Shown here: one piece after another, positions 1 to 64,000 of the stretch | Layout of the letters: the number at the start of each line of letters is the position of its first letter | How positions within the stretch are numbered: position 1 is the first letter of the stretch | From: Mobula hypostoma | Taxonomy: Eukaryota | NCBI RefSeq assembly: GCF_963921235.1 | Contig: NC_086108.1 | Span: forward strand, 66,280,001 to 66,344,000 | DNA: 64,000 nt | Direction of reading: 5' to 3' | The notes under the pieces: model-generated | What the model saw: only the letters and a program-made list of their open reading frames with translations | Databases searched by the model: none | Told to the model about the DNA's origin: nothing | Translations under genes and position numbers: made by a program

Positions 1-919
1 TATTAAGAGGTAAACTTGAACCAATTAACACATCTTGTTTTAATAATGAGTAGAAAGTCTCTCTCTCTCTCTCATGACACTGGAGAATACAGTCTTTCCC
101 ACAGCCACTTTGAGTCTGGGACACATTACAGGACATGTTCCAAGTGGAAGTGATGATTTTTGACCTCGGCCCGGAGCTAGGGAAACACTTCCTGGAGGTT
201 CATTGGAAACATCACCAGTAAGCAAACCACTTCTCAGGCGAAGAAAGAAGGCTAGCTCAGAAAGATAAATATCCCATCAACAGTAACTTGCCTAAAGCCA
301 AGTAAACAAGTGACCATTAGTAAAACTGTTCTCTTCCCCCTCTTCTGTTCAGCCTTCACATTGCACAAACTCAGACAATCCGTAGCTTTAGATTGTTGCT
401 ACTCTCTATGTTCCCTATGCATTGCCACACAGAGCAATCTAAGACAAACTTAATATTTTTCATGTACCAAGGAAATAAAGCTACATAGGTTTCCATTTAT
501 GGTCACTATGCAATTTCAACTTTGCAATAAGAATGAAAGTGCAGGTGGTAAAGTTAGGTGCAATGTGCAAATTTCAAAACTCATTCCTCTTAGTGTAATT
601 CATGTTTAGGGGAAACAGTGTGTGATTAACATCAAAAGGAGCACAAACATCATTGTGTGCTTTGGTCTGCATAAATAGCTCTACTTATTATGCAGAAAGG
701 AATGCTGGAATAAATGAAGAGAATATTTTTTTTGAATCTTCTAACATTTTGGGATGTAAAGTAGTTTCTGAAAGGATGCTGGCTCAAAAGAAACTGGAAT
801 GAAAACATTTCCTGCAAAACAAATCAATCGTTCCCTTTTCAGACTGTTCGCAGCTTGCTACATTATGTGAAAATTTGGTCAAGGAGATATGAGTAATCCC
901 TCCAAACAATTTCTCGGAG

Positions 920-2095
920 TCACAGAGTCATATGGAAGCAGGCTCTTTGGCTCAGTTGGTCATTGCTGAAAAAGATGCCCACCGAAGCTAGTACCTTCAG
1001 CCTGTGTCTGGCCTACATCCTTCCAATCCATTCTTATCCATGTACTGCTCCATTTATTTTTAGATGTAGTGTCTTAGTCACTTCCTCTGAAAGTTCATCC
1101 CATATACAAACCACCCTTTAGGTGAAAAAATGTCCCTCAGATTGCTACTAAACCTTTGCCCTTTCACCTTAAATCTGCCCGCTGGTTCTTAATTCCCCAA
1201 CCCTGCCAAAAAGAATAAGTACATTAACCCTATCAATGCTCCTCATGATTTTATGCACCTCTATATGGTCATTCATTCTCTTACACTCCTGTCCTGCTCA
1301 ACCTCTCTCTCTAGCTCAGACCCTTGAATCCTGGCAACATCCTCATTAGGAGAGTGCGCGGCCTCTCCGGAGATTGATTTGTAAGTAGGATGCCGTGCAC
1401 AATTCTGATTTGATGGAGACAGACGTGGAAGCACGGAGGAACATCTGGAGAAACTTCTGAAATGCCCGGTTCGCTGCCACTGTGCGATCGAGAATCTCTG
1501 GAGGGGAAGGCCCCAAATCCTCGGCTTTGCCTGTTGCTGGCGGCCGGGGCTGGGGTCGAAGCACTCGGCAGAGATGGTGCTCGGTGCTCGGTGTCAGAGG
1601 GCTGGTCGGAGGTTCGAAGTTTTCGGATGGACTGAGAGTCGGACTGTGGTTGGGTGCTTCCAGGATGCTGCATCAGCAAGTTTGCGGCTCTGGAAGCTCA
1701 TGGCAGGGAGAGTTTTCTTCCTTCTACTGTCTGAGTGAGATGATGGGATTTTCGAGAGACTTTGAGATTTTTTTTTACTGTGCCCATGGTCTGTTCTTCA
1801 TCAAATTATGGTATTGCTTGCACTATTGTAACTATATGTTATAATTATGTGGTTTTTGTCAGTCTTGGTCTGTCTTGTGTTTCTGTGATATCACACTGGA
1901 AGAACATTGTATCATTTCTTAACACATGTATTACTAAATGACAATAAAAAGAGGAATGTATCTCCTCATAATCTAATCTAATAACCTAATTCATCTTCAC
2001 TGCACTCTTTCCAGCTTGATGCACCTTTCCTATTGCAGGGCAGCCAAAATTCAACAGAATACTCTAAGTGCACCCTCACCAATGCCCTGCACAAC
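920..2095 (-). mobile_element. Old CR1 LINE 3' fragment, split by the insertion at ~1345-1985
   Basis: Degenerate reverse-strand CR1 3' sequence on both sides (...aatcctggcaacatcctc | ...tcttcactgcactctttccagc...), homologous to younger CR1 3' ends in this window. Confidence 0.7.
1345..1985 (+). mobile_element. Non-coding retroposon-like insertion (SINE or non-autonomous element), family unassigned
   Basis: CpG-rich 5' half, AT-rich 3' half with AATAAA and an (AATCT)n tail; it interrupts a CR1 remnant. Confidence 0.6.
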
Positions 2096-2699
2096 TTTTC
2101 CAGCAGTATATTTGTACACACGTGAATTGCAGAACACTATTCTTAATGTATACAGTACATATTAAGTTTGGAATTCTATTAATTAAGTTAATCTTTACCT
2201 GAAATGTTCATCTCAATAACACTAGGTCAGTATGTTTGCTTTAACCCAGCTTTCCATAGCATTTTGTTGATTTTTTTTGTGTGGAAGTTCTTTTTAAGAA
2301 AAAAAAAGGTACTGAAACAACTGGCAATGGGATAAGTAGTGAAAGGGCAAAATAAACAAAATGTATTGAAGGAGATGAGGTTGATATGTGGGATTGTCAA
2401 AGCTGGTTAAGATATATTCACAAGAATGATCCAAAGAAAATTTAGATTGCATTCTAATTGTCTTCTTTTCTGTAAATATCCTAAATCAGTTTTCTTTTCA
2501 TCCATTACCAGATCCCAATGGCCCTAAATTTTCAAAGTGGACAGGACTATTTTTTAAACATAGCTGAGTCTGATAGTTTTCTTACATTATCCCACTGTAG
2601 CAGACACCTAAGGGTGTTCCATAATTACACCATTCCTTGGATTCCCACAGTCATTTCAGTAGTTGCAGTGATTCCTGCATGCATGTAGTATTTCCCATC

Positions 2700-2965
2700 T
2701 TGAGGGCGAAGGGAACAGATAATGGGAACATTGTTGTATATGTCCTGCCCTTTTAAGTCACAAACCGTCCAGATTCAGAAATACTTCTCAGTGTTTTTAT
2801 TGTTACATGGGTCAAAATCCTGAAAATCAACAATGGGATTACTTTCCACACATGGATTGCAGCTGTTCAAGAGGCTGGTTCCTCGCTACCTTCTTCAGGG
2901 CATTGTGGATAGGCAATGAATGTTAGGCTTGTTAGAGATGCCCAAATCCACATTTAAGCACTAAT
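2700..2965 (+). mobile_element. Old 3' tail of the LINE/SINE family seen at 41092-44300
   Basis: ggattgcagctgttcaagaggc...ggcaatgaatg...gatgcccaaatcc resembles 44180-44280. Confidence 0.6.
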
Positions 2966-3369
2966 AAAAAGAAGGCTCAGCTGTAATGTTCCCAGCGGGA
3001 TAAATGCTTCCAGATCCTGGAAAACTATTAGAGTCCTATTAAAGCTTGAAACTTCATCACATTACTGTCTGACAGTAGACTATTTTCAATGCTAATTAAT
3101 CGGTCTCTGATAGGCCTTGGCATGAAACCAGATTTCAGCAAAATTTCTGAGTGCTTATCAACACCACAGGAGCTGTTTTGTAATTGTTTCATCAGAATTA
3201 GACGCACTTGCAGAAACACAATTCCTGATACTTTCACACAGAATGAAATTTATTTTCCATATTAAAGTTGCCATTTGTGGCTGGTTGATCCCTTCATTAA
3301 TTATGTAAAGTAAAATAAGCGTAAGATATCTAGGTCAAGGTCATCTGCGCCTGAGAATACTGGAAGTGT

Positions 3370-3667
3370 GGGGTGGCACAGTGGCGTGGCGGTTAGCATA
3401 ACGCTATTACAGCGCCAGTTGTATGATAGCGTTCAATTTGAGCTGCTGTCTGTTAGAAGTTTGTATCTTGTCCCCATGACCACGTAGTTTCCTCCCACAT
3501 TCCAAAGATGTATAGTTAAGGGTAGTGAGTTGTGGGCATCCTGTGTTGGCACATGAACAGTTGTGGGCTGTCTAGCACAATCCTCTCCTGATTTGATTTG
3601 ATGCAAATAATGCATTTCACTGAATGTTTCAATGTTTTGATGTACATGTGACAAATATAATCCTATC
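3370..3667 (+). mobile_element. tRNA-derived SINE, V-SINE/HE1-like
   Basis: A-box TGGCGTGGCGG (3382), B-box-like GTTCAATT (3431), V-domain-like tttcctcccacattccaaagatgt, AT-rich tail. Confidence 0.75.
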
Positions 3668-3794
3668 TGTGGTAATCTTACAGTGATAGCCATGAAATGA
3701 TGAATATGCAAAATGTAGATCAATGAGTCAGGTGTAATACATTGGTATGGATCAGAAATTGGTTGGCAGAAAGGAAACAGAGTAGGAATAATAG

Positions 3795-4020
3795 ACACAT
3801 CAAAGTTGCTGGTGAACGCAGCAGGCCAGGCTGCATCTCTAGGAAGAGGTACAGTCGATGTTTCAGGCCGAGACGCTTGGTCAGGATGAAGGGTCTCGGC
3901 CTGAAATGTCGACTGTACCACTTCCTAGAGATGCTGCCTGGCTTGCTGCATTCACAAGCAACTTTGATGTGTGTTGCTTGAATTTCCAGCGTCTGCAGAA
4001 TTCCTGTTGTTTGCATTTTT
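3795..4020 (+). mobile_element. Short fold-back Penelope-derived element
   Basis: ~80-bp inverted arms (3795-3873 / 3893-3972) matching the termini of the PLE at 4081-6075; 13-bp direct repeat taggaataataga at 3783-3795 and 4021-4033. Confidence 0.9.
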
Positions 4021-4141
4021 TAGGAATAATAGATCTGTTTTAGGATGGTATGTTCTTATCAGTGGGTTTATTGCTTAGATCAACATACATCAAAGTTGCT
4101 GGTGAACGCAGCAGGCCAGGCAGCATCTATAGGAAGAGGCG

Positions 4142-4179
4142 CAGTCGACGTTTCAGGCCGAGACTCTTCGTCAGGACTA
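4142..4179 (-). ncRNA. Second hammerhead motif (left inverted arm), with one stem II mismatch
   Basis: Reverse complement reads TAGTC-CTGACGA-AGA(gtctcgg)CCT-GAAACGTC-GACTG. Confidence 0.65.
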
Positions 4180-4472
4180 ACTGAAGGAAGAGTGAGTAAG
4201 GGATTTGAAAGCTGGAGGGGGAGGGGGAGATGCAAAATGATAGGAGAAGACAGGAGGGGGAGGGATGGAGCCGAGAGCTGGACAGGTGATAGGCAGAAGG
4301 GGATACGAGAGGATCATGGGACAGGAGGTCCGGGAAGAAAGACGGGGGGGGGAGTGACCCAGAGGATGGGCAAGAGGTATATTCAGAGGGACAGAGGGAG
4401 AAAAAGGAGAGTGAGAGAAAGAATGTGTGCATAAAAAAGAGTAACAGATGGGGTACGAGGGGGAGGTGGGGC

Positions 4473-5344
4473 CTAGCGGAAGTTAGAGAAGTCAATGTTC
4501 ATGCCATCAGGTTGGAGGCTACCCAGACGGAATATAAGGTGTTGTTCCTCCAACCTGAGTGTGGCTTCATCTTTACAGTAGAGGAGGCCGTGGATAGACA
4601 TGTCAGAATGGGAATGGGATGTGGAATTAAAATGTGTGGCCACTGGGAGATCCTGCTTTCTCTGGCGGACAGAGCGTAGATGTTCAGCAAAGCGGTCTCC
4701 CAGTCTGCGTCGGGTCTCACCAATATATAAAAGGCCACATCGGGAGCACCGGACGCAGTATATCACCCCAGTCGACTCACAGGTGAAGTGATGCCTCACC
4801 TGGAAGGACTGTTTGGGGCCCTGAATGGTGGTAAGGGAGGAAGTGTAAGGGCATGTGTAGCACTTGTTCCGCTTACACGGATAAGTGCCAGGAGGGAGAT
4901 CAGTGGGGAGGGATGGGGGGGACGAATGGACAAGGGAGTTGTGTAGGGAGCGATCCCTGCGGAATGCAGAGAGAGGGGGGGAGGGAAAGATATGCTTAGT
5001 GGTGGGATCCCGTTGGAGGTGGCGGAAGTTACGGAGAATAATATGTTGGACCCGGAGGCTGGTGGGGTGGTAGGTGAGGACCAGGGGAACCCTATTCCTA
5101 ATGGGGTGGTGGAAGGATGGAGTGAGAGCAGATGTACGTGAAATGGGGGAGATGCGTTTAAGAGCAGAGTTGATAGTGGAGGAAGGGAAGCCCCTTTCTT
5201 TAAAAAATGAAGACATCTCCCTTGTCCTAGAATGAAAAGCCTCATCCTGAGAGCAGATGCGGCGGAGACGGAGGAATTGCGAGAAGGGGATGGCGTTTTT
5301 GCAAGAGACAGGGTGAGAAGAGGAATAGTCCAGATAGCTGTGAG
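4473..5344 (-). CDS. PLE polyprotein C-terminal part: RT thumb/linker, Cys-rich knuckle and GIY-YIG endonuclease (5'-truncated, frame open)
   Basis: HSYLDYSSSHP...SQFLRLRRICS, CKRNKCYTC, GVIYCVRCSRCGLLYIGET...RFAEH, E...GMN. The first ~47 aa of the track ORF read through the inverted arm. Confidence 0.9.
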
Positions 5345-5647
5345 TCGACTGGGGTGATATACTGCGTCCGGTGCTCCCGATGTGGCCTTTTATATATTGG
5401 TGAGACCCGACGCAGACTGGGAGACCGCTTTGCTGAACATCTACGCTCTGTCCGCCAGAGAAAGCAGGATCTCCCAGTGGCCACACATTTTAATTCCACA
5501 TCCCATTCCCATTCTGACATGTCTATCCACGGCCTCCTCTACTGTAAAGATGAAGCCACACTCAGGTTGGAGGAACAACACCTTATATTCCGTATGGGTA
5601 GCCTCCAACCTGATGGCATGAACATTGACTTCTCTAACTTCCGCTAG
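5338..5647 (+). CDS. Inverted duplicate of the PLE GIY-YIG endonuclease domain
   Basis: VIYCVRCSRCGLLYIGET...DFSNFR, essentially identical to the minus-strand copy. Confidence 0.85.
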
Positions 5648-5940
5648 GCCCCACCTTCCCCTCGTACCCCATCTGTTACTCTTTTTTATGCACACATTCT
5701 TTCTCTCACTCTCCTTTTTCTCCCTCTGTCCCTCTGAATATACCTCTTGCCCATCCTCTGGGTCACTCCCCCCCCCCGTCTTTCTTCCCGGACCTCCTGT
5801 CCCATGATCCTCTCGTATCCCTTCTGCCCATCACCTGTCCAGCTCTCGGCTCCATCCCTCCCCCTCCTGTCTTCTCCTATCATTTTGCATCTCCCCCTCC
5901 CCCTCCAGCTTTCAAATCCCTTACTCACTCTTCCTTCAGT

Positions 5941-5978
5941 TAGTCCTGACGAAGGGTCTCGGCCTGAAACGTCGACTG
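5941..5978 (+). ncRNA. Minimal type I hammerhead ribozyme motif in the PLE terminal repeat
   Basis: TAGTC-CTGACGA-AGG(gtctcgg)CCT-GAAACGTC-GACTG: core CUGANGA, 3-bp stem II, GAAA, palindromic ACGT in place of stem III, GUC cleavage triplet, stem I AGTC/GACT. Confidence 0.75.
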
Positions 5979-6987
5979 CGCCTCTTCCTATAGATGCTGC
6001 CTGGCCTGCTGCGTTCACCAGCAACTTTGATGTATGTTGCTTGAATTTCCAGCATCTGCAGAATTCCTGTTGTTTATTGCTTAGATCAGTTGTTGCGCCT
6101 CAAATATTAACAATATATATCAATAATGTTGATGAGGGACTGAAAACAATTTTTCCAGATTTGCCAACAATGTGAAACTAGTGGGGGTTGGGGGAGTGTG
6201 GGTATGTGATTTTGGAAAGTTGAGTGAGTGGTTAAATACAAAGCAAATACAATATAACATGTTCCAAATCAGTAGGATAAATAGAACAGAAGAATATTAA
6301 TGTGATAGATTGGTAAATACTGATGTACAAAGGGATTTGGGTGTCCTTGTACACCAATTACTGAAGTCACAAATGATATTTTGGCTTTCACTACAATACG
6401 TTTTGAGTATAGAAGTAAGGATGCCTCACTATAACATGCAGAGGGTCTTAGTGAGCCCAATTCTGGAATATTGTGTCCCATTTTGATACCCACATCAAAG
6501 GAACGATTCATCACACCATTTGCTATGATGGTGAGATTGCTATATGAGGAGAAACTGGGTTTACCTTTCCTGTAATCACAGTTTTGAAGATTGAAAGAGC
6601 ACCTCATTCAAATGTATGAACTTCGGATGGGACTTGGCAAGCCAGAGCAGGAACAATGTTTTCATGTACTGATGGCATGTGGCATCACATCAAAAATCTC
6701 ATCTCAACTCATCATAAAGATCAGGAGAAACAGTAAATTAATAGACCGACAGCTGCAAGACAAATCTAGATGCAAATATGAGGCATAAAGTACTATAAGA
6801 CAGATTCTTGACCTCACAATCTACCACATAATGATTTTGCACCGTATTGTTTACCTACATTGCTCTTTCCCTGTAGCTGTTGCACTTTATTCTGTATTTT
6901 CTTTTGTTTTATCTTGTTCTACCTCAATGCACAGTATGCAATGCAATCTATTCACTATTCATACTTACTCACCTTCTAACTCTGATT

Positions 6988-7942
6988 CATAAGACCATAA
7001 GTTAAAGGAGCAGAAGTAGGCCATTCGGCCCATTGAGTCTGCTCCACTATTCAATCATGGGCTGATCCAGTTCTTCCAGTCATCTCCACTCCCTTGCCTT
7101 CTCCCCATACCCTTTGATGCCCTGACTAATCAAGAATCTATCAATCCCTGCCTTAAATACACCCAATGACTTGGCCTCCACAGCTGCTTGTGGCAACAAA
7201 TTCCCCAGATTTACCACCCTCCGCATCGCTGTTCTAAATGAACGTCTTTCAATCCTGAAATCGTGACCCACTTGTCCGAGATTCCCTTACCATGGGAAAT
7301 AACTTTGCCATACCTAATCTGTTCAGGCCTTTTAACATTTGGAATGTTTCCTTGCGATCCCCCTCATTCTACTGAACTCCATCTAATACAGCCCAAGAGC
7401 TACCAGATGTTCTTCATACGGTAACCCTTGAATAACCCTTGAATCATTCTCATGAATCTTCTCTGAACCCTCTCCCAAGTCAGTATATCCTTTCTAAAAT
7501 AAGGAGCCCAAAACTGCACACAATACTCCAAGTATGGTCTCACAAGTGCCTTATAGAGCCTCAACATCACATCCCTTCTCTTATATTCTACACCTCTAGA
7601 AACGAATGCCAACGTTGCCTTCACCTTCTTCACTACCAACTCAACCTGGAGGTTAACCTTTAGGGTATCCTGCACAAGGACTCCCAAGTCCCTTTGCATC
7701 TCTGCATTTTGAATTCTCTCCCCATCTAAATAATAGTCTGCCTGTTTATTTCTTCCACCAAAGTGCATGACTTTCTGACATTGTATTTCATTTGCCACTT
7801 CTTTGCCCATTCCCTTAAACTATCTAAGTCTTGCTGCAGGCTCTCTGTTTCCTTAACACTACCCACTCCTCCTCCTATCTTTGTATCATTGGCAAATTTA
7901 GCCACATATCCATTAATCCCATAGTCCAAATCATTGACATAC
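6988..7942 (-). mobile_element. CR1 LINE, 5'-truncated
   Basis: ORF2 pieces KFANDTKIGG and LYKALVRPYLEYCVQFW; (CATAAGAC)n tail at 6988. Confidence 0.9.
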
Positions 7943-10900
7943 AGGTTATATGTAAAAGTATGTGAATGGTGTAACTCATTTCATCACCATTTCCAATGTG
8001 TAGACCTAGATAAAAGTAAAAATGAAGACTAAATATTTATTCCCAGCTCTCCCACATTTTTCTTTCACTTAGTTTTTGGAAATACAAAAAATAACAGTGG
8101 TGATGAGCAAGTTTTCAATGAACCCGAGATGGCTACCTACCTGTTGAGATGCAGCAAAACATTTGATTTAGAAAAGTGCAGCACATGTTTCTTCAGAAAA
8201 GGAGAAAGACAGTTGTTAAAAAAGGCAGAAAATGGGGGAAAATCATGGGTTCATAACAGTGAGTACTGTGTGACAATAATCATAAATTCAGAAAAGCGGA
8301 AATGGCTGGCAACATCAGAAATATAGACGTGTTCGTTTGCACAAAAGATAACTGGCTGATGTTTACTGAATGAATTGAGCAGTATTTTGAAATGAGTGAT
8401 ATAGCCAATGAAATGCGAGTGCCAGTTTTGTTGAGTGCATTGTGTGGAAAAGCATACAATTTGTTTAGAAATTTTACTGCTTCAACCAAACCAGCAGAAA
8501 TGAGCTTTGCTGTTATCGTGAAATTAATGCAGGAACATTTAGAACCAAAAGTATTGATGATTGCAGAACATTTTAGGTTTCATATGCAGAATCAAAAGAC
8601 AGGGGAGTCCATTTCAGCTTATGTGGCTGAATTGAAGAGATTGTCTGAGTATTGGCTCTTCAGTGATGGGGTTAATGATGCACTGAGAGATTGTTTTGTT
8701 CATGGAATCTTAGAAAAAAACATTCAAAAATGGCTCCTAACTGAAGCACAACTCACATTTAATTGAAAACACTGTATCAATGTAAACAGCAGAGACACAA
8801 ACGAGTTGTAGCCAGGAATGAAACTAAGCATAAAGAAAATTGCAGTGCCTAAGCAGAAACTAGCCTAGTCAAACAAATTGTGCGACTGTTATAGCAATGT
8901 TACATATACACCAGACCAATTCAGGCAAAACTTACAGAAAATGCAACTAAGTAGGACACACACAAGGAGCATGTTGGGCAGACAAAAACAAATGGATTAC
9001 ACAGGAACGAGAAAAAGATAAAAAGTCAAGTTGCAGTTTCAAAAAAATCTGCATACTGTTGATGAAAAATCTGATAATGATGACAGTGGTGCAGGACTGA
9101 ATTGCCTTGAGATTTACAATGTGAAAACTATCAAGAGAGGAGTAATATGGCTTACTCCAAATTAATAAAAATAGAATTGGACACTGGATTGGCTGTTTAT
9201 TGTCATTCCATAAAATGAGTTTGCATGGCATTTCAGCGATACTGAAATGAAACCTGCAGCTATCCTACTAAGAACTTGAACGGGAGAAAGGTAACTTCTG
9301 TAGAAATGGCGTTCGTAACACTGAAGCATGGCAACCAACAAGCCACATTAGGCATGTACGTGGTAAAAACAGGAAGTCCAACACCGCGGTTGAGACAACT
9401 ACAACTTGATTGGAGATTCAGCCACCATTTGCATGGCACATCCCCTGCAAGAGAGTCAACTGAAAGTGAATTAAGAAAGGAATCAAAGCAAAGGCGTTGG
9501 AAAACTCAAACATATCAAGGGTACAATAGTGTTAAATGAAAATGTCACACCCACGTTTTCCAAAGCCTGTCCAGTTCCTTATACCAACAATGATAAAGTA
9601 ACCAGTGAGCTAGATTGCATGGAGGCTGAAGGAATTCTTTCCAAGGTTGAATGGTGCGCATGGGCAATATCAGTGCTCCCATTAGCTAAGAAGAATGGGT
9701 CTGTCAGCATCTGTGGAGATTTTAAGGTCATCATCAACCCAGTATTGAAAATAGATCAATACCCTCTGCCCAAGAGAGGATATCTTTGCAAAATTCTCTG
9801 GAAGGAAACACTTCAGCAATATGGGCTTAGCTGAGGCCTACCTACAGATGGAGATGGAAGAGGAATCCCAGATGTTTCTCACCATAAATACTCACAAAGG
9901 GCTTTGTCACTATAATAGGCTTACTTTTGGAGCATCATAGAACAGGTTTCTGCCAAACCTGGCTACTCTGCTCCACCCTCGAACTCATTACTACAGATCG
10001 GGAAGAAACGGCAATGGACAAAGCAGTGCAAGGTGGCTTTCTGAAAGGTAAAGGAAATGGTGATGTCTGACACTATTCACACATTATGGTCCATGTTGTC
10101 CAGTGAAGCTTGCCTGTGATGCCTTTCCTTATGGTATAGGTGCAGTCATGTCTCATGTTATGAGTAATGGAAATGAATGCCCACTTTTGGCTTTTGCATC
10201 ATGTTTCCTTACAACTGGAGAGAAAAATAAACACAAATTGACAGAGAGTTCCTGAGTCTGGTTTGGGGTGTAAAATTTTTCAACCAGTACCTGTATGGAG
10301 AGACTTTACCATCATTACTGACCATCAAGCCCTGATATCAATTTTCACTCCACAGAACGGTGTTCCACTAACAACAGCAGCACAAGTGCAAAGATGAGCT
10401 CTTTTTCTTGGAGGACACAATTACAATATTGAATTAAAGAAGGCAATTTATCACGGAAATGCTGATTGTCCCATTTACTCTTGGAAAATTAAATACTTGA
10501 AATATTTACAAAAGAGGACACTCCTTATGACATATTCTCCCTAATGCAAATTGAAAGTCTCCCTATTATGGCAGAGATTATCAAGAGGGAAACCAGAAAA
10601 GGTCTCAGGTCTACATGGTCACCCAAAATGGCTTGATGGTGCAGCAGAAATTTCAGTTCCCTATTGTTATCAGTGCCGAGATGAGCTTGCCCTTGACGGG
10701 GGTTGACTTATTTTGGGATTGAGGGTTCTTGGCTGAGAGTTGAAGTGCTGGAGGAACTATATGCCTGTCATCTAAGCATGGTGAAAATGAAAAAAAAGTG
10801 TTGGCTCCAAGCTTTGTCTGGTGGCTTGGGATAAGTGAGCAGATGGAGCAGCTTGGCATGCACTGGGATGCCAACATGCCCAGAAGATGCCAAGAACAGC

Positions 10901-11660
10901 ATCTCTCCATCTCTGGGAATGGCCTACATTGCCCTGGCAGAGGATTCATGTAGATTTTACTGGACCATTCATGGGCACAAATTGCTTGGTATCAGTGGAT
11001 ACAGCTACAAAGTGGACAGAAGTGCTCCTAATAGTCTCCACTGCAGCCTCACACACTGATGATTTGTTGAGAAACCTCTTCTCAAGGACTGGTGTTCCAG
11101 AACACTTAGTCTATGGCAATGGATCACAGTTTATTGAAGAACAATTTCAGCCATTCCTGAAAATGAATGGGATAAGACATATTACATCTGCACCATACCA
11201 CCCAGCTACAAATGGCTTGGAGGAGAGATCTGTCCAGAGTCTAAAGAATGCACTGCAAGCAATACCAGCAGAACGTGCCACACTGACACTGAATCAGAAG
11301 CTCACCAGTTTCTTCCTTGTGTATTACAATGCAGCACATTCCACAACCAACAACTGATCAGCAATGCCGTTCCTGGATTGTCCCTTGCACTCACACTTGC
11401 ATCTGCTCAAACCCAATCTCAGAATTTCACTCCTGGACAAGCAGTCCTGGTGAGGGACTGCAGAAGTGATCAAAAGTGGGTACTTGGAAAGATTAAGAAC
11501 AGAACTGGACCACTCTCCTACACAGTGAAGATTGTGTCCCTGATGTCATCTGGAGATGACACAGCGATCTGCTGAGAAGAGCAGAACCAATTGTTGGAGA
11601 AGAAAGGTGCCCAGAGCTGTCAGAACCACTTCCTTCAGTCCCAGGGTTAACTCTTACCAC
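7940..11660 (+). mobile_element. Decayed Ty3/Gypsy LTR retrotransposon (partial 5' LTR 7940-8096, PBS-like 8097-8108, gag-pro-RT-RNaseH-integrase pseudo-ORFs)
   Basis: Gag-like (QKTGESISAYVAELKRL...LRDCFV), RT (KKNGSVSICGDFK...DQYPLP), integrase (WQRIHVDFTGP...APYHPATNGLEER); LTR ends taaca followed by gtggtgatgag. Confidence 0.92.
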
Positions 11661-14430
11661 TGTAGGTTTGCGCAAATAAAAATGGCAGAAGCATTTTATG
11701 TTTAAGAAAAACTGTAGCAACTCATTTATTGTACTCCAAACACTAAACACTGAACACAAAGCATCGTACAAGTACTTTGCATACTTACATCATCACATCA
11801 GAACAGCCCCTTAAAGTGAAGCTTGGTGGCTGTGAATTATGCGTACATTTCCACCCCCTAGATTACTGGCTCTCCAGAATTTACCGAAACGGCAGTGTGA
11901 GCCTGTCTGGAGCTCAGACGAACGGCCCAGCTTGAGTCATATGTCCTATGGGCGGAGGAGTAGCAGGGGTATGTTGACACACTCATGGTCAAGTTGTGAC
12001 AGCAGGGCCATGATAGTAGAGTCCTCCAAATCTTGATGGGCCGATTGAAGGTGATCTACTGAAGTACATTCAGGTTTTCCCTTCTTATCCATGATAAAAG
12101 TCCTTTTTCTCTCTCTTTCAAAACATGGTATTGGCCATCTTAAGGAGGCCCAAGGAGATGCTGGTGTGCATCATGGTGGACAAAAGCAAATGAGGCAGAA
12201 TGTAGATCAACAGGAACCCAAGGGCGCTGTACGCCATGATGGGAGGTAGGAATAGGTGCAAAGGAATTGAATTTACTTAGGAGGGTGGAACGCTATTGAA
12301 AGGCTGATCAGGGAGTTGTGGCATCAGGAATAATATCACCTGGCACTCGTAACAGCTGCCTGTATACCAGTTCAGCTGTGGATGACAGCAGGTCCTCTTT
12401 TGGAGCAGTTCTGAGTCCCAGAAGGTCCCGCTGGAGACGATCGTGCCAACGCTCATCCGTCAGGGAAGCCTTTAAGGAGTGGTGAAACCTTTCGCATAAG
12501 CCATTGGACTGCGAGTGATATGCCATGGGGTGAGGTAGCCTAACGCTGAGGTCCCGCCCATTGCAGCCCAGAGGTCTGATATGAATTGCGGACCACACGG
12601 CCTGACGAAATTCAGATGGGATGCCAAACCGAGAAACCCTGGTGCTGATGAACGCCAGAGCCACATCTGTGGCTGTTGTTGATGCTAGAGGTATGACCTC
12701 TGGCCATCTGGTGGCATGCTCCGCAATGCTAAAGAAGGGTGTGAAACAGTTGGAGGGGGCAAGAGGATCAACATGGACCACATTGACATGGTCATACCAT
12801 CGCTCCGGACCTCAAAAGTGCCTGGATATAATGGTTAATTTTGCCACTGACACTCCACACAGGCTGCCATCCAATCACGCATTGTCCTTTCTAAGGCCTT
12901 ACCACACAAACTTTAGTGCAACCAGTTTCTGTGAGGCCTTCTGGCCCAGATATGAGGGGCTATGTATGGAGTCAAAAACAGTCCACCTCCAGTCTGTGGG
13001 CACGATGGGACGAGGGCAACCGATTGAGACATCACACAGGAGAGAAAACCCAGCTTCCCTGAACTTAATGCCAGCCAAGCCCAGGCCTATAACTGATAGG
13101 CCTGTAAGCCTGGACCTCTGTAGCTTGGTCAGCTGCCATGCCAACATAGTCAACCCCTACGTGTATGGCCTCAATGGCTGGCTGTGAGAGGCAATCAGAC
13201 GCAGCATTGTTTTTCCCCGTGATGTGTTGTATATTGATTGTGAACTCTGAAATGTAGGCCAATTGGCATTGCTGCTATGCAGACCAAGGGTCTGATATTT
13301 TGGCCATCATGTGCACTAAGGGTTTGTGGTCAATGAGTGTTGTGAAATGGTGACTCTTTGGAAGAAAACGAAAATGGCGAACAGCCAGATTGAGACCGAG
13401 AAGCTTACAGTCAAACGTGCTGTACTTCTTTTTTGGGAGACAGAGCTGCCGGCTGAAGAAGACGAGTGGCTGCCACACACCTCTGACCAGGTATTCATGC
13501 ACAGCATCCATAGCACAGTCTGAAGCATCAGTAGCAATGGTTGGGGAGGGGTGTGCCAGTTGGGTCCCGTTGGAAAGAACTTGTTTGGTATCATCGCATC
13601 TCCACTGACCAATCAAGTACTTAGGGATATTGCCTTTAAGTGCACTATACAGAGGGAGTATAATGAAATGGTGATAGAAATTCACCATGCCCAAAAACAC
13701 TTCTAGTTTTTCAGTAGTGCGGGGTGATCAGAATTCCAAAATAGTGGCTACTCTTGATGGGAGGGGTTTTGCACCTTCTGCAAAGATGCAATGTCTGAGA
13801 AAGTCAATGGTTGAAAACCCAAAGTGTCATTTAGCAGTGTTAATAATCGATCTGCTTTGGCTTAAGCACTCAAAAAGTGTGCAGAGATAAGATACTTGTT
13901 GGATTGGGATGCACTGGCGACAAGTATGTCATCCAGGTAAATGAAAAGAAACCCTGTCTTTTATACAGAGTTCATCAGCCATTGGAAAGTCTATGTTGCA
14001 TTTTTCAGTCCAAATGGCATGCACAGAGACTCAAAGAGGCCAACTGGGGTTATCACAGCCGTTTTGGGAATGTCCTTCCAGCACACAAGCATCTGATGGT
14101 AGGCCCTAACTAGATTAACTTAGGAAAAAGTTAACTTTCTGGCTAAACTTGCCAAAAAGCCCTGGATGTGTCGGACCGGGTAACGATCAGGTTGGTGGCC
14201 TCATTGAGGTGTCGGTAATCGCCACATTGGCAGCAACTACCATCGGGCTTAGGGACCATTTGGAGGGGTGAAGCCCAGGTGTAATTGAACCCATGTTGGC
14301 AAACTCAACCTTCGTGGTTACCAGCTTTTCTGGTCCAGTCTACGAGCGTGGGCATGGACTGACGGGCCAGATGTAGATGGACCCCTGTCGCACAGGAAGC
14401 GACGCTCTGAATGGGCGTTTTGTAATGAGC
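11661..14430 (-). mobile_element. Second Ty3/Gypsy element, opposite orientation (3' LTR 11661-11847, PPT 11848-11862)
   Basis: TG...CA-bounded LTR next to a purine tract; integrase (TRWPEVIPL, YHSQSNGLCERFH), RNase H (TDASD...DHKPL), RT remnants (FLGMVNFY). Confidence 0.9.
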
Positions 14431-14431
14431 A

Positions 14432-14913
14432 GTAGGGAATCCTGCACACAGACTCCCAAATCCCTTCACACCTCTGACTTTTGAATTTTTCTCTCCATTT
14501 AAGAAATAGTCCTTGCCTTTATTCCTTCTACCAAAGCGTCTCAATGCACTTCCCTACACTATATTCCAAAGCCACTTCTTTGGTCATTCTCCCAATCAGA
14601 CTAAGTACTATGGCAGACTCCCTGCTTCCTCAACACTACCTGCCCCTCCACCTATCTTCGTATCATCTGCAAACATGGCCACAAAGCCATCAATTCCTTC
14701 ACCTAAGTCATTGAGATATAATGTGAAAAGAGGAGGTCCTAACACTGACCCCTGCGACACACCGCCAGTCACCGGCAGCCAAACAGAAAAGGCCTGCTTT
14801 TTTCTGACTCTTTGCCTCCTGCCAGACAACCAGTCTTCTATCTTTCTTGCAATACCATGGGCTCTTATTTTTTAAGAAGCTTCAAGTGTGGCACCTTGTT
14901 AATGGCCTTCTGA
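14432..14913 (-). mobile_element. CR1 LINE RT fragment
   Basis: GVSQGSVLGPPLFTLYLND...FADDTKIGG. Confidence 0.88.
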
Positions 14914-16521
14914 ACACACTCTTGGTTCAGACACTAGCTTCACAAATGTAAAACGCTTTCTATTTCTTCACTCAAATTCTCATACTTCTTTTAGCCTTGA
15001 TGGTACGTGTCTGCTAGTTAATCAACCATGGGGTGTATTTCAACAGATTTCAATCTATTTCTCACTCAAGTCTCAACATGGGTCATTAGGTCCTGATTAA
15101 CAACTCGAATCTTGACATTTTCTCCTCCCTAATTCCAGATTACAGAGGCCAGTAGCTGCAATATTCCTGCTGCATGGGTTGAGTAAAAATTCAAACCTTG
15201 CTGGTCTAAATAATTTGGTTATCCCTAGTAAAGCATTTAAGTAGTTAAAGAAAACTTTATCAGTGTATTTTATGATGTTTAAGACATTTCGTTGACTGTA
15301 ATAAAGCAAAGTTAAGTTGGAAAATTTATTAAGAGTTAGTTTTAACTACAGATTCTGGAATATTTGAATCCGTGGACTAATTTGTCACACACGTTAAATT
15401 TTTAAAAAAAAACAATGATTATTACCTCTCCATGCCACAGCCATTTTATGTGCCTATATTTTTCCATTCATTCACTCTTACCCAAAAATTTGCCCTGTAT
15501 TTAATTAAAAAGTGTAATAAATCACCTCGGCTGTTAACAGATTCTTTCTCATTTTAGAATTACAGCAGCTCAAGCTACAATCTTCTGCTTTAGCCAGATT
15601 CTCCCCAGTGAAAATCTAGATTTCAAATCTTATTTATCACTTGTGCTTTTATTAGAATGTGTCTAAGCTTCAGCAAGCAAATATAGGAAATAAGGTACGC
15701 AATCAAGCAGCAAGTGTGAATGCCTGAGATAGTTTGGATTTGAAGACTTAGCTGTGTGTTTTGTTTCCAAACATTCATACGGTTATGGCGTGTCAAAATA
15801 TCACAACTTGGTTTGAGCTTTTTTTGCTATTGGAAGCCATTATAGCTAGAGGGAATGTGTGCGCGACTGCAGGAAATTGAGGTGCTCAGTGAATTTCCCA
15901 TGAATATCACATACATTGTGCAGCTTTAGCCTATGCCCATGAATCCTGCTGCATTTATTTGGTGATGGCCACAGATGTGGGCTCCATTGACAGATAGGGT
16001 CCCCAGGTCAGCTGGGAGTAAATTGAGGGCAGATGATACAAGAAGCTTAGCTTATTTTTAGAAAGGATCAGGGCTTCCCATATCTTGCCAAAGAACATTA
16101 GATGGCACAGTTTGTGAATTTTTTCTAATGCTTGCATTCTAAATGAACAAGCTGGTTAAAGTAACTTTATTTCAGTTTAAGTAGCATCATTTCATATTGA
16201 GAGAGAGATATGCTTCAGTCCCTCATGTTAGTTACTTTTATTATCACGTCTATTTTTTACCTGGGCATCAAAAATAGCTATTGGGTCAAAAATGGAGAGG
16301 AGGGGGTTTCCTGGAAGCCTGGATGCATACGGATCTGTCTCAGTCCTTAGAACTAAGGCATGCAGAATCTCTGCTCTCAACCTGGTAAGAATCCTTGCCT
16401 AGCAAAAATAAATGCCTTAGCTATGCAGCAGATATGTCTGCCCTAGTTAACAAGGACTGTGAGGGATTAGTTGGGCACCACACTGTTTTTGTCACCCATT
16501 TGAATTAGCCTTTGAGATCAG

Positions 16522-18390
16522 ATCATAAGATATAGGAGCAGAATTAGAACATTAGCCCATTGAGTCTGTTTGTCCATTCCATCATGGCTGATTTATTATC
16601 CCTCTCAACCACATTCTCCTGCTTTTTCACCGTGACCTTTGATGCCCTGATTAATCAAAAGCCCATCAACCTCCCCCTGAAATATACCCAAAGGCTTGGT
16701 CTGCACAACTATATGAGGCAATGAATTTCACAGGTCACCACCACCTGTCTAAAGACATTTTCCCTCATCTGTTCTAAATGATGTCCCTCACTTCTGAGAC
16801 TGTGCCCTCTGGTCCTAGACGTCTCCACTATAAGAAACACCCTTTCCACATACACTCTGTTGAGGCCTTTCAATATTTGATAGATTTCAATAAAATCCCC
16901 TTGTTTCTTCTAAACTCCAGCAACTACAGGTCCAGAACCATCAAACACTCCTCATAAGTTAACCCTTTCATTCTTGAGATCTTTCTCATGAAACTGCTCT
17001 GGACCCTCTCCAATGCAGCCCAAAACTGCTGATAATACTCCAAGTGTGCTCTGACCAATGCCTTATAAAGCCTCAGCATTACATCCTTGCTTTTACAGAT
17101 ATATTCTAGTCCTCTTCAAATTAAAGCAACATTGCATTTGCTTTCCATACCACTGATTCAACCTGCAAGTTAACCTTTAGGGAATCCTGCACAAGGACTC
17201 CCAAATCCCTTCACATCTCTGATTTGCAAATTTTTCTCTCATGCCCACGTCCATGCCTTTATTCCTTTTACCAAAGTGCATGACCATGCACTTCCCTACA
17301 CTATATTCCATCTGCCACTTCTTTGCTCATTCTCCCAATCAGACTAAGTATTATTGTAGGTACCCTGCTTTATCAACAGCACCTGTCCCTTCACCTATCT
17401 TTGTATCATCTGCAAACACAGCCACAAAGCCATCAATTCCTTCATCTAAGTCATTGACATATAATGTGAAAAGAAGAAGTCCTAACAATGACCCCTATTG
17501 CACACCACCAGTCACCGGCAGCCAACCAGAAAAGGCCTGCCTTATTCTGACTCCTTGCCACTTGCCAGACAGCCAATCTTCTATCTTTCCTGCAATGCCA
17601 TGGACTCTTATCTTGTTAAGCGGCCTCATGTGTGGCACCTTGTCAAAGGCCTTCTGAAAATCCAAATAAACAACGTCTACTGACTCTACTTTGTCTACAC
17701 TACCTGTTATTTCCTCAAAGAATTCCAACAAATCTGTCAGGCAAGATTTCCGCTTAAGGAAACCATGCTGACTTTGGCCTGTTTTGTCATGTGCCTCCAC
17801 GTACCCTAAAACCTCATCTTTAAAAATACAGTCGCTTCCAACACCTTTCCAACCACTGATGTCAGGCTAACTAGCCTGTGATTTCCTTTCTTTTGCCTTC
17901 CTTCCTTCTTAAAGAGTGGAGTGACATTTGCAATTTTCCAGTCCTCCAGAAACCTTCCGGAATCTAGTGGTTCTTGCAAGATGATTACCAATGCCTCCAC
18001 AATCTCGTCAGCCACCTCTTTCAGAACCCTGGGCTGTTATCCATCTGTTCCAGGTGACTTATTTTCCCTCAGATTTTCCCATTTCCCAAGTGCCTCCTCC
18101 TTAGTAAAAGCTACAGCATTCACTTCTGCCCCCTAAACTCTCACATTTTGGACATTCTGATAGCGTCTTCCACAGTGAAGGCTAATGCAAAATATTTATT
18201 AAATTTTTCTGCCATTACTATATCTCTAGTGTTATTTTCCAGTGTTCCGATATGTACTCTTGTCTCTCTTTTACTCTTTGTATATCTGAAAAAAACTTTT
18301 TGTATCCTCTTTTATATTATAAGCCAGCTTACCTTCATATTTCATCTTTTCACTCTTTATGGCTTTTTGTTGCTTTCTGTTGGTTTTTAA
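16522..18390 (-). mobile_element. CR1 LINE, 5'-truncated, decayed
   Basis: EDWKIANVTPLFKK, QHGFLK..SCLT, VYLDFQKAFDKVPH; CR1 3' tail near 16522. Confidence 0.9.
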
Positions 18391-18392
18391 AG

Positions 18393-18513
18393 CTGCTGAA
18401 GGGTCTTGGCCCGAACATCGACTGTACTCTTTTCCATAGATGCTGCCTGGCCTGCTGATTTCCTTCAGTATTTTGTGTGTGGTGCTTTCCGGCATCTGCA
18501 GGTTTTCTTTTGT
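18393..18513 (+). mobile_element. Single-arm PLE terminal fragment with degenerate hammerhead
   Basis: ctgctgaagggtcttggcccgaacatcgactg...gatgctgcctggcctgctg...gcatctgcag. Confidence 0.8.
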
Positions 18514-18569
18514 AAGAGATGCTTACTAATTTCCTGGTAAGTTGTTGCTGAAATGGAAATGATTTTCAT

Positions 18570-21500
18570 TATAAGACCATAAGACAAAGGAGCAGAAGTC
18601 GGCCATTCGGCCCATCGAGTCTGCTCCGCCATTTTATCATGAGCTGATTCATTCTCCCATTTAGGCCCACTCCCCTGCCTTCTCACCATAACCTTTGATG
18701 CCCTAGCTACTCAGATACCTATCAATCTCTGCCTTAAATACACCCAATGACTTGGCCTCCACTGCTGCCCATGGCAACAAATTCCATAGATTCACCACCC
18801 TCTGGCTAAAAAAATTTCTTCGCATTTCTGTTTTAAATGGGCGCCCTTCAATCCTGAAGTCATGCCCTCTCATGCTAGACTCCCCCATCATGGGAAACAA
18901 CTTTGCCACATCCACTCCGTCCATGCCTTTCAACATTCAAAATGTTTCTATGACGTTTCCCCTCATTCTTCTAAACTCCAAGGAATACAGTCCAAGAGCA
19001 GACAAACGTTCCTCATATGTTAACCCTCTCATTCCAGGAATCATTCTAGTAAATCTTCTCTGTACCCACTCCAACGTCAGCACATCCTTTCTTAAATAAG
19101 GAGACCAAAACTGCCCACAGTACTCCAAGTGAGGTCTCACCAGTGCCTTATAGAGCCTCAATATCACATCCCTGCTCCTATACTCTATTCCTCTAGAAGT
19201 GAATGCCAACATTGCATTCGCCTTCTTCACCACCGACTCAACCTGGAGGTTAACCTTAAGGGTATCCTGTACGAGGACTCCCAAGTCCCATTGCATCTCA
19301 GAACTTTGAATTCTCTCCCCATTTAAATAATAGTCTGCCAGTTTATTTCTTCTGCCAAAGTGCATAACCATACACTTTCCAACATTGTATTTCATTTGCC
19401 ACTTCTTTGCCCATTCTTCCAACCTATCCAAGTCTCTCTGCAGACTCTGTTTCCTCAGCACTACCGGCCCTTCCACCTATCTTCGTATCATCAGCAAACT
19501 TAGCCACAAAGCCATCTATTCCATAATCCAAATCATTGATGTACAATGTAAAAAGAAGCGGCCCCAACACGGACCCCTGTGGAGCACCACTGGTAACCGA
19601 CAGCCAACCAGATTAGGATCCCTTTATTCCTACTCTCTGTTTCCTGCCAATCAGCCAACGCTCTATCCACATATGTATCTTTCCCGTAATTCCATGGGCT
19701 CTTATCTTGTTAAGTAGCCTCATGTGTGGCAGCTTGTCAAAGGCCTTCTGAAAATCCAAATATACAAAATCCACTGCATCACCCTTGTCTAGCCTACTTG
19801 TAATTTCCTCAAAAAATTGTAATAGGTTTGTCAGGCAGGATATTCCTTTAAGGAATCCATGCTGTGTTCTACCTATCTTGTCATATGCCTCAGGTACTCT
19901 GTAACCTCATCCTTGACAATCAACTCCAACAACTTCCCAACCACGGATGTCAAGCTAACAGGTCTATAATTTCCTTTTTGATTCCTTGCCCCCTTCTTAA
20001 ATAGCGGAGTGACATTTGCAATCTTCCAGTCCTCCGGAACCATACCAGAATCTATCGATTTTTGAAAGATCATCACTAATGCCTCCGCAATCTCCGCAGC
20101 TACTTCCTTCAGAACACGAGGGTGCATTTCATCTGGTCCGGGAGATTTATCTACCTTTAGCCTATTCAGCTTCCTGAGTACTTTCTCTGTCGTAATTGTG
20201 ACTGCGCACACTTCTCTTCCCTGCCACCCTTGAGTGTCCGGTATACTGCTGATGTCTTCCTCTGTGAAGACTGATGCAAAATACTCATTCAGTTCCTCCG
20301 CCATCTCCTTATCTCCCATTACAATTTCTCCAGCATCATTTTCTATCGGTCCTATATCTACTCTCACCTGTCTTTTACTCTTTATATACTTGAAAAAGCT
20401 TTTAGTATCCTCTCTGATATTATTTGCTAGCTTCCTTTCATAGTTAATCTTTTCCCTCTTAATGACCTTCTTAGTTTCCTTTTGTAAGGTTTTAAAAACT
20501 GCCCAATCCTCTGTCTTCCCACTAATTTTTGCTTCCTTGTACGCCCTCTCCTTTGCTTTAACTTTGGCTTTGACTTCTTTTGTCAGTCATGGTTGCATCC
20601 TTCTTCCATTCGAAAATTTCTTCTGTTTTGGAATATACCTGCCTTGCACCTTCCTCACTTCTCGCATAAACTCCAGCCACTGCTGCTCTGCCGTCCTTCC
20701 CGCCAGTATCCCTTTCCAGTCAACTTTGGCCAGTTCCTCTCTCATGCCACTATAATTTCCTTTACTCCACTGAAATACCAACACATCAGATTTCGGCTTC
20801 TCTTTTTCAAATTTCACAGTGAACTCAATCATGTTATGATCACTGCTTCCTAAGGGTTCCTTCACCTCAATCTCTCTAATCACCTCTGGTTCATTACACA
20901 ATACCCAATCTAGTACAGCCGATCCCCTAGTGGGCTCAACAACAAGCTGTTCTAAAAAGCCATCTCACAAACATTCTACAAATTCTCTCTCTTGAGATCC
21001 AGTGCTGACCTGATTTTCCCAATCTACTCGCATGTTAAAATCCCCCACAATTATCATAACACTGCCCTTCTGACAAGACTTTTCTATTTCCTGTTGTAAT
21101 TTGTAGTCCACATCCCTGCAGCTGTTTGGAGGCCTATAAATAACTGCCATCAGTGTCCTTTTACCCCTGCGATTCTGCACCTTCGGATCCTATATCACCT
21201 CTTTCTAATGATTGAATATCATTTCTTACCAATAAAGCCACGCCTCCCCCTCTGCCTACCTTCCTATCCTTCTGATACACTGTATCCTTGGACGTTCAGC
21301 TCCCAGAGACATGCATCCTTTAGCCACATCTCAGTGATGGCCATAATATCATACCTGACAATCTGTAGCTGTACGACAAAATCATCCACCTTATTCCTTA
21401 TGCTGTGTGCATTTAAGTATAACACCTTAAGACCAGTATTTGGTACTTTTTGCTTTGATTTCACTGCAACTTTATTGCAATCCAACTCATCCTCATTACT
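18570..21500 (-). mobile_element. CR1 LINE with near-complete ORF2 (APE endonuclease + RT), few disruptions
   Basis: LKVLYLNAHSIRNK, IYRPPN, GDFN, SDHNMIEF, KSPGPD, NYRPVSLTS, RPHLEYC; (ATAAGACC)n tail at 18571. Confidence 0.95.
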
Positions 21501-21759
21501 CATATAAGTAATTATAATGACAATTACAGCTTTAAATATGGAATTAGTGAGGAACTTTACATTTAGGTAACTTATTTTTATTTATTATTTCTTACTTCTC
21601 TTCTGATATTTGTACATTTGTATATCTGTGCACTTGTAATGCTACTGTGACACTGTACTTTCCCTTGGGATCAATAAAGTATCTGTCTATCTATCTGTAT
21701 ATTTAATATACTGTAGATAGATAACGTTATTGCCTTGTTTATTCTGTACAGATAGACAT

Positions 21760-22916
21760 TGACAAGGTCCCGCATGGGAGGTTAGTTAGGAAAATTCAGT
21801 CGCTAGGTATACATGGAGAGGTGGTAAATTGGATTAGACATTGGCTCGATGGAAGAAGCCAGAGAGTGGTGGTAGAGAATTGCTTCTCTGAGTGGAGGCC
21901 TGTGACTAGTGGTGTGCCACAGGGATCAGTGCTGGGTCCATTGTTATTTGTCATCTATATCAATGATCTGGATGATAATGTGGTAAATTGGATCAGCAAG
22001 TTTGCTGATGATACAAAGATTGGAGGTGTAGCGGACAGTGAGGAAGGTTTTCAGAACCTGCAGAGGGACTTGGACCAGCTGGAAAAATGGGCTGAAAAAT
22101 GGCAGATGGCGTTTAATACTGACAAGTGTGAGGTATTGCACGTTGGAAGGACAAACCATCATAGAACATACAGGGTTAATGGTAAGGAACTGAGGAGTGC
22201 AGTGGAACAGAGGGATCTGGGAATACAGATACAAAATTCCCTAAAAGTGTTGTCACAGGTAGATAGGGTCGTAAAGAGAGCTTTTGGTACATTGGCCTTT
22301 ATTAATCGAAGTATTGAGTATAAGAGCTGGAATGTTATGATGAGGTTGTATAAGGCATTGGTGAGGCCGAATCTGGAGTATTGTTTTCAGTTTTGGTCAC
22401 CAAATTACAGGAAGGATATAAATAAGGTTGAAAGTGCAGAGAAGGTTTACAAGGATGTTGCCGGGACTTGAGAAACTCAGTTACAGAGAAAGGTTGAATA
22501 GGTTAGGACTTTATTCCCTGGAGCGTAGAAGAGTGAGGGGAGATTTGATAGAGGTATATAAAATTATGATGGGTATAGATAGAGTGAATGCAAGCAGGCT
22601 TTTTCCACTGAGGCAAGGGGAGAAAAAAACCAGAGGACATGGGTTAAGGGTGAGGGGGGAAAAGTTTAAAGGGAACATGAGGGGAGGCTTCTTCACACAG
22701 AGAGTGGTGGGAGTATGGAATGAACTGCCAGACGAGGTGGTAAATGCGGGTTCTTTTTTAACATTTAAGAATAAATTGGGCAGATACATGGATGGGAGGT
22801 GTATGGAGGGATATGGTCCGTGTGCAGGTCAGTGGGACTAGGCAGAAAATGGTTCGGCACAGCTAAGAAGGGCCAAAGGGCCTGTTTCTGTGCTGTAGTT
22901 TCTATGGTTCTATGGT
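21760..22916 (+). mobile_element. CR1 LINE, 5'-truncated (different subfamily)
   Basis: SGVPQGSVLGPLLFVIYIND...FADDTK; tail ttctatggttctatggtt. Confidence 0.95.
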
Positions 22917-23084
22917 TGTGTTTGACAAGTAGCAGATGATGTGTCAGTCGCCATTTCCCTAAGTTTAATGCTCTCCATTCATCACCAATGCATTGGACCT
23001 CTCCGAATATTGCTTCTTTGAAGCCTCTCTCTCAAATACATTCAAGCACGAGAAGTGAACAGATATTTTATCGCTGATATGTGA

Positions 23085-23230
23085 AGGACATGCTGGTGGA
23101 CTTGTAATCCCAAAGGCTGGATTCAGAGAATAAGAGTTCGAACCCCACCATAACAATTCAATTTACAAAAAGAGTTAATTAAAAACTGGTGGGTTAATTA
23201 ATTAAAAACTGATGTCAATCAAGCTGCCAA
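23085..23230 (+). mobile_element. Degenerate tRNA-like SINE/LINE head related to 41092-41230
   Basis: ggacttgtaatcc...gagttcgaaccccaccat, with a B-box-like GTTCGAAC. Confidence 0.45.
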
Positions 23231-25054
23231 AAAAATGGTGTTGTCAACACCAGACAAAATATGAAGGTTCTTTAAAATGTTTCTTCAACAAAAACTATTA
23301 TTTTTCAAATGGCAGAAAAGTTGTCAAAACAAAAGTGCTACAAAAAGATCAAACACCATGAAGGATCCACTGAAGAATTAATTGATATCATAGCTCACCC
23401 ATGTAATTCTCTATCAAGCTCACAGCAACTAAGTAAAGTTGATGGCAGGACAAACAAATAGAGAACTTGATGATCCTAAAAACCTACTACTATGTTGAAC
23501 TCCCTTAAGTGGCTGGTGAGACTTTTACACAGCATCAGAACAATGAGATTTGTTCAAAATATTAAATTCATCAGAATGTCTAATACACCCTCTTCAATTT
23601 CCTCTACATAATTTGAAAAGTAACAGTTCATGCTTCATCTTGCCAGAATGATACAATTTGAAACACCCTCTTATAGATTTTTTTGATTTTCTAACATATC
23701 CCACTAATTTACTTGTTTCATATTTCATCCACTGGAACTTGGAAAATAATTCTATCCCAGCTGGTTGAACTGTGAAAGGTACTTGGTTCTTAAAGTTTTG
23801 AAAGTTAACTTACGCTTACGGAAGTGGATTTTAATAATATTTAATGCTCTTACTAAAATCAGCACAAATCCTCTGAATATATAAACTGCCCACAGATAAA
23901 TTTGTATCATGGCAATGCCTTGGGCAACATTATTTCCCATCTCTGAAAAAAAGAGAGAAAAATCATTTAACCTACTTTTCATTTTCAATTGCCTCACAAG
24001 TAAATATCTTGAAATTAACTACCAAAGTGTCTTAAGGGAATTATTGTAAGACAACATTCCTTTATATTGGGATCATACTTGTGGAAATGAAAAGGACAGA
24101 AAGTGATATGTCTGAAGAAAAAAATGGTCAAGTAAACATTACATTGAAAATCAGTACAATTTTTGGAGCAGCTTTTGGTTCAAAGTATTACTTGCTTTCT
24201 AAAGTAAGAACCTGCATTTAGTAGAAAATAATTCTTTTTCAATACTATTATGATAATAAGATTATTTCATGTAGATTTTGCAGCAATACAAAATTGTAAT
24301 TGTAAAATTGACTAGCTTAGAGGAAGAAGGTGCCAGCACTTGCTCTCCAGAGGTCATGCAACACAGAATACACAAGGAAAAACTCAAGCCAAAAGACAGC
24401 TTGATTCATCAAGACAGACAGCGGGGAGCAAATCAAAACATTTGGGGTTCATTCATTGGACTTCGAAGGGCACAGGCTCAGGAAGATAAACAAAGGAACA
24501 TTATGGAGTTCTTCGAAGAGAGGTCTTTCCAAAACAGTCATGTAAAACCAAATACAGCAGAACATAACACAGCTGAATTTGGGATAAAAGTAAAATAGTA
24601 CAAGATAAATAATGTGAAGCCTTAGCTTTTTACAGGGAATGAGCTGTTAAACAGAGAAGTTCTTGTCCAAAGCAACTTGCATGTAAAGTGTATGGCCACA
24701 CAGTGCTTGGGAACAAAGCTTAGCTCTGCTTTGATTAAATATCTACTAAGCATGAATAGGCCAACATAACCATTGAAGCCAGCAGAACCAACTGAGCTGT
24801 TTAAGGTGAATATTTCCACTCACAATAGGTTAACTGTTTGATTATTATCAAGTACCAATACAAATAAAAGTTAATTGTTTATACCACTGTAATGAAATGT
24901 ATATACTTATTTCTTATATTGAAGTGTACTATTTACTAAGTGCTGAATTGTAGGTTTAAAGTCTGAAGAATGAGGTATCTCACTCTGTATTCATGCCTTA
25001 TGGTAACTAAAGTGAGGGACAGAGGAAGACAGTCAGAGTCAAAATCAGAATTAT

Positions 25055-25345
25055 TATTATGTTTTGTAACTCCAAAACTAATTGAAAGAAAAAAATGGGA
25101 GAGCTGAGGATAAACATGTACTCTTCATTTTTACATTTAGTGAGGCTACTGTGGTGGTGTGATGATATATGCTATTCAAGTACTTTTACATATAACCCAT
25201 AATGAATTATGTAAATAAACAAAGAATGGTTGAGCAAATATATTTAAAATATTACTGAAATATTAATTATACAACATTCCTCCCTGCTAAGCAATAAACT
25301 CCAACTCAATATAGAGTGCATCTCAATTTATAAACAGTATATAAA
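25055..25345 (-). mobile_element. Gypsy 3' LTR (25055-25276) plus PPT, same family as 7940 and 40259
   Basis: Reverse complement matches the LTR at 40259-40420 and 44572 onward; PPT agcagggaggaa precedes TGTTGTAT. Confidence 0.8.
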
Positions 25346-28300
25346 GTGTCTAAGAGAGGCGAGAGTGGATATCGAATCGTTGGAAAGTGACACTGGAGAG
25401 ATAGCAATTGGGGATGAACTTAATAAGTACTCTGTTTCAGTCTTCACTGCGGAAGACACTAGCAGAATGCCAGAAACTTGAGAGTGTCAGGGGGCAGAAG
25501 TGAGTGCAGTAGCTATCACTAAAGGAGAAGGTGCTTTGGAAACTGAAAGGTCTGAAGGTAAATGAGTCACCTGGATCAGATAGACTACACCCAAGGGTTC
25601 TGAATGATGTAGCTGAAGAGACTGTAGAGGCACGAGTAATGATCTTTCAAGATTCACTAGATTCTGGAATGTTTCCACAGGACTAGAAAATTGCAAATGC
25701 CACTCTAGTATTTAAGAGGGAGAGTGGCAGGAGAGAGGAAATTATAGGTCAGTTAGCCAGACATCAGTGGTTGGGAAGAATTTGGAGTCCATTATTAAGG
25801 ATGAGATTTTGGGATACTTGGAGGCACATGATGAAATGGGCCAATGTCAGTGTGGTTTCCCTCAGGGGAAATCTTGCCTGACAAATCTGTTAAAACTCTT
25901 AGAGGAAATAATAGGCAAGGTAGACAAAGGAGAGTCAGAGGATGTGGTTTATTTAGATTTTCTGAAGACCTTTGACAAGGTGCTGCACATGAGTCTGCTT
26001 AAGAAAAGGGCCTATGGTATTACAGGAAAGATACCAGCATGCACAGAGTATTGGTTGACTGGCAGGAGGCAAAGAGTGGGAATAAAGAGTGTCTTTTCTG
26101 GTCGGTTGCTGGTCTCTACTGGAGTTCCACAGAGGTCGATATAGGGACCATTTCTTTTCACATCATATGATAATATAGGAAGTGAAGTTAGGTAAATTGA
26201 AGGGATTAAAGGCAGATAAATCCCTAGGTCCAGATGGTCTGCATCCCAGAGTGCTTAAGGAAGTAGCCCAAGAAATAGTAGATGCATTAGTGATAATTTT
26301 TCAAAACTGTTTAGATTCTGGACTAGTTCCTGAGGATTGGAGGGTGGCTAATGTAACCTCACTTTTTAAAAAAGGAGGGAGAGAGAAACCGAGGAATTAT
26401 AGACCGGTTAGCCTAACATCAGTGGTGGGGAAAATGCTAGAGTCAGTTATCAAAGATGTGATAACAGTATATTTGGAAAGTGGTGAAATCATCGGACAAA
26501 GTCAGCATGGATTTGTGAAAGGAAAATCTCATAGAATTTTTTGAAGATGTAACTAGTAGAGTGGATAGGGGAGAACCAGTGGATGTGATATATTTGGATT
26601 TTCAAAAAGCTTTTGACAAGGTCCCACACAGGAGATTAGTGTGCAAACTTAAAGCACACGGTATTGGGGGTAAGGTATTGATGTGGATAGAGAATTGGTT
26701 GGCAGACAGGAAGCAAAGAGTGGGAATAAACGGGACCTTTTCAGAATGGCAGGCAGTGACTAGTGGGGTACCGCAAGGCTCAGTGCCGGGACCCCAGTTG
26801 TTTACAATATATATTACTGACTTAGATGAGGGAATTAAATGCAGCATCTCCAAGTTTGTGGATGACACGAAGCTGGGCGGCAGTGTTAGCTGTGAGGAGG
26901 ATGGTAAGAGGATGCAGGGTGACTTGGATAGGTTAGGTGAGTGGGCAAATTCATGGCAGATGCAATTTAATGTGGATAAATGTGAGGTTATCCACTTTGG
27001 TGGCAAACACAGGAAAACAGATTATTATCTGAATGGTGGCCGATTAGGAAAAGGGGAGGTGCAACGAGACCTGGGTGTCATTATACACCAGTCATTGAAA
27101 GTGGGCATGCAGGTACAGCAGGCGGTGAAAAAGGCAAATGGTATGCTGGCATTTATAGCAAGAGGATTCGAGTACAGGAGCAGGGAGGTACTACTGCAGT
27201 TATACAAGGCCTTGGTGAGACCACACCTGGAGTATTGTGTGCAGTTTTGGTCCCCTAATCTGAGGAAAGACATCCTTGCCATAGAGGGAGTACAAAGAAG
27301 GTTCACCAGATTGATTCCTGGGATGGCAGGACTTTCATATGATGAAAGACTGGATCAACTAGGCTTATACTGATTGGAATTTAGAAGATTGAGGGGGGAT
27401 CTTATTGAATCATATAAAATCCTAAAGGGATTGGACAGGCTAGATGCAGGAAGATTGTTCCTGATGTCGGGGAAGTCCAGAATGAGGGGTCACAGTTTGA
27501 GGATAAAGGGGAAGCCTTTTAGGACCGAGATTAGGAAAAACTTCTTCACACAGAGTGGTGAATCTGTGGAATTCTCTGCCACAGGAAACAGTTGAGGCCA
27601 GTTCATTGGCTATACTTAAGAGGGAGTTAGATATGGCCCTTGTGGCTAAAGGGATCAGGGGGTATGGAGGGAAGGCTGGTACAGGGTTCTGAGTTGGATG
27701 ATCAGCCATGATCATACTGAATGGCGGTGCAGGCTCAAAGGGCCGAATGGCCTACTCCTGCACCTATTTTCTATGTTTCTATGTTTCTAATGATTTAGAT
27801 GACAGAACTGATGGTTTTGTAGCCAAGTTTGCGGATGATACAAAGGGACAGGTAGTGTTGAGCAAGCAGGGAGTTTGCAGAAGGATTAAGACAGATTGGC
27901 AAAGAAATGGCAGAAGGAATATAATGTAGGTAAGAGTATGGTCATGCACTTTGCTAAAAGGAATAAAGATATAGACTATTTTCTAAACAGGGAGTAAGTT
28001 CAAAATTCAGAGGTGCAAAAGGATTTGGGAGTCCTTGCACATGATTCCCTGAAGTTTAGCTTGCAGGCTGAGTCAATGGTGAGGAAAGCAAATACAATGT
28101 TAGCATCTACTTTGAGAGGACGAGAATATAAGAGCACGGCTATGATGCTGCATCTTTGTAAGGCATTGATCAGACCGTACCTGGAGTACTGTAAGGAATT
28201 TTCAGCCCCTTATCCAAGAAAGGATGTACTGGCATTGGAGAAGGTCCAGAAGATGTTCCCGAGAATGATTCTGGGAAGGAACGGGTAGGTAATGTATGAG

Positions 28301-28740
28301 TGCTTGATGCATTTGAGTCTGTACTCACCTGAGTTTAGATGAATGGGGGGGGGGGGAGAAGAGAGTGGTGGCTGTCTCATTGAAACCTATTAAGTATTGA
28401 ATGGCCTCAATAGAGTGGATGTGGAGAGGCTGTTCCCTAAAGTGAGAGAGTCTAGTACCAGAGGGCACAGCTTCAGAATCGAGGTACATCCATTTAGATC
28501 AGAGATGAGGAAACATTTCTTTTGCCAGAGGGTGGCAAATCTGTGGAATTCATTGCTACAGATGTTGTGAAGGCCAAGTAATATTTAAGATGGATGTTGA
28601 TAGGTTCCAGATTAGTCACGTTATGGAGAGAAGGCAGGAGAATAGGTTTGAGATGGATTATAGATCTGCTATGATGGAATGATGGAGCAGAGTTGATCGG
28701 CCAAATGGCCCAATTCTGCTCCTCAGTCTTTTAGTCTTAT
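25345..28740 (+). mobile_element. Older CR1 LINE split by a younger CR1 (pieces 25345-26172 and 27788-28740)
   Basis: RT motifs continue across the insertion (GVPQRS...NDLDDRTDGFVAKFADDTK). Confidence 0.88.
26175..27787 (+). mobile_element. Younger CR1 LINE nested in CR1
   Basis: 270-aa RT ORF 26561-27373; (TTTCTATG)n tail at ~27768-27787. Confidence 0.95.
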
Positions 28741-28789
28741 ATTCCCCTTTTAAAACAGAATACCTAAAAAAAATGTCTACCAGGTAATC

Positions 28790-29470
28790 TTGTTGAATTG
28801 AATTGACTTTATTTCTTATATCCTTCAAATACGTGAGGATTAAAAATTTTTACATCATGTCTCCGTCTGAATGTGCAAATTATAGTAATTTGTAATAAAA
28901 AGTATTTACAGTAAGATATACAACAGAATGGTCAAGGTAGCTTATAAATACAATTGTGTCAGCATGAATTAATCAGTCTGATGGCCTGGTGGAAGAAGCT
29001 GTCCCAGAGCCTGTTGTTCCTGGCTTTAATGCTGTGATACTGTTTCCTGGATAGCAGCAGCTGGAACAGTTTGTGGTTGGGTGACTTAGGTCCCCAATGA
29101 TGCATTGGGGCCCTTTTTACACATCTGTCTTTGTAAATTTCCTGAATAGTGGGAAGATCACTTCTACAGATGCACTGGGCTGTCCACACCACTCTCTGCA
29201 GAGACTTGCAATTCAGGGAGGTACAGTTCCCATACCAGGCAATGATACAGCCAGTCAGGATGCACTCAATTGTGCTGCTGTAGAAGTCCTTAGGATTTGG
29301 GGACTCATGCTGAACTTCTTCAACTGTCTAAGGTGAAAGAGGCACTGTTGTATATTTTTCCCCACACCCCTGGTCTGTACAGACCACATGAGATCCTCAG
29401 TGATGTGTATACCAAGGAACTTGAAGCTGTTCACCCTCTCAGCCCTAGATCCATTGATGTCAATAGGTGT
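28790..29470 (-). mobile_element. Rex1/Babar-like LINE 3' fragment
   Basis: HKLFQLLLSRKQYHSIKARNNRLWDSFFHQAIRLIN, a typical Rex1-type ORF C-terminus; AATAAA plus short-repeat tail. Confidence 0.8.
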
Positions 29471-30095
29471 TCCATGCAGACGTCAGAATACAGTGCCTGC
29501 CTTGGGATTTGAGCCTCAGGCACGTGACAGACATGACATACCAAACATATAGTAGCTGACTGAGTGTAGTTGAAATGCCACTAACTGGGATATCAGTCTG
29601 GAAGAGGATGTTGAATCTGTTTGTTCTTCCAGTAATTTAAAACAATTTTGTAGAGATAACTTAAGTATTATTTTTCCAGTGCCTGATACCTGCTGTAAGC
29701 AGAGTCTTGGAATGATGCAAATACAACATGCACATACATACACGATGTGGTGACTGTCAATAAATTTGGGAGAAGATGAAAGATAATGAGAACATAGAGA
29801 AATGGGAATGAATTGTTATTTCTTTTGCCTTACAAAGTTTCAGATCTTGAAACATATAACATATTTACACATTAATCCAGTGTTGTACTTACTTCCTATT
29901 TACCACAGGTTGCTTTATTTCCACCTGACCTTCTTTAGCTAGGGTACTGAAATGTCAAGAGGACTTTGTGACTGTTCATAGTTCAGGGACACAGCTACCT
30001 CCCTTTGTCAGAGGGAAAGAAAGACTAAGGCCCTTCATGAACACCCTCCATAACCTCAGGATGTCTCAGAGGAATTTGCAATTGAACGTTTTTTC

Positions 30096-30842
30096 TTTCT
30101 CTCTTTTTAAATCTTTTTATTGAATTAGTACACAAAAGGTAAACCACGTAAACACTAATACACTGTTGCAACATAAATTTACGAGATATTAATACACAAA
30201 AAGTTAGCATAAACAGTGCAGTTTAGATATAAAATAACAAGGTAATAGTATATTAATTTTCCATACATATCAATAAAGAGAAAAAACCCAACCCCCCCCT
30301 GAAAAAAACCCCACCGTGCAACTAATCTAAAAAGCAAGGCAAAGCAATGGGCTAACTAGGTATCAAGTAGACTGAAACAACTTAAAACTATCACGTCCTC
30401 AAACCCGACCTCCATTAAAAACAGTTAAAAAGCAAGAAGGGAATGTAAATATGGGGAAAGAGAAAAAAATTACATTAAATGAAAATGTTGAAGATCTCCA
30501 GGTCTGTTCAAATTTAACTGAAGTACCATAAAGATTACTTCTGATTTTCTCCAAATTTAAACATAGTATCATCTGAGAAAACCAAAAGAACGTAATTGGG
30601 GCATTAATCTCCTTCAAATGTTGTAAAATACATCTTTTCACCATTAAAGTAAGAAATGCAATCATTCTATGGGCTGAAGGGGAAAGATTACTGGAAATTT
30701 TAGGTAATCCAAAGAAAGCAGTAATAGGATGGGGAGAAATATCTATATTCAATACCTTTGAAATAATATTACAAATGTCTTTCCAAAAGGTTTCCAAAGT
30801 AGGACAGGACCAAAACATGAGTTAAGGAAGCTATCTCCCCGT
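30096..30842 (-). mobile_element. L1-clade LINE 3' fragment with 14-bp TSD
   Basis: HMFWSCP..FW...LEKIR ORF2 C-terminus, A-rich tail; ttgaacgttttttc at 30082-30095 and 30843-30856. Confidence 0.9.
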
Positions 30843-31227
30843 TTGAACGTTTTTTCAAAAAAGTGTTATAATTCAGAAAATACTTCAGCCACGTTGTGCA
30901 CACCAAAGCCTCAGAGAGAAATGTGATCATGGGGAGGCAATCCATTTTAATGATGTAGATTAAAAAGGGGCTGAAACAGAACTCTCAAATAGAAAATTTA
31001 AAAATTGCATCCTAAGCAATAACAGGTGAACTTGAATAGCAATGGTTGACCTAGGAATTAAACTTATGGGCCAAAGCATTTAGTTTAATCTTAATATCAC
31101 TACCTAAAATTCAGTGATTATGCAATACTTCATGAAGCTTCTAACTTAGTGGTGGTGTATGTTTCTGTAATTGAAGAATGTGTATGCATTAATATTGACC
31201 AAATGTTTTAGCTATTCTCCAGAAAAA

Positions 31228-31381
31228 CTGGTCAACCTTCACTAATCCGGCACTATTGGGATTTGAGGAGTGCTGGATTAGTGAAAATGCCGAATTACAG
31301 AAGGATCACATTAAGCATAATGAGTGCTGGATTATCGAAGGAACCGGATTAGAGGTAGTCAGATTAGTGAAGGTTGACCTG
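31228..31381. mobile_element. Tc1/mariner-superfamily (pogo/Tigger-like) MITE
   Basis: TIR c(a/t)ggtcaaccttcactaatc at both ends, TA on the right flank, internal ggatta repeats. Confidence 0.8.
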
Positions 31382-31798
31382 TATTTAAATTTTGAATACA
31401 TAATTTGATGAAATTGCCTAAAATTATACTGTATAGTATAATTTCTTGCAGTTTTGTGTTCCTTTGTTAATGCTTCCATTATTGTAACCCATTTATTGTA
31501 AATAGTTTCAAACCAAAATGACAGCCATTTCTTTCACAAATGCTGTTTGATCCATTGAATACTTCCAGCAATTTGTATCTTGCGTCTTCAAAGATTGCAA
31601 AGTGGAAAGAGTTTTTCAGCATACAGGAAGGTCTGACATGTTATTCAAGGTATCAATTGATTTTCTTTTAAAAAATGGTCATCAAGAAGCCAAGCTATTT
31701 CACTTTCATGTTGCATGCATGTACATACATGCATATACACATAAGCTATTGACACAGGCTTGAGGAAGGTCAGTTGTAGGATTTTCTGGTGTATAACT

Positions 31799-32354
31799 TT
31801 AGTCATAGTCATACTTTATTAATCCCAGGGGAAATTGGTTTTTGTTACAGTTACTCCATAAATAATAAATAGTAATAGAACCATAAATAGTTAAGTAATA
31901 TGTAAGTTATGCCAGTAAATTATGAAATAAGTCCAGGACCAGCCTATTGGCTCAGGGTGGCTGACCCTCCAAGGGAGGAGCTGTAAAGTTTGATGGCCGC
32001 AGACAGGAATGACTTCCTATGACGCTCAGTTCTGCATCTCGGAGGAATGAGTCTTTGGCTGAATGTACTCCTGTGCCCACCCAGTACATTATGTAGTGGA
32101 TGGGAGACATTAACCAAGATGGCATGCAACTTAGACAGCATCCTCTTTTCAGACACTGTGAGAGAGTCCAGTTCCATCCCCACAACATCACTGGCCTTAT
32201 GAATAAGTTTGCTGATTCTGTTGGTGTCTGCTACCATCAGCCTGCTGCCCCAGCACACAACAGCAAACATGATAGCACTGGCCACCACAGACTCGTAGAA
32301 CATCCTCAGCATCATCTGGCAGATGTTAAAGGACCTCAATCTTCTCAGGAAATA
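31799..32354 (-). mobile_element. Rex1/Babar LINE 3' fragment (young family)
   Basis: YFLRRLRSFNIC...FYESVVAS...SFL.AAIKLY; (AGTCAT)n tail; near-identical to 44726 and 59306 copies. Confidence 0.92.
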
Positions 32355-32855
32355 TGAAATGCAAGATAGCTCTCTGAAATTCTCATCTTCCAAATTTGTT
32401 ATGCCTACTCTGGAAGGATACCTGCAGCAGACCTGTGGAAGCACTGCTGCCTCCAGAATCTCCTCCAAATCATTCAACACCCTGAGGTAGAAATATTTTT
32501 ATTATTCCTTCATCTTCATTCTGCCAGATTCTTGGAAGTCCTCATCAAACAACCTGTAGGAGTATCACACAGACTGCTATGGTTCATGGAAGCAACTCAC
32601 TGCAAATCAGTTTAAGTGATTTAAGGATGGAGCAGAAATTTTCAGTGGGGTCTGAATTCCACAATTAAGTTAAATAAAAACATCCTTCACTTTATCACCA
32701 TGTAAAAGTAAAATATTGCATGTTTGATATTTGAAATATAGCAGTAAATATTGGAATTAGTCATCAGTATTATGCATTTTCATCACAAAGTAGTTACAGT
32801 GCATATTTTTATTCAATGGCATATGATGAAAACAGGAAGATACTCTTGGAAATTT

Positions 32856-33082
32856 AAATGCAAGAGATTCTGCAGATGCTGGAAATCCAGAGTAACACAC
32901 AGGAAATTCTGGAGGTACTCAGCAGGTCAGGCAGCATCTGGAGGGAAGTAAACAGTCAATGTTTCAGTTTGAAAACTGTCATCAGCACTTGAAGGGTTTC
33001 AGCCCAAATTGTCGACCGTTTCTCCTTCTCCACAGATGCTGCCTGATCTGTTGACTTCCTCCAGCATTTTGTGTGTTACTCT
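32856..33082 (-). mobile_element. Fold-back PLE-derived element
   Basis: agagtaacacaca...caggcagcatctg mirrored by cagatgctgcctg...tgtgtgttactct. Confidence 0.85.
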
Positions 33083-35937
33083 ATGTTACTTAATATTTTT
33101 TTTGTTTTGAAAATAGAACAAAAATGAGGTAATAATGAAATGAGAATGAACTATTTAGAAAAATACCTTGGTTATTTACTCAATTAGGATCCAGAGGGAT
33201 GACAACAAAATGCAGTGGAGGTTGAATCAATAACCCCAGTAGCATCCCCTACTCAGTAATCTGAAAAAATGTTATTGGAGAGGAACACGATAAGGGTTTT
33301 CTTTTCTCTACTTGGAACATAAATAAATCTCTACGTGGTGGAATCTTCAAGTGCTCCATGGGGCAGGTTGGTTGGTAGTTTGTGACATGCTCTGTTCATT
33401 CTGATTGTGCAGGGCCTCATTACATGGACAATGTTCTCAAAACCATCCCAAATCCTTCACATTGATCAATGTGGGACAGTGATTCCTGTTCAGTGGGGAT
33501 GGTGCATTTCTTGATAGAGAAGTTGAGCACTTTTTTGTCTGTCCCTAGGTAGTCTGTTCCCATGACAGAGCTCAGAGTAGGGAGTCTGTTTTGGGAATCT
33601 AGGGCACATGAAACAGATGCCCTTTGCAGTTTTGGTGGCTGCATAATGAGGGCTTTGCACAACCCAGATCTGGTTGCTTTGTCACTAACTTCCTATTACC
33701 TTACCATCTCAAATTTTTTCATCTATATGTTGTATCCTAGCAACATAATCTGAGAAGTATGTCTAATTGCCCACAAAGCAGACAGCATTGACCTGTACAT
33801 TGCTGATACATTGTTTGATTTTCCACTGTTTCTTCATGGCTGGAGCATTGGTTTATCTTTAATCTGTAAATTTGCTGAATTAGCTCAAAATGTTGATGAA
33901 GATCTCAGATCTTCAATACTACACCGAGATGGAGAGCAGTAGGTAAATGCACTCCTTAGACACGTACATTCATACACACACAAGCATTGCCTTGTCATTC
34001 TGCTGTCATTGTGCTGAGAGCACGCACTCCAATGTCTTCCCCGTTATATCCTCATAATGGGTCCTAAACCAAACTGATGTGCTCAGGCTGGCTTTTGGTG
34101 ACTTTCCTGCCATGCATAGCAGAAGATTCCATTTCTTTAGTAATGGTGATGTGTAAATGTTGCTTGTATACTGTATTTAAAGTAGATACTTCTATTTATT
34201 TTGTAATATGATTGTAACTACATTATGGGGTGCAACATATACTAATGCATGTGTAGTTTTAAGTTAACTTTGTTGGTAATTAAAGATGAGTTGTCCTAGT
34301 GGCTAAAAAGAGGGGTGGATTGCCCTCAGTATTAGTGCCAGGAGTTCACACTGGACAAAAATAAGTAGTGAGGTTTTACCGTGTTTTTCTGGTAGATATC
34401 TTTTGTAAATATTGACAGTTTTCTTTTCACCATTTTCACTAATTTTTGTACGTTTGATTTTTGACACACCTAATAAACACCCTTGCACAAAAGTGTTGAG
34501 CGATCCCAGTCATGTCTTTCTTTTGTCATTACCCACATATCTAATATACATAGACACTGTTTTTATTTCCTTCTTTATAAGTTGTCATTCTTCTTCTCTC
34601 AGAATGGAATAAGTGCACAACAGAGCAGAAAATCTAAGACACAGAGCTTCTGGTATATTCAAGAGGAGCACCTTAACTTGCCTCTTCAGAATGGGATCTA
34701 TCCTGACCAGACACAAATCTAGATTCCTCAAATCCCAAAAATCATATGACTTGAGAATTTTTGAACTGCCTACATAGTGTTACTGATCAATATTATTAAT
34801 AAATCCCCACACTCTCTTAGATTGTACATTTGCAATGGTAAGCTATCTATTACAGGTCATGTTCAGTAGAACATATGCTTCATGATCTGGTTCTGAGCTT
34901 TCTGGGTGATTCATTTAAAAACATTTTTGATTTTTCAGCATTGTATTTTCAATCTCTTGTGAAGTGTAATCACAGACTGGGTCAACTGTACTCTCTGTAG
35001 CCTCAAGAGACAAACTAATATCCCAGACAGCTGTTTTTACTGGAGTTTTAGCTTTCAAAAACATTTATTTGAATGCTGAAACCACCTTGAATCAGAATTG
35101 GGTCAATGATGTTACTGTCAGTTTGGAACTCATTGCACTTTGAGTGCCAATAGAAACTTACAGCAATCTCACATGTAACATTTGTTTTACTTCACTTTCC
35201 TCAGTCATTATAATTATACTAATCCTGACATATCTAAACAGCAATACCCTATCTTAAATGTTTCTCCTAGAACTACTATTATATGTTGGCTGAGCCAGTA
35301 AATGCATATGGGAAATTAAGTTGTAGGTCAGGGATTTCCTTGGAGCTGTTCCCAATTCCCTTTTATATCCGGCAGCAATATGGTAGAAAACCCCAACTGG
35401 ACACTCAACCATGTTTCCATTATAAACATAAAGCAGGAGAGCAGGAGCAGCCTCTAGGTAATTTCTGACAACATGCACCAGAAAGCCCTCAGCCTTGATG
35501 CTCATAATATACTTACACAATTTGTCTTAATAGGTGGGAGGCTTTAGTTTTCCCAAAGGCTCTTCAGATGTGGGTTGGGGGAGGTAGTGTTTAACCTACT
35601 GATTTGGAGTCTTGATTCATTCTGGACAGTGCATGCATACGGATGTGGAGGAAGAGGTCAGCTTCAGTGCTAAACATAATATTGGAAAACTCACAGGCCA
35701 AGCAGCCACATCGGTCAGCCTCTGGCATCTGTGGGACTGTCCCATCATAAGAATTTAACACCCTCAGGAGAAAGGCAGGGAAAGATTGTCAAAAAGACAT
35801 GATGTGCGATTTTAAGCTTGTGTCTGACTGAAAATCAAAAGTAAAAACTACAGTCATTCAGCGTGTCAAGCAGCTTCTGCAGAAAGAAAAATATGAAATG
35901 TTAATTTTTTCTCCTCCACATGTATGCTACCTGACCT

Positions 35938-36200
35938 GTTCAAGGTTCAGAGGTCGAAGTAAATTTATTATCAAAGTATGCATACAAAACCACACACTAC
36001 CTGGAGATGTATTTTCATAAACACATTTACAGGTAAATAAAGAAACACAAATGAATTTATGCAAAACTCTCCATAGCAAAGACTGACAAACAACTAATCT
36101 GCAAAAGAGGATAAATCATGCAAAAATAAATCAAAAATCAATAAATAAATAATACTGAGAACAAGAGTTGTAGAGTCCTTGAAAGTGAGTCTTTATGTTG
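35938..36200 (-). repeat. Interspersed repeat 3' end shared with 52535-52700
   Basis: tttattatcaaagta(t/c)...gagat...ttt...aaagaaa.acaa is shared between the two loci. Confidence 0.55.
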
Positions 36201-37689
36201 GGTTGGCTGCTTATAGTATTTTCTGCTTCTGTGTCAGGTCTAGTTCTTAGTTAAAACCATTGTGTAGACTGAAAGAAAGGAAATAAAGAAATCAGCCAAA
36301 GTCTTCAGTTCAACCAGGTTTACATTTCCTACTCGTCAATAACAGGCGACTGTTTGAGATGCCCCGGGATGCTTTTATCTTTCTTGGAGGACAAATGATT
36401 GATAATAGCCCTTTAAACAATGATCCTAGAGAAATCAATGGAACTGTGAACATTAATATGCTGGATAAAACAGATGAATCTAATGTTACAAAATATCAAT
36501 TTGAGAATAATATATCAATAATTGTGGGAACTGTTCTTCCCCTAGTATACCTATTTGTCCTGAGAGTTACTACAGCTTTGTAATTCCAGCCACAAATGAT
36601 TCCACAATAGAATGTGAAGAGCCTATTAAAGTAATTTACTAATTTCTGGCAGGACCAAGTGCTTTCCTGTCTGTTCGGGCAAGTTCAGGTGGGGAATGAT
36701 GGCAAGGGAGAAGCTGAGAGAAAGCAGTATCTGGCATTTACAGGGGCATGATCACACATCACCACCAACTTCTGTGACAGAATCTATTAGTTTCTTTCTC
36801 TTCCAGAGGAATTATATTTGGAGGTGTGTCCAAATTAACAAATTATTTGGTGATCCTCTTTAGCATTTAGTTTTCCTCTTATTCCTGATGGAGGACATCA
36901 CTTTTGCAGAGTAAATGTAGAGGTACAGCAGCAAAGAAAATTTTGCATTTAGTTTTGAACTCTCTTTAAACTAATTTAAGTCCCAAAGAGACTTAAATTT
37001 TTCAATCAAACCCACCATTCTCCAAGAGTTTTACAATCCCCACCCTCCCACACTTACATTCCTATCCCAAATTGGATAATTTTCCAATCCCATCCCCCAG
37101 GTATTTTTTTCAAACCCTATTTAATCAGGTTCTTTTCTCAGGCCACTCTTACTCAGGTATATTTTCAAAATCTCCCCACTCAGTTTTTCCAATTAGTTTC
37201 CACTGAGGTGGTGTTCCAAACCTCAGAGGGAGACAATTTCCCAATGCTTTCTTCTACAATATTTTCACCTTAACCTAAACAATGTTCCTTCTTTTCTGCT
37301 TTGCCTACTCCCAGTTCCTCTTCTGCCTTTACCATCCCCCATCCTCTTCAATTCCCATTGTTCCTTTTTCCTTCCTATGCGCTTACTCTTCCTAAAAATG
37401 GTGTTACAATCTACAATCATTGATCTATTACAATCAATATAATATTATTGAACTTGATTAAATATATTTTATATGTGGAGCACTAATAGTAGATATCTGG
37501 AAATTTCAGGTCCTTTGTGCTTATGATGTCCAGACACAGGCAAGTTACAATCATTTAGAATAATATCAAGCTTGTGTAAATTTCCCAAAATCTTCTGTAT
37601 GTATGAAGCTTATAAACTGCATAGAATTCACACACAAGGCTGTAATTGAAGTGTTTAGTGCTGCTATATCCAAGGTTGAGCAAGCTTGA

Positions 37690-38170
37690 ACTTGTCATAG
37701 CATCATGGAAACAGGCCCTTTGACACAACTGCTTCATGTGACCACAGCACGCTCCCTGCTAGTTCCATTTGCCCAACTTCAGCCCATAACCTTCCAAGCC
37801 CTTCCTCTCTACATAACTAGCAAATCTTCTTAAATATTGCAATTTCACCCACCTCACAAACAAGAGAAAATCTGCAGGTGCTGGATATATGAGCAATACA
37901 CGGAAAATGTTGAAGGACCTCAGTAGGCCAGGTAGTATCTATGGAAAAAGGTACAGTTGGTGTTTCGGGCTGAAGCCTTGTCATAGCGTTTTCCATAGAT
38001 ACTGCCTGGCCTGCTGAGTTCCTCCAGAACTTTGAGAGTGTTTCACCCACCTCAAACACTTCCTTCCAGCTCATTTTAGGTAGTCACTACCCTCACTGTA
38101 AAGAAGTTACTTCTCGGGTCACTTTTAAATCTCTTATCTTTTATCTGTTCCCTCTAATCTTGGTCTATTG
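37690..38170 (-). mobile_element. Old CR1 3' tail hosting a fold-back PLE derivative
   Basis: gcatcatggaaacaggccctt...cttcttaaat...cactaccctc, homologous to the reverse of the CR1 end at 22650-22900. Confidence 0.65.
37857..38040 (-). mobile_element. Fold-back PLE-derived element with 14-bp TSD
   Basis: tttcacccacctca at 37843-37856 and 38041-38054; inverted arms ctcagtaggccaggtagtatctatggaaaa / ttttccatagatactgcctggcctgctgag. Confidence 0.88.
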
Positions 38171-40787
38171 CTGAGACCATGGCTTCCATTACATTCTTAG
38201 ATGCTTTTCTTATCAGTCCCTCTATACCTTGACCTCACTTACGGTCTACAACTGGAAAGCCCTGAATCCCCACTTCTTTGCCCAACCTTTAATCACCAGT
38301 TATCTCTTCACCAAACATCATAATATGCTTAATTCCCTCTGCACCTCTTTAAAAAAAAAACCTGGGCAAGTCATCTCTCTTTTAAGCCCTGTCCACTGTA
38401 CTATTCCACCATCCAAAGATAGCTTGCGAAGTGAACACCTCAAACTGAATGAAATAGAAGGCAGCATTGAACTGCATGTTTCACTATCTATGATCACCAC
38501 CCAGCTGGCTATCGGGGAGGGCTTCCACTTTAAAACAAAGCAGTCCTGCTCGGGTTGGTGGTAGTGCGCGTGGTGGAGAAGCCTGCTATCTTAGCAGGCT
38601 CCTTCTTGAATGAAATGCAATCACTTCATTTTGAATACAGATCAACAATGTCCTCATGGTGGAGCAAATTGTAAGATATATTTAATACCTTGAACTTCAG
38701 CTCTCATGGAACACTTCATGTAGAGGTTCATCCGGAGATCAGCTTGACAGCCTTCCTCTAGCATTGGCAAGAGGTGGCACCTTTCAATGAGGGTGCTTTT
38801 ACTGAAGCAAAAATGACTCACCCATTGTTCTTCACTCAGGGTTAGTTGGATAGGTAATCTCACTCACCAGCAGGAGATCAGATCGCTGAATCACCAACTT
38901 CCATTTTCCTCTGCCCTCTTCCAGAAGACTATCCTGCTTGCATGACTGGTCACAATTGGTAAAATCATGACTGGCCTGAACTGAAGATGCATTTTGCTGC
39001 TGAGTGCTAATCGTACAGGATTATGAGGGGGAATTAACTGGAGGGCATGCATCCATAATAGTAGTCTTGCATGCTGATTGTATTCTGTCTGCTCTCCTTT
39101 CATTGCACATTCTATCACTGGCACAGTGTCTGGTAAATGGATAAACAGGAACCATTTTAGTAAGTGCAAAAGAGAAGTACTATTAAAAAGACAAGAGTAA
39201 TTGGTGGGATCAGTCTGTCTAAGGCTATTTATACTTTATAATATGAGATCAAGATGTTATTATTCATTGAACAGACACATACAATTCTGGTGCATTATAC
39301 TCAGAACACATCTGAGAAACATCCTGATACTGGATTGGGCTAAGCTTTCGGGCACTCATGAAGCATGAATTAAGCCCTATATATACAGTAAATGAGTGGC
39401 ATGTGAGAATAGATCAACATAGGAAAAGATTATTTCCAGGCACAATCTTTATACAGGCTCATTTCTTTGATATGATGTTCAGATGCTCAGATTTGATTAC
39501 AGAGTCTGGCTCTAATTGTATGTTTACAGAGCCCAGCACACAAGAGTTGTGAAATCTGTCGGCACCAAAATCCGCATGTGAGGTTATGTTGCTCTCAGAA
39601 GCTGAGAAGGCCTGAAACCTCAATGAAATGCAATGTGTAACAAATGCCCTGTGCTCATTTGTATCACCTGTAGTGAGTTTCACATTATTAGTTCATATTA
39701 CCCACACCTTTTCATTGTGACCAAAAGCACCTTCTCCCTCCTAAAATCAAATGACCATTACTGGAATTTGACTGGTTTCCATATTGATCACCGTTGCTCC
39801 TTCCATTGCATTTGCCATTTCTGCCATGTGGAAGCAACCATTTCACAGAGTTCAGTAGATTAAACCAAATTATATTTTGAAACTTGGCTCGTGAAATGTG
39901 AGTCTTTTTCGCTAAGCTGAGGATAAGATTTCCAGAATGTTTAAGGTTGAAGTTCTCAAACTGACTGAAACACAGAACTTGGCTTCATCTATTTATCGGT
40001 TCACTTTCTGTAAATATTGATAATTAGGAATATTTATTATCAGCAATCAGCAACTATCCATTTTTTCACATTATATTCCCTTGAAACCTATTTTAAATCA
40101 ACTCATGTTAGTTGGAAACTTTGGAAAAGTGATTAAATGTTCCAAATGCTTGCTGGTGAATATCTTTGAAATAATAATTGAAAACTTGAGGCTCATGTAT
40201 TAAACAGTGCTTAATGCACCTATTGTCTTCAATCGATAATGTTTAGAGTGTTGCAGTGTGTTGTGCATTTAATATTTCAGTAGTATTTGAGCAATATTGT
40301 AAATATTCTTTTATTAAACATTGTTTGTTTACATAATTATGGGTTATATATAAAAATGCATGAATTGCATATGTCATGATGCTGCCATGTGATAATGTTT
40401 TCAAGTTACAAAACATAACAGTGATGATGAGGAAGTTTTAAATGAACCCAAGATGACTACTTATCTGTTGAAGCGGAACAAGACCTGTGTTGTAAAATGG
40501 TGCAGCGAAATGATTGAATTTTTAAAAACATCACAGCACATGTTTCTTCAGAAAGGAAGACACGATTGAGTTAAAAAAAAGCAGAAAATGGAAGAATTCA
40601 AACATCTAAACAGCAAGTACCAGGTGATAATCAATAAGTAGAAATAGCTGCAGAATTGACGGTTTGATTGCATAACAGTTAATTGGATTTTACATGCTGA
40701 ATGGAGTGAACAGCATTTTTGAAGCAAATTAAATAGTCAGTGAGAAACAAGTACCAATATTACTGAGTGCATTGGGTTTAAAGGCAT

Positions 40788-41048
40788 ATGCACCTTCCCT
40801 AGATCAAAAAGCACACCATAGAAAGAAGGAATAGGAAAAGAAAGAGGATGATGACATAAATGCTGTGGAAATGGAAGAGGATAAACAAGACCCAATTTCT
40901 CAAGAAATTGGCAAATCCAGGAATACAGACAAGAAAGAGGGAGGTGAGAAAAAGAAAATCAAGAAGTTGAAAAGGAGAGAGAGAGGAGGAAGCTGGGACT
41001 GGGTGTGAAGCAAGGATAGAAACAGATCCAGAGAAAAAAAGCTGAGAA
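40788..41048 (+). pseudogene. RBM25: Processed (intronless) fragment of RNA-binding motif protein 25 mRNA, decayed
   Basis: Translates APSLDQKAHHRKKE*EKKEDDDINAVEMEEDKQDPISQEIGKSRNTDKK / EKENQEVEKERERR / SKDRNRSREK, versus recalled RBM25 NAPSQESDSHPRKKKKEKKED...EDINAIEMEEDKRDLISREISKFRDTHKK...EKERQEIEKERRER...NKDRSRSREK. Confidence 0.85.
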
Positions 41049-41091
41049 AAAAAAGTGACCAGAGCCATTTCCTGTAGTTTCAAACTCAACT

Positions 41092-44000
41092 GTGGGAAGA
41101 TTTGGTGTAGTGGTAATTACCACTGAATCAGGAATCCAGAGAACCAATTATACACTGGGGACATAAATTTGAATCCCACCATGGCAGATGAATTTGAATT
41201 CAATAAAAATATCTGATGACCACAAAATCATGTTTATTGCCGTAAAAAAAAACATCCGGTTTACTAACGCCCTTCAGAGGAGGAATCCTGCTGTCCTTAC
41301 CTGGCCTGGCGTATATGTGACTCCAGACCCACAGCAATGTGGTTGACTCTTAATGCCCTCTGAAATGGCCTAACAAGCCATTCAGTTTTATCCAACCACT
41401 AAAAAGAAAATAATAAGGAATAAATCCAGATGAATAACCCGGCATTGACCTAGGCACTGGAATCGACAATGGCAAAACCAGCCCTGTTTACCCTGCAAGG
41501 TCCTTCTTACTAACATCTGGGGACTTGTGCCAAAGTTGGGAGAGCAATCCCACAGACAAGCCAAGCAATAGCCTGACATAGTTGTACTGACAGAATCATA
41601 CATTACTGTTAACATTCCAGACTTCATCATTATTCCTGGGTATGTACTGTCATGCCGGCAGGACAGATCTAACAGAGGTGGTGGCACAGTGGTATACAGT
41701 AGAGAGGGAGTTACCCTGGCAACTCTCAACATCAACTCTGGACCCCATGAAGTCTCATGGCACCAGGTTAAACTTAGGCAAGGAATCCTCCTGCTCGTTA
41801 CCACGTAACGCCCTCCCTCAGCTGATGAATCAGTACTCCTCCATGTTGAGCAGCACTTGGAGGAGGATTGAGGATGGCAATGAACAGAATGTACTCTGAT
41901 TGGGGGACATCAATGTCCATCACCAGGAGTGGCTCAGTAATACCACCACAGACCGAGCTGGTCAGGTCCTACTGGACATAGCCACTAGTTTGGGACTACA
42001 GCAGGTGGTGAGGGAGCCAACAAGAGGAAAAAAAAACACACCTGCCCTCATCTCACCAACCTGCCAGCCACGGAAGCATCTGTCCATGACAGCATTGGTA
42101 GAAGTGACCACCGCACAGTATTTATGGGGACTAAATTCCATCTCCACATTGAAGAAACCCTCCACCGCATTGTGCGGCACTACCACCATGCCAAATGGGA
42201 TAGACTTTGAACAGATCTAGCAGCTCAAGACTGAGCATCTATGAGGTGCTGCGGGCTATCAGCAGCAGAATTGTATTCAACTACAATCTGTAACCTCATG
42301 GCCCAGTATATCCTCCACTCTAACATTACCACCAGGCCAGGGGATCAACCCTGGTTCAATGAAGAGTGCAGGAGGGCATGCCAAGAACGACACCAGGCTT
42401 ATATGAGGTGTCTCCATGGTGAAGCCACAATACAGGACTACTTGCATGCCAAGCACTATAAGCAGCAAGTAATAGACAGAGCCAACGCATCAGATCCAAG
42501 CTCTGTAGACTTGCCACATCCAGCTGTGAATGGTGGTGGACAATGAAACAACTCACTGGAGGAGGCGGCGGCGGCTCCACAAATATCCCCATCCTCAATG
42601 ATAGAAGAGACCAGCACACCTGTGTAAAAGATGAGGCTAAGGAATTTGCAAAAATCATCAGTCAGAAGTGACGAGTAGATGATCAAGCTCGGCTCCTCCA
42701 GAAGTCTCCAGCAATCCAGATGTCAGTATGCAGCCAATCTAATTCACTCCACATGATATCATGAAATGGCTGAAAGCATTAGATACTACAAAGGCTATGG
42801 GCCCAGACAAAATCCCAGCAATAGTCCTGAAGATTTGTGCTCCCAGAACTTGCCACGCCACTAGCCAAGCTGTTTCAGTATAGCTACAACACCAGCATCT
42901 ATCCAGCAATGAGGAAAGTTGCCCAGATACATCCTGTACACAAGAAACAACCCAGCCAATTACCACTATCAACCAGCTCTCAATCATCAAAGTAATGGAA
43001 GGGGTCATCAACAGTGCTATCATACAGCACCTACTCGGCAATAACCTGCTTACTGATGCCTAGTTTGGGTTCTGTCAAGGCTACTCAGCTTCTGACCTCA
43101 TCATCTCCTTGGTCCAAACATGGAACAAAAAGCTAAATTCCAGAGGTGAGGTGGGAGTGATAGCCCTCGACATCAAGGCAGCATTTGAACAAGTATGGTA
43201 TCAAGGTTCCCAAGCTAAAATGGAGTCAATGGGAATTAGGGGGGGAAACCCTCTGCAGTTGGAATCATACCTGACGCAAAGGAAGATGGCTTTGGTGGTT
43301 GCAGGTCCATTATCTCATCCACAGGACATCACTGCAGGAGTTCCTCAGGGAAGTGTCCTAGGATCAACCATCTTCAGCTGCTTCATCAATGACCTTCCTT
43401 CCGTCATAAGGTCAGAAGTGGGGATGTTCACAGATGTCTGCACAATGTTCTGCACCATTCGTGACTCCTCAGACAGTGAAGCAGTTTATAACCAAATGCA
43501 GCAGGACCTGAACAATATTCAGTCTTGGGCTGAGAAGTGGCAAGGAATATTCGAGCCAAGCAAGTGCCAGGCAATGACCATCTCCGACAAGGCTCTAACC
43601 ATCATCTCTTGACATTCAGTAGTATTGCCATCACTGAATCCCCTACTATCAACATCTTGGGGATTACCATTGACAGAAAACCGAACTGGTCTAGTCATAT
43701 AAAAACCGTGGCTACCAGAGAAGATCAAAGGCTAGGACTCTTACAGCATGTAACTCAACCCCTGACTCTTCAAAGCCTGTCCACCATCGACAAGGCAGTA
43801 ATGGAATACTTGCCGCTTGCCTGGATGAATGCCGCTCCATCAACACTTTAGAAGTTTGACACCATCCAGTACAAGGCAGCCCACTTGATTGGTTCCCCTT
43901 CCACAAACATCCAATCCCTTCACCATCGATGGACAGCTGCAACAGTGTGTATTGCAGCAACATACCAAAGTTCCTAAGGCAGCACCTTCCAGGCCACGAC

Positions 44001-44300
44001 CACTATCATCTGGAAGGACAAGAACAGAAGATACTTGGGAACACCACCACTTGAAATCCCCCTCTAAGTGACTCATCATGCTGACTTGAAAACATAATCG
44101 CCATTCCTTCATTATTGCTCAGTCAAAGTCATGGAATTCCCTCCCTAACAGCACTGTAGGTGTACGTATCTACATCTCAGGGACTGCAGCGGTTCAAGGA
44201 GGCAGCTCATCATCACCTTCTCAAGGGCAACTAGCGGTGGGCAATAAACATTGGCTTAGCTGATGATGCCCACATCCCATAAATGAATAAATAAAATAAA
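41092..44300 (+). mobile_element. Apparently full-length CR1/L2-group LINE without ORF1, with a tRNA-like 5' head; decayed APE + RT
   Basis: A-box-like TGGTGTAGTGG (41103), B-box-like atttgaatccc (41167); APE from ~41500 (TNIWGL, GDINVHH); RT (ALDIKAAFE, AGVPQGSVLG..IFSCFINDL); A-rich tail. Confidence 0.88.
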
Positions 44301-44725
44301 AATTCCTACAACCACCACTGAGGAAGCCTGAGATTGTTTCACAGCCACAAGTCTCACCTGCCAAGCAGGATGATCCCCCTTGCCAGGAAAGATGTTATCA
44401 CGCAAGAGTGAGAAAGCCTCCACAATGATTAAATCCTTAAGCCTGAATGGGAAAACTTAAAATTTACTATGCTGTGGATGTCTGTATGGTATTTTTATTA
44501 TATAGTATATCGTGTATGTAGACAAAATGCATCCTGTATTGAGTTGGAGTTCATAGCTAAGCAGAGAGAAGTATGTGTGTGTATTTAACATTTTAATAGT
44601 ATTTGAGTAAAATTTTAAATATGTTGTATGATTAAGCATTCTTGTTTGTTTATGTAATTCATTACAGGTTATATGTAAAAATAAGTAAATTGCATACATT
44701 TTGACGCTACCACGTGATAAGTGTG

Positions 44726-45272
44726 CGTCTATTTCCTGAGGAGACTGAGGTCCTTTAACATCTGCCGGACGATGCTGAGGATGTTCTACGAGTCTGTGGT
44801 GGCCAGTGCGATCATGTTTGCTATTGTGTGCTGGGGCAGCAGGCTGAGGATAGCAGACACCAACAGAATCAACAAACTCATTCGTAAGGCCAGTGATGTT
44901 GTGGGGATGGAACTGGACTCTCTGACGGTGGTGTCTGAAAAGAGGATGCTAAGTTGCATGCCATCTTGGTCAATGTCTCCCATCCACTACATAATGTACT
45001 GGGTGGGCACAGGAGTACATTCAGCCAGAGACTCATTCCACCGAGATGCAGCACTGAGCGTCATAAGAAGTCATTCCTGTCTGCAGCCATCAAACTTTAC
45101 AACTCTTCCCTCAGAGGGTCAGACATCCTGAGCCAATAGGCTGGTCCTGGACTTATTTCATAATTTACATATTACTATTTAACTATTTATGGTTCTATTA
45201 CTATTTATTATTTATGGAGCAACTGTAACGAAAACCAATTTCCCCCAGGATTAATAAAGAATGACTATGACT
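44726..45272 (+). mobile_element. Rex1/Babar LINE 3' fragment inserted in the Gypsy 3' LTR
   Basis: YFLRRLRSFNICRTMLRMFYESVVAS; (ATGACT)n tail. Confidence 0.92.
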
Positions 45273-46541
45273 CACTTAAAATAAGACATAGTTCGATTTG
45301 CATCTCTCATTTCCTTGTTTTTCTTCCAATTAATTTAATGTTTTAAAGTGATAAAACACAACTCATGGGCAGTACAGATTTATGACATGTGATAACAATG
45401 CTGTTTCAAGTTTTGCTTTTGAACTGATTGGCTTGCAGTACCTTGTGTAAGAAAGCAACATTCTGCCCTGCTGTACTCTCCATAATAGAGCGTTTCACCT
45501 TTTTACTTAAAGATTTAAGCAATTCTTGTATGCCTGTATTTATCTTTTCTGTTGGTATCAACAAGGATTTTAAGTTCAGTTCATTTAATATTATGTCGTA
45601 TTATAGAGACATAGCTCTATAACATTGTGTTTTCTCCTTTGATTGCTCACTCTAACAAGTCAATCAGGCTCTGAAACACTAGAAGACAGCCAGAGGGAAA
45701 ACCAATCACACATCTTCCTCTGGTTTATCCTTGCCAAATGAAGGCTGGGCATGTCTCCTGCTCCACACTGTATAGTACCACATATTGCTGACACAACTTG
45801 TAGTGCAACTTGTGGCCCACACTGAGGAATTATTCTTAATCACTTCAGCTTAGTCCATGGGAGTGAGGTGCTGCCAAGTTACGGCAATTGTAGAGTCATC
45901 CCACTAATGCAATGATTTAGCTAGCCTGCTTTTCAAAAACACATCTCATGCCAGTAGCTGCCACACCATGAATAAGTCCTACCAGCAGGCTGGGTGCAGT
46001 GATATAATTAAAATCTAATGTAAATATACCAAGGAACATTGCGTTAATATTTTTCCTTTTTATTTTATCAAAGTGTAGTAGTCTAAGTGGAATCCATAGT
46101 TCATAATGCAAAAGCCTTGCATCAGCTGAAGTTGCAAAATTCTTCAAGTACTCTCAGCTAGTAGGGGTTTTAGAATGTACATTTAACATTCAATATCAAT
46201 AATTATTCACCCTTTCTGATGTACTGTATCATTAACATCAAATGTGTATTTGATTGGTCATATGCAGGAAATCCCAGATGGAAGGCAAAGCTCAAACTAA
46301 ACCTTCTGTTTAGTTGGTCTGTTTGGACAGTACTTCTGCAAGTTACATTTTTAGACACATTGGTGCAAGATTAGTTGATGTAGTGCACCTCACAATATGC
46401 AACACAGGTACTGCACACAACAGGTAGATATTTTCCAGAATCCTTTATCCTGTTATATCTTGTTATAAGCATATGCTGAGTACAGTAGAGTAATGATAGT
46501 TGTCTGTTTGTAACCTCAATGAATGATTGAGATTAATAATA

Positions 46542-47138
46542 CTAGGGGTGATTGATAAGTTCATGGCCTAAGGTAGGAGGAGTCAATTTTAGAAAATCTC
46601 GCAGTTATTTTTCAACATAGTTCCCTCCTACATTTACACACTTAGTCCAGCGGTTGTGGAGCATACGGATCTTGGACCTCCAGAAAGTGTCCACAGCAGG
46701 GGTGATTGATAAGTTCATGGCCTGAAGTCGAAGGAGATGAGTTATACAGCTCTTGTTACATGCACGTGCAGTTCAACTCAGTGATTATGCAGAAAGTTTG
46801 AAGTTAGTAACTCATCTCCTTCTACATTAGGTCACAAACCCCTGATGCTTTATTAACTGATGAGTTATTAACTTCAAACTTCTTGCATAATCACTCAAAG
46901 AGTTGACCTGCATGTGCATGCAACGAGAGCTGTATAACTCATCTCCTTCTACCTTAGGCACCAAACCTATCAATCACCCATCTGTGGACACTTTTTAGAG
47001 GTCCAAGATCCATATGCTCCACGACTGCTGGACTAAGTGTGTAAATGTAGAAAAGGACTATGTTGAAAAATAAATGTGGTAGGTTTTCTAAAATTGACTC
47101 CTTCTACCTTAGGCCATGAACTTATCAATCACCCCTCG
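46542..47138. mobile_element. Mariner-derived palindromic MITE with TA TSD
   Basis: TA|c(t/g)aggggtgattgataagttcatggcctaaggtag ... ctaccttaggccatgaacttatcaatcacccctcg|TA; arms 46542-46816 and 46859-47138; transposase C-terminus WTKCVNVEKDYVEK* at 47029-47073. Confidence 0.92.
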
Positions 47139-50100
47139 TATGTCGTGAAACTAAAACATTTTAAAATTTGAGATAAAGTAAAAGAGCAATAGAGAATTAA
47201 ATGATTTACACAAAGAATATGAAAAAGGAATGGAGTAAGATAAAGAATGAGAATATTATGCTGAAAACAAAATGATGAAAATAAAAATTTAAAGTTTATT
47301 TTAAATTTAATACCTACACAAGAAACCCAGAAAGTTAAATTACTTCTCCTCTTTACCAAACAATTTATTTGGCATTAAGATATCACATTTATAATTCTAT
47401 TAATAGGTGTTTATACTTAGTGCATTAAAGTTTTGTGCAAAATTCTGTAAAAATTCATAAACAAATCTGGCAAGTTCTTGAAGAACCTGTTGGTAAAATT
47501 GTTGTCTGAGTAAAAAAAAAAGTCATTTATTGACAATATAACATCATAACTTACCTATATCTGAAATTATAGTTAATTTGTGTGATAGTAATTACATGCA
47601 TCATTATTTTTCCATTAAGATAAAGTAAAAGTCCACTTTAAATAATAGTTATGACAATCTGGATAATTATCGAGTTAAAATATTTCTCTGGAAACCATGT
47701 TGCAGGATGCAAAATTGCTCCATGTGTTCAAATATGGGATATTTGTTGCAGTAATTACTTCATATTAACTTTGTGATCTATAGAGGGGTCTGTTCTATGT
47801 TCTGTAGCTTCAGAGGAATCGATGTGTACAAGGACAAAATATGCCACATCTAAGCACATTGTCAGAAGGCGTAAAATTTGGAAATTTTCTGCAATTGACA
47901 AAGTGGCAGTTTGAACTACTTCAGAGGAAACAGGCATCAGAAATATATGTAAATGAAGTAGTTTTGAAAGCTACCCAACAGTAACAAACATCTCCCTGGA
48001 TCCTGCAGAAGAGTTTACCTTACATGTTTGGAGGTCTTTCAACCAGGGTGGCTGAATATGTAATAAAGCTATCGGAAATTTTGTTGCAAATGCACAAATA
48101 TTAATCTACAGCCGCTTCCTCTGCCTTTAAATATGAATGGTTATTTTTGTTTCTCTCCATAAATTGCCTGTGGTCACAAGGGCATGCACTGTGTCAGTAT
48201 TTCAAGCGTCTGGATCAAACAAAAACGGCCTTGTGAGCTCAAAGTGGAGACAAATAAATGGCTATTACCTCAGATTTTGCCTGAAGTCAAAACCATTTCT
48301 GTCAACAACGTTAACTTTGTTCAATGTGAAGGAAGCAGAGGGACTCTTAGGTGATTCAAAAAAAAAAAATCCATTTTGATTGTAAGAATGAGGAAAGGCA
48401 GAGGTTACAGGAAATAGTAGACATTTTTGTGCTGAATTAAGCCATTTAGGGTGACAAGAGCAAGGCAAGCAAAAACCAAAAGTAGGAAACAGTTGGACAT
48501 ATTTAGGTCAGCAGCAGTGGCAAGTGGAGGAACTGAAACCAATTAATGTAGAAACATGTCACACTCTTTTCATGACCACCATACAGGTTCCCACAATTCT
48601 CTGTTATACCATAACACCAGATGACTACAGGAACTTCTCTGCTTTCTCTTTCCCTTCCCCACATAATTTCTACTGCAAGATGATTTATCACAGACTCAAT
48701 TTCTGAATTTCACTTAAACCTTGAAACACAAACTTTCCATCTTTCTTCATGTTCATTAGCACCTCTCCTCTTGGAAAAAGTTACTTCTGTTTTACTGCAC
48801 ATTCATCTCTTATTCAGAAGAAAAAAAAATTCTCAATCTATACTCATCAGAAAACCACCCATTACTAAACCTTCAATTTCCGAATGGAAGTCAAGACAAG
48901 AAAATTAAACAGTACGGTTTCTGTTTTATTTAAACATCCCAAGGTGATTGCTAAGGCCCTCCACTAAAAACACAAATAGTCCTCCATATATGTGATGCCT
49001 ACTTTGTGCCAAAGCCAATTCCTGAAAAAGAAAATACCCAAATAAAATCAAATTAGATGGCAATGTAGTGGACAGTGGCAAGCTTTCCTTTGATACCTTA
49101 CACATTGCAAAATGATTAAAATCAAATCTGGTGTAACGTTACCCCGACACTCATTGATTCCCTTTGAACTTTATTCTTATAGAGCAATATATTAGTGAGG
49201 TAACAATATTATAAAGAATGAGCAAATATTTTGGCAGTAAGCATTATAATGCTTTTCCCTCTCTGCATTCCATTTCAAAAGAAAAAAACACGAAGTATTT
49301 ACCGTTACACGTAATTAAAAAGTCTGAAGTGTGCTTCAAAGAAATATTATTTTTATTTCTTGAATCCCAACTATCAGAAGTTTCAAGGACATAATTAATA
49401 TAAACATTTATTTTTAAAAAGCCGGAAGTCAGGTTTTAGCAAGCAGTGACAAACATGGGTCATTCATGATGAGCCTTATGAGAGTTTTCTGCACTAGCAG
49501 ACCAGGGCGAGCAGGAGCATGGCTGGTCAGGAGTGTAACCAAAAACCCACACAGCTGTTTTCATTTTCCTTCTTGAAATGTACTGTCTGTGTGGTACTTC
49601 AGAGAGAATTATGAGGCTGCTGTGTAGCTCAGGCGAGTAATGTCTTTGCTGTCGTAATGACAACGGCTGCAGCAGATAGATGTCAGCAAGGAAAGAAACC
49701 ATATCTCAAAAGCAAAATATAGTGTGCAGTCAATACCACTCACAACAAGATAGCTGCTGGTGCTTAATATGACCTGCATGCTCTCCTAGCACATTTTATC
49801 TTGTGAAAGAGCAGAGTTATTGAGGGGAACTTTAATTTGGCAACCTGTAGGTCATTCGGGCTTCAGACCCTTGCTTCCTTTAAACATGGCAGGCAAGCTA
49901 TGGTAGTAGCAGGGAGGAGTGCCAGATATTTGACCAGCTGGGAGGGAATAGGTGAAGATGGGAATAGCTGAACAGGGAGCCATTGGTGGAGTGAGAGGTT
50001 TGTTTAGAGGCAGTGGTGAATGCAGTGGCTAAATGGGTAGCTGCAGAGGAGGGGGGAGCTTGGTTGTGTATTGGCTGTGATGGAGCAGAAGCTATGTTCA

Positions 50101-50384
50101 AGAGTAGTGGTGTGGCATGGTTTGGAGCTGTAGATTGGAGAGGCTGTGGAGCATGTGAGGTGAGGCTGTAAGAAGGGGTGAGACTGTGTTGTGCTGCTAG
50201 GGAGATTGTGTTGTCATGATGAACGGAGTTGTGATGGTGATGGACAGCTGATTGGGGTGGGGGGTGAAGATGACTATTTTTGGGTTTGGTGAAGTGAGGC
50301 TCCGTGGATGAAATGGGATGAGAATCTGTTGGTGGGGTGGTGTTGGGGAGGGGCTATGTTGATTGGATAACATTGATGATGCTC

Positions 50385-51455
50385 ATCTGACAAGGTCCCT
50401 CATGGTAGGCTCATCCAGACGTTAAGATGCATGGAATCCATGGTGATGTTGCCACTCGGATTCAGAATTGGCTTGCACATAGAAGATTGAATGTAGTGGT
50501 TGATGGGTCTTATTCTGGTTGGAGGTCCATGACTACTAGTGTTCAGCAGGAATAGTGCTGGGACCTCCATTGTAAAATAAATATGGGTGGATGTGTGAGT
50601 AGTTAAGTTGTTTGCAGGCAACACAAACCTCGGTGGTGCTGTATATAGTGCAGAAGATTGCCAAATTGATAGTGAGATGTAAATCAAGTGCAGATGTAGG
50701 TAGACAGGCAGAGAAATGTTAGATGGAGTTTAATCTGGACAAGTGTAAGGTGTTTCACTTTGGGAGAACGAATGTAAAAGGAAAGTACACAGCTAATGAA
50801 AGGACCCTGGCAGCATTAATGTACAAAGGGATCTTGGGGTCCAAGTTCATTGCTCCCTAAAACCAGCTGCACAAGTTTTTAAGAGTAGTAATGAAGATGG
50901 ATGGCATGCTTGATTTTATTGGTCAAGGTTCTGAGTTCTAGAGTCAGGATGTTACAGTATAGTAACTGGTGGCCTCTTTATAGTAAGAATGTGGAGGCTA
51001 TGCGGCAGGTGACGAAGAGGTTCATCGTGACTGTTCCTGGTTTAAAGAGTATGTTATACAAGGGGAGGCTGGACAAATGAGGGTAGCTTTCTCATCGCTT
51101 GCTGAGAGAAGATTGGACGAAAGTCTATATCATAAAAAGGGGCATAGGTAGAGTAACTTTTCCCAGGAGTCAATACGTCTAGTATAAGAGGGTTTGCATT
51201 TAACCTGTTTGGGGGAAAATTCAAAGTTTATTACACAGAGAGAGTTGGGTACCTAGAATACACTACCAGAGGTAGTGGTGGAGGCAGATACAACAGAAGC
51301 ATTTAAGAAACTCTTAGGTAGGAACATGAATGTGCAGAGAATGTAGGGACTTTAACCATGTGCAGGCAATGAGAATTAGCTGTCAATACCTTAATCATTT
51401 CATCACAATATTCTAGACCAAAGCCTGTTCCTGTGTTGCACTGTTCTTTGTTCTA
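50385..51455 (+). mobile_element. Old CR1 LINE, 5'-truncated, heavily decayed
   Basis: tgacaaggtccctcatggtaggct..., colinear with the CR1 at 21760-22916. Confidence 0.85.
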
Positions 51456-52534
51456 AGTTCCAAATTTCAATTCTCTGCTAGCAACTTAATGCATACTGCA
51501 GGCCTTGCACATGTTCTCCCAAGACCTTGGTTTCTATTTTGAACCACAACAGGCAGTTACGAACATCAGCTGCTAGTTGGCAAGTGATTAAAAGAGTGCT
51601 ATCTGACTCAAGTACCTCCCCCAGGAGTGAGCGAGCGAACACACACACACTCGCACCCCTACCTTTCTCTTCTCCCCCTCTCTCGCATGTGGTAAGAGGT
51701 GGATTAGAGGAACAGATAAATATGGTGATCAAAAAACTCATCTATTTGCACTGGTTGTTCTCCTAACGTGATTTTTAAACAGAATAACTGTTTTAATGAG
51801 TTGAACCAATTTCTACTCAACACGCAGTGTTATGCATGAACTGTGCTAATTACCAAAAGTTTGATTTTTTTTTTTGTGTCTCAGCCATTTTGATTGCATT
51901 TGGGGCATCCCTCTGATGATCTGCAAGCTCACTTCCTTAGTTACAAATACCACTGCTTGATAAACACTCTCTACAATTGTATACTTGTATGTTTTTCCAT
52001 ATTACAATGCCACACTAGCTTTATAGAGTAATAATTATTTTTTAACAGAATAGATTTTTACAATATCCTTCTGATCCTTGTTGTCAGTGCAGTGTTATAG
52101 GTTCACACTGGGCTTCACTCTGCAATGCTGAATAAATTCATGTAGTGTGTGAAACTCACAGAATTATAAACGTTCATTGTGCCAGCTAATTTTCAACTGG
52201 AAGCTTTGCAATATTATGTTGCAGTTCAGAGAAAAGTCAACTGCATGATACTTTATTAAAGCAGGATTGAATAATTCACATTATAGCTAATATAACATGT
52301 ACAACAGACCTGAAATGGTAACTGTTTCTCTTTTCTTTAAACAGATGTTGTCTGACCTATTGAACACTTGATAACTATGAGGGTCCATGCATGAAAAAGT
52401 ATCTTTGTTACCTAGGCAATATGATTAAGTTAACATAGTGTAAATCATACACACAACTGTTAAATGCTTTAGTGAGAATAGAACCAAAAAATACAAAGAA
52501 AATTATAATGATGTAAATGTGTGTATAGTCAATA

Positions 52535-53150
52535 TTTCAAGTTCAAATAGATTTATTATCAAAGTACATATATGTCACCATATACTGCTGAGATTCATTT
52601 TCTTGCAGGCATTCAAAGCAGAACAAAGAAATACAACAAAATCAATGAAAAACTACAAACTACCAATCTGCATAACTGTGCAAATAAAATACAGCACTCT
52701 GCAACAGTCTTAAACTCCCTACATATATATGTGCCTAAGACATTTACGCAATTATGTGTATTGCACTCAACTGCAGCTGCAAAAAAAAAAAAAAAAAAAA
52801 AAGAAATTTAATGACCATGAGAGTGATGATATACCTGATTCTGGTATGGAGTTCTGTTTGGGCTGAGAGTGAGAAGTGGGCAGGGAGAGGAGAATCATGG
52901 TTGGGAAAAGGGGAAGAGAGATGGGAGGGAGAAAGAAGCACCAGAGAGACATAATTTAATGATCAATAATCCAATTGTCTGGAATCAAATGACCTTGCTT
53001 GGTGTCTCAGGGCTGTGTGTGCCTGCACCCATGCCAACTCCACCCCGGCACTCCTCCTCTGCCATCCATCCCATACCCCTCACACCGCACTCCACCCTCG
53101 CCAATCCCATCATTTGCTCCTGCCAGTTTTACAAACTCAATCTCCGCTTC
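52535..53150. repeat. Composite unclassified interspersed repeats with a poly-A run (52781-52802)
   Basis: 5' part shared with 35938-36200; purine-rich then pyrimidine-rich blocks; no recognisable coding motif. Confidence 0.45.
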
Positions 53151-53199
53151 ACATTGATAAATATGGTACTGTGCAAAAGTCTTTCCCGTGTCACAGCGC

Positions 53200-53935
53200 C
53201 AACCCGTCACCTCCGTTTTGGTAATGCCATTAGCAGAATCAGCTGTTGGCATGGTCTTTTACAAAAAGCAAATCATTCCTCTGCGCTCTCTATACAAGAC
53301 AAGGTGGAAGTTCTGAATAAACTCAACAGTGGTGTGTCTGTGAAAAGCATATACGACTTGTATAAGATTGGCTCTTCCACAGTTTATGATATAAAGAAAC
53401 AAAAAGAAAATTTGCTCCAATTCGCTGCTGATGGTGAATCAAAAAAACACAGACGTTCATAAAGAAAAGAATGAAAGATGAAAGATGTTCAAAACTAGGC
53501 AAGTTCTCACAAAATAGTTTAAACTTCATCACCACCACCAGGTCATGAAGATTCAATTAACTTTCAAGATGAAACACAAGACAATCCTGATGGCCCCCAC
53601 TTTCAGACACGTAACTCTGCTTGGTTGTACAGTCCAGTGCTTTACTTTGGAAGTGGCAGTAAGCAGCTTTCTGATGCAAGTAAAGACAGATACCTTGTGA
53701 GGTATTTTGCCTATACTGTACTTCAATAAATTTCACTTACTTTTCATTTGTTTCTTTTTCCTTTATTATCCAACTTGTGCTATTTACAGGGTACTTTAAA
53801 GGTAGGATGAGGTGATCATCAAGGAGGTTAGAGGTGTTTATTTATTTAATCCTAACCTGCCCACTTGTGATTTGGCAAAAATCACTAATCCGGTACTACA
53901 CACACAGGACCCAATTAATTCTGGATCTGTAGTAT
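53200..53935 (+). mobile_element. pogo/Tigger DNA transposon remnant (CENP-B-type N-terminal HTH)
   Basis: LSIQDKVEVLNKLNSGVSVKSIYDLYKIGSSTVYDIKKQKENLLQF; subterminal motif cactaatccggtacta (53883) also occurs in the MITE at 31240. Confidence 0.8.
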
Positions 53936-53989
53936 GTGTATGTATGTATATCTGTAGTATGTGGTAACATATACACTGAACTTTGAATG

Positions 53990-54855
53990 TCATTGTAAAT
54001 TTCACTGACAACATTATTGCTATTGGATGAATCACAGGTGGTGATGAGTCAGCATATGGGAGCAAGATAGAGCACCTGGTTGAGTAGTTCTGCAATAACA
54101 ACCGCTCGCTCAACATCAGCACAACTAAGATTGTTGATTTTAGGAAGGAGAAGGAGGGCAAACATGGTGCAGTCTAATTTGGAGGATTAGTGGTGGGGAG
54201 AGTCAACAGCTTTAAATTCCTGGGGGTAAACATATTTGATTACCTGTCCTGTGCCCAGCACAAATACAATCACAACAAAAGCACAACAATGTCTACTTTC
54301 TTAGGAGGTTAAGGAGTTTCAATTTGTCACCAAATACTCCAACAAACTTCTTGACTGGTCGCACCATGGATTAGTACATCAATATGAATAAGCAGGAATG
54401 CAAGAAGCTGCAAAAATTTGTGGAGTGTGCCTAGAACATCACTGGCATGTTCCTCCCCACCACTGGTGGTATCTAGATGATGCGTTGTCTCAAGAATCCA
54501 TTATGAAAGATCCACATCAACTGGTCCATGTCATCTTCTCAGTTACAATTTAGCAGGAGGAATGGGAACCTCAAGTTCCACACCACCAAGCTCAAGAACA
54601 GCTACTTCCCTTGAACCTAATGTTTCTTGAACCGACCAACAAATCATTAGTGTTTAGCACACCATGACCACTTTGATCACTTTGCACTAAAATGAATTTT
54701 AGTTCCAATTGTGTTCTTTCTTGTAAAAAAGTGTATAATTAATGTTTGTTTTATGAATGCTGCTTATATGTCATGAGCCTGTGATGCTGCTGTAAGTTTT
54801 TATTGCAGATGTGCATATACGTACTTGTGCATGTGACAAGAAACTTAACTTTGAA
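53990..54855 (+). mobile_element. Old Rex1/Babar-like LINE 3' fragment
   Basis: Decayed motifs (LNISTTK.VDFRK, FKFLGV, YFLRRLR.F) and a LINE-type tail. Confidence 0.75.
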
Positions 54856-55759
54856 TTTTCTAAAGTCTACATTGTATTCTGTCATAAAATGAATCTTTCT
54901 AATCTCTAACGTAATTACCATCAATAAACCTTTTCTTGTGTGCTTACTTAATTACCATGTTATGAGATTGGCTCAATTAATAACAATCTATGCTCCCTAT
55001 CAGAAAGCTGTGATATGCATCCATCACTCACTGAGGAAATAGACATTGTCAGAACCATTGGATTAGAAATTCCTTTGTCATGCCTCTGATACATGTGAAT
55101 ACATTCTTAACCAAGAGCATAACATTTTCAGCCTATTTCTTGATTTTGCTGTGTGCAGTGTGATCTGATAGACAACTTTCCAGCATAACTTCTGTCACCA
55201 CTAGAAACATTCACCTCCAAATCATCCAAAAATGCAGCAACACCCAAACTCCTGTGGCAGGAAAGCAGCATCCATCATCAAGAACCCACAGCATCCAGGC
55301 CATATTCGCTTTTTACTGCAGCCATCAGGTGTATGGTGCAGGAGCTGTGGGTCCCACATCACCAGGTTCAGAAACTGTTTCTACCCCATAACCATTAAGT
55401 CCTTGAACCAGAGGAGATAACTTCACAACTCCCAGTAAGATGGCGACACACTCAGACGCAGGGGCCTCTCTGGGACCAACCAAAGGTGTTTTTGTCTTTA
55501 ATGCCTTTTTTACCCCACTGGATATTAAGAACTTCAAATACTGTAGTTCAAACCCATCAGTGAGTTGCTCAATAGCAGAGGAGCAAGACTTGGTGCAGAT
55601 CCTGTTGCCACCTGCTACAAAAAGTGGGTGTGCAGTCTAACAGCGAGTGATTGTCTCCAATGATTCTCTTGTGATCACAAGACTCTGTTGGACATTGGTA
55701 ATGTAAAATTATGCAAATCTGATTCACTGGTTTATTACAGGGAACTTCGGCAGGGGAGC

Positions 55760-57100
55760 TAGTGATAGGTTAAAAGGCAGGACCTCCAGGGTTGTGATCT
55801 CAGGATTGCCACCTGTGCCAGAAATGAGGCAAGAAATAAGAATAAAAAATACAGTTCAACGCATGGCTACAGAGATGGTGCAGGAGATTGGGCTTCAGAC
55901 TTGTAGATCATTGCGCTTTCTTCCAGAGAAGGTGAACTCGTACAGATGGGACAGTTTGCACCTAGACTGGAAGGGGAAGTAAAATCCTTGCAGAAATATT
56001 TATTCCTAATCTCTACTGAGATGTACTCAACATTCTGCTCCTTATATCATTTCTCACTATCACCTTGATTTCATCCTTAATTAAGAGCACTACCGGCCCC
56101 CACTTACTTTCCTACCTATCCTTCCATATTAGCCAATACATTTGGATATTTAATTCCCAGTCATCACCACTCTACAGTCCACTACTGTAATGGCCACTAA
56201 GTCATTGCCCTTTGTATTAATAGATGCCACAAATTTGCCAACTTTGTTTTGAATACTGCGGGCATTGAGATGAGGTGTCTTTACACTAGTTATCCTTTTA
56301 GAATCTGGTAACCTGTGTGTCTTCTGCATTTAATTTTTCTGTACTTTACACAGACTTCTTTTTCCTAAGATGTGCTTTGGTCTCTGCATTGCTTCTGTCT
56401 TTCTGCTTAGATTTCCATCCTCCTACGATATTAGTTTAAACCCACCCCAAAACACTTACAAACCATTCCCTAAGACATTGATCCCAGTCCTGCCCGGGTG
56501 TAGACCATCCAGTTTGTACTGCTCCCACCTCCCCCAGAATCAGTTCCCACCACATAGCAGATTCCTACTACACAACTAGCACACGACACAGGTAGCAATC
56601 CTGAGATTATCACTTTTGAGGTCTTACCTTTTAATTGATCACCTTGCTCCCTAACTTCAGCTTGTAGATCCTCTTCCCACATTTTTCTTGTATTGTTAGT
56701 ACATTGGAAGCCCCTACCACTATAGCTCTGCCATACTTTTGCCTGCCCTCCTGTGCATCACAACCACCTGGTTACTGCTGCTTTCCTGTGATGAACCATC
56801 TCTCTCACCTATATTCAAAGTGGAGGGATATATTAGTTTAAGAGGGAGATGATTACAGGTTTCTTCTGCACTGCCTTCCTGCTGGGTACCTTTTCCCTCC
56901 TTTTCCCTAGGCCCTTAAGCTGCATGTGACCAATTCCTAAATATGTTATCCACAATTTTCTCACCAAACACAGCTCCAAGGCCAGCATGTGATCTGTCAG
57001 GAACTTCCTACCCGCGTAGTCATCAGAGAATTTGGCAGCCTCCCCAGGTTCACATTGCACAGGGGAAGCATGACATCAGCCAGTCTGCCGTAACTAAAGT
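55760..57100. mobile_element. CR1 5' region remnants (ORF1 SGNH/esterase-like), plus strand 55760-56000 and minus strand 56000-57100
   Basis: RTSRVVISGLPPVP...DSLHL on +; LKGKTSKVIISGLLPVSCAS and the ORF2 start (LNARSIQNKV) on -. Confidence 0.7.
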
Positions 57101-57591
57101 GCTTTGAGACAAAAAAAAACTATTCTCAACTGACCTTAGTGTTGCTTGTCCTTCCCAGCAAAGCCCAATATTCACCAAACCTCACATTCAGACAAGACAG
57201 CATTCCCTCTCAAAACAAGAAATGGCCAGTCTGTTCAACCCCAACATTTTTTTATTGGCTGTTGATAGCCAATTGCCTATTAACTAACAATTAGCTGCCC
57301 AAAGTCTTTTAAATTCCTGCAAGTGGAACTCTCAAGTAAGCAACAAGATAGACCTCTTTTGAATTCTCCCACTCTCCCTTCAAGTCCCAAATCCTGCAAG
57401 TGAAACTTTCAAACAAGTAATGCAACTCACCTCTTTTCAGTTGTTCCACTCTTGCTCCAATGAGATAAAATCACCCATGATGATATACCTTTAAAATGAT
57501 TTCACCTACTAAAAGATGTGGTGACTTTAATTTAATCTGATATGTAGCCATAAAAAGGACACTATCCAAAGCAACTATACTTTAACATTAC

Positions 57592-57791
57592 AGAGATGGA
57601 AAAATCTCCAGATGCTGGAAATCCAAAGCAACCCGCACAAAATACTGGAGGAACTCAGCAAGTCATGCAGTATCTATGAAAAAGAGCAAACAGTCAACGT
57701 TTTGAGCCAAGACACTTCTTCAGGACTGAAACATTGACTGTTTACTCTTTTCCATAGATGCTGCTGAGTTCCTCCAGCATTTTGTGTGGGA
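57592..57791 (-). mobile_element. Fold-back PLE-derived element with 8-bp TSD
   Basis: aacattac at 57584-57591 and 57792-57799; cacaaaatactggaggaactcagca mirrored by tgctgagttcctccagcattttgtg. Confidence 0.85.
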
Positions 57792-59305
57792 AACATTACT
57801 TGAATGCTTATAATTTTGTATGAAGTAGCCAGATTCATGCTGAATATTTTAATTAATATTTTACCCATTTTGTTATGGTCACATTTCTGCAATATAACCA
57901 GAAATTTCATTTTGATAATATTAAAAATTATTTGTTGAGAGGTGCTTGACAAAACGGAAGATTGTGCAAGACATGAAAATAAAAAGTTGTCAATTTGTAG
58001 ACAATAATTAAAAAACATGAAGTACAAACAAGTGGAAGAATGTTTGCAAGATTTAATGGAAGATTAGAAATGCAATTGTTTTGCACTTTATTTCAATTTT
58101 TCATAATATTTGCAATATTTCTATCAACAATGCCCATTATCTTTGCAAAGAATATTTAGAAATTTAGAAAAACACAACTAGACCTCTCGAAATGTGTATG
58201 AGCTGCTATAGATCATTCATTTTTATTTTGACTACAGTATATTTAAGCTGCTGAATATGCTCTAAATGTAAATATTAAGCTAACTGGCCTGTAATTACTT
58301 AGAATGGCTGCCCTATTTATAAAATGAGAATTACAGGGTCTGCCTCAGCTCTATAGTTCACATCCACATTCAAAAAATAGGTTGAAGTATGGGTGGTAAT
58401 TATACCTACCACCACCTACCCACTCACCCATTTTGCCCATTCAATCCTTAAAAACTGGGGTTCAGCCTCGAGCTTGTCATGTTCCAAATTATTGTATTAT
58501 TTACAATGATAATTCAGACCAAGCTAAAGACAGTCAAAAAACAAGTTGAAAGCCCATTTTATTGTCAGATGTACGAGTATACATATGTAAGCACAGCTGC
58601 AATAAAAAAAACTATCTTACAGCCACATAGCATCAGACACACAACATTCATAGGACAAACATAAGTTAAACATAAACATAAAGTTAAACAGTCAGTGGCC
58701 TACTTATAAAAGTTGTGGCCGGATGTAAAATTAGCATCAAGGAACAAGAACTCCAACACAGTTTTCTGCCCAGTAGTTGAACCACATCAAGAAGAGTCAT
58801 TGCCAGGAAACTCCAAGAAAAATTTATGATATCCCCATTTGTGGGAAAAGAACTTAAATTACTTAGTCCCAGAACCCCCAAGGTGTCCATCTCCTCAAGC
58901 CCAGCCTTGCTTAATCATAAAAAGGGATTTGCCTTCTCTCCTCCGATCAATTTGAAATCCACATTGCATTGGAGCCCCTCCTGTAATGATCTTCAGACGA
59001 GCAGACCCAGGTGCGAAGTAAACTCAGGATTCGATAGCAAAAATTAATGATTAAGATTTATTCAGAAAATAATACAAGAAATAGTCAAACAAAGGGCTTA
59101 CTTAATTAGGATTTGAGCACACAGAATGGAAATTCACACAAAACTTGAATCCAGGACAGCAATGAGTGCTAGTCCAGCATAACCTTAAACTGAACATAAA
59201 ACATAGGAAACCTGTGCAGTTGGAAATCAAAAACTAATCACTTAAGAAGAAGGATAAAGAACCCATATTCACATAACAAGCATCATGAAAAACACAGTGA
59301 CAACT

Positions 59306-60152
59306 TAGTCATAGTCATAGCCATAGTCATACTTTATTGATCCCGGGGGAAATTGGTTTTCGTTACATTTGCACCATAAATAATTAAATAGTAATATGTA
59401 AATTATGCCAGGAAATAAGTCCATGACCAGCCTATTGGCTCAGGGTGTCTGACCCTCCAAGGGAGGAGTTGTAAAGTTTGATGGCCACAGGCAGGAATGA
59501 CTTCCTATGACGCTCTGTGCTGTATCTCGGTGGAATGAGTCTCTGGCTGAATGTACTCCTGTGCCCAACCAGTACATTATGTAGTGGATGGGAGACATTG
59601 ACCAAGATGGCATGCAACTTGGACAGCATCCTCTTTTCAGACACCACCGTCAGAGAGTCCAGTTCCATCCCCACAACATCACTGGCCTTACAAATGAGTT
59701 TGTTGATTCTGTTGGTGTCTGCTACCCTCAGCCTGCTGCCCCAGCACACAACAGCAAACATAGCACTGGCCACCACAGACTCATAGAACATCCTCAGCAT
59801 CGTCCGGCAGATATTAAAGGACCTCAGTCTCCTCAGGAAATAGAGAAGGCTCTGACCCTTCTTGTAGACAGCCTCAATATTCTTTGACCAGTCCAGTTTA
59901 TTGTCAATTCGTATCCCCAGGTATTTGTAATCCTCCACCATGTCCACACTGACCCCCTGGTTGGAAACAGGGGTCACCGGTACCTTAGCTCTCCTCAGGT
60001 CTACCACCAGCTCCTTAGTCTTTTTCACATTAAGCTGCAGATAATTCTGCTCACACCATGTGACAAAGTTTCCTACCGTACCCCTGTACTCAGCATCATC
60101 TCCCTTGCTGATGCATCCAACTATGGCAGAGTCATCAGAAAACTTCTGAAGT
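59306..60152 (-). mobile_element. Rex1/Babar LINE 3' fragment inserted in the chromovirus LTR
   Basis: 198-aa ORF KKTKELVVDLRR...YKYLG...YFLRRLRSF; (AGTCAT)n tail. Confidence 0.95.
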
Positions 60153-61157
60153 TTTAATAAAACTTCAGTAACTGAAATAATGATAAAAGTAGTCCTTAAA
60201 CTGCTCTAATAAACTCAAATAAACGATGTTCATGTGTATTGAGACCTGCCGCTGCCTGGCACACCTCAGTGGTCTGAAGAGTTTATGACAGGATGCCCCA
60301 CCCCCCACACCCCCACCATGGCTGGTATCTGACAGCCCAGGGCAATCAGGATACCTGTTATGAAAATCCATGATTTATTAAGAGTTTGGAGTGTCCTGAG
60401 AGGAATGTAACATCTTTCTTCAGGGCTGTAGCCTTCCCAGTCTATGAGATATTGTATCTTGCCATGGACATGAGAGTCCAGTTGTCATCTAACTGTGTAA
60501 ACCAGTTGTCCATTGACAAAACAAAGAGGGGGAGGATCCTTGGGAGGTAGGGGCCAAGGGATTGAAAAGTACTGGCTTGAGGCGAGAAATATGAAAGCTG
60601 AGATGGATACGCAAGGTTTTATGTAATTGTAAGCGATTTTTTTTAATATTAGGACCGATGTATTTGGCAGACAGTTTCCAAGATTCCACCCACATGGGAT
60701 GGTCCCAAGTTGAAAGCCAAACCTGTGGGCCTGGACAGAACAAAGGACCTGGTCATCTTTAACAGCGAGCCTGTTGCTGCTGCTGTTGAGAGTTGGCCAG
60801 TAGAGTCAATCTTGCTTGAGACCACGTCTGCCTGCATCTCTTAATCAATTTATCAGTAGCAAGGACACCCACCTTGGACTACTGCTATAGGAATAAGGAT
60901 AAACTGGCATTTGAAAGGGGACGTCCCAATGGAGGATTGAAAAATGTTATTGTGTATGAATTCTGCCCAAATAAGATGGTTATTCCATGCAATTGGATTT
61001 CCCAAGACCAAACATCTTAAGGATCTCGCCAGATCCTGGTTCACTCTTTCTCTCTGCCCATGAATTTGCAGGTGGAATCCTGAAGTTATGCTAACAGTTG
61101 CCCCAGTAAGAAGACAAAAGGCCCTCCAAAAAAAAATCCGAGATGACCATGATCATC

Positions 61158-62115
61158 CACTATGGAATTGATGGCTTTGTGGCAAAGTTTGCAGATGATA
61201 AGAAGATAGGTGGAGGAGTAGGTAGTGCTGAGGAAGCAATGTGATTGCAGCGGGACTTAGACAAATTGGAAGAATGGACATAAAGTGGTAGATGGAATAC
61301 AATGTTGGAAAATGTATGATAATGCATTTTGATAAAAGGAACAATACCACAGACTATTATCTAAATGGGGAGAAAATTCAAACATCAGAGGTGCAAAGGG
61401 ACTTAGGAGTCCTCGTGCAAGACGCCCAGAAGGTTAATTTATAGGTTCAGTCTGTGCTAAAGAAGGCAAAAGCAATATTGTCATTTATTTCAAGGGGAAT
61501 AGAATATAAAAGCAAGGAGATAATTCTGAGCCTTTATAAGACACTAGTCAGGCTGCACTTAGAGCATTGTCAACAGTTTTGGGCCCCATATCTCAGAAAG
61601 GATGTGTTCTCACTGGAAAGAGTCCAGAGGAGTTTCATGAGGATGATTGTGGGAATGAAGGGGTTAACATATGGGAAATGTTTGGCAGCTCTGGGCCTGT
61701 ACTCACTGGAATTTAGAAGAATATGAGGGGATCTCATCGAAACCTAACAAATGTTGAAAGGACTAGATAGGGTAGATGTGGAGAGGATGTTTCCTATGAT
61801 AGGGGTATCCAGAACTAGAGAGCACAACCTCAAAATTGAGGGGTGACCCTTTAGAATAGAGGTAAGGAGGAATTTTTTTTAGCAAAGACTAGTAAATCTG
61901 TGGAATGCTCTGCCATAGACTGTGGTGGAGACCAAATCCGTGCATGTATTTAAGATAGAAATTGATAGTTTTCTGATCAATCAGGGCATCAAAAGATATG
62001 GCAAGAAGGTAGGTCGATGGGGCTAAGTGGGATCCGGATTGGCCATGATGGAATTGCAGAGCAGACTCGATGGGCTGAATGGCCTAATTCTGCTCTGATA
62101 CTTTATGGTCTTATG
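61158..62115 (+). mobile_element. CR1 LINE, 5'-truncated, inserted in the chromovirus integrase
   Basis: GFVAKFADDKKIGG, LYKTLVRLHLEHC; ttatggtcttatg tail. Confidence 0.92.
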
Positions 62116-62709
62116 ACATACTTGGAGAAGCCGTGAATCTGGAACAAAGTGACAAGCCTTTGAGAACTAGTCCACACAACCATAGTGACAGTACTTCCTT
62201 GGGAAGGAGGAAGGCTGGTGATAAAATCCATTGAATTATGCTACCAACATGAGTGGCAATAGGTAGAAGCTATAAAAGCCCTTGGGTAGATGTGTGGTCC
62301 TAGACTCCCCCATCATAGGAAACATCCTCTCCACATCCACTCTATCTGTGCCCTCTGATCTGAGGCTCCCCCACTACAGGAAACATTGCTGGGTTCCTTA
62401 TTCTGGGCGCGCACACACATCACATGCTGAAATGTAACCTTTGACATCTTTGATCATACCTGGCCACCAAACCCACTTCCTTATAAACTCCACAGTTGAT
62501 GAAACTCCTGGGTAACTAACCACATTGGAGGTATGCCCCCAATTCAATACCTTAATGCGGACTACCTCAGGGATGAAGGTACGATCAGGTGGGTCATTGC
62601 TGGAATTGGCCTCATGTTCTTCCTGGGCCCTCTACTCCCCATCCATACCCCATCTAGTGGGAGCCAGCACCCTTGAATAGGGAGAATGGCCTCTGAGATC
62701 TCCTCCTTA

Positions 62710-64000
62710 TTATAAGATCATAAGATAAAGTAGAATTAGGCCATTTGGCCCATCAAGTCTGCGCCGCCATTTCATCATGACTAATCCAGCTTTCCTCTCA
62801 GCCCCAATCTCTTGCCTTCTCCCCATACCCCTTCATGCCCTGAACAATCAAAAACCTATCAAACTATGCCTTAAATATACATAAAGACTTAGTCTCCACA
62901 GCTGCCTGTGAAAAAGAATTTCACAGATTCACCACTCTCTCGCTAAATAAATTCCTCCTCATTTCTGTTCTAAAAGGATGCCCCTCCATTCTGAGGCTGT
63001 ATCCTCTGGTCTTAGACTCTCCCATCATAAACAACAGCCTCTTCACTATCAAAGCCTTACACCGTTCAACAGGTTTCAATGAGGTCACCCCTCATTCTTC
63101 TGAATTCCAGTGACTACAGCCCCAGAGCCATCAAACACTCTTCATTTGACATGCCATTCAATCCTGGAATCATTTTTATGAATCTCCTCGGAACTCTCTC
63201 TAGTTTCAGCACATCCTTTCTAAGATAAGGGGTCCAAAACTGCTCACAATACTCCAAGTGAGGTCTTACTAGTGCTTTATAAAGTCTGAACATTACATTC
63301 TTAGTTTTATATTCTAGTCCTCTTGAAATGAAAGCTAACATTACATTTGCCTTCATCACCAAAAGCTCAACCTGCAAATTAACCTTTAGGGAATCCTGCA
63401 CAAGGACTCCTAAGTCCCTTTGCATCTCAATTTTTTTTAATATTTTCTCTCCATTTAGAAAACAATTAACTCTTTCATTACTTCCACCAAAATGCATGAC
63501 CATACATTTCCTGACACTATATTCCATCTGCTATTTCTTTGCCCATTCTCCTAATCTGTCTAAATCCTCCTGTAGCCTCTCTACTTTCTAAAAACTACCT
63601 GCCCCTCCACCTATCTTCATATCATCTGCAAACTTAGCAACAAAGCCATCAATTTGATCATCCTTATCATTGACATATAATGTAAAAAGAATTGGTTCCA
63701 ACACAGACCCCTGTGGAACACCACTATTCACTGGCAGCCAGTCATAAGAGGCTCCCTTTATTCCCACTCTTTGTGTTCTACCAATCAGCCACTGGTTTGT
63801 CCATGCTAGATTCTTTCCTGTAATACCATGGGCTTGTAGCTTGTTAAGCAACCTCATGTGTGGTAACTTGACAAAGGCTTTCTGTAAATCCAATTACACA
63901 ACTTCAACTGATTCTCCTTTGTCTGTCCTGCTTGGTATTTCTTCAAAGAATTCCAATAGATTTCTCAGCCAAGATTGTCCCTTGTGGAAACCACTCTGGC
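62710..64000 (-). mobile_element. CR1 LINE running off the window end
   Basis: SGVPQGSVLEP, FADDMKIGG, LYKALVRPHLEYC; tail at ~62712-62728. Confidence 0.93.

Follow-up and report, generated by a model that had tools for sequence, protein, structure and literature searches.

LTR-mediated retrocopies and the mechanism behind them have been published (Tan et al. 2016, PMC5131818); by that account, they comprise a partial, intronless mRNA placed between discontinuous parts of an LTR retrotransposon, with microsimilarity at both template switches, sense-strand orientation and neither poly-A nor target-site duplication (TSD), and their secondary retroposition is possible. The vertebrate counts given there are a few loci per genome (zebrafish 5/7, chicken 4/10, human 3, mouse 8), and the maize element Bs1, as described in the same source, carries exons captured from three donor genes within an LTR element, in one to five copies that have their switch points in common and arose with secondary retroposition. 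In an insect, Parnassius glacialis, 433 intron-poor processed pseudogenes of one host gene, RPLP2, are reported in association with two Gypsy families and are recent, ~3 Ma per the authors (PMC10713551). For maize gene capture, a system of plant siRNA and many donors, Muyle et al. (10.1101/777037) put forward the idea that host-gene fragments borne by transposable elements could cross-talk with the host gene via small RNAs.

In the window, i.e. the whole 64,000-nucleotide stretch of Mobula hypostoma DNA analyzed here, we studied a Gypsy element carrying a piece of the host gene rbm25. The family to which it belongs resembles the retrocopies of PMC5131818 in each of the features listed above, and it resembles Bs1 in its captured exons, in switch points common to the copies and in secondary retroposition. 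In contrast to the handful of vertebrate loci, and to Bs1 with its three donors, at least 994 copies stem from one capture of one donor, hundreds of times more copies than Bs1. Compared with the RPLP2 copies, which are similarly intron-poor and drawn from one host gene, the switch points, microhomologies and in-frame protease junction of the rbm25 family are mapped, and common switch points are not described for RPLP2 in the parts of PMC10713551 that bear on this comparison; in contrast to the plant siRNA system of maize with its many donors, the rbm25 family has one donor and is known here from DNA sequence. The capture mechanism is thus already known, with a scale that is unusual for a vertebrate. 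No description of an rbm25-Gypsy family was found in the literature searched (supplements, Repbase and Dfam lay outside the search and may hold the family), and the main text of a manta-ray genome preprint mentions RBM25 0 times. The features are as follows, with rbm25 exons numbered according to this analysis:

8060..11660, + strand: sister Gypsy copy of parental type, retaining remnants of gag, protease, RT, RNase H and integrase (tblastn with P0239)
40259..40420, + strand: 5' LTR (TGT...ACA), sharing 78% identity with the 3' LTR across 160 aligned columns and ~80-90 nt the shorter of the two
40422..40432, + strand: primer-binding-site-like motif adjoining the 5' LTR, position and motif equal in the 8 loci passing the alignment threshold (46 fetched)
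40433..40788, + strand: leader and broken gag remnant, ~residues 11-53 of the 1319-aa Gag-Pol, frameshifted (tblastn with P0239)
40787..40789, + strand: private secondary deletion junction of gag and rbm25 exon 7, 1-2 nt overlap
40788..40849, + strand: rbm25 exon 7, 3' part, 85% identity to G000:C1:99819315-99819255
40850..40933, + strand: rbm25 exon 8, complete, 84.5% identity to G000:C1:99813200-99813117
40934..41031, + strand: rbm25 exon 9, both ends, with ~216 nt of the RE/RD repeat deleted between them (one block matches the mRNA as far as 935, the next begins at 1152)
41032..41050, + strand: head of rbm25 exon 10, leading into the family's 3' switch point, here decayed (mRNA block 1152-1223 spans the exon 9|10 junction)
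41051..41095, + strand: Gypsy pol 3' tail, part 1, continuous with the tail in family copies, e.g. L010 and L013
41096..44301, + strand: nested non-LTR retrotransposon with RT and A-rich end (Pfam RVT_1 at 43064-43609, E 8e-17)
44302..44558, + strand: Gypsy pol tail and 3' UTR, part 2, 69-81% identity to family copies
44559..44571, + strand: polypurine tract (PPT), read from the sequence; purine tracts also lie 5' of the 3' LTR in family copies
44572..45363, + strand: 3' LTR, split by a nested repeat
44728..45272, no strand assigned: nested repeat fragment inside the 3' LTR, with 2 more copies within the window at 89-91% identity

The element order and coordinates of the original prediction hold, as do its translations, which were found in the sequence; beyond the nested non-LTR retrotransposon at 41096-44301, the Gypsy tail picks up again at 44301. 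The carrier shows the Ty3/Gypsy marks of TG...CA LTRs, a primer site and a PPT, the short TSD being seen in the family: a 5-bp duplication with 4-5 letters agreeing was present in 5 of the 7 chimeric loci in which both ends could be read. The putative duplication of the window copy agrees at only 3/5 letters. With the nested 44728-45272 element excluded, the two LTRs are identical in 125 of 160 columns, and at the outer edge of the 5' LTR the contigs of other copies stop at 40258-40259, where the adjoining sequence is unrelated or resembles a PPT. The insertion site of the window copy is common to two other organisms. Both the sister copy and the parents are colinear on the 1319-aa Gag-Pol (gag-protease-RT-RNase H-integrase), with Pfam RVT_1 and rve (the latter at 10839-11354 of the sister copy, E 6e-13); one gag homologue bears the name 'K02A2.6-like'. 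The leader and gag remnant of the window copy, with a frameshift at ~40718, is 65% identical to sister 8083-8456; this match ends at 40788/8456 and family copies resume at sister 11596, confirming that ~3.1 kb of the sister is missing at the insert.

The insert at 40788-41050 matches the host rbm25 mRNA over three splice junctions, with E values of 1.5e-52 and 3.6e-16 (blastn vs. the spliced mRNA) that were unchanged when low complexity was masked with DUST. Against the unspliced gene, located on G000:C1 with AG/GT ends at 10/10 exons used, the insert falls into four blocks in three exons spaced 6.1 and 2.4 kb apart, bearing out the suggestion of several exons, and the last mRNA block additionally crosses a 1.1-kb intron. 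Its translation is identical to gar RBM25 at 31 of 46 residues (E 1e-11, blastp). A PDB sequence search with the retrocopy gave no match, and Pfam found no domain in P0003 or P0001.

The insert had been read as a 260-bp piece fused in frame to gag. A one-off capture straight into gag would account for the window copy reading in frame from gag into rbm25 exon 7, but just 33 codons are open there, with a stop on either side (40733-40831), the 3' junction is that of the family, and family copies have ~560 nt more rbm25 and a whole gag-protease upstream. In addition, the gag junction, with its 1-2 nt overlap, is unique among the 40 top genome hits (0/39 others span it), and 26/26 fetched loci aligning there run on into gag instead; no run's contig bridges this junction, which is therefore read from the assembly. 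We find a one-off fusion scarcely credible. The window copy is a dead, further-deleted remnant of an old Gypsy family; this copy has lost the rest of gag, protease and ~560 nt of captured mRNA including the RRM at 40787..40789, through a deletion that presumably arose in or after this insertion.

That family is a large non-autonomous Gypsy family with the layout LTR-gag-protease-rbm25-pol tail-LTR, in which rbm25, with eight splice junctions and the RRM (Pfam RRM_1 in two other family copies), replaces RT, RNase H and integrase. The captured piece is ~1.07 kb of mRNA joined 3' of protease, starting in exon 3 and stopping ~28 nt into exon 10, with both ends in the coding region, introns absent, and no poly-A or TSD around it. 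In 42/59 loci (one fetched twice), the match to the mRNA begins no more than 5 nt from one common point, which lies 10 nt before the exon 3 end. At this 5' switch, parent (GGATGA-TGCCACA-GCAGT), host (ACTCC-TGCCACA-ACTGT) and chimera (GGATGA-TGCCACA-ACTGT) have 7 nt in common; at the 3' switch in exon 10, host (AAAAG-GAGAAGAAA-AGGG) and parent (TTGTTA-GAGAAGAAA-GGTG) have 9 nt in common. The description of the 3' junction as a purine run resembling both partners was hence correct. One pair of switch points holds for the family but is not universal, since the 3' junction of copy L143 differs.

These data, together with the sense orientation and lack of poly-A, support the double template switching between Gypsy RNA and spliced rbm25 mRNA that had been suggested, and we surmise that a single switch of this kind and back, followed by amplification in trans, is very probably the origin of the family. 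A processed pseudogene made by a LINE, or cDNA patched into a DNA break, might instead have landed in a Gypsy copy, been trimmed by deletions and amplified as a hybrid; LINEs are abundant in the window, and a similar end product is expected after trimming. However, a LINE would leave the mRNA 3' end intact and followed by poly-A, with a TSD around the copy, and this was not found; both ends lie in the coding region on host-Gypsy microhomologies with ~2 kb or more of pol lost precisely between them, and this route needs two extra deletions that land on those microhomologies. We consider it improbable. The RNA intermediate was not observed, and microhomology may also come from DNA repair with a cDNA patch.

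Rather than a possible one-off locus, the window copy is one of at least 994. At ≤2 mismatches, the genome holds 994 matches to the chimeric 5' junction, 447 to the chimeric 3' junction and 2110 to the parental junction, whereas reversed control patterns gave 0; chimeras make up about one third of junction-bearing copies. None of 20 parental loci came within 5 mismatches of either chimeric pattern, and in a protein search all 150 of the 4981 candidates that were scored matched (150/150). The junction pattern was present in 16/57 sampled loci (95% interval 17-42%), and the total is probably 2,000-3,500 family sites, a rough extrapolation because the sampled loci are the best-scoring hits. Segmental duplication, rather than retrotransposition, could be invoked for one pair, L045 and L047, at 98.7% identity, but all other pairs are ≤87% identical, and the copies lie on many contigs with TSDs of their own; it is refuted for all but this sampled pair, and as the source of the family its likelihood is negligible.

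Among 57 copies, 49 span at least 450 of 603 nt, with 86.5% identity to the host and 81% to one another. They form a star-shaped tree in which the branch to the host is short. The copies are ~10% decayed (private decay 10.4%), probably an underestimate with the best-scoring hits as the sample. Private changes numbered 1510 nonsynonymous, 101 stop and 543 synonymous vs. 1480, 117 and 556 expected, a dN/dS-like ratio of 1.05 across 48 copies. The copies examined decayed neutrally; this ratio and the 33 open codons of the window copy speak against a functional retrogene with an intact reading frame under purifying selection. The two LTRs of an element were 70-82% identical among parents (8 of 20 loci) and 69-87% identical among chimeras (12 of 26 loci), so parents and chimeras are of similar age. 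A rate of 7e-10 per generation is given in PMC10587355.

We thus propose that, once in an ancestral germ line, a Gypsy reverse transcriptase would have jumped from its own RNA to an rbm25 mRNA, fully spliced and packaged alongside, and then returned, using the 9-nt match in exon 10 and the 7-nt match at the exon 3 end, such that ~1.07 kb of mRNA took the place of RT, RNase H and integrase. With its LTRs, primer site and PPT retained, the chimera could have been copied in trans by enzymes of the parental family, probably in one burst. Its purine-rich 3' part would have been deleted repeatedly during and after this burst, with neutral decay of every copy examined thereafter; the window copy would then have lost most of gag, protease and the RRM by one private deletion, received two nested insertions and become inactive.

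A possible addition to this template-switch origin would be that the captured piece was an advantage rather than cargo, either because it was translated as part of an in-frame Gag-protease-RRM fusion or because its RNA helped with export, packaging or evasion of small-RNA silencing, the host being unable to silence the element without harm to rbm25, an essential splicing-factor gene; a polymerase-less parasite would in this way have reached about a third of its family, its purine-rich 3' part shed and its RRM part kept. In line with this, Gag-Pol stays in frame across the 5' junction in 30/40 callable copies (56 examined), a short subfamily is in frame into the same tail in 9/12 copies, and of the 23 host-copy differences common to ≥60% of copies, 20 are synonymous (the other three being one host-side change, where the shark protein has the copies' residue, and two that are a deletion breakpoint). 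However, an in-frame junction is a 1-in-3 chance each time; longer forms keep the frame into the tail in 7/26 copies (16/38 callable overall, 57 examined), and frame conservation is weak as a sign of selection once the short subfamily is counted as one event. That amino-acid changes were not fixed agrees with a burst shortly after the capture (host and commonest copy base differ at 12/86 4-fold sites vs. private decay of 10.4%), deleted derivatives without host sequence likewise multiplied, and maize capture brought no copy-number gain in the data cited from 10.1101/777037. We regard such an advantage as unlikely. The family allows a vertebrate test of whether a transposon that captures an essential gene is thereby protected from small-RNA silencing. 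In a search for proteins joining the Gypsy linker to RBM25, 0/236 fetched proteins matched the linker and none of the best 150 representatives started before query residue 53; one candidate was a frog RBM25 model. In one presumed RNA run, for which contigs were searched, no listed piece bridges a chimeric junction. Among the sequencing runs listed as containing the window copy none was RNA, a result that speaks neither for nor against its transcription.

In a vertebrate, a single captured mRNA piece can thus be expanded by LTR-mediated retroposition into a repeat family numbering about a thousand copies or more, compared with the handful of loci in published vertebrate cases. Such copies could be useful as insertion markers in comparisons of related species, and they can mislead rbm25 annotation and RNA-seq mapping. 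A search with the RBM25 C-terminus gave only four host exon hits among 9 candidates, and a Pfam PWI search for rbm25 matched two other genes instead, which we take to be SRRM1 and PRPF3. The IFRRF segment is absent from the insert, as had been noted, but this is no deletion: host exons join without it, and it is missing from gar, bowfin, reedfish and paddlefish RBM25 and present in one opossum and one elephant sequence. Host rbm25 has a small exon of 48 nt in common with a shark protein and not with the bony-fish proteins examined, as would befit a cartilaginous fish, and the copies preserve as a fossil a single ancient isoform of rbm25 that includes this exon.

The insert at 40788-41050 in the degraded Gypsy copy (40259-45363) is a spliced piece of rbm25, as the original prediction had it. 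Using the C-terminal part of fish RBM25 as query, we found the host rbm25 gene on G000:C1, a contig of the host assembly, and delimited ten exons, with AG/GT ends at all (exon numbers are those of the present analysis). The insert peptide matched gar RBM25 (E 1e-11), and the insert matched the spliced host mRNA with E values of 1.5e-52 and 3.6e-16, the same with low-complexity masking on or off. Three splice junctions are crossed, exons 7/8, 8/9 and 9/10, with introns of 6.1, 2.4 and 1.1 kb skipped, and in exon 9 about 216 nt of RE/RD repeat have been deleted. The IFRRF segment, noted earlier as absent from this copy, is likewise absent from the host gene and from the bony-fish RBM25 proteins compared; a depth-450 contig from a presumed RNA run, consistent with a host rbm25 transcript, also spans the exon 7/8 junction without it. 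Between exons 3 and 4 the host gene has a 48-nt exon (G000:C1:99832633-99832586), included in the captured mRNA, which occurs in one shark RBM25 protein and is absent from the compared bony-fish, frog and mammal proteins.

The predicted order of LTR, gag, insert and tail is present in the sequence, bounded by two LTRs:

40259-40420, 5' LTR, sharing 125 of 160 aligned columns with the 3' LTR, nested repeat excluded
44572-45363, 3' LTR, carrying the nested repeat, with 125 of 160 columns matching the 5' LTR

This LTR alignment, together with a gag remnant alignable to the sister Gypsy copy (8060-11660) as far as 40788/8456 and a Gypsy tail that is uninterrupted across the two sides of a 3.2-kb non-LTR insertion with RT, argues for LTRs, gag remnant and split tail being parts of one element, as proposed, although only 3 of 5 letters agree in the element's target-site duplication.

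The window copy belongs to a large family. With the insert as query, all 40 candidates scored (best 40 of 364) were matches; with a protein query from one family copy, so were all 150 scored (best 150 of 4981), and a translated family copy matched named RBM25 proteins with E down to 1e-62. A typical fetched copy runs from gag-protease into about 560 nt of rbm25 beyond that in the window, then the window segment or a shorter form, pol tail and LTR. The mRNA match starts at one position, give or take 5 nt, in 42 of 59 loci (one of which was fetched twice), 10 nt short of the end of exon 3, and in long forms it stops about 28 nt into exon 10, so that the captured piece holds eight splice junctions; it includes the RRM (Pfam RRM_1). 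On the 1319-aa Gag-Pol, the 5' switch maps at about residue 416, with protease (LDTG 307) before it and RT (YLDD 594) after it, and the 3' switch maps in the tail, beyond the integrase core. Of 18 loci surveyed, chimeric and parental, 7 chimeric ones could be read at both ends, and 5 of these have 5-bp target-site duplications with 4-5 letters agreeing, the expected trace of integrase-mediated insertion. As to individual loci, L137 has the 5' junction and RRM part tandemly repeated and L003 has the junction region three times over; L045 and L047 (paired with L137 and L139, respectively) are 98.7% identical, probably by recent segmental duplication.

Hundreds of copies have the same two microhomologous switch points around a spliced, sense-strand mRNA piece. 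Parent and host have TGCCACA in common at the 5' switch (13/18 letters if extended) and GAGAAGAAA at the 3' switch. RT, RNase H and integrase are lost from the chimera while cis elements are kept. From established retroelement biology, we surmise that: 1) rbm25 mRNA would have been co-packaged with Gypsy RNA; 2) reverse transcription would have switched template twice, from Gypsy RNA to rbm25 mRNA and back; and 3) the chimera was presumably mobilised in trans by the parental family. With up to 2 mismatches allowed, genome-wide counts are 994 for a 24-nt pattern spanning the chimeric 5' junction, 2110 for the parental pattern and 447 for the chimeric 3' pattern, against 0 for reversed controls; chimeric and parental patterns did not cross-match among sampled loci. 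Since the 5' pattern is satisfied by no more than 16 of the 57 chimeric loci sampled, the true number must exceed 994; 2,000-3,500 is an estimate, not a count. The chimeric copy L143 (G000:C67:49966400-49974400) re-enters pol about 170 nt upstream of the family's junction, a position suggestive of a second switch that involved chimeric and parental RNA. Five parental-type loci (L120, L124, L128, L132, L134) lack most of the integrase region through a shared deletion, and its rejoining point is the purine run at which the rbm25 switch took place; this run therefore looks like a recurrent switching point.

The capture had been thought to be fused directly to gag. A 111-nt query centred on 40788 recovered the window itself, and none of the 39 other top matches crossed the junction (best 40 of 924 candidates scored); 26 of 46 fetched loci could be aligned at this gag position, and all 26 run on into gag. 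The window's gag fusion is thus a secondary event, private to this copy, the family junction lying after protease, where it is in frame with spacing kept in 30 of 40 callable copies (16 of 56 uncalled). At the window's junction gag and rbm25 overlap by 1-2 nt; the fused reading frame extends over 33 codons with a stop at either side, and upstream of it gag is frameshifted.

Chimeric copies are independent insertions that then decayed neutrally. Most of exons 3-7 is spanned by 49 of 57 copies, with 86.5% identity to host and 81% among copies, and their tree is a star, with terminal branches near 0.1, a host branch of 0.037 and good support for 2 of 47 inner branches. In 48 copies, with 105 of 603 sites left out as CpG or shared, private changes are neutral: the dN/dS-like ratio is 1.05, and stops reach 0.88 of the number expected. 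Differences from host common to copies comprise 20 synonymous and 3 non-synonymous changes; one of the latter is host-side and two lie at a deletion breakpoint, so no amino-acid change is assignable to the element before the burst. At 4-fold sites the host and the commonest copy base differ at 12 of 86, vs. a private decay of 10.4%, which fits a burst shortly after capture, selection being also compatible. We consider it improbable that the captured rbm25 piece drove the spread. Among loci picked on exons 7-10, 25 of 29 retain most of the upstream RRM-coding part; exon 8 is missing from the majority of those picked on exons 3-7. In a short subfamily, exon 7 reaches the pol tail within about 57 nt and 9 of 12 copies preserve the frame, compared with 7 of 26 among longer forms. 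Purine-repeat slippage explains this erosion pattern without selection.

LTR-pair divergence is about equal in parents and chimeras. Single contigs of organisms C and E, from sequencing runs, extend 44 letters across the flank-LTR junction with a flank about 7% different, and one organism E contig lies over the 3' half of the insert at single-copy depth; this provides a lower bound on age. The rbm25 part draws dozens of contigs per site in organisms B, C and E. Three derived residues common to copies and host, lacking in a hexanchiform shark protein, would set an upper bound. A contig of organism E leaves the rbm25 insert and covers 27 letters of the nested non-LTR element (41096-41122), below the 31-letter rule applied, so that this nested insertion may also be older than the split.

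The family is real and well supported as an LTR-mediated retrocopy of a kind already known. Of the features given in PMC5131818 it has flanking parts of one LTR element, lack of introns, a partial mRNA without poly-A, microsimilarity at the switch points and secondary retroposition; as to co-transcription from the LTR, none of the contigs listed for one presumed RNA run bridges a chimeric junction. The same paper gives secondary amplification of maize Bs1 to 1-5 copies, and PMC10713551 describes a butterfly in which RPLP2 has 433 copies associated with Gypsy. No description of an rbm25-carrying Gypsy family turned up in the papers searched. The scale of amplification is unusual for a vertebrate.

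Elsewhere in the window, a 703-nt inverted repeat (4081-4782/5338-6039, 99% identical, 555-nt spacer) is a recent fold-back duplication or an assembly feature. On the minus strand, 25057-25321 is another LTR-like piece of the same Gypsy family and may be a solo LTR. A different sequence at 11660-14430 truncates the sister Gypsy copy; it has ORFs on the minus strand (12308-12811 and 13275-13727) and is perhaps a second LTR element.
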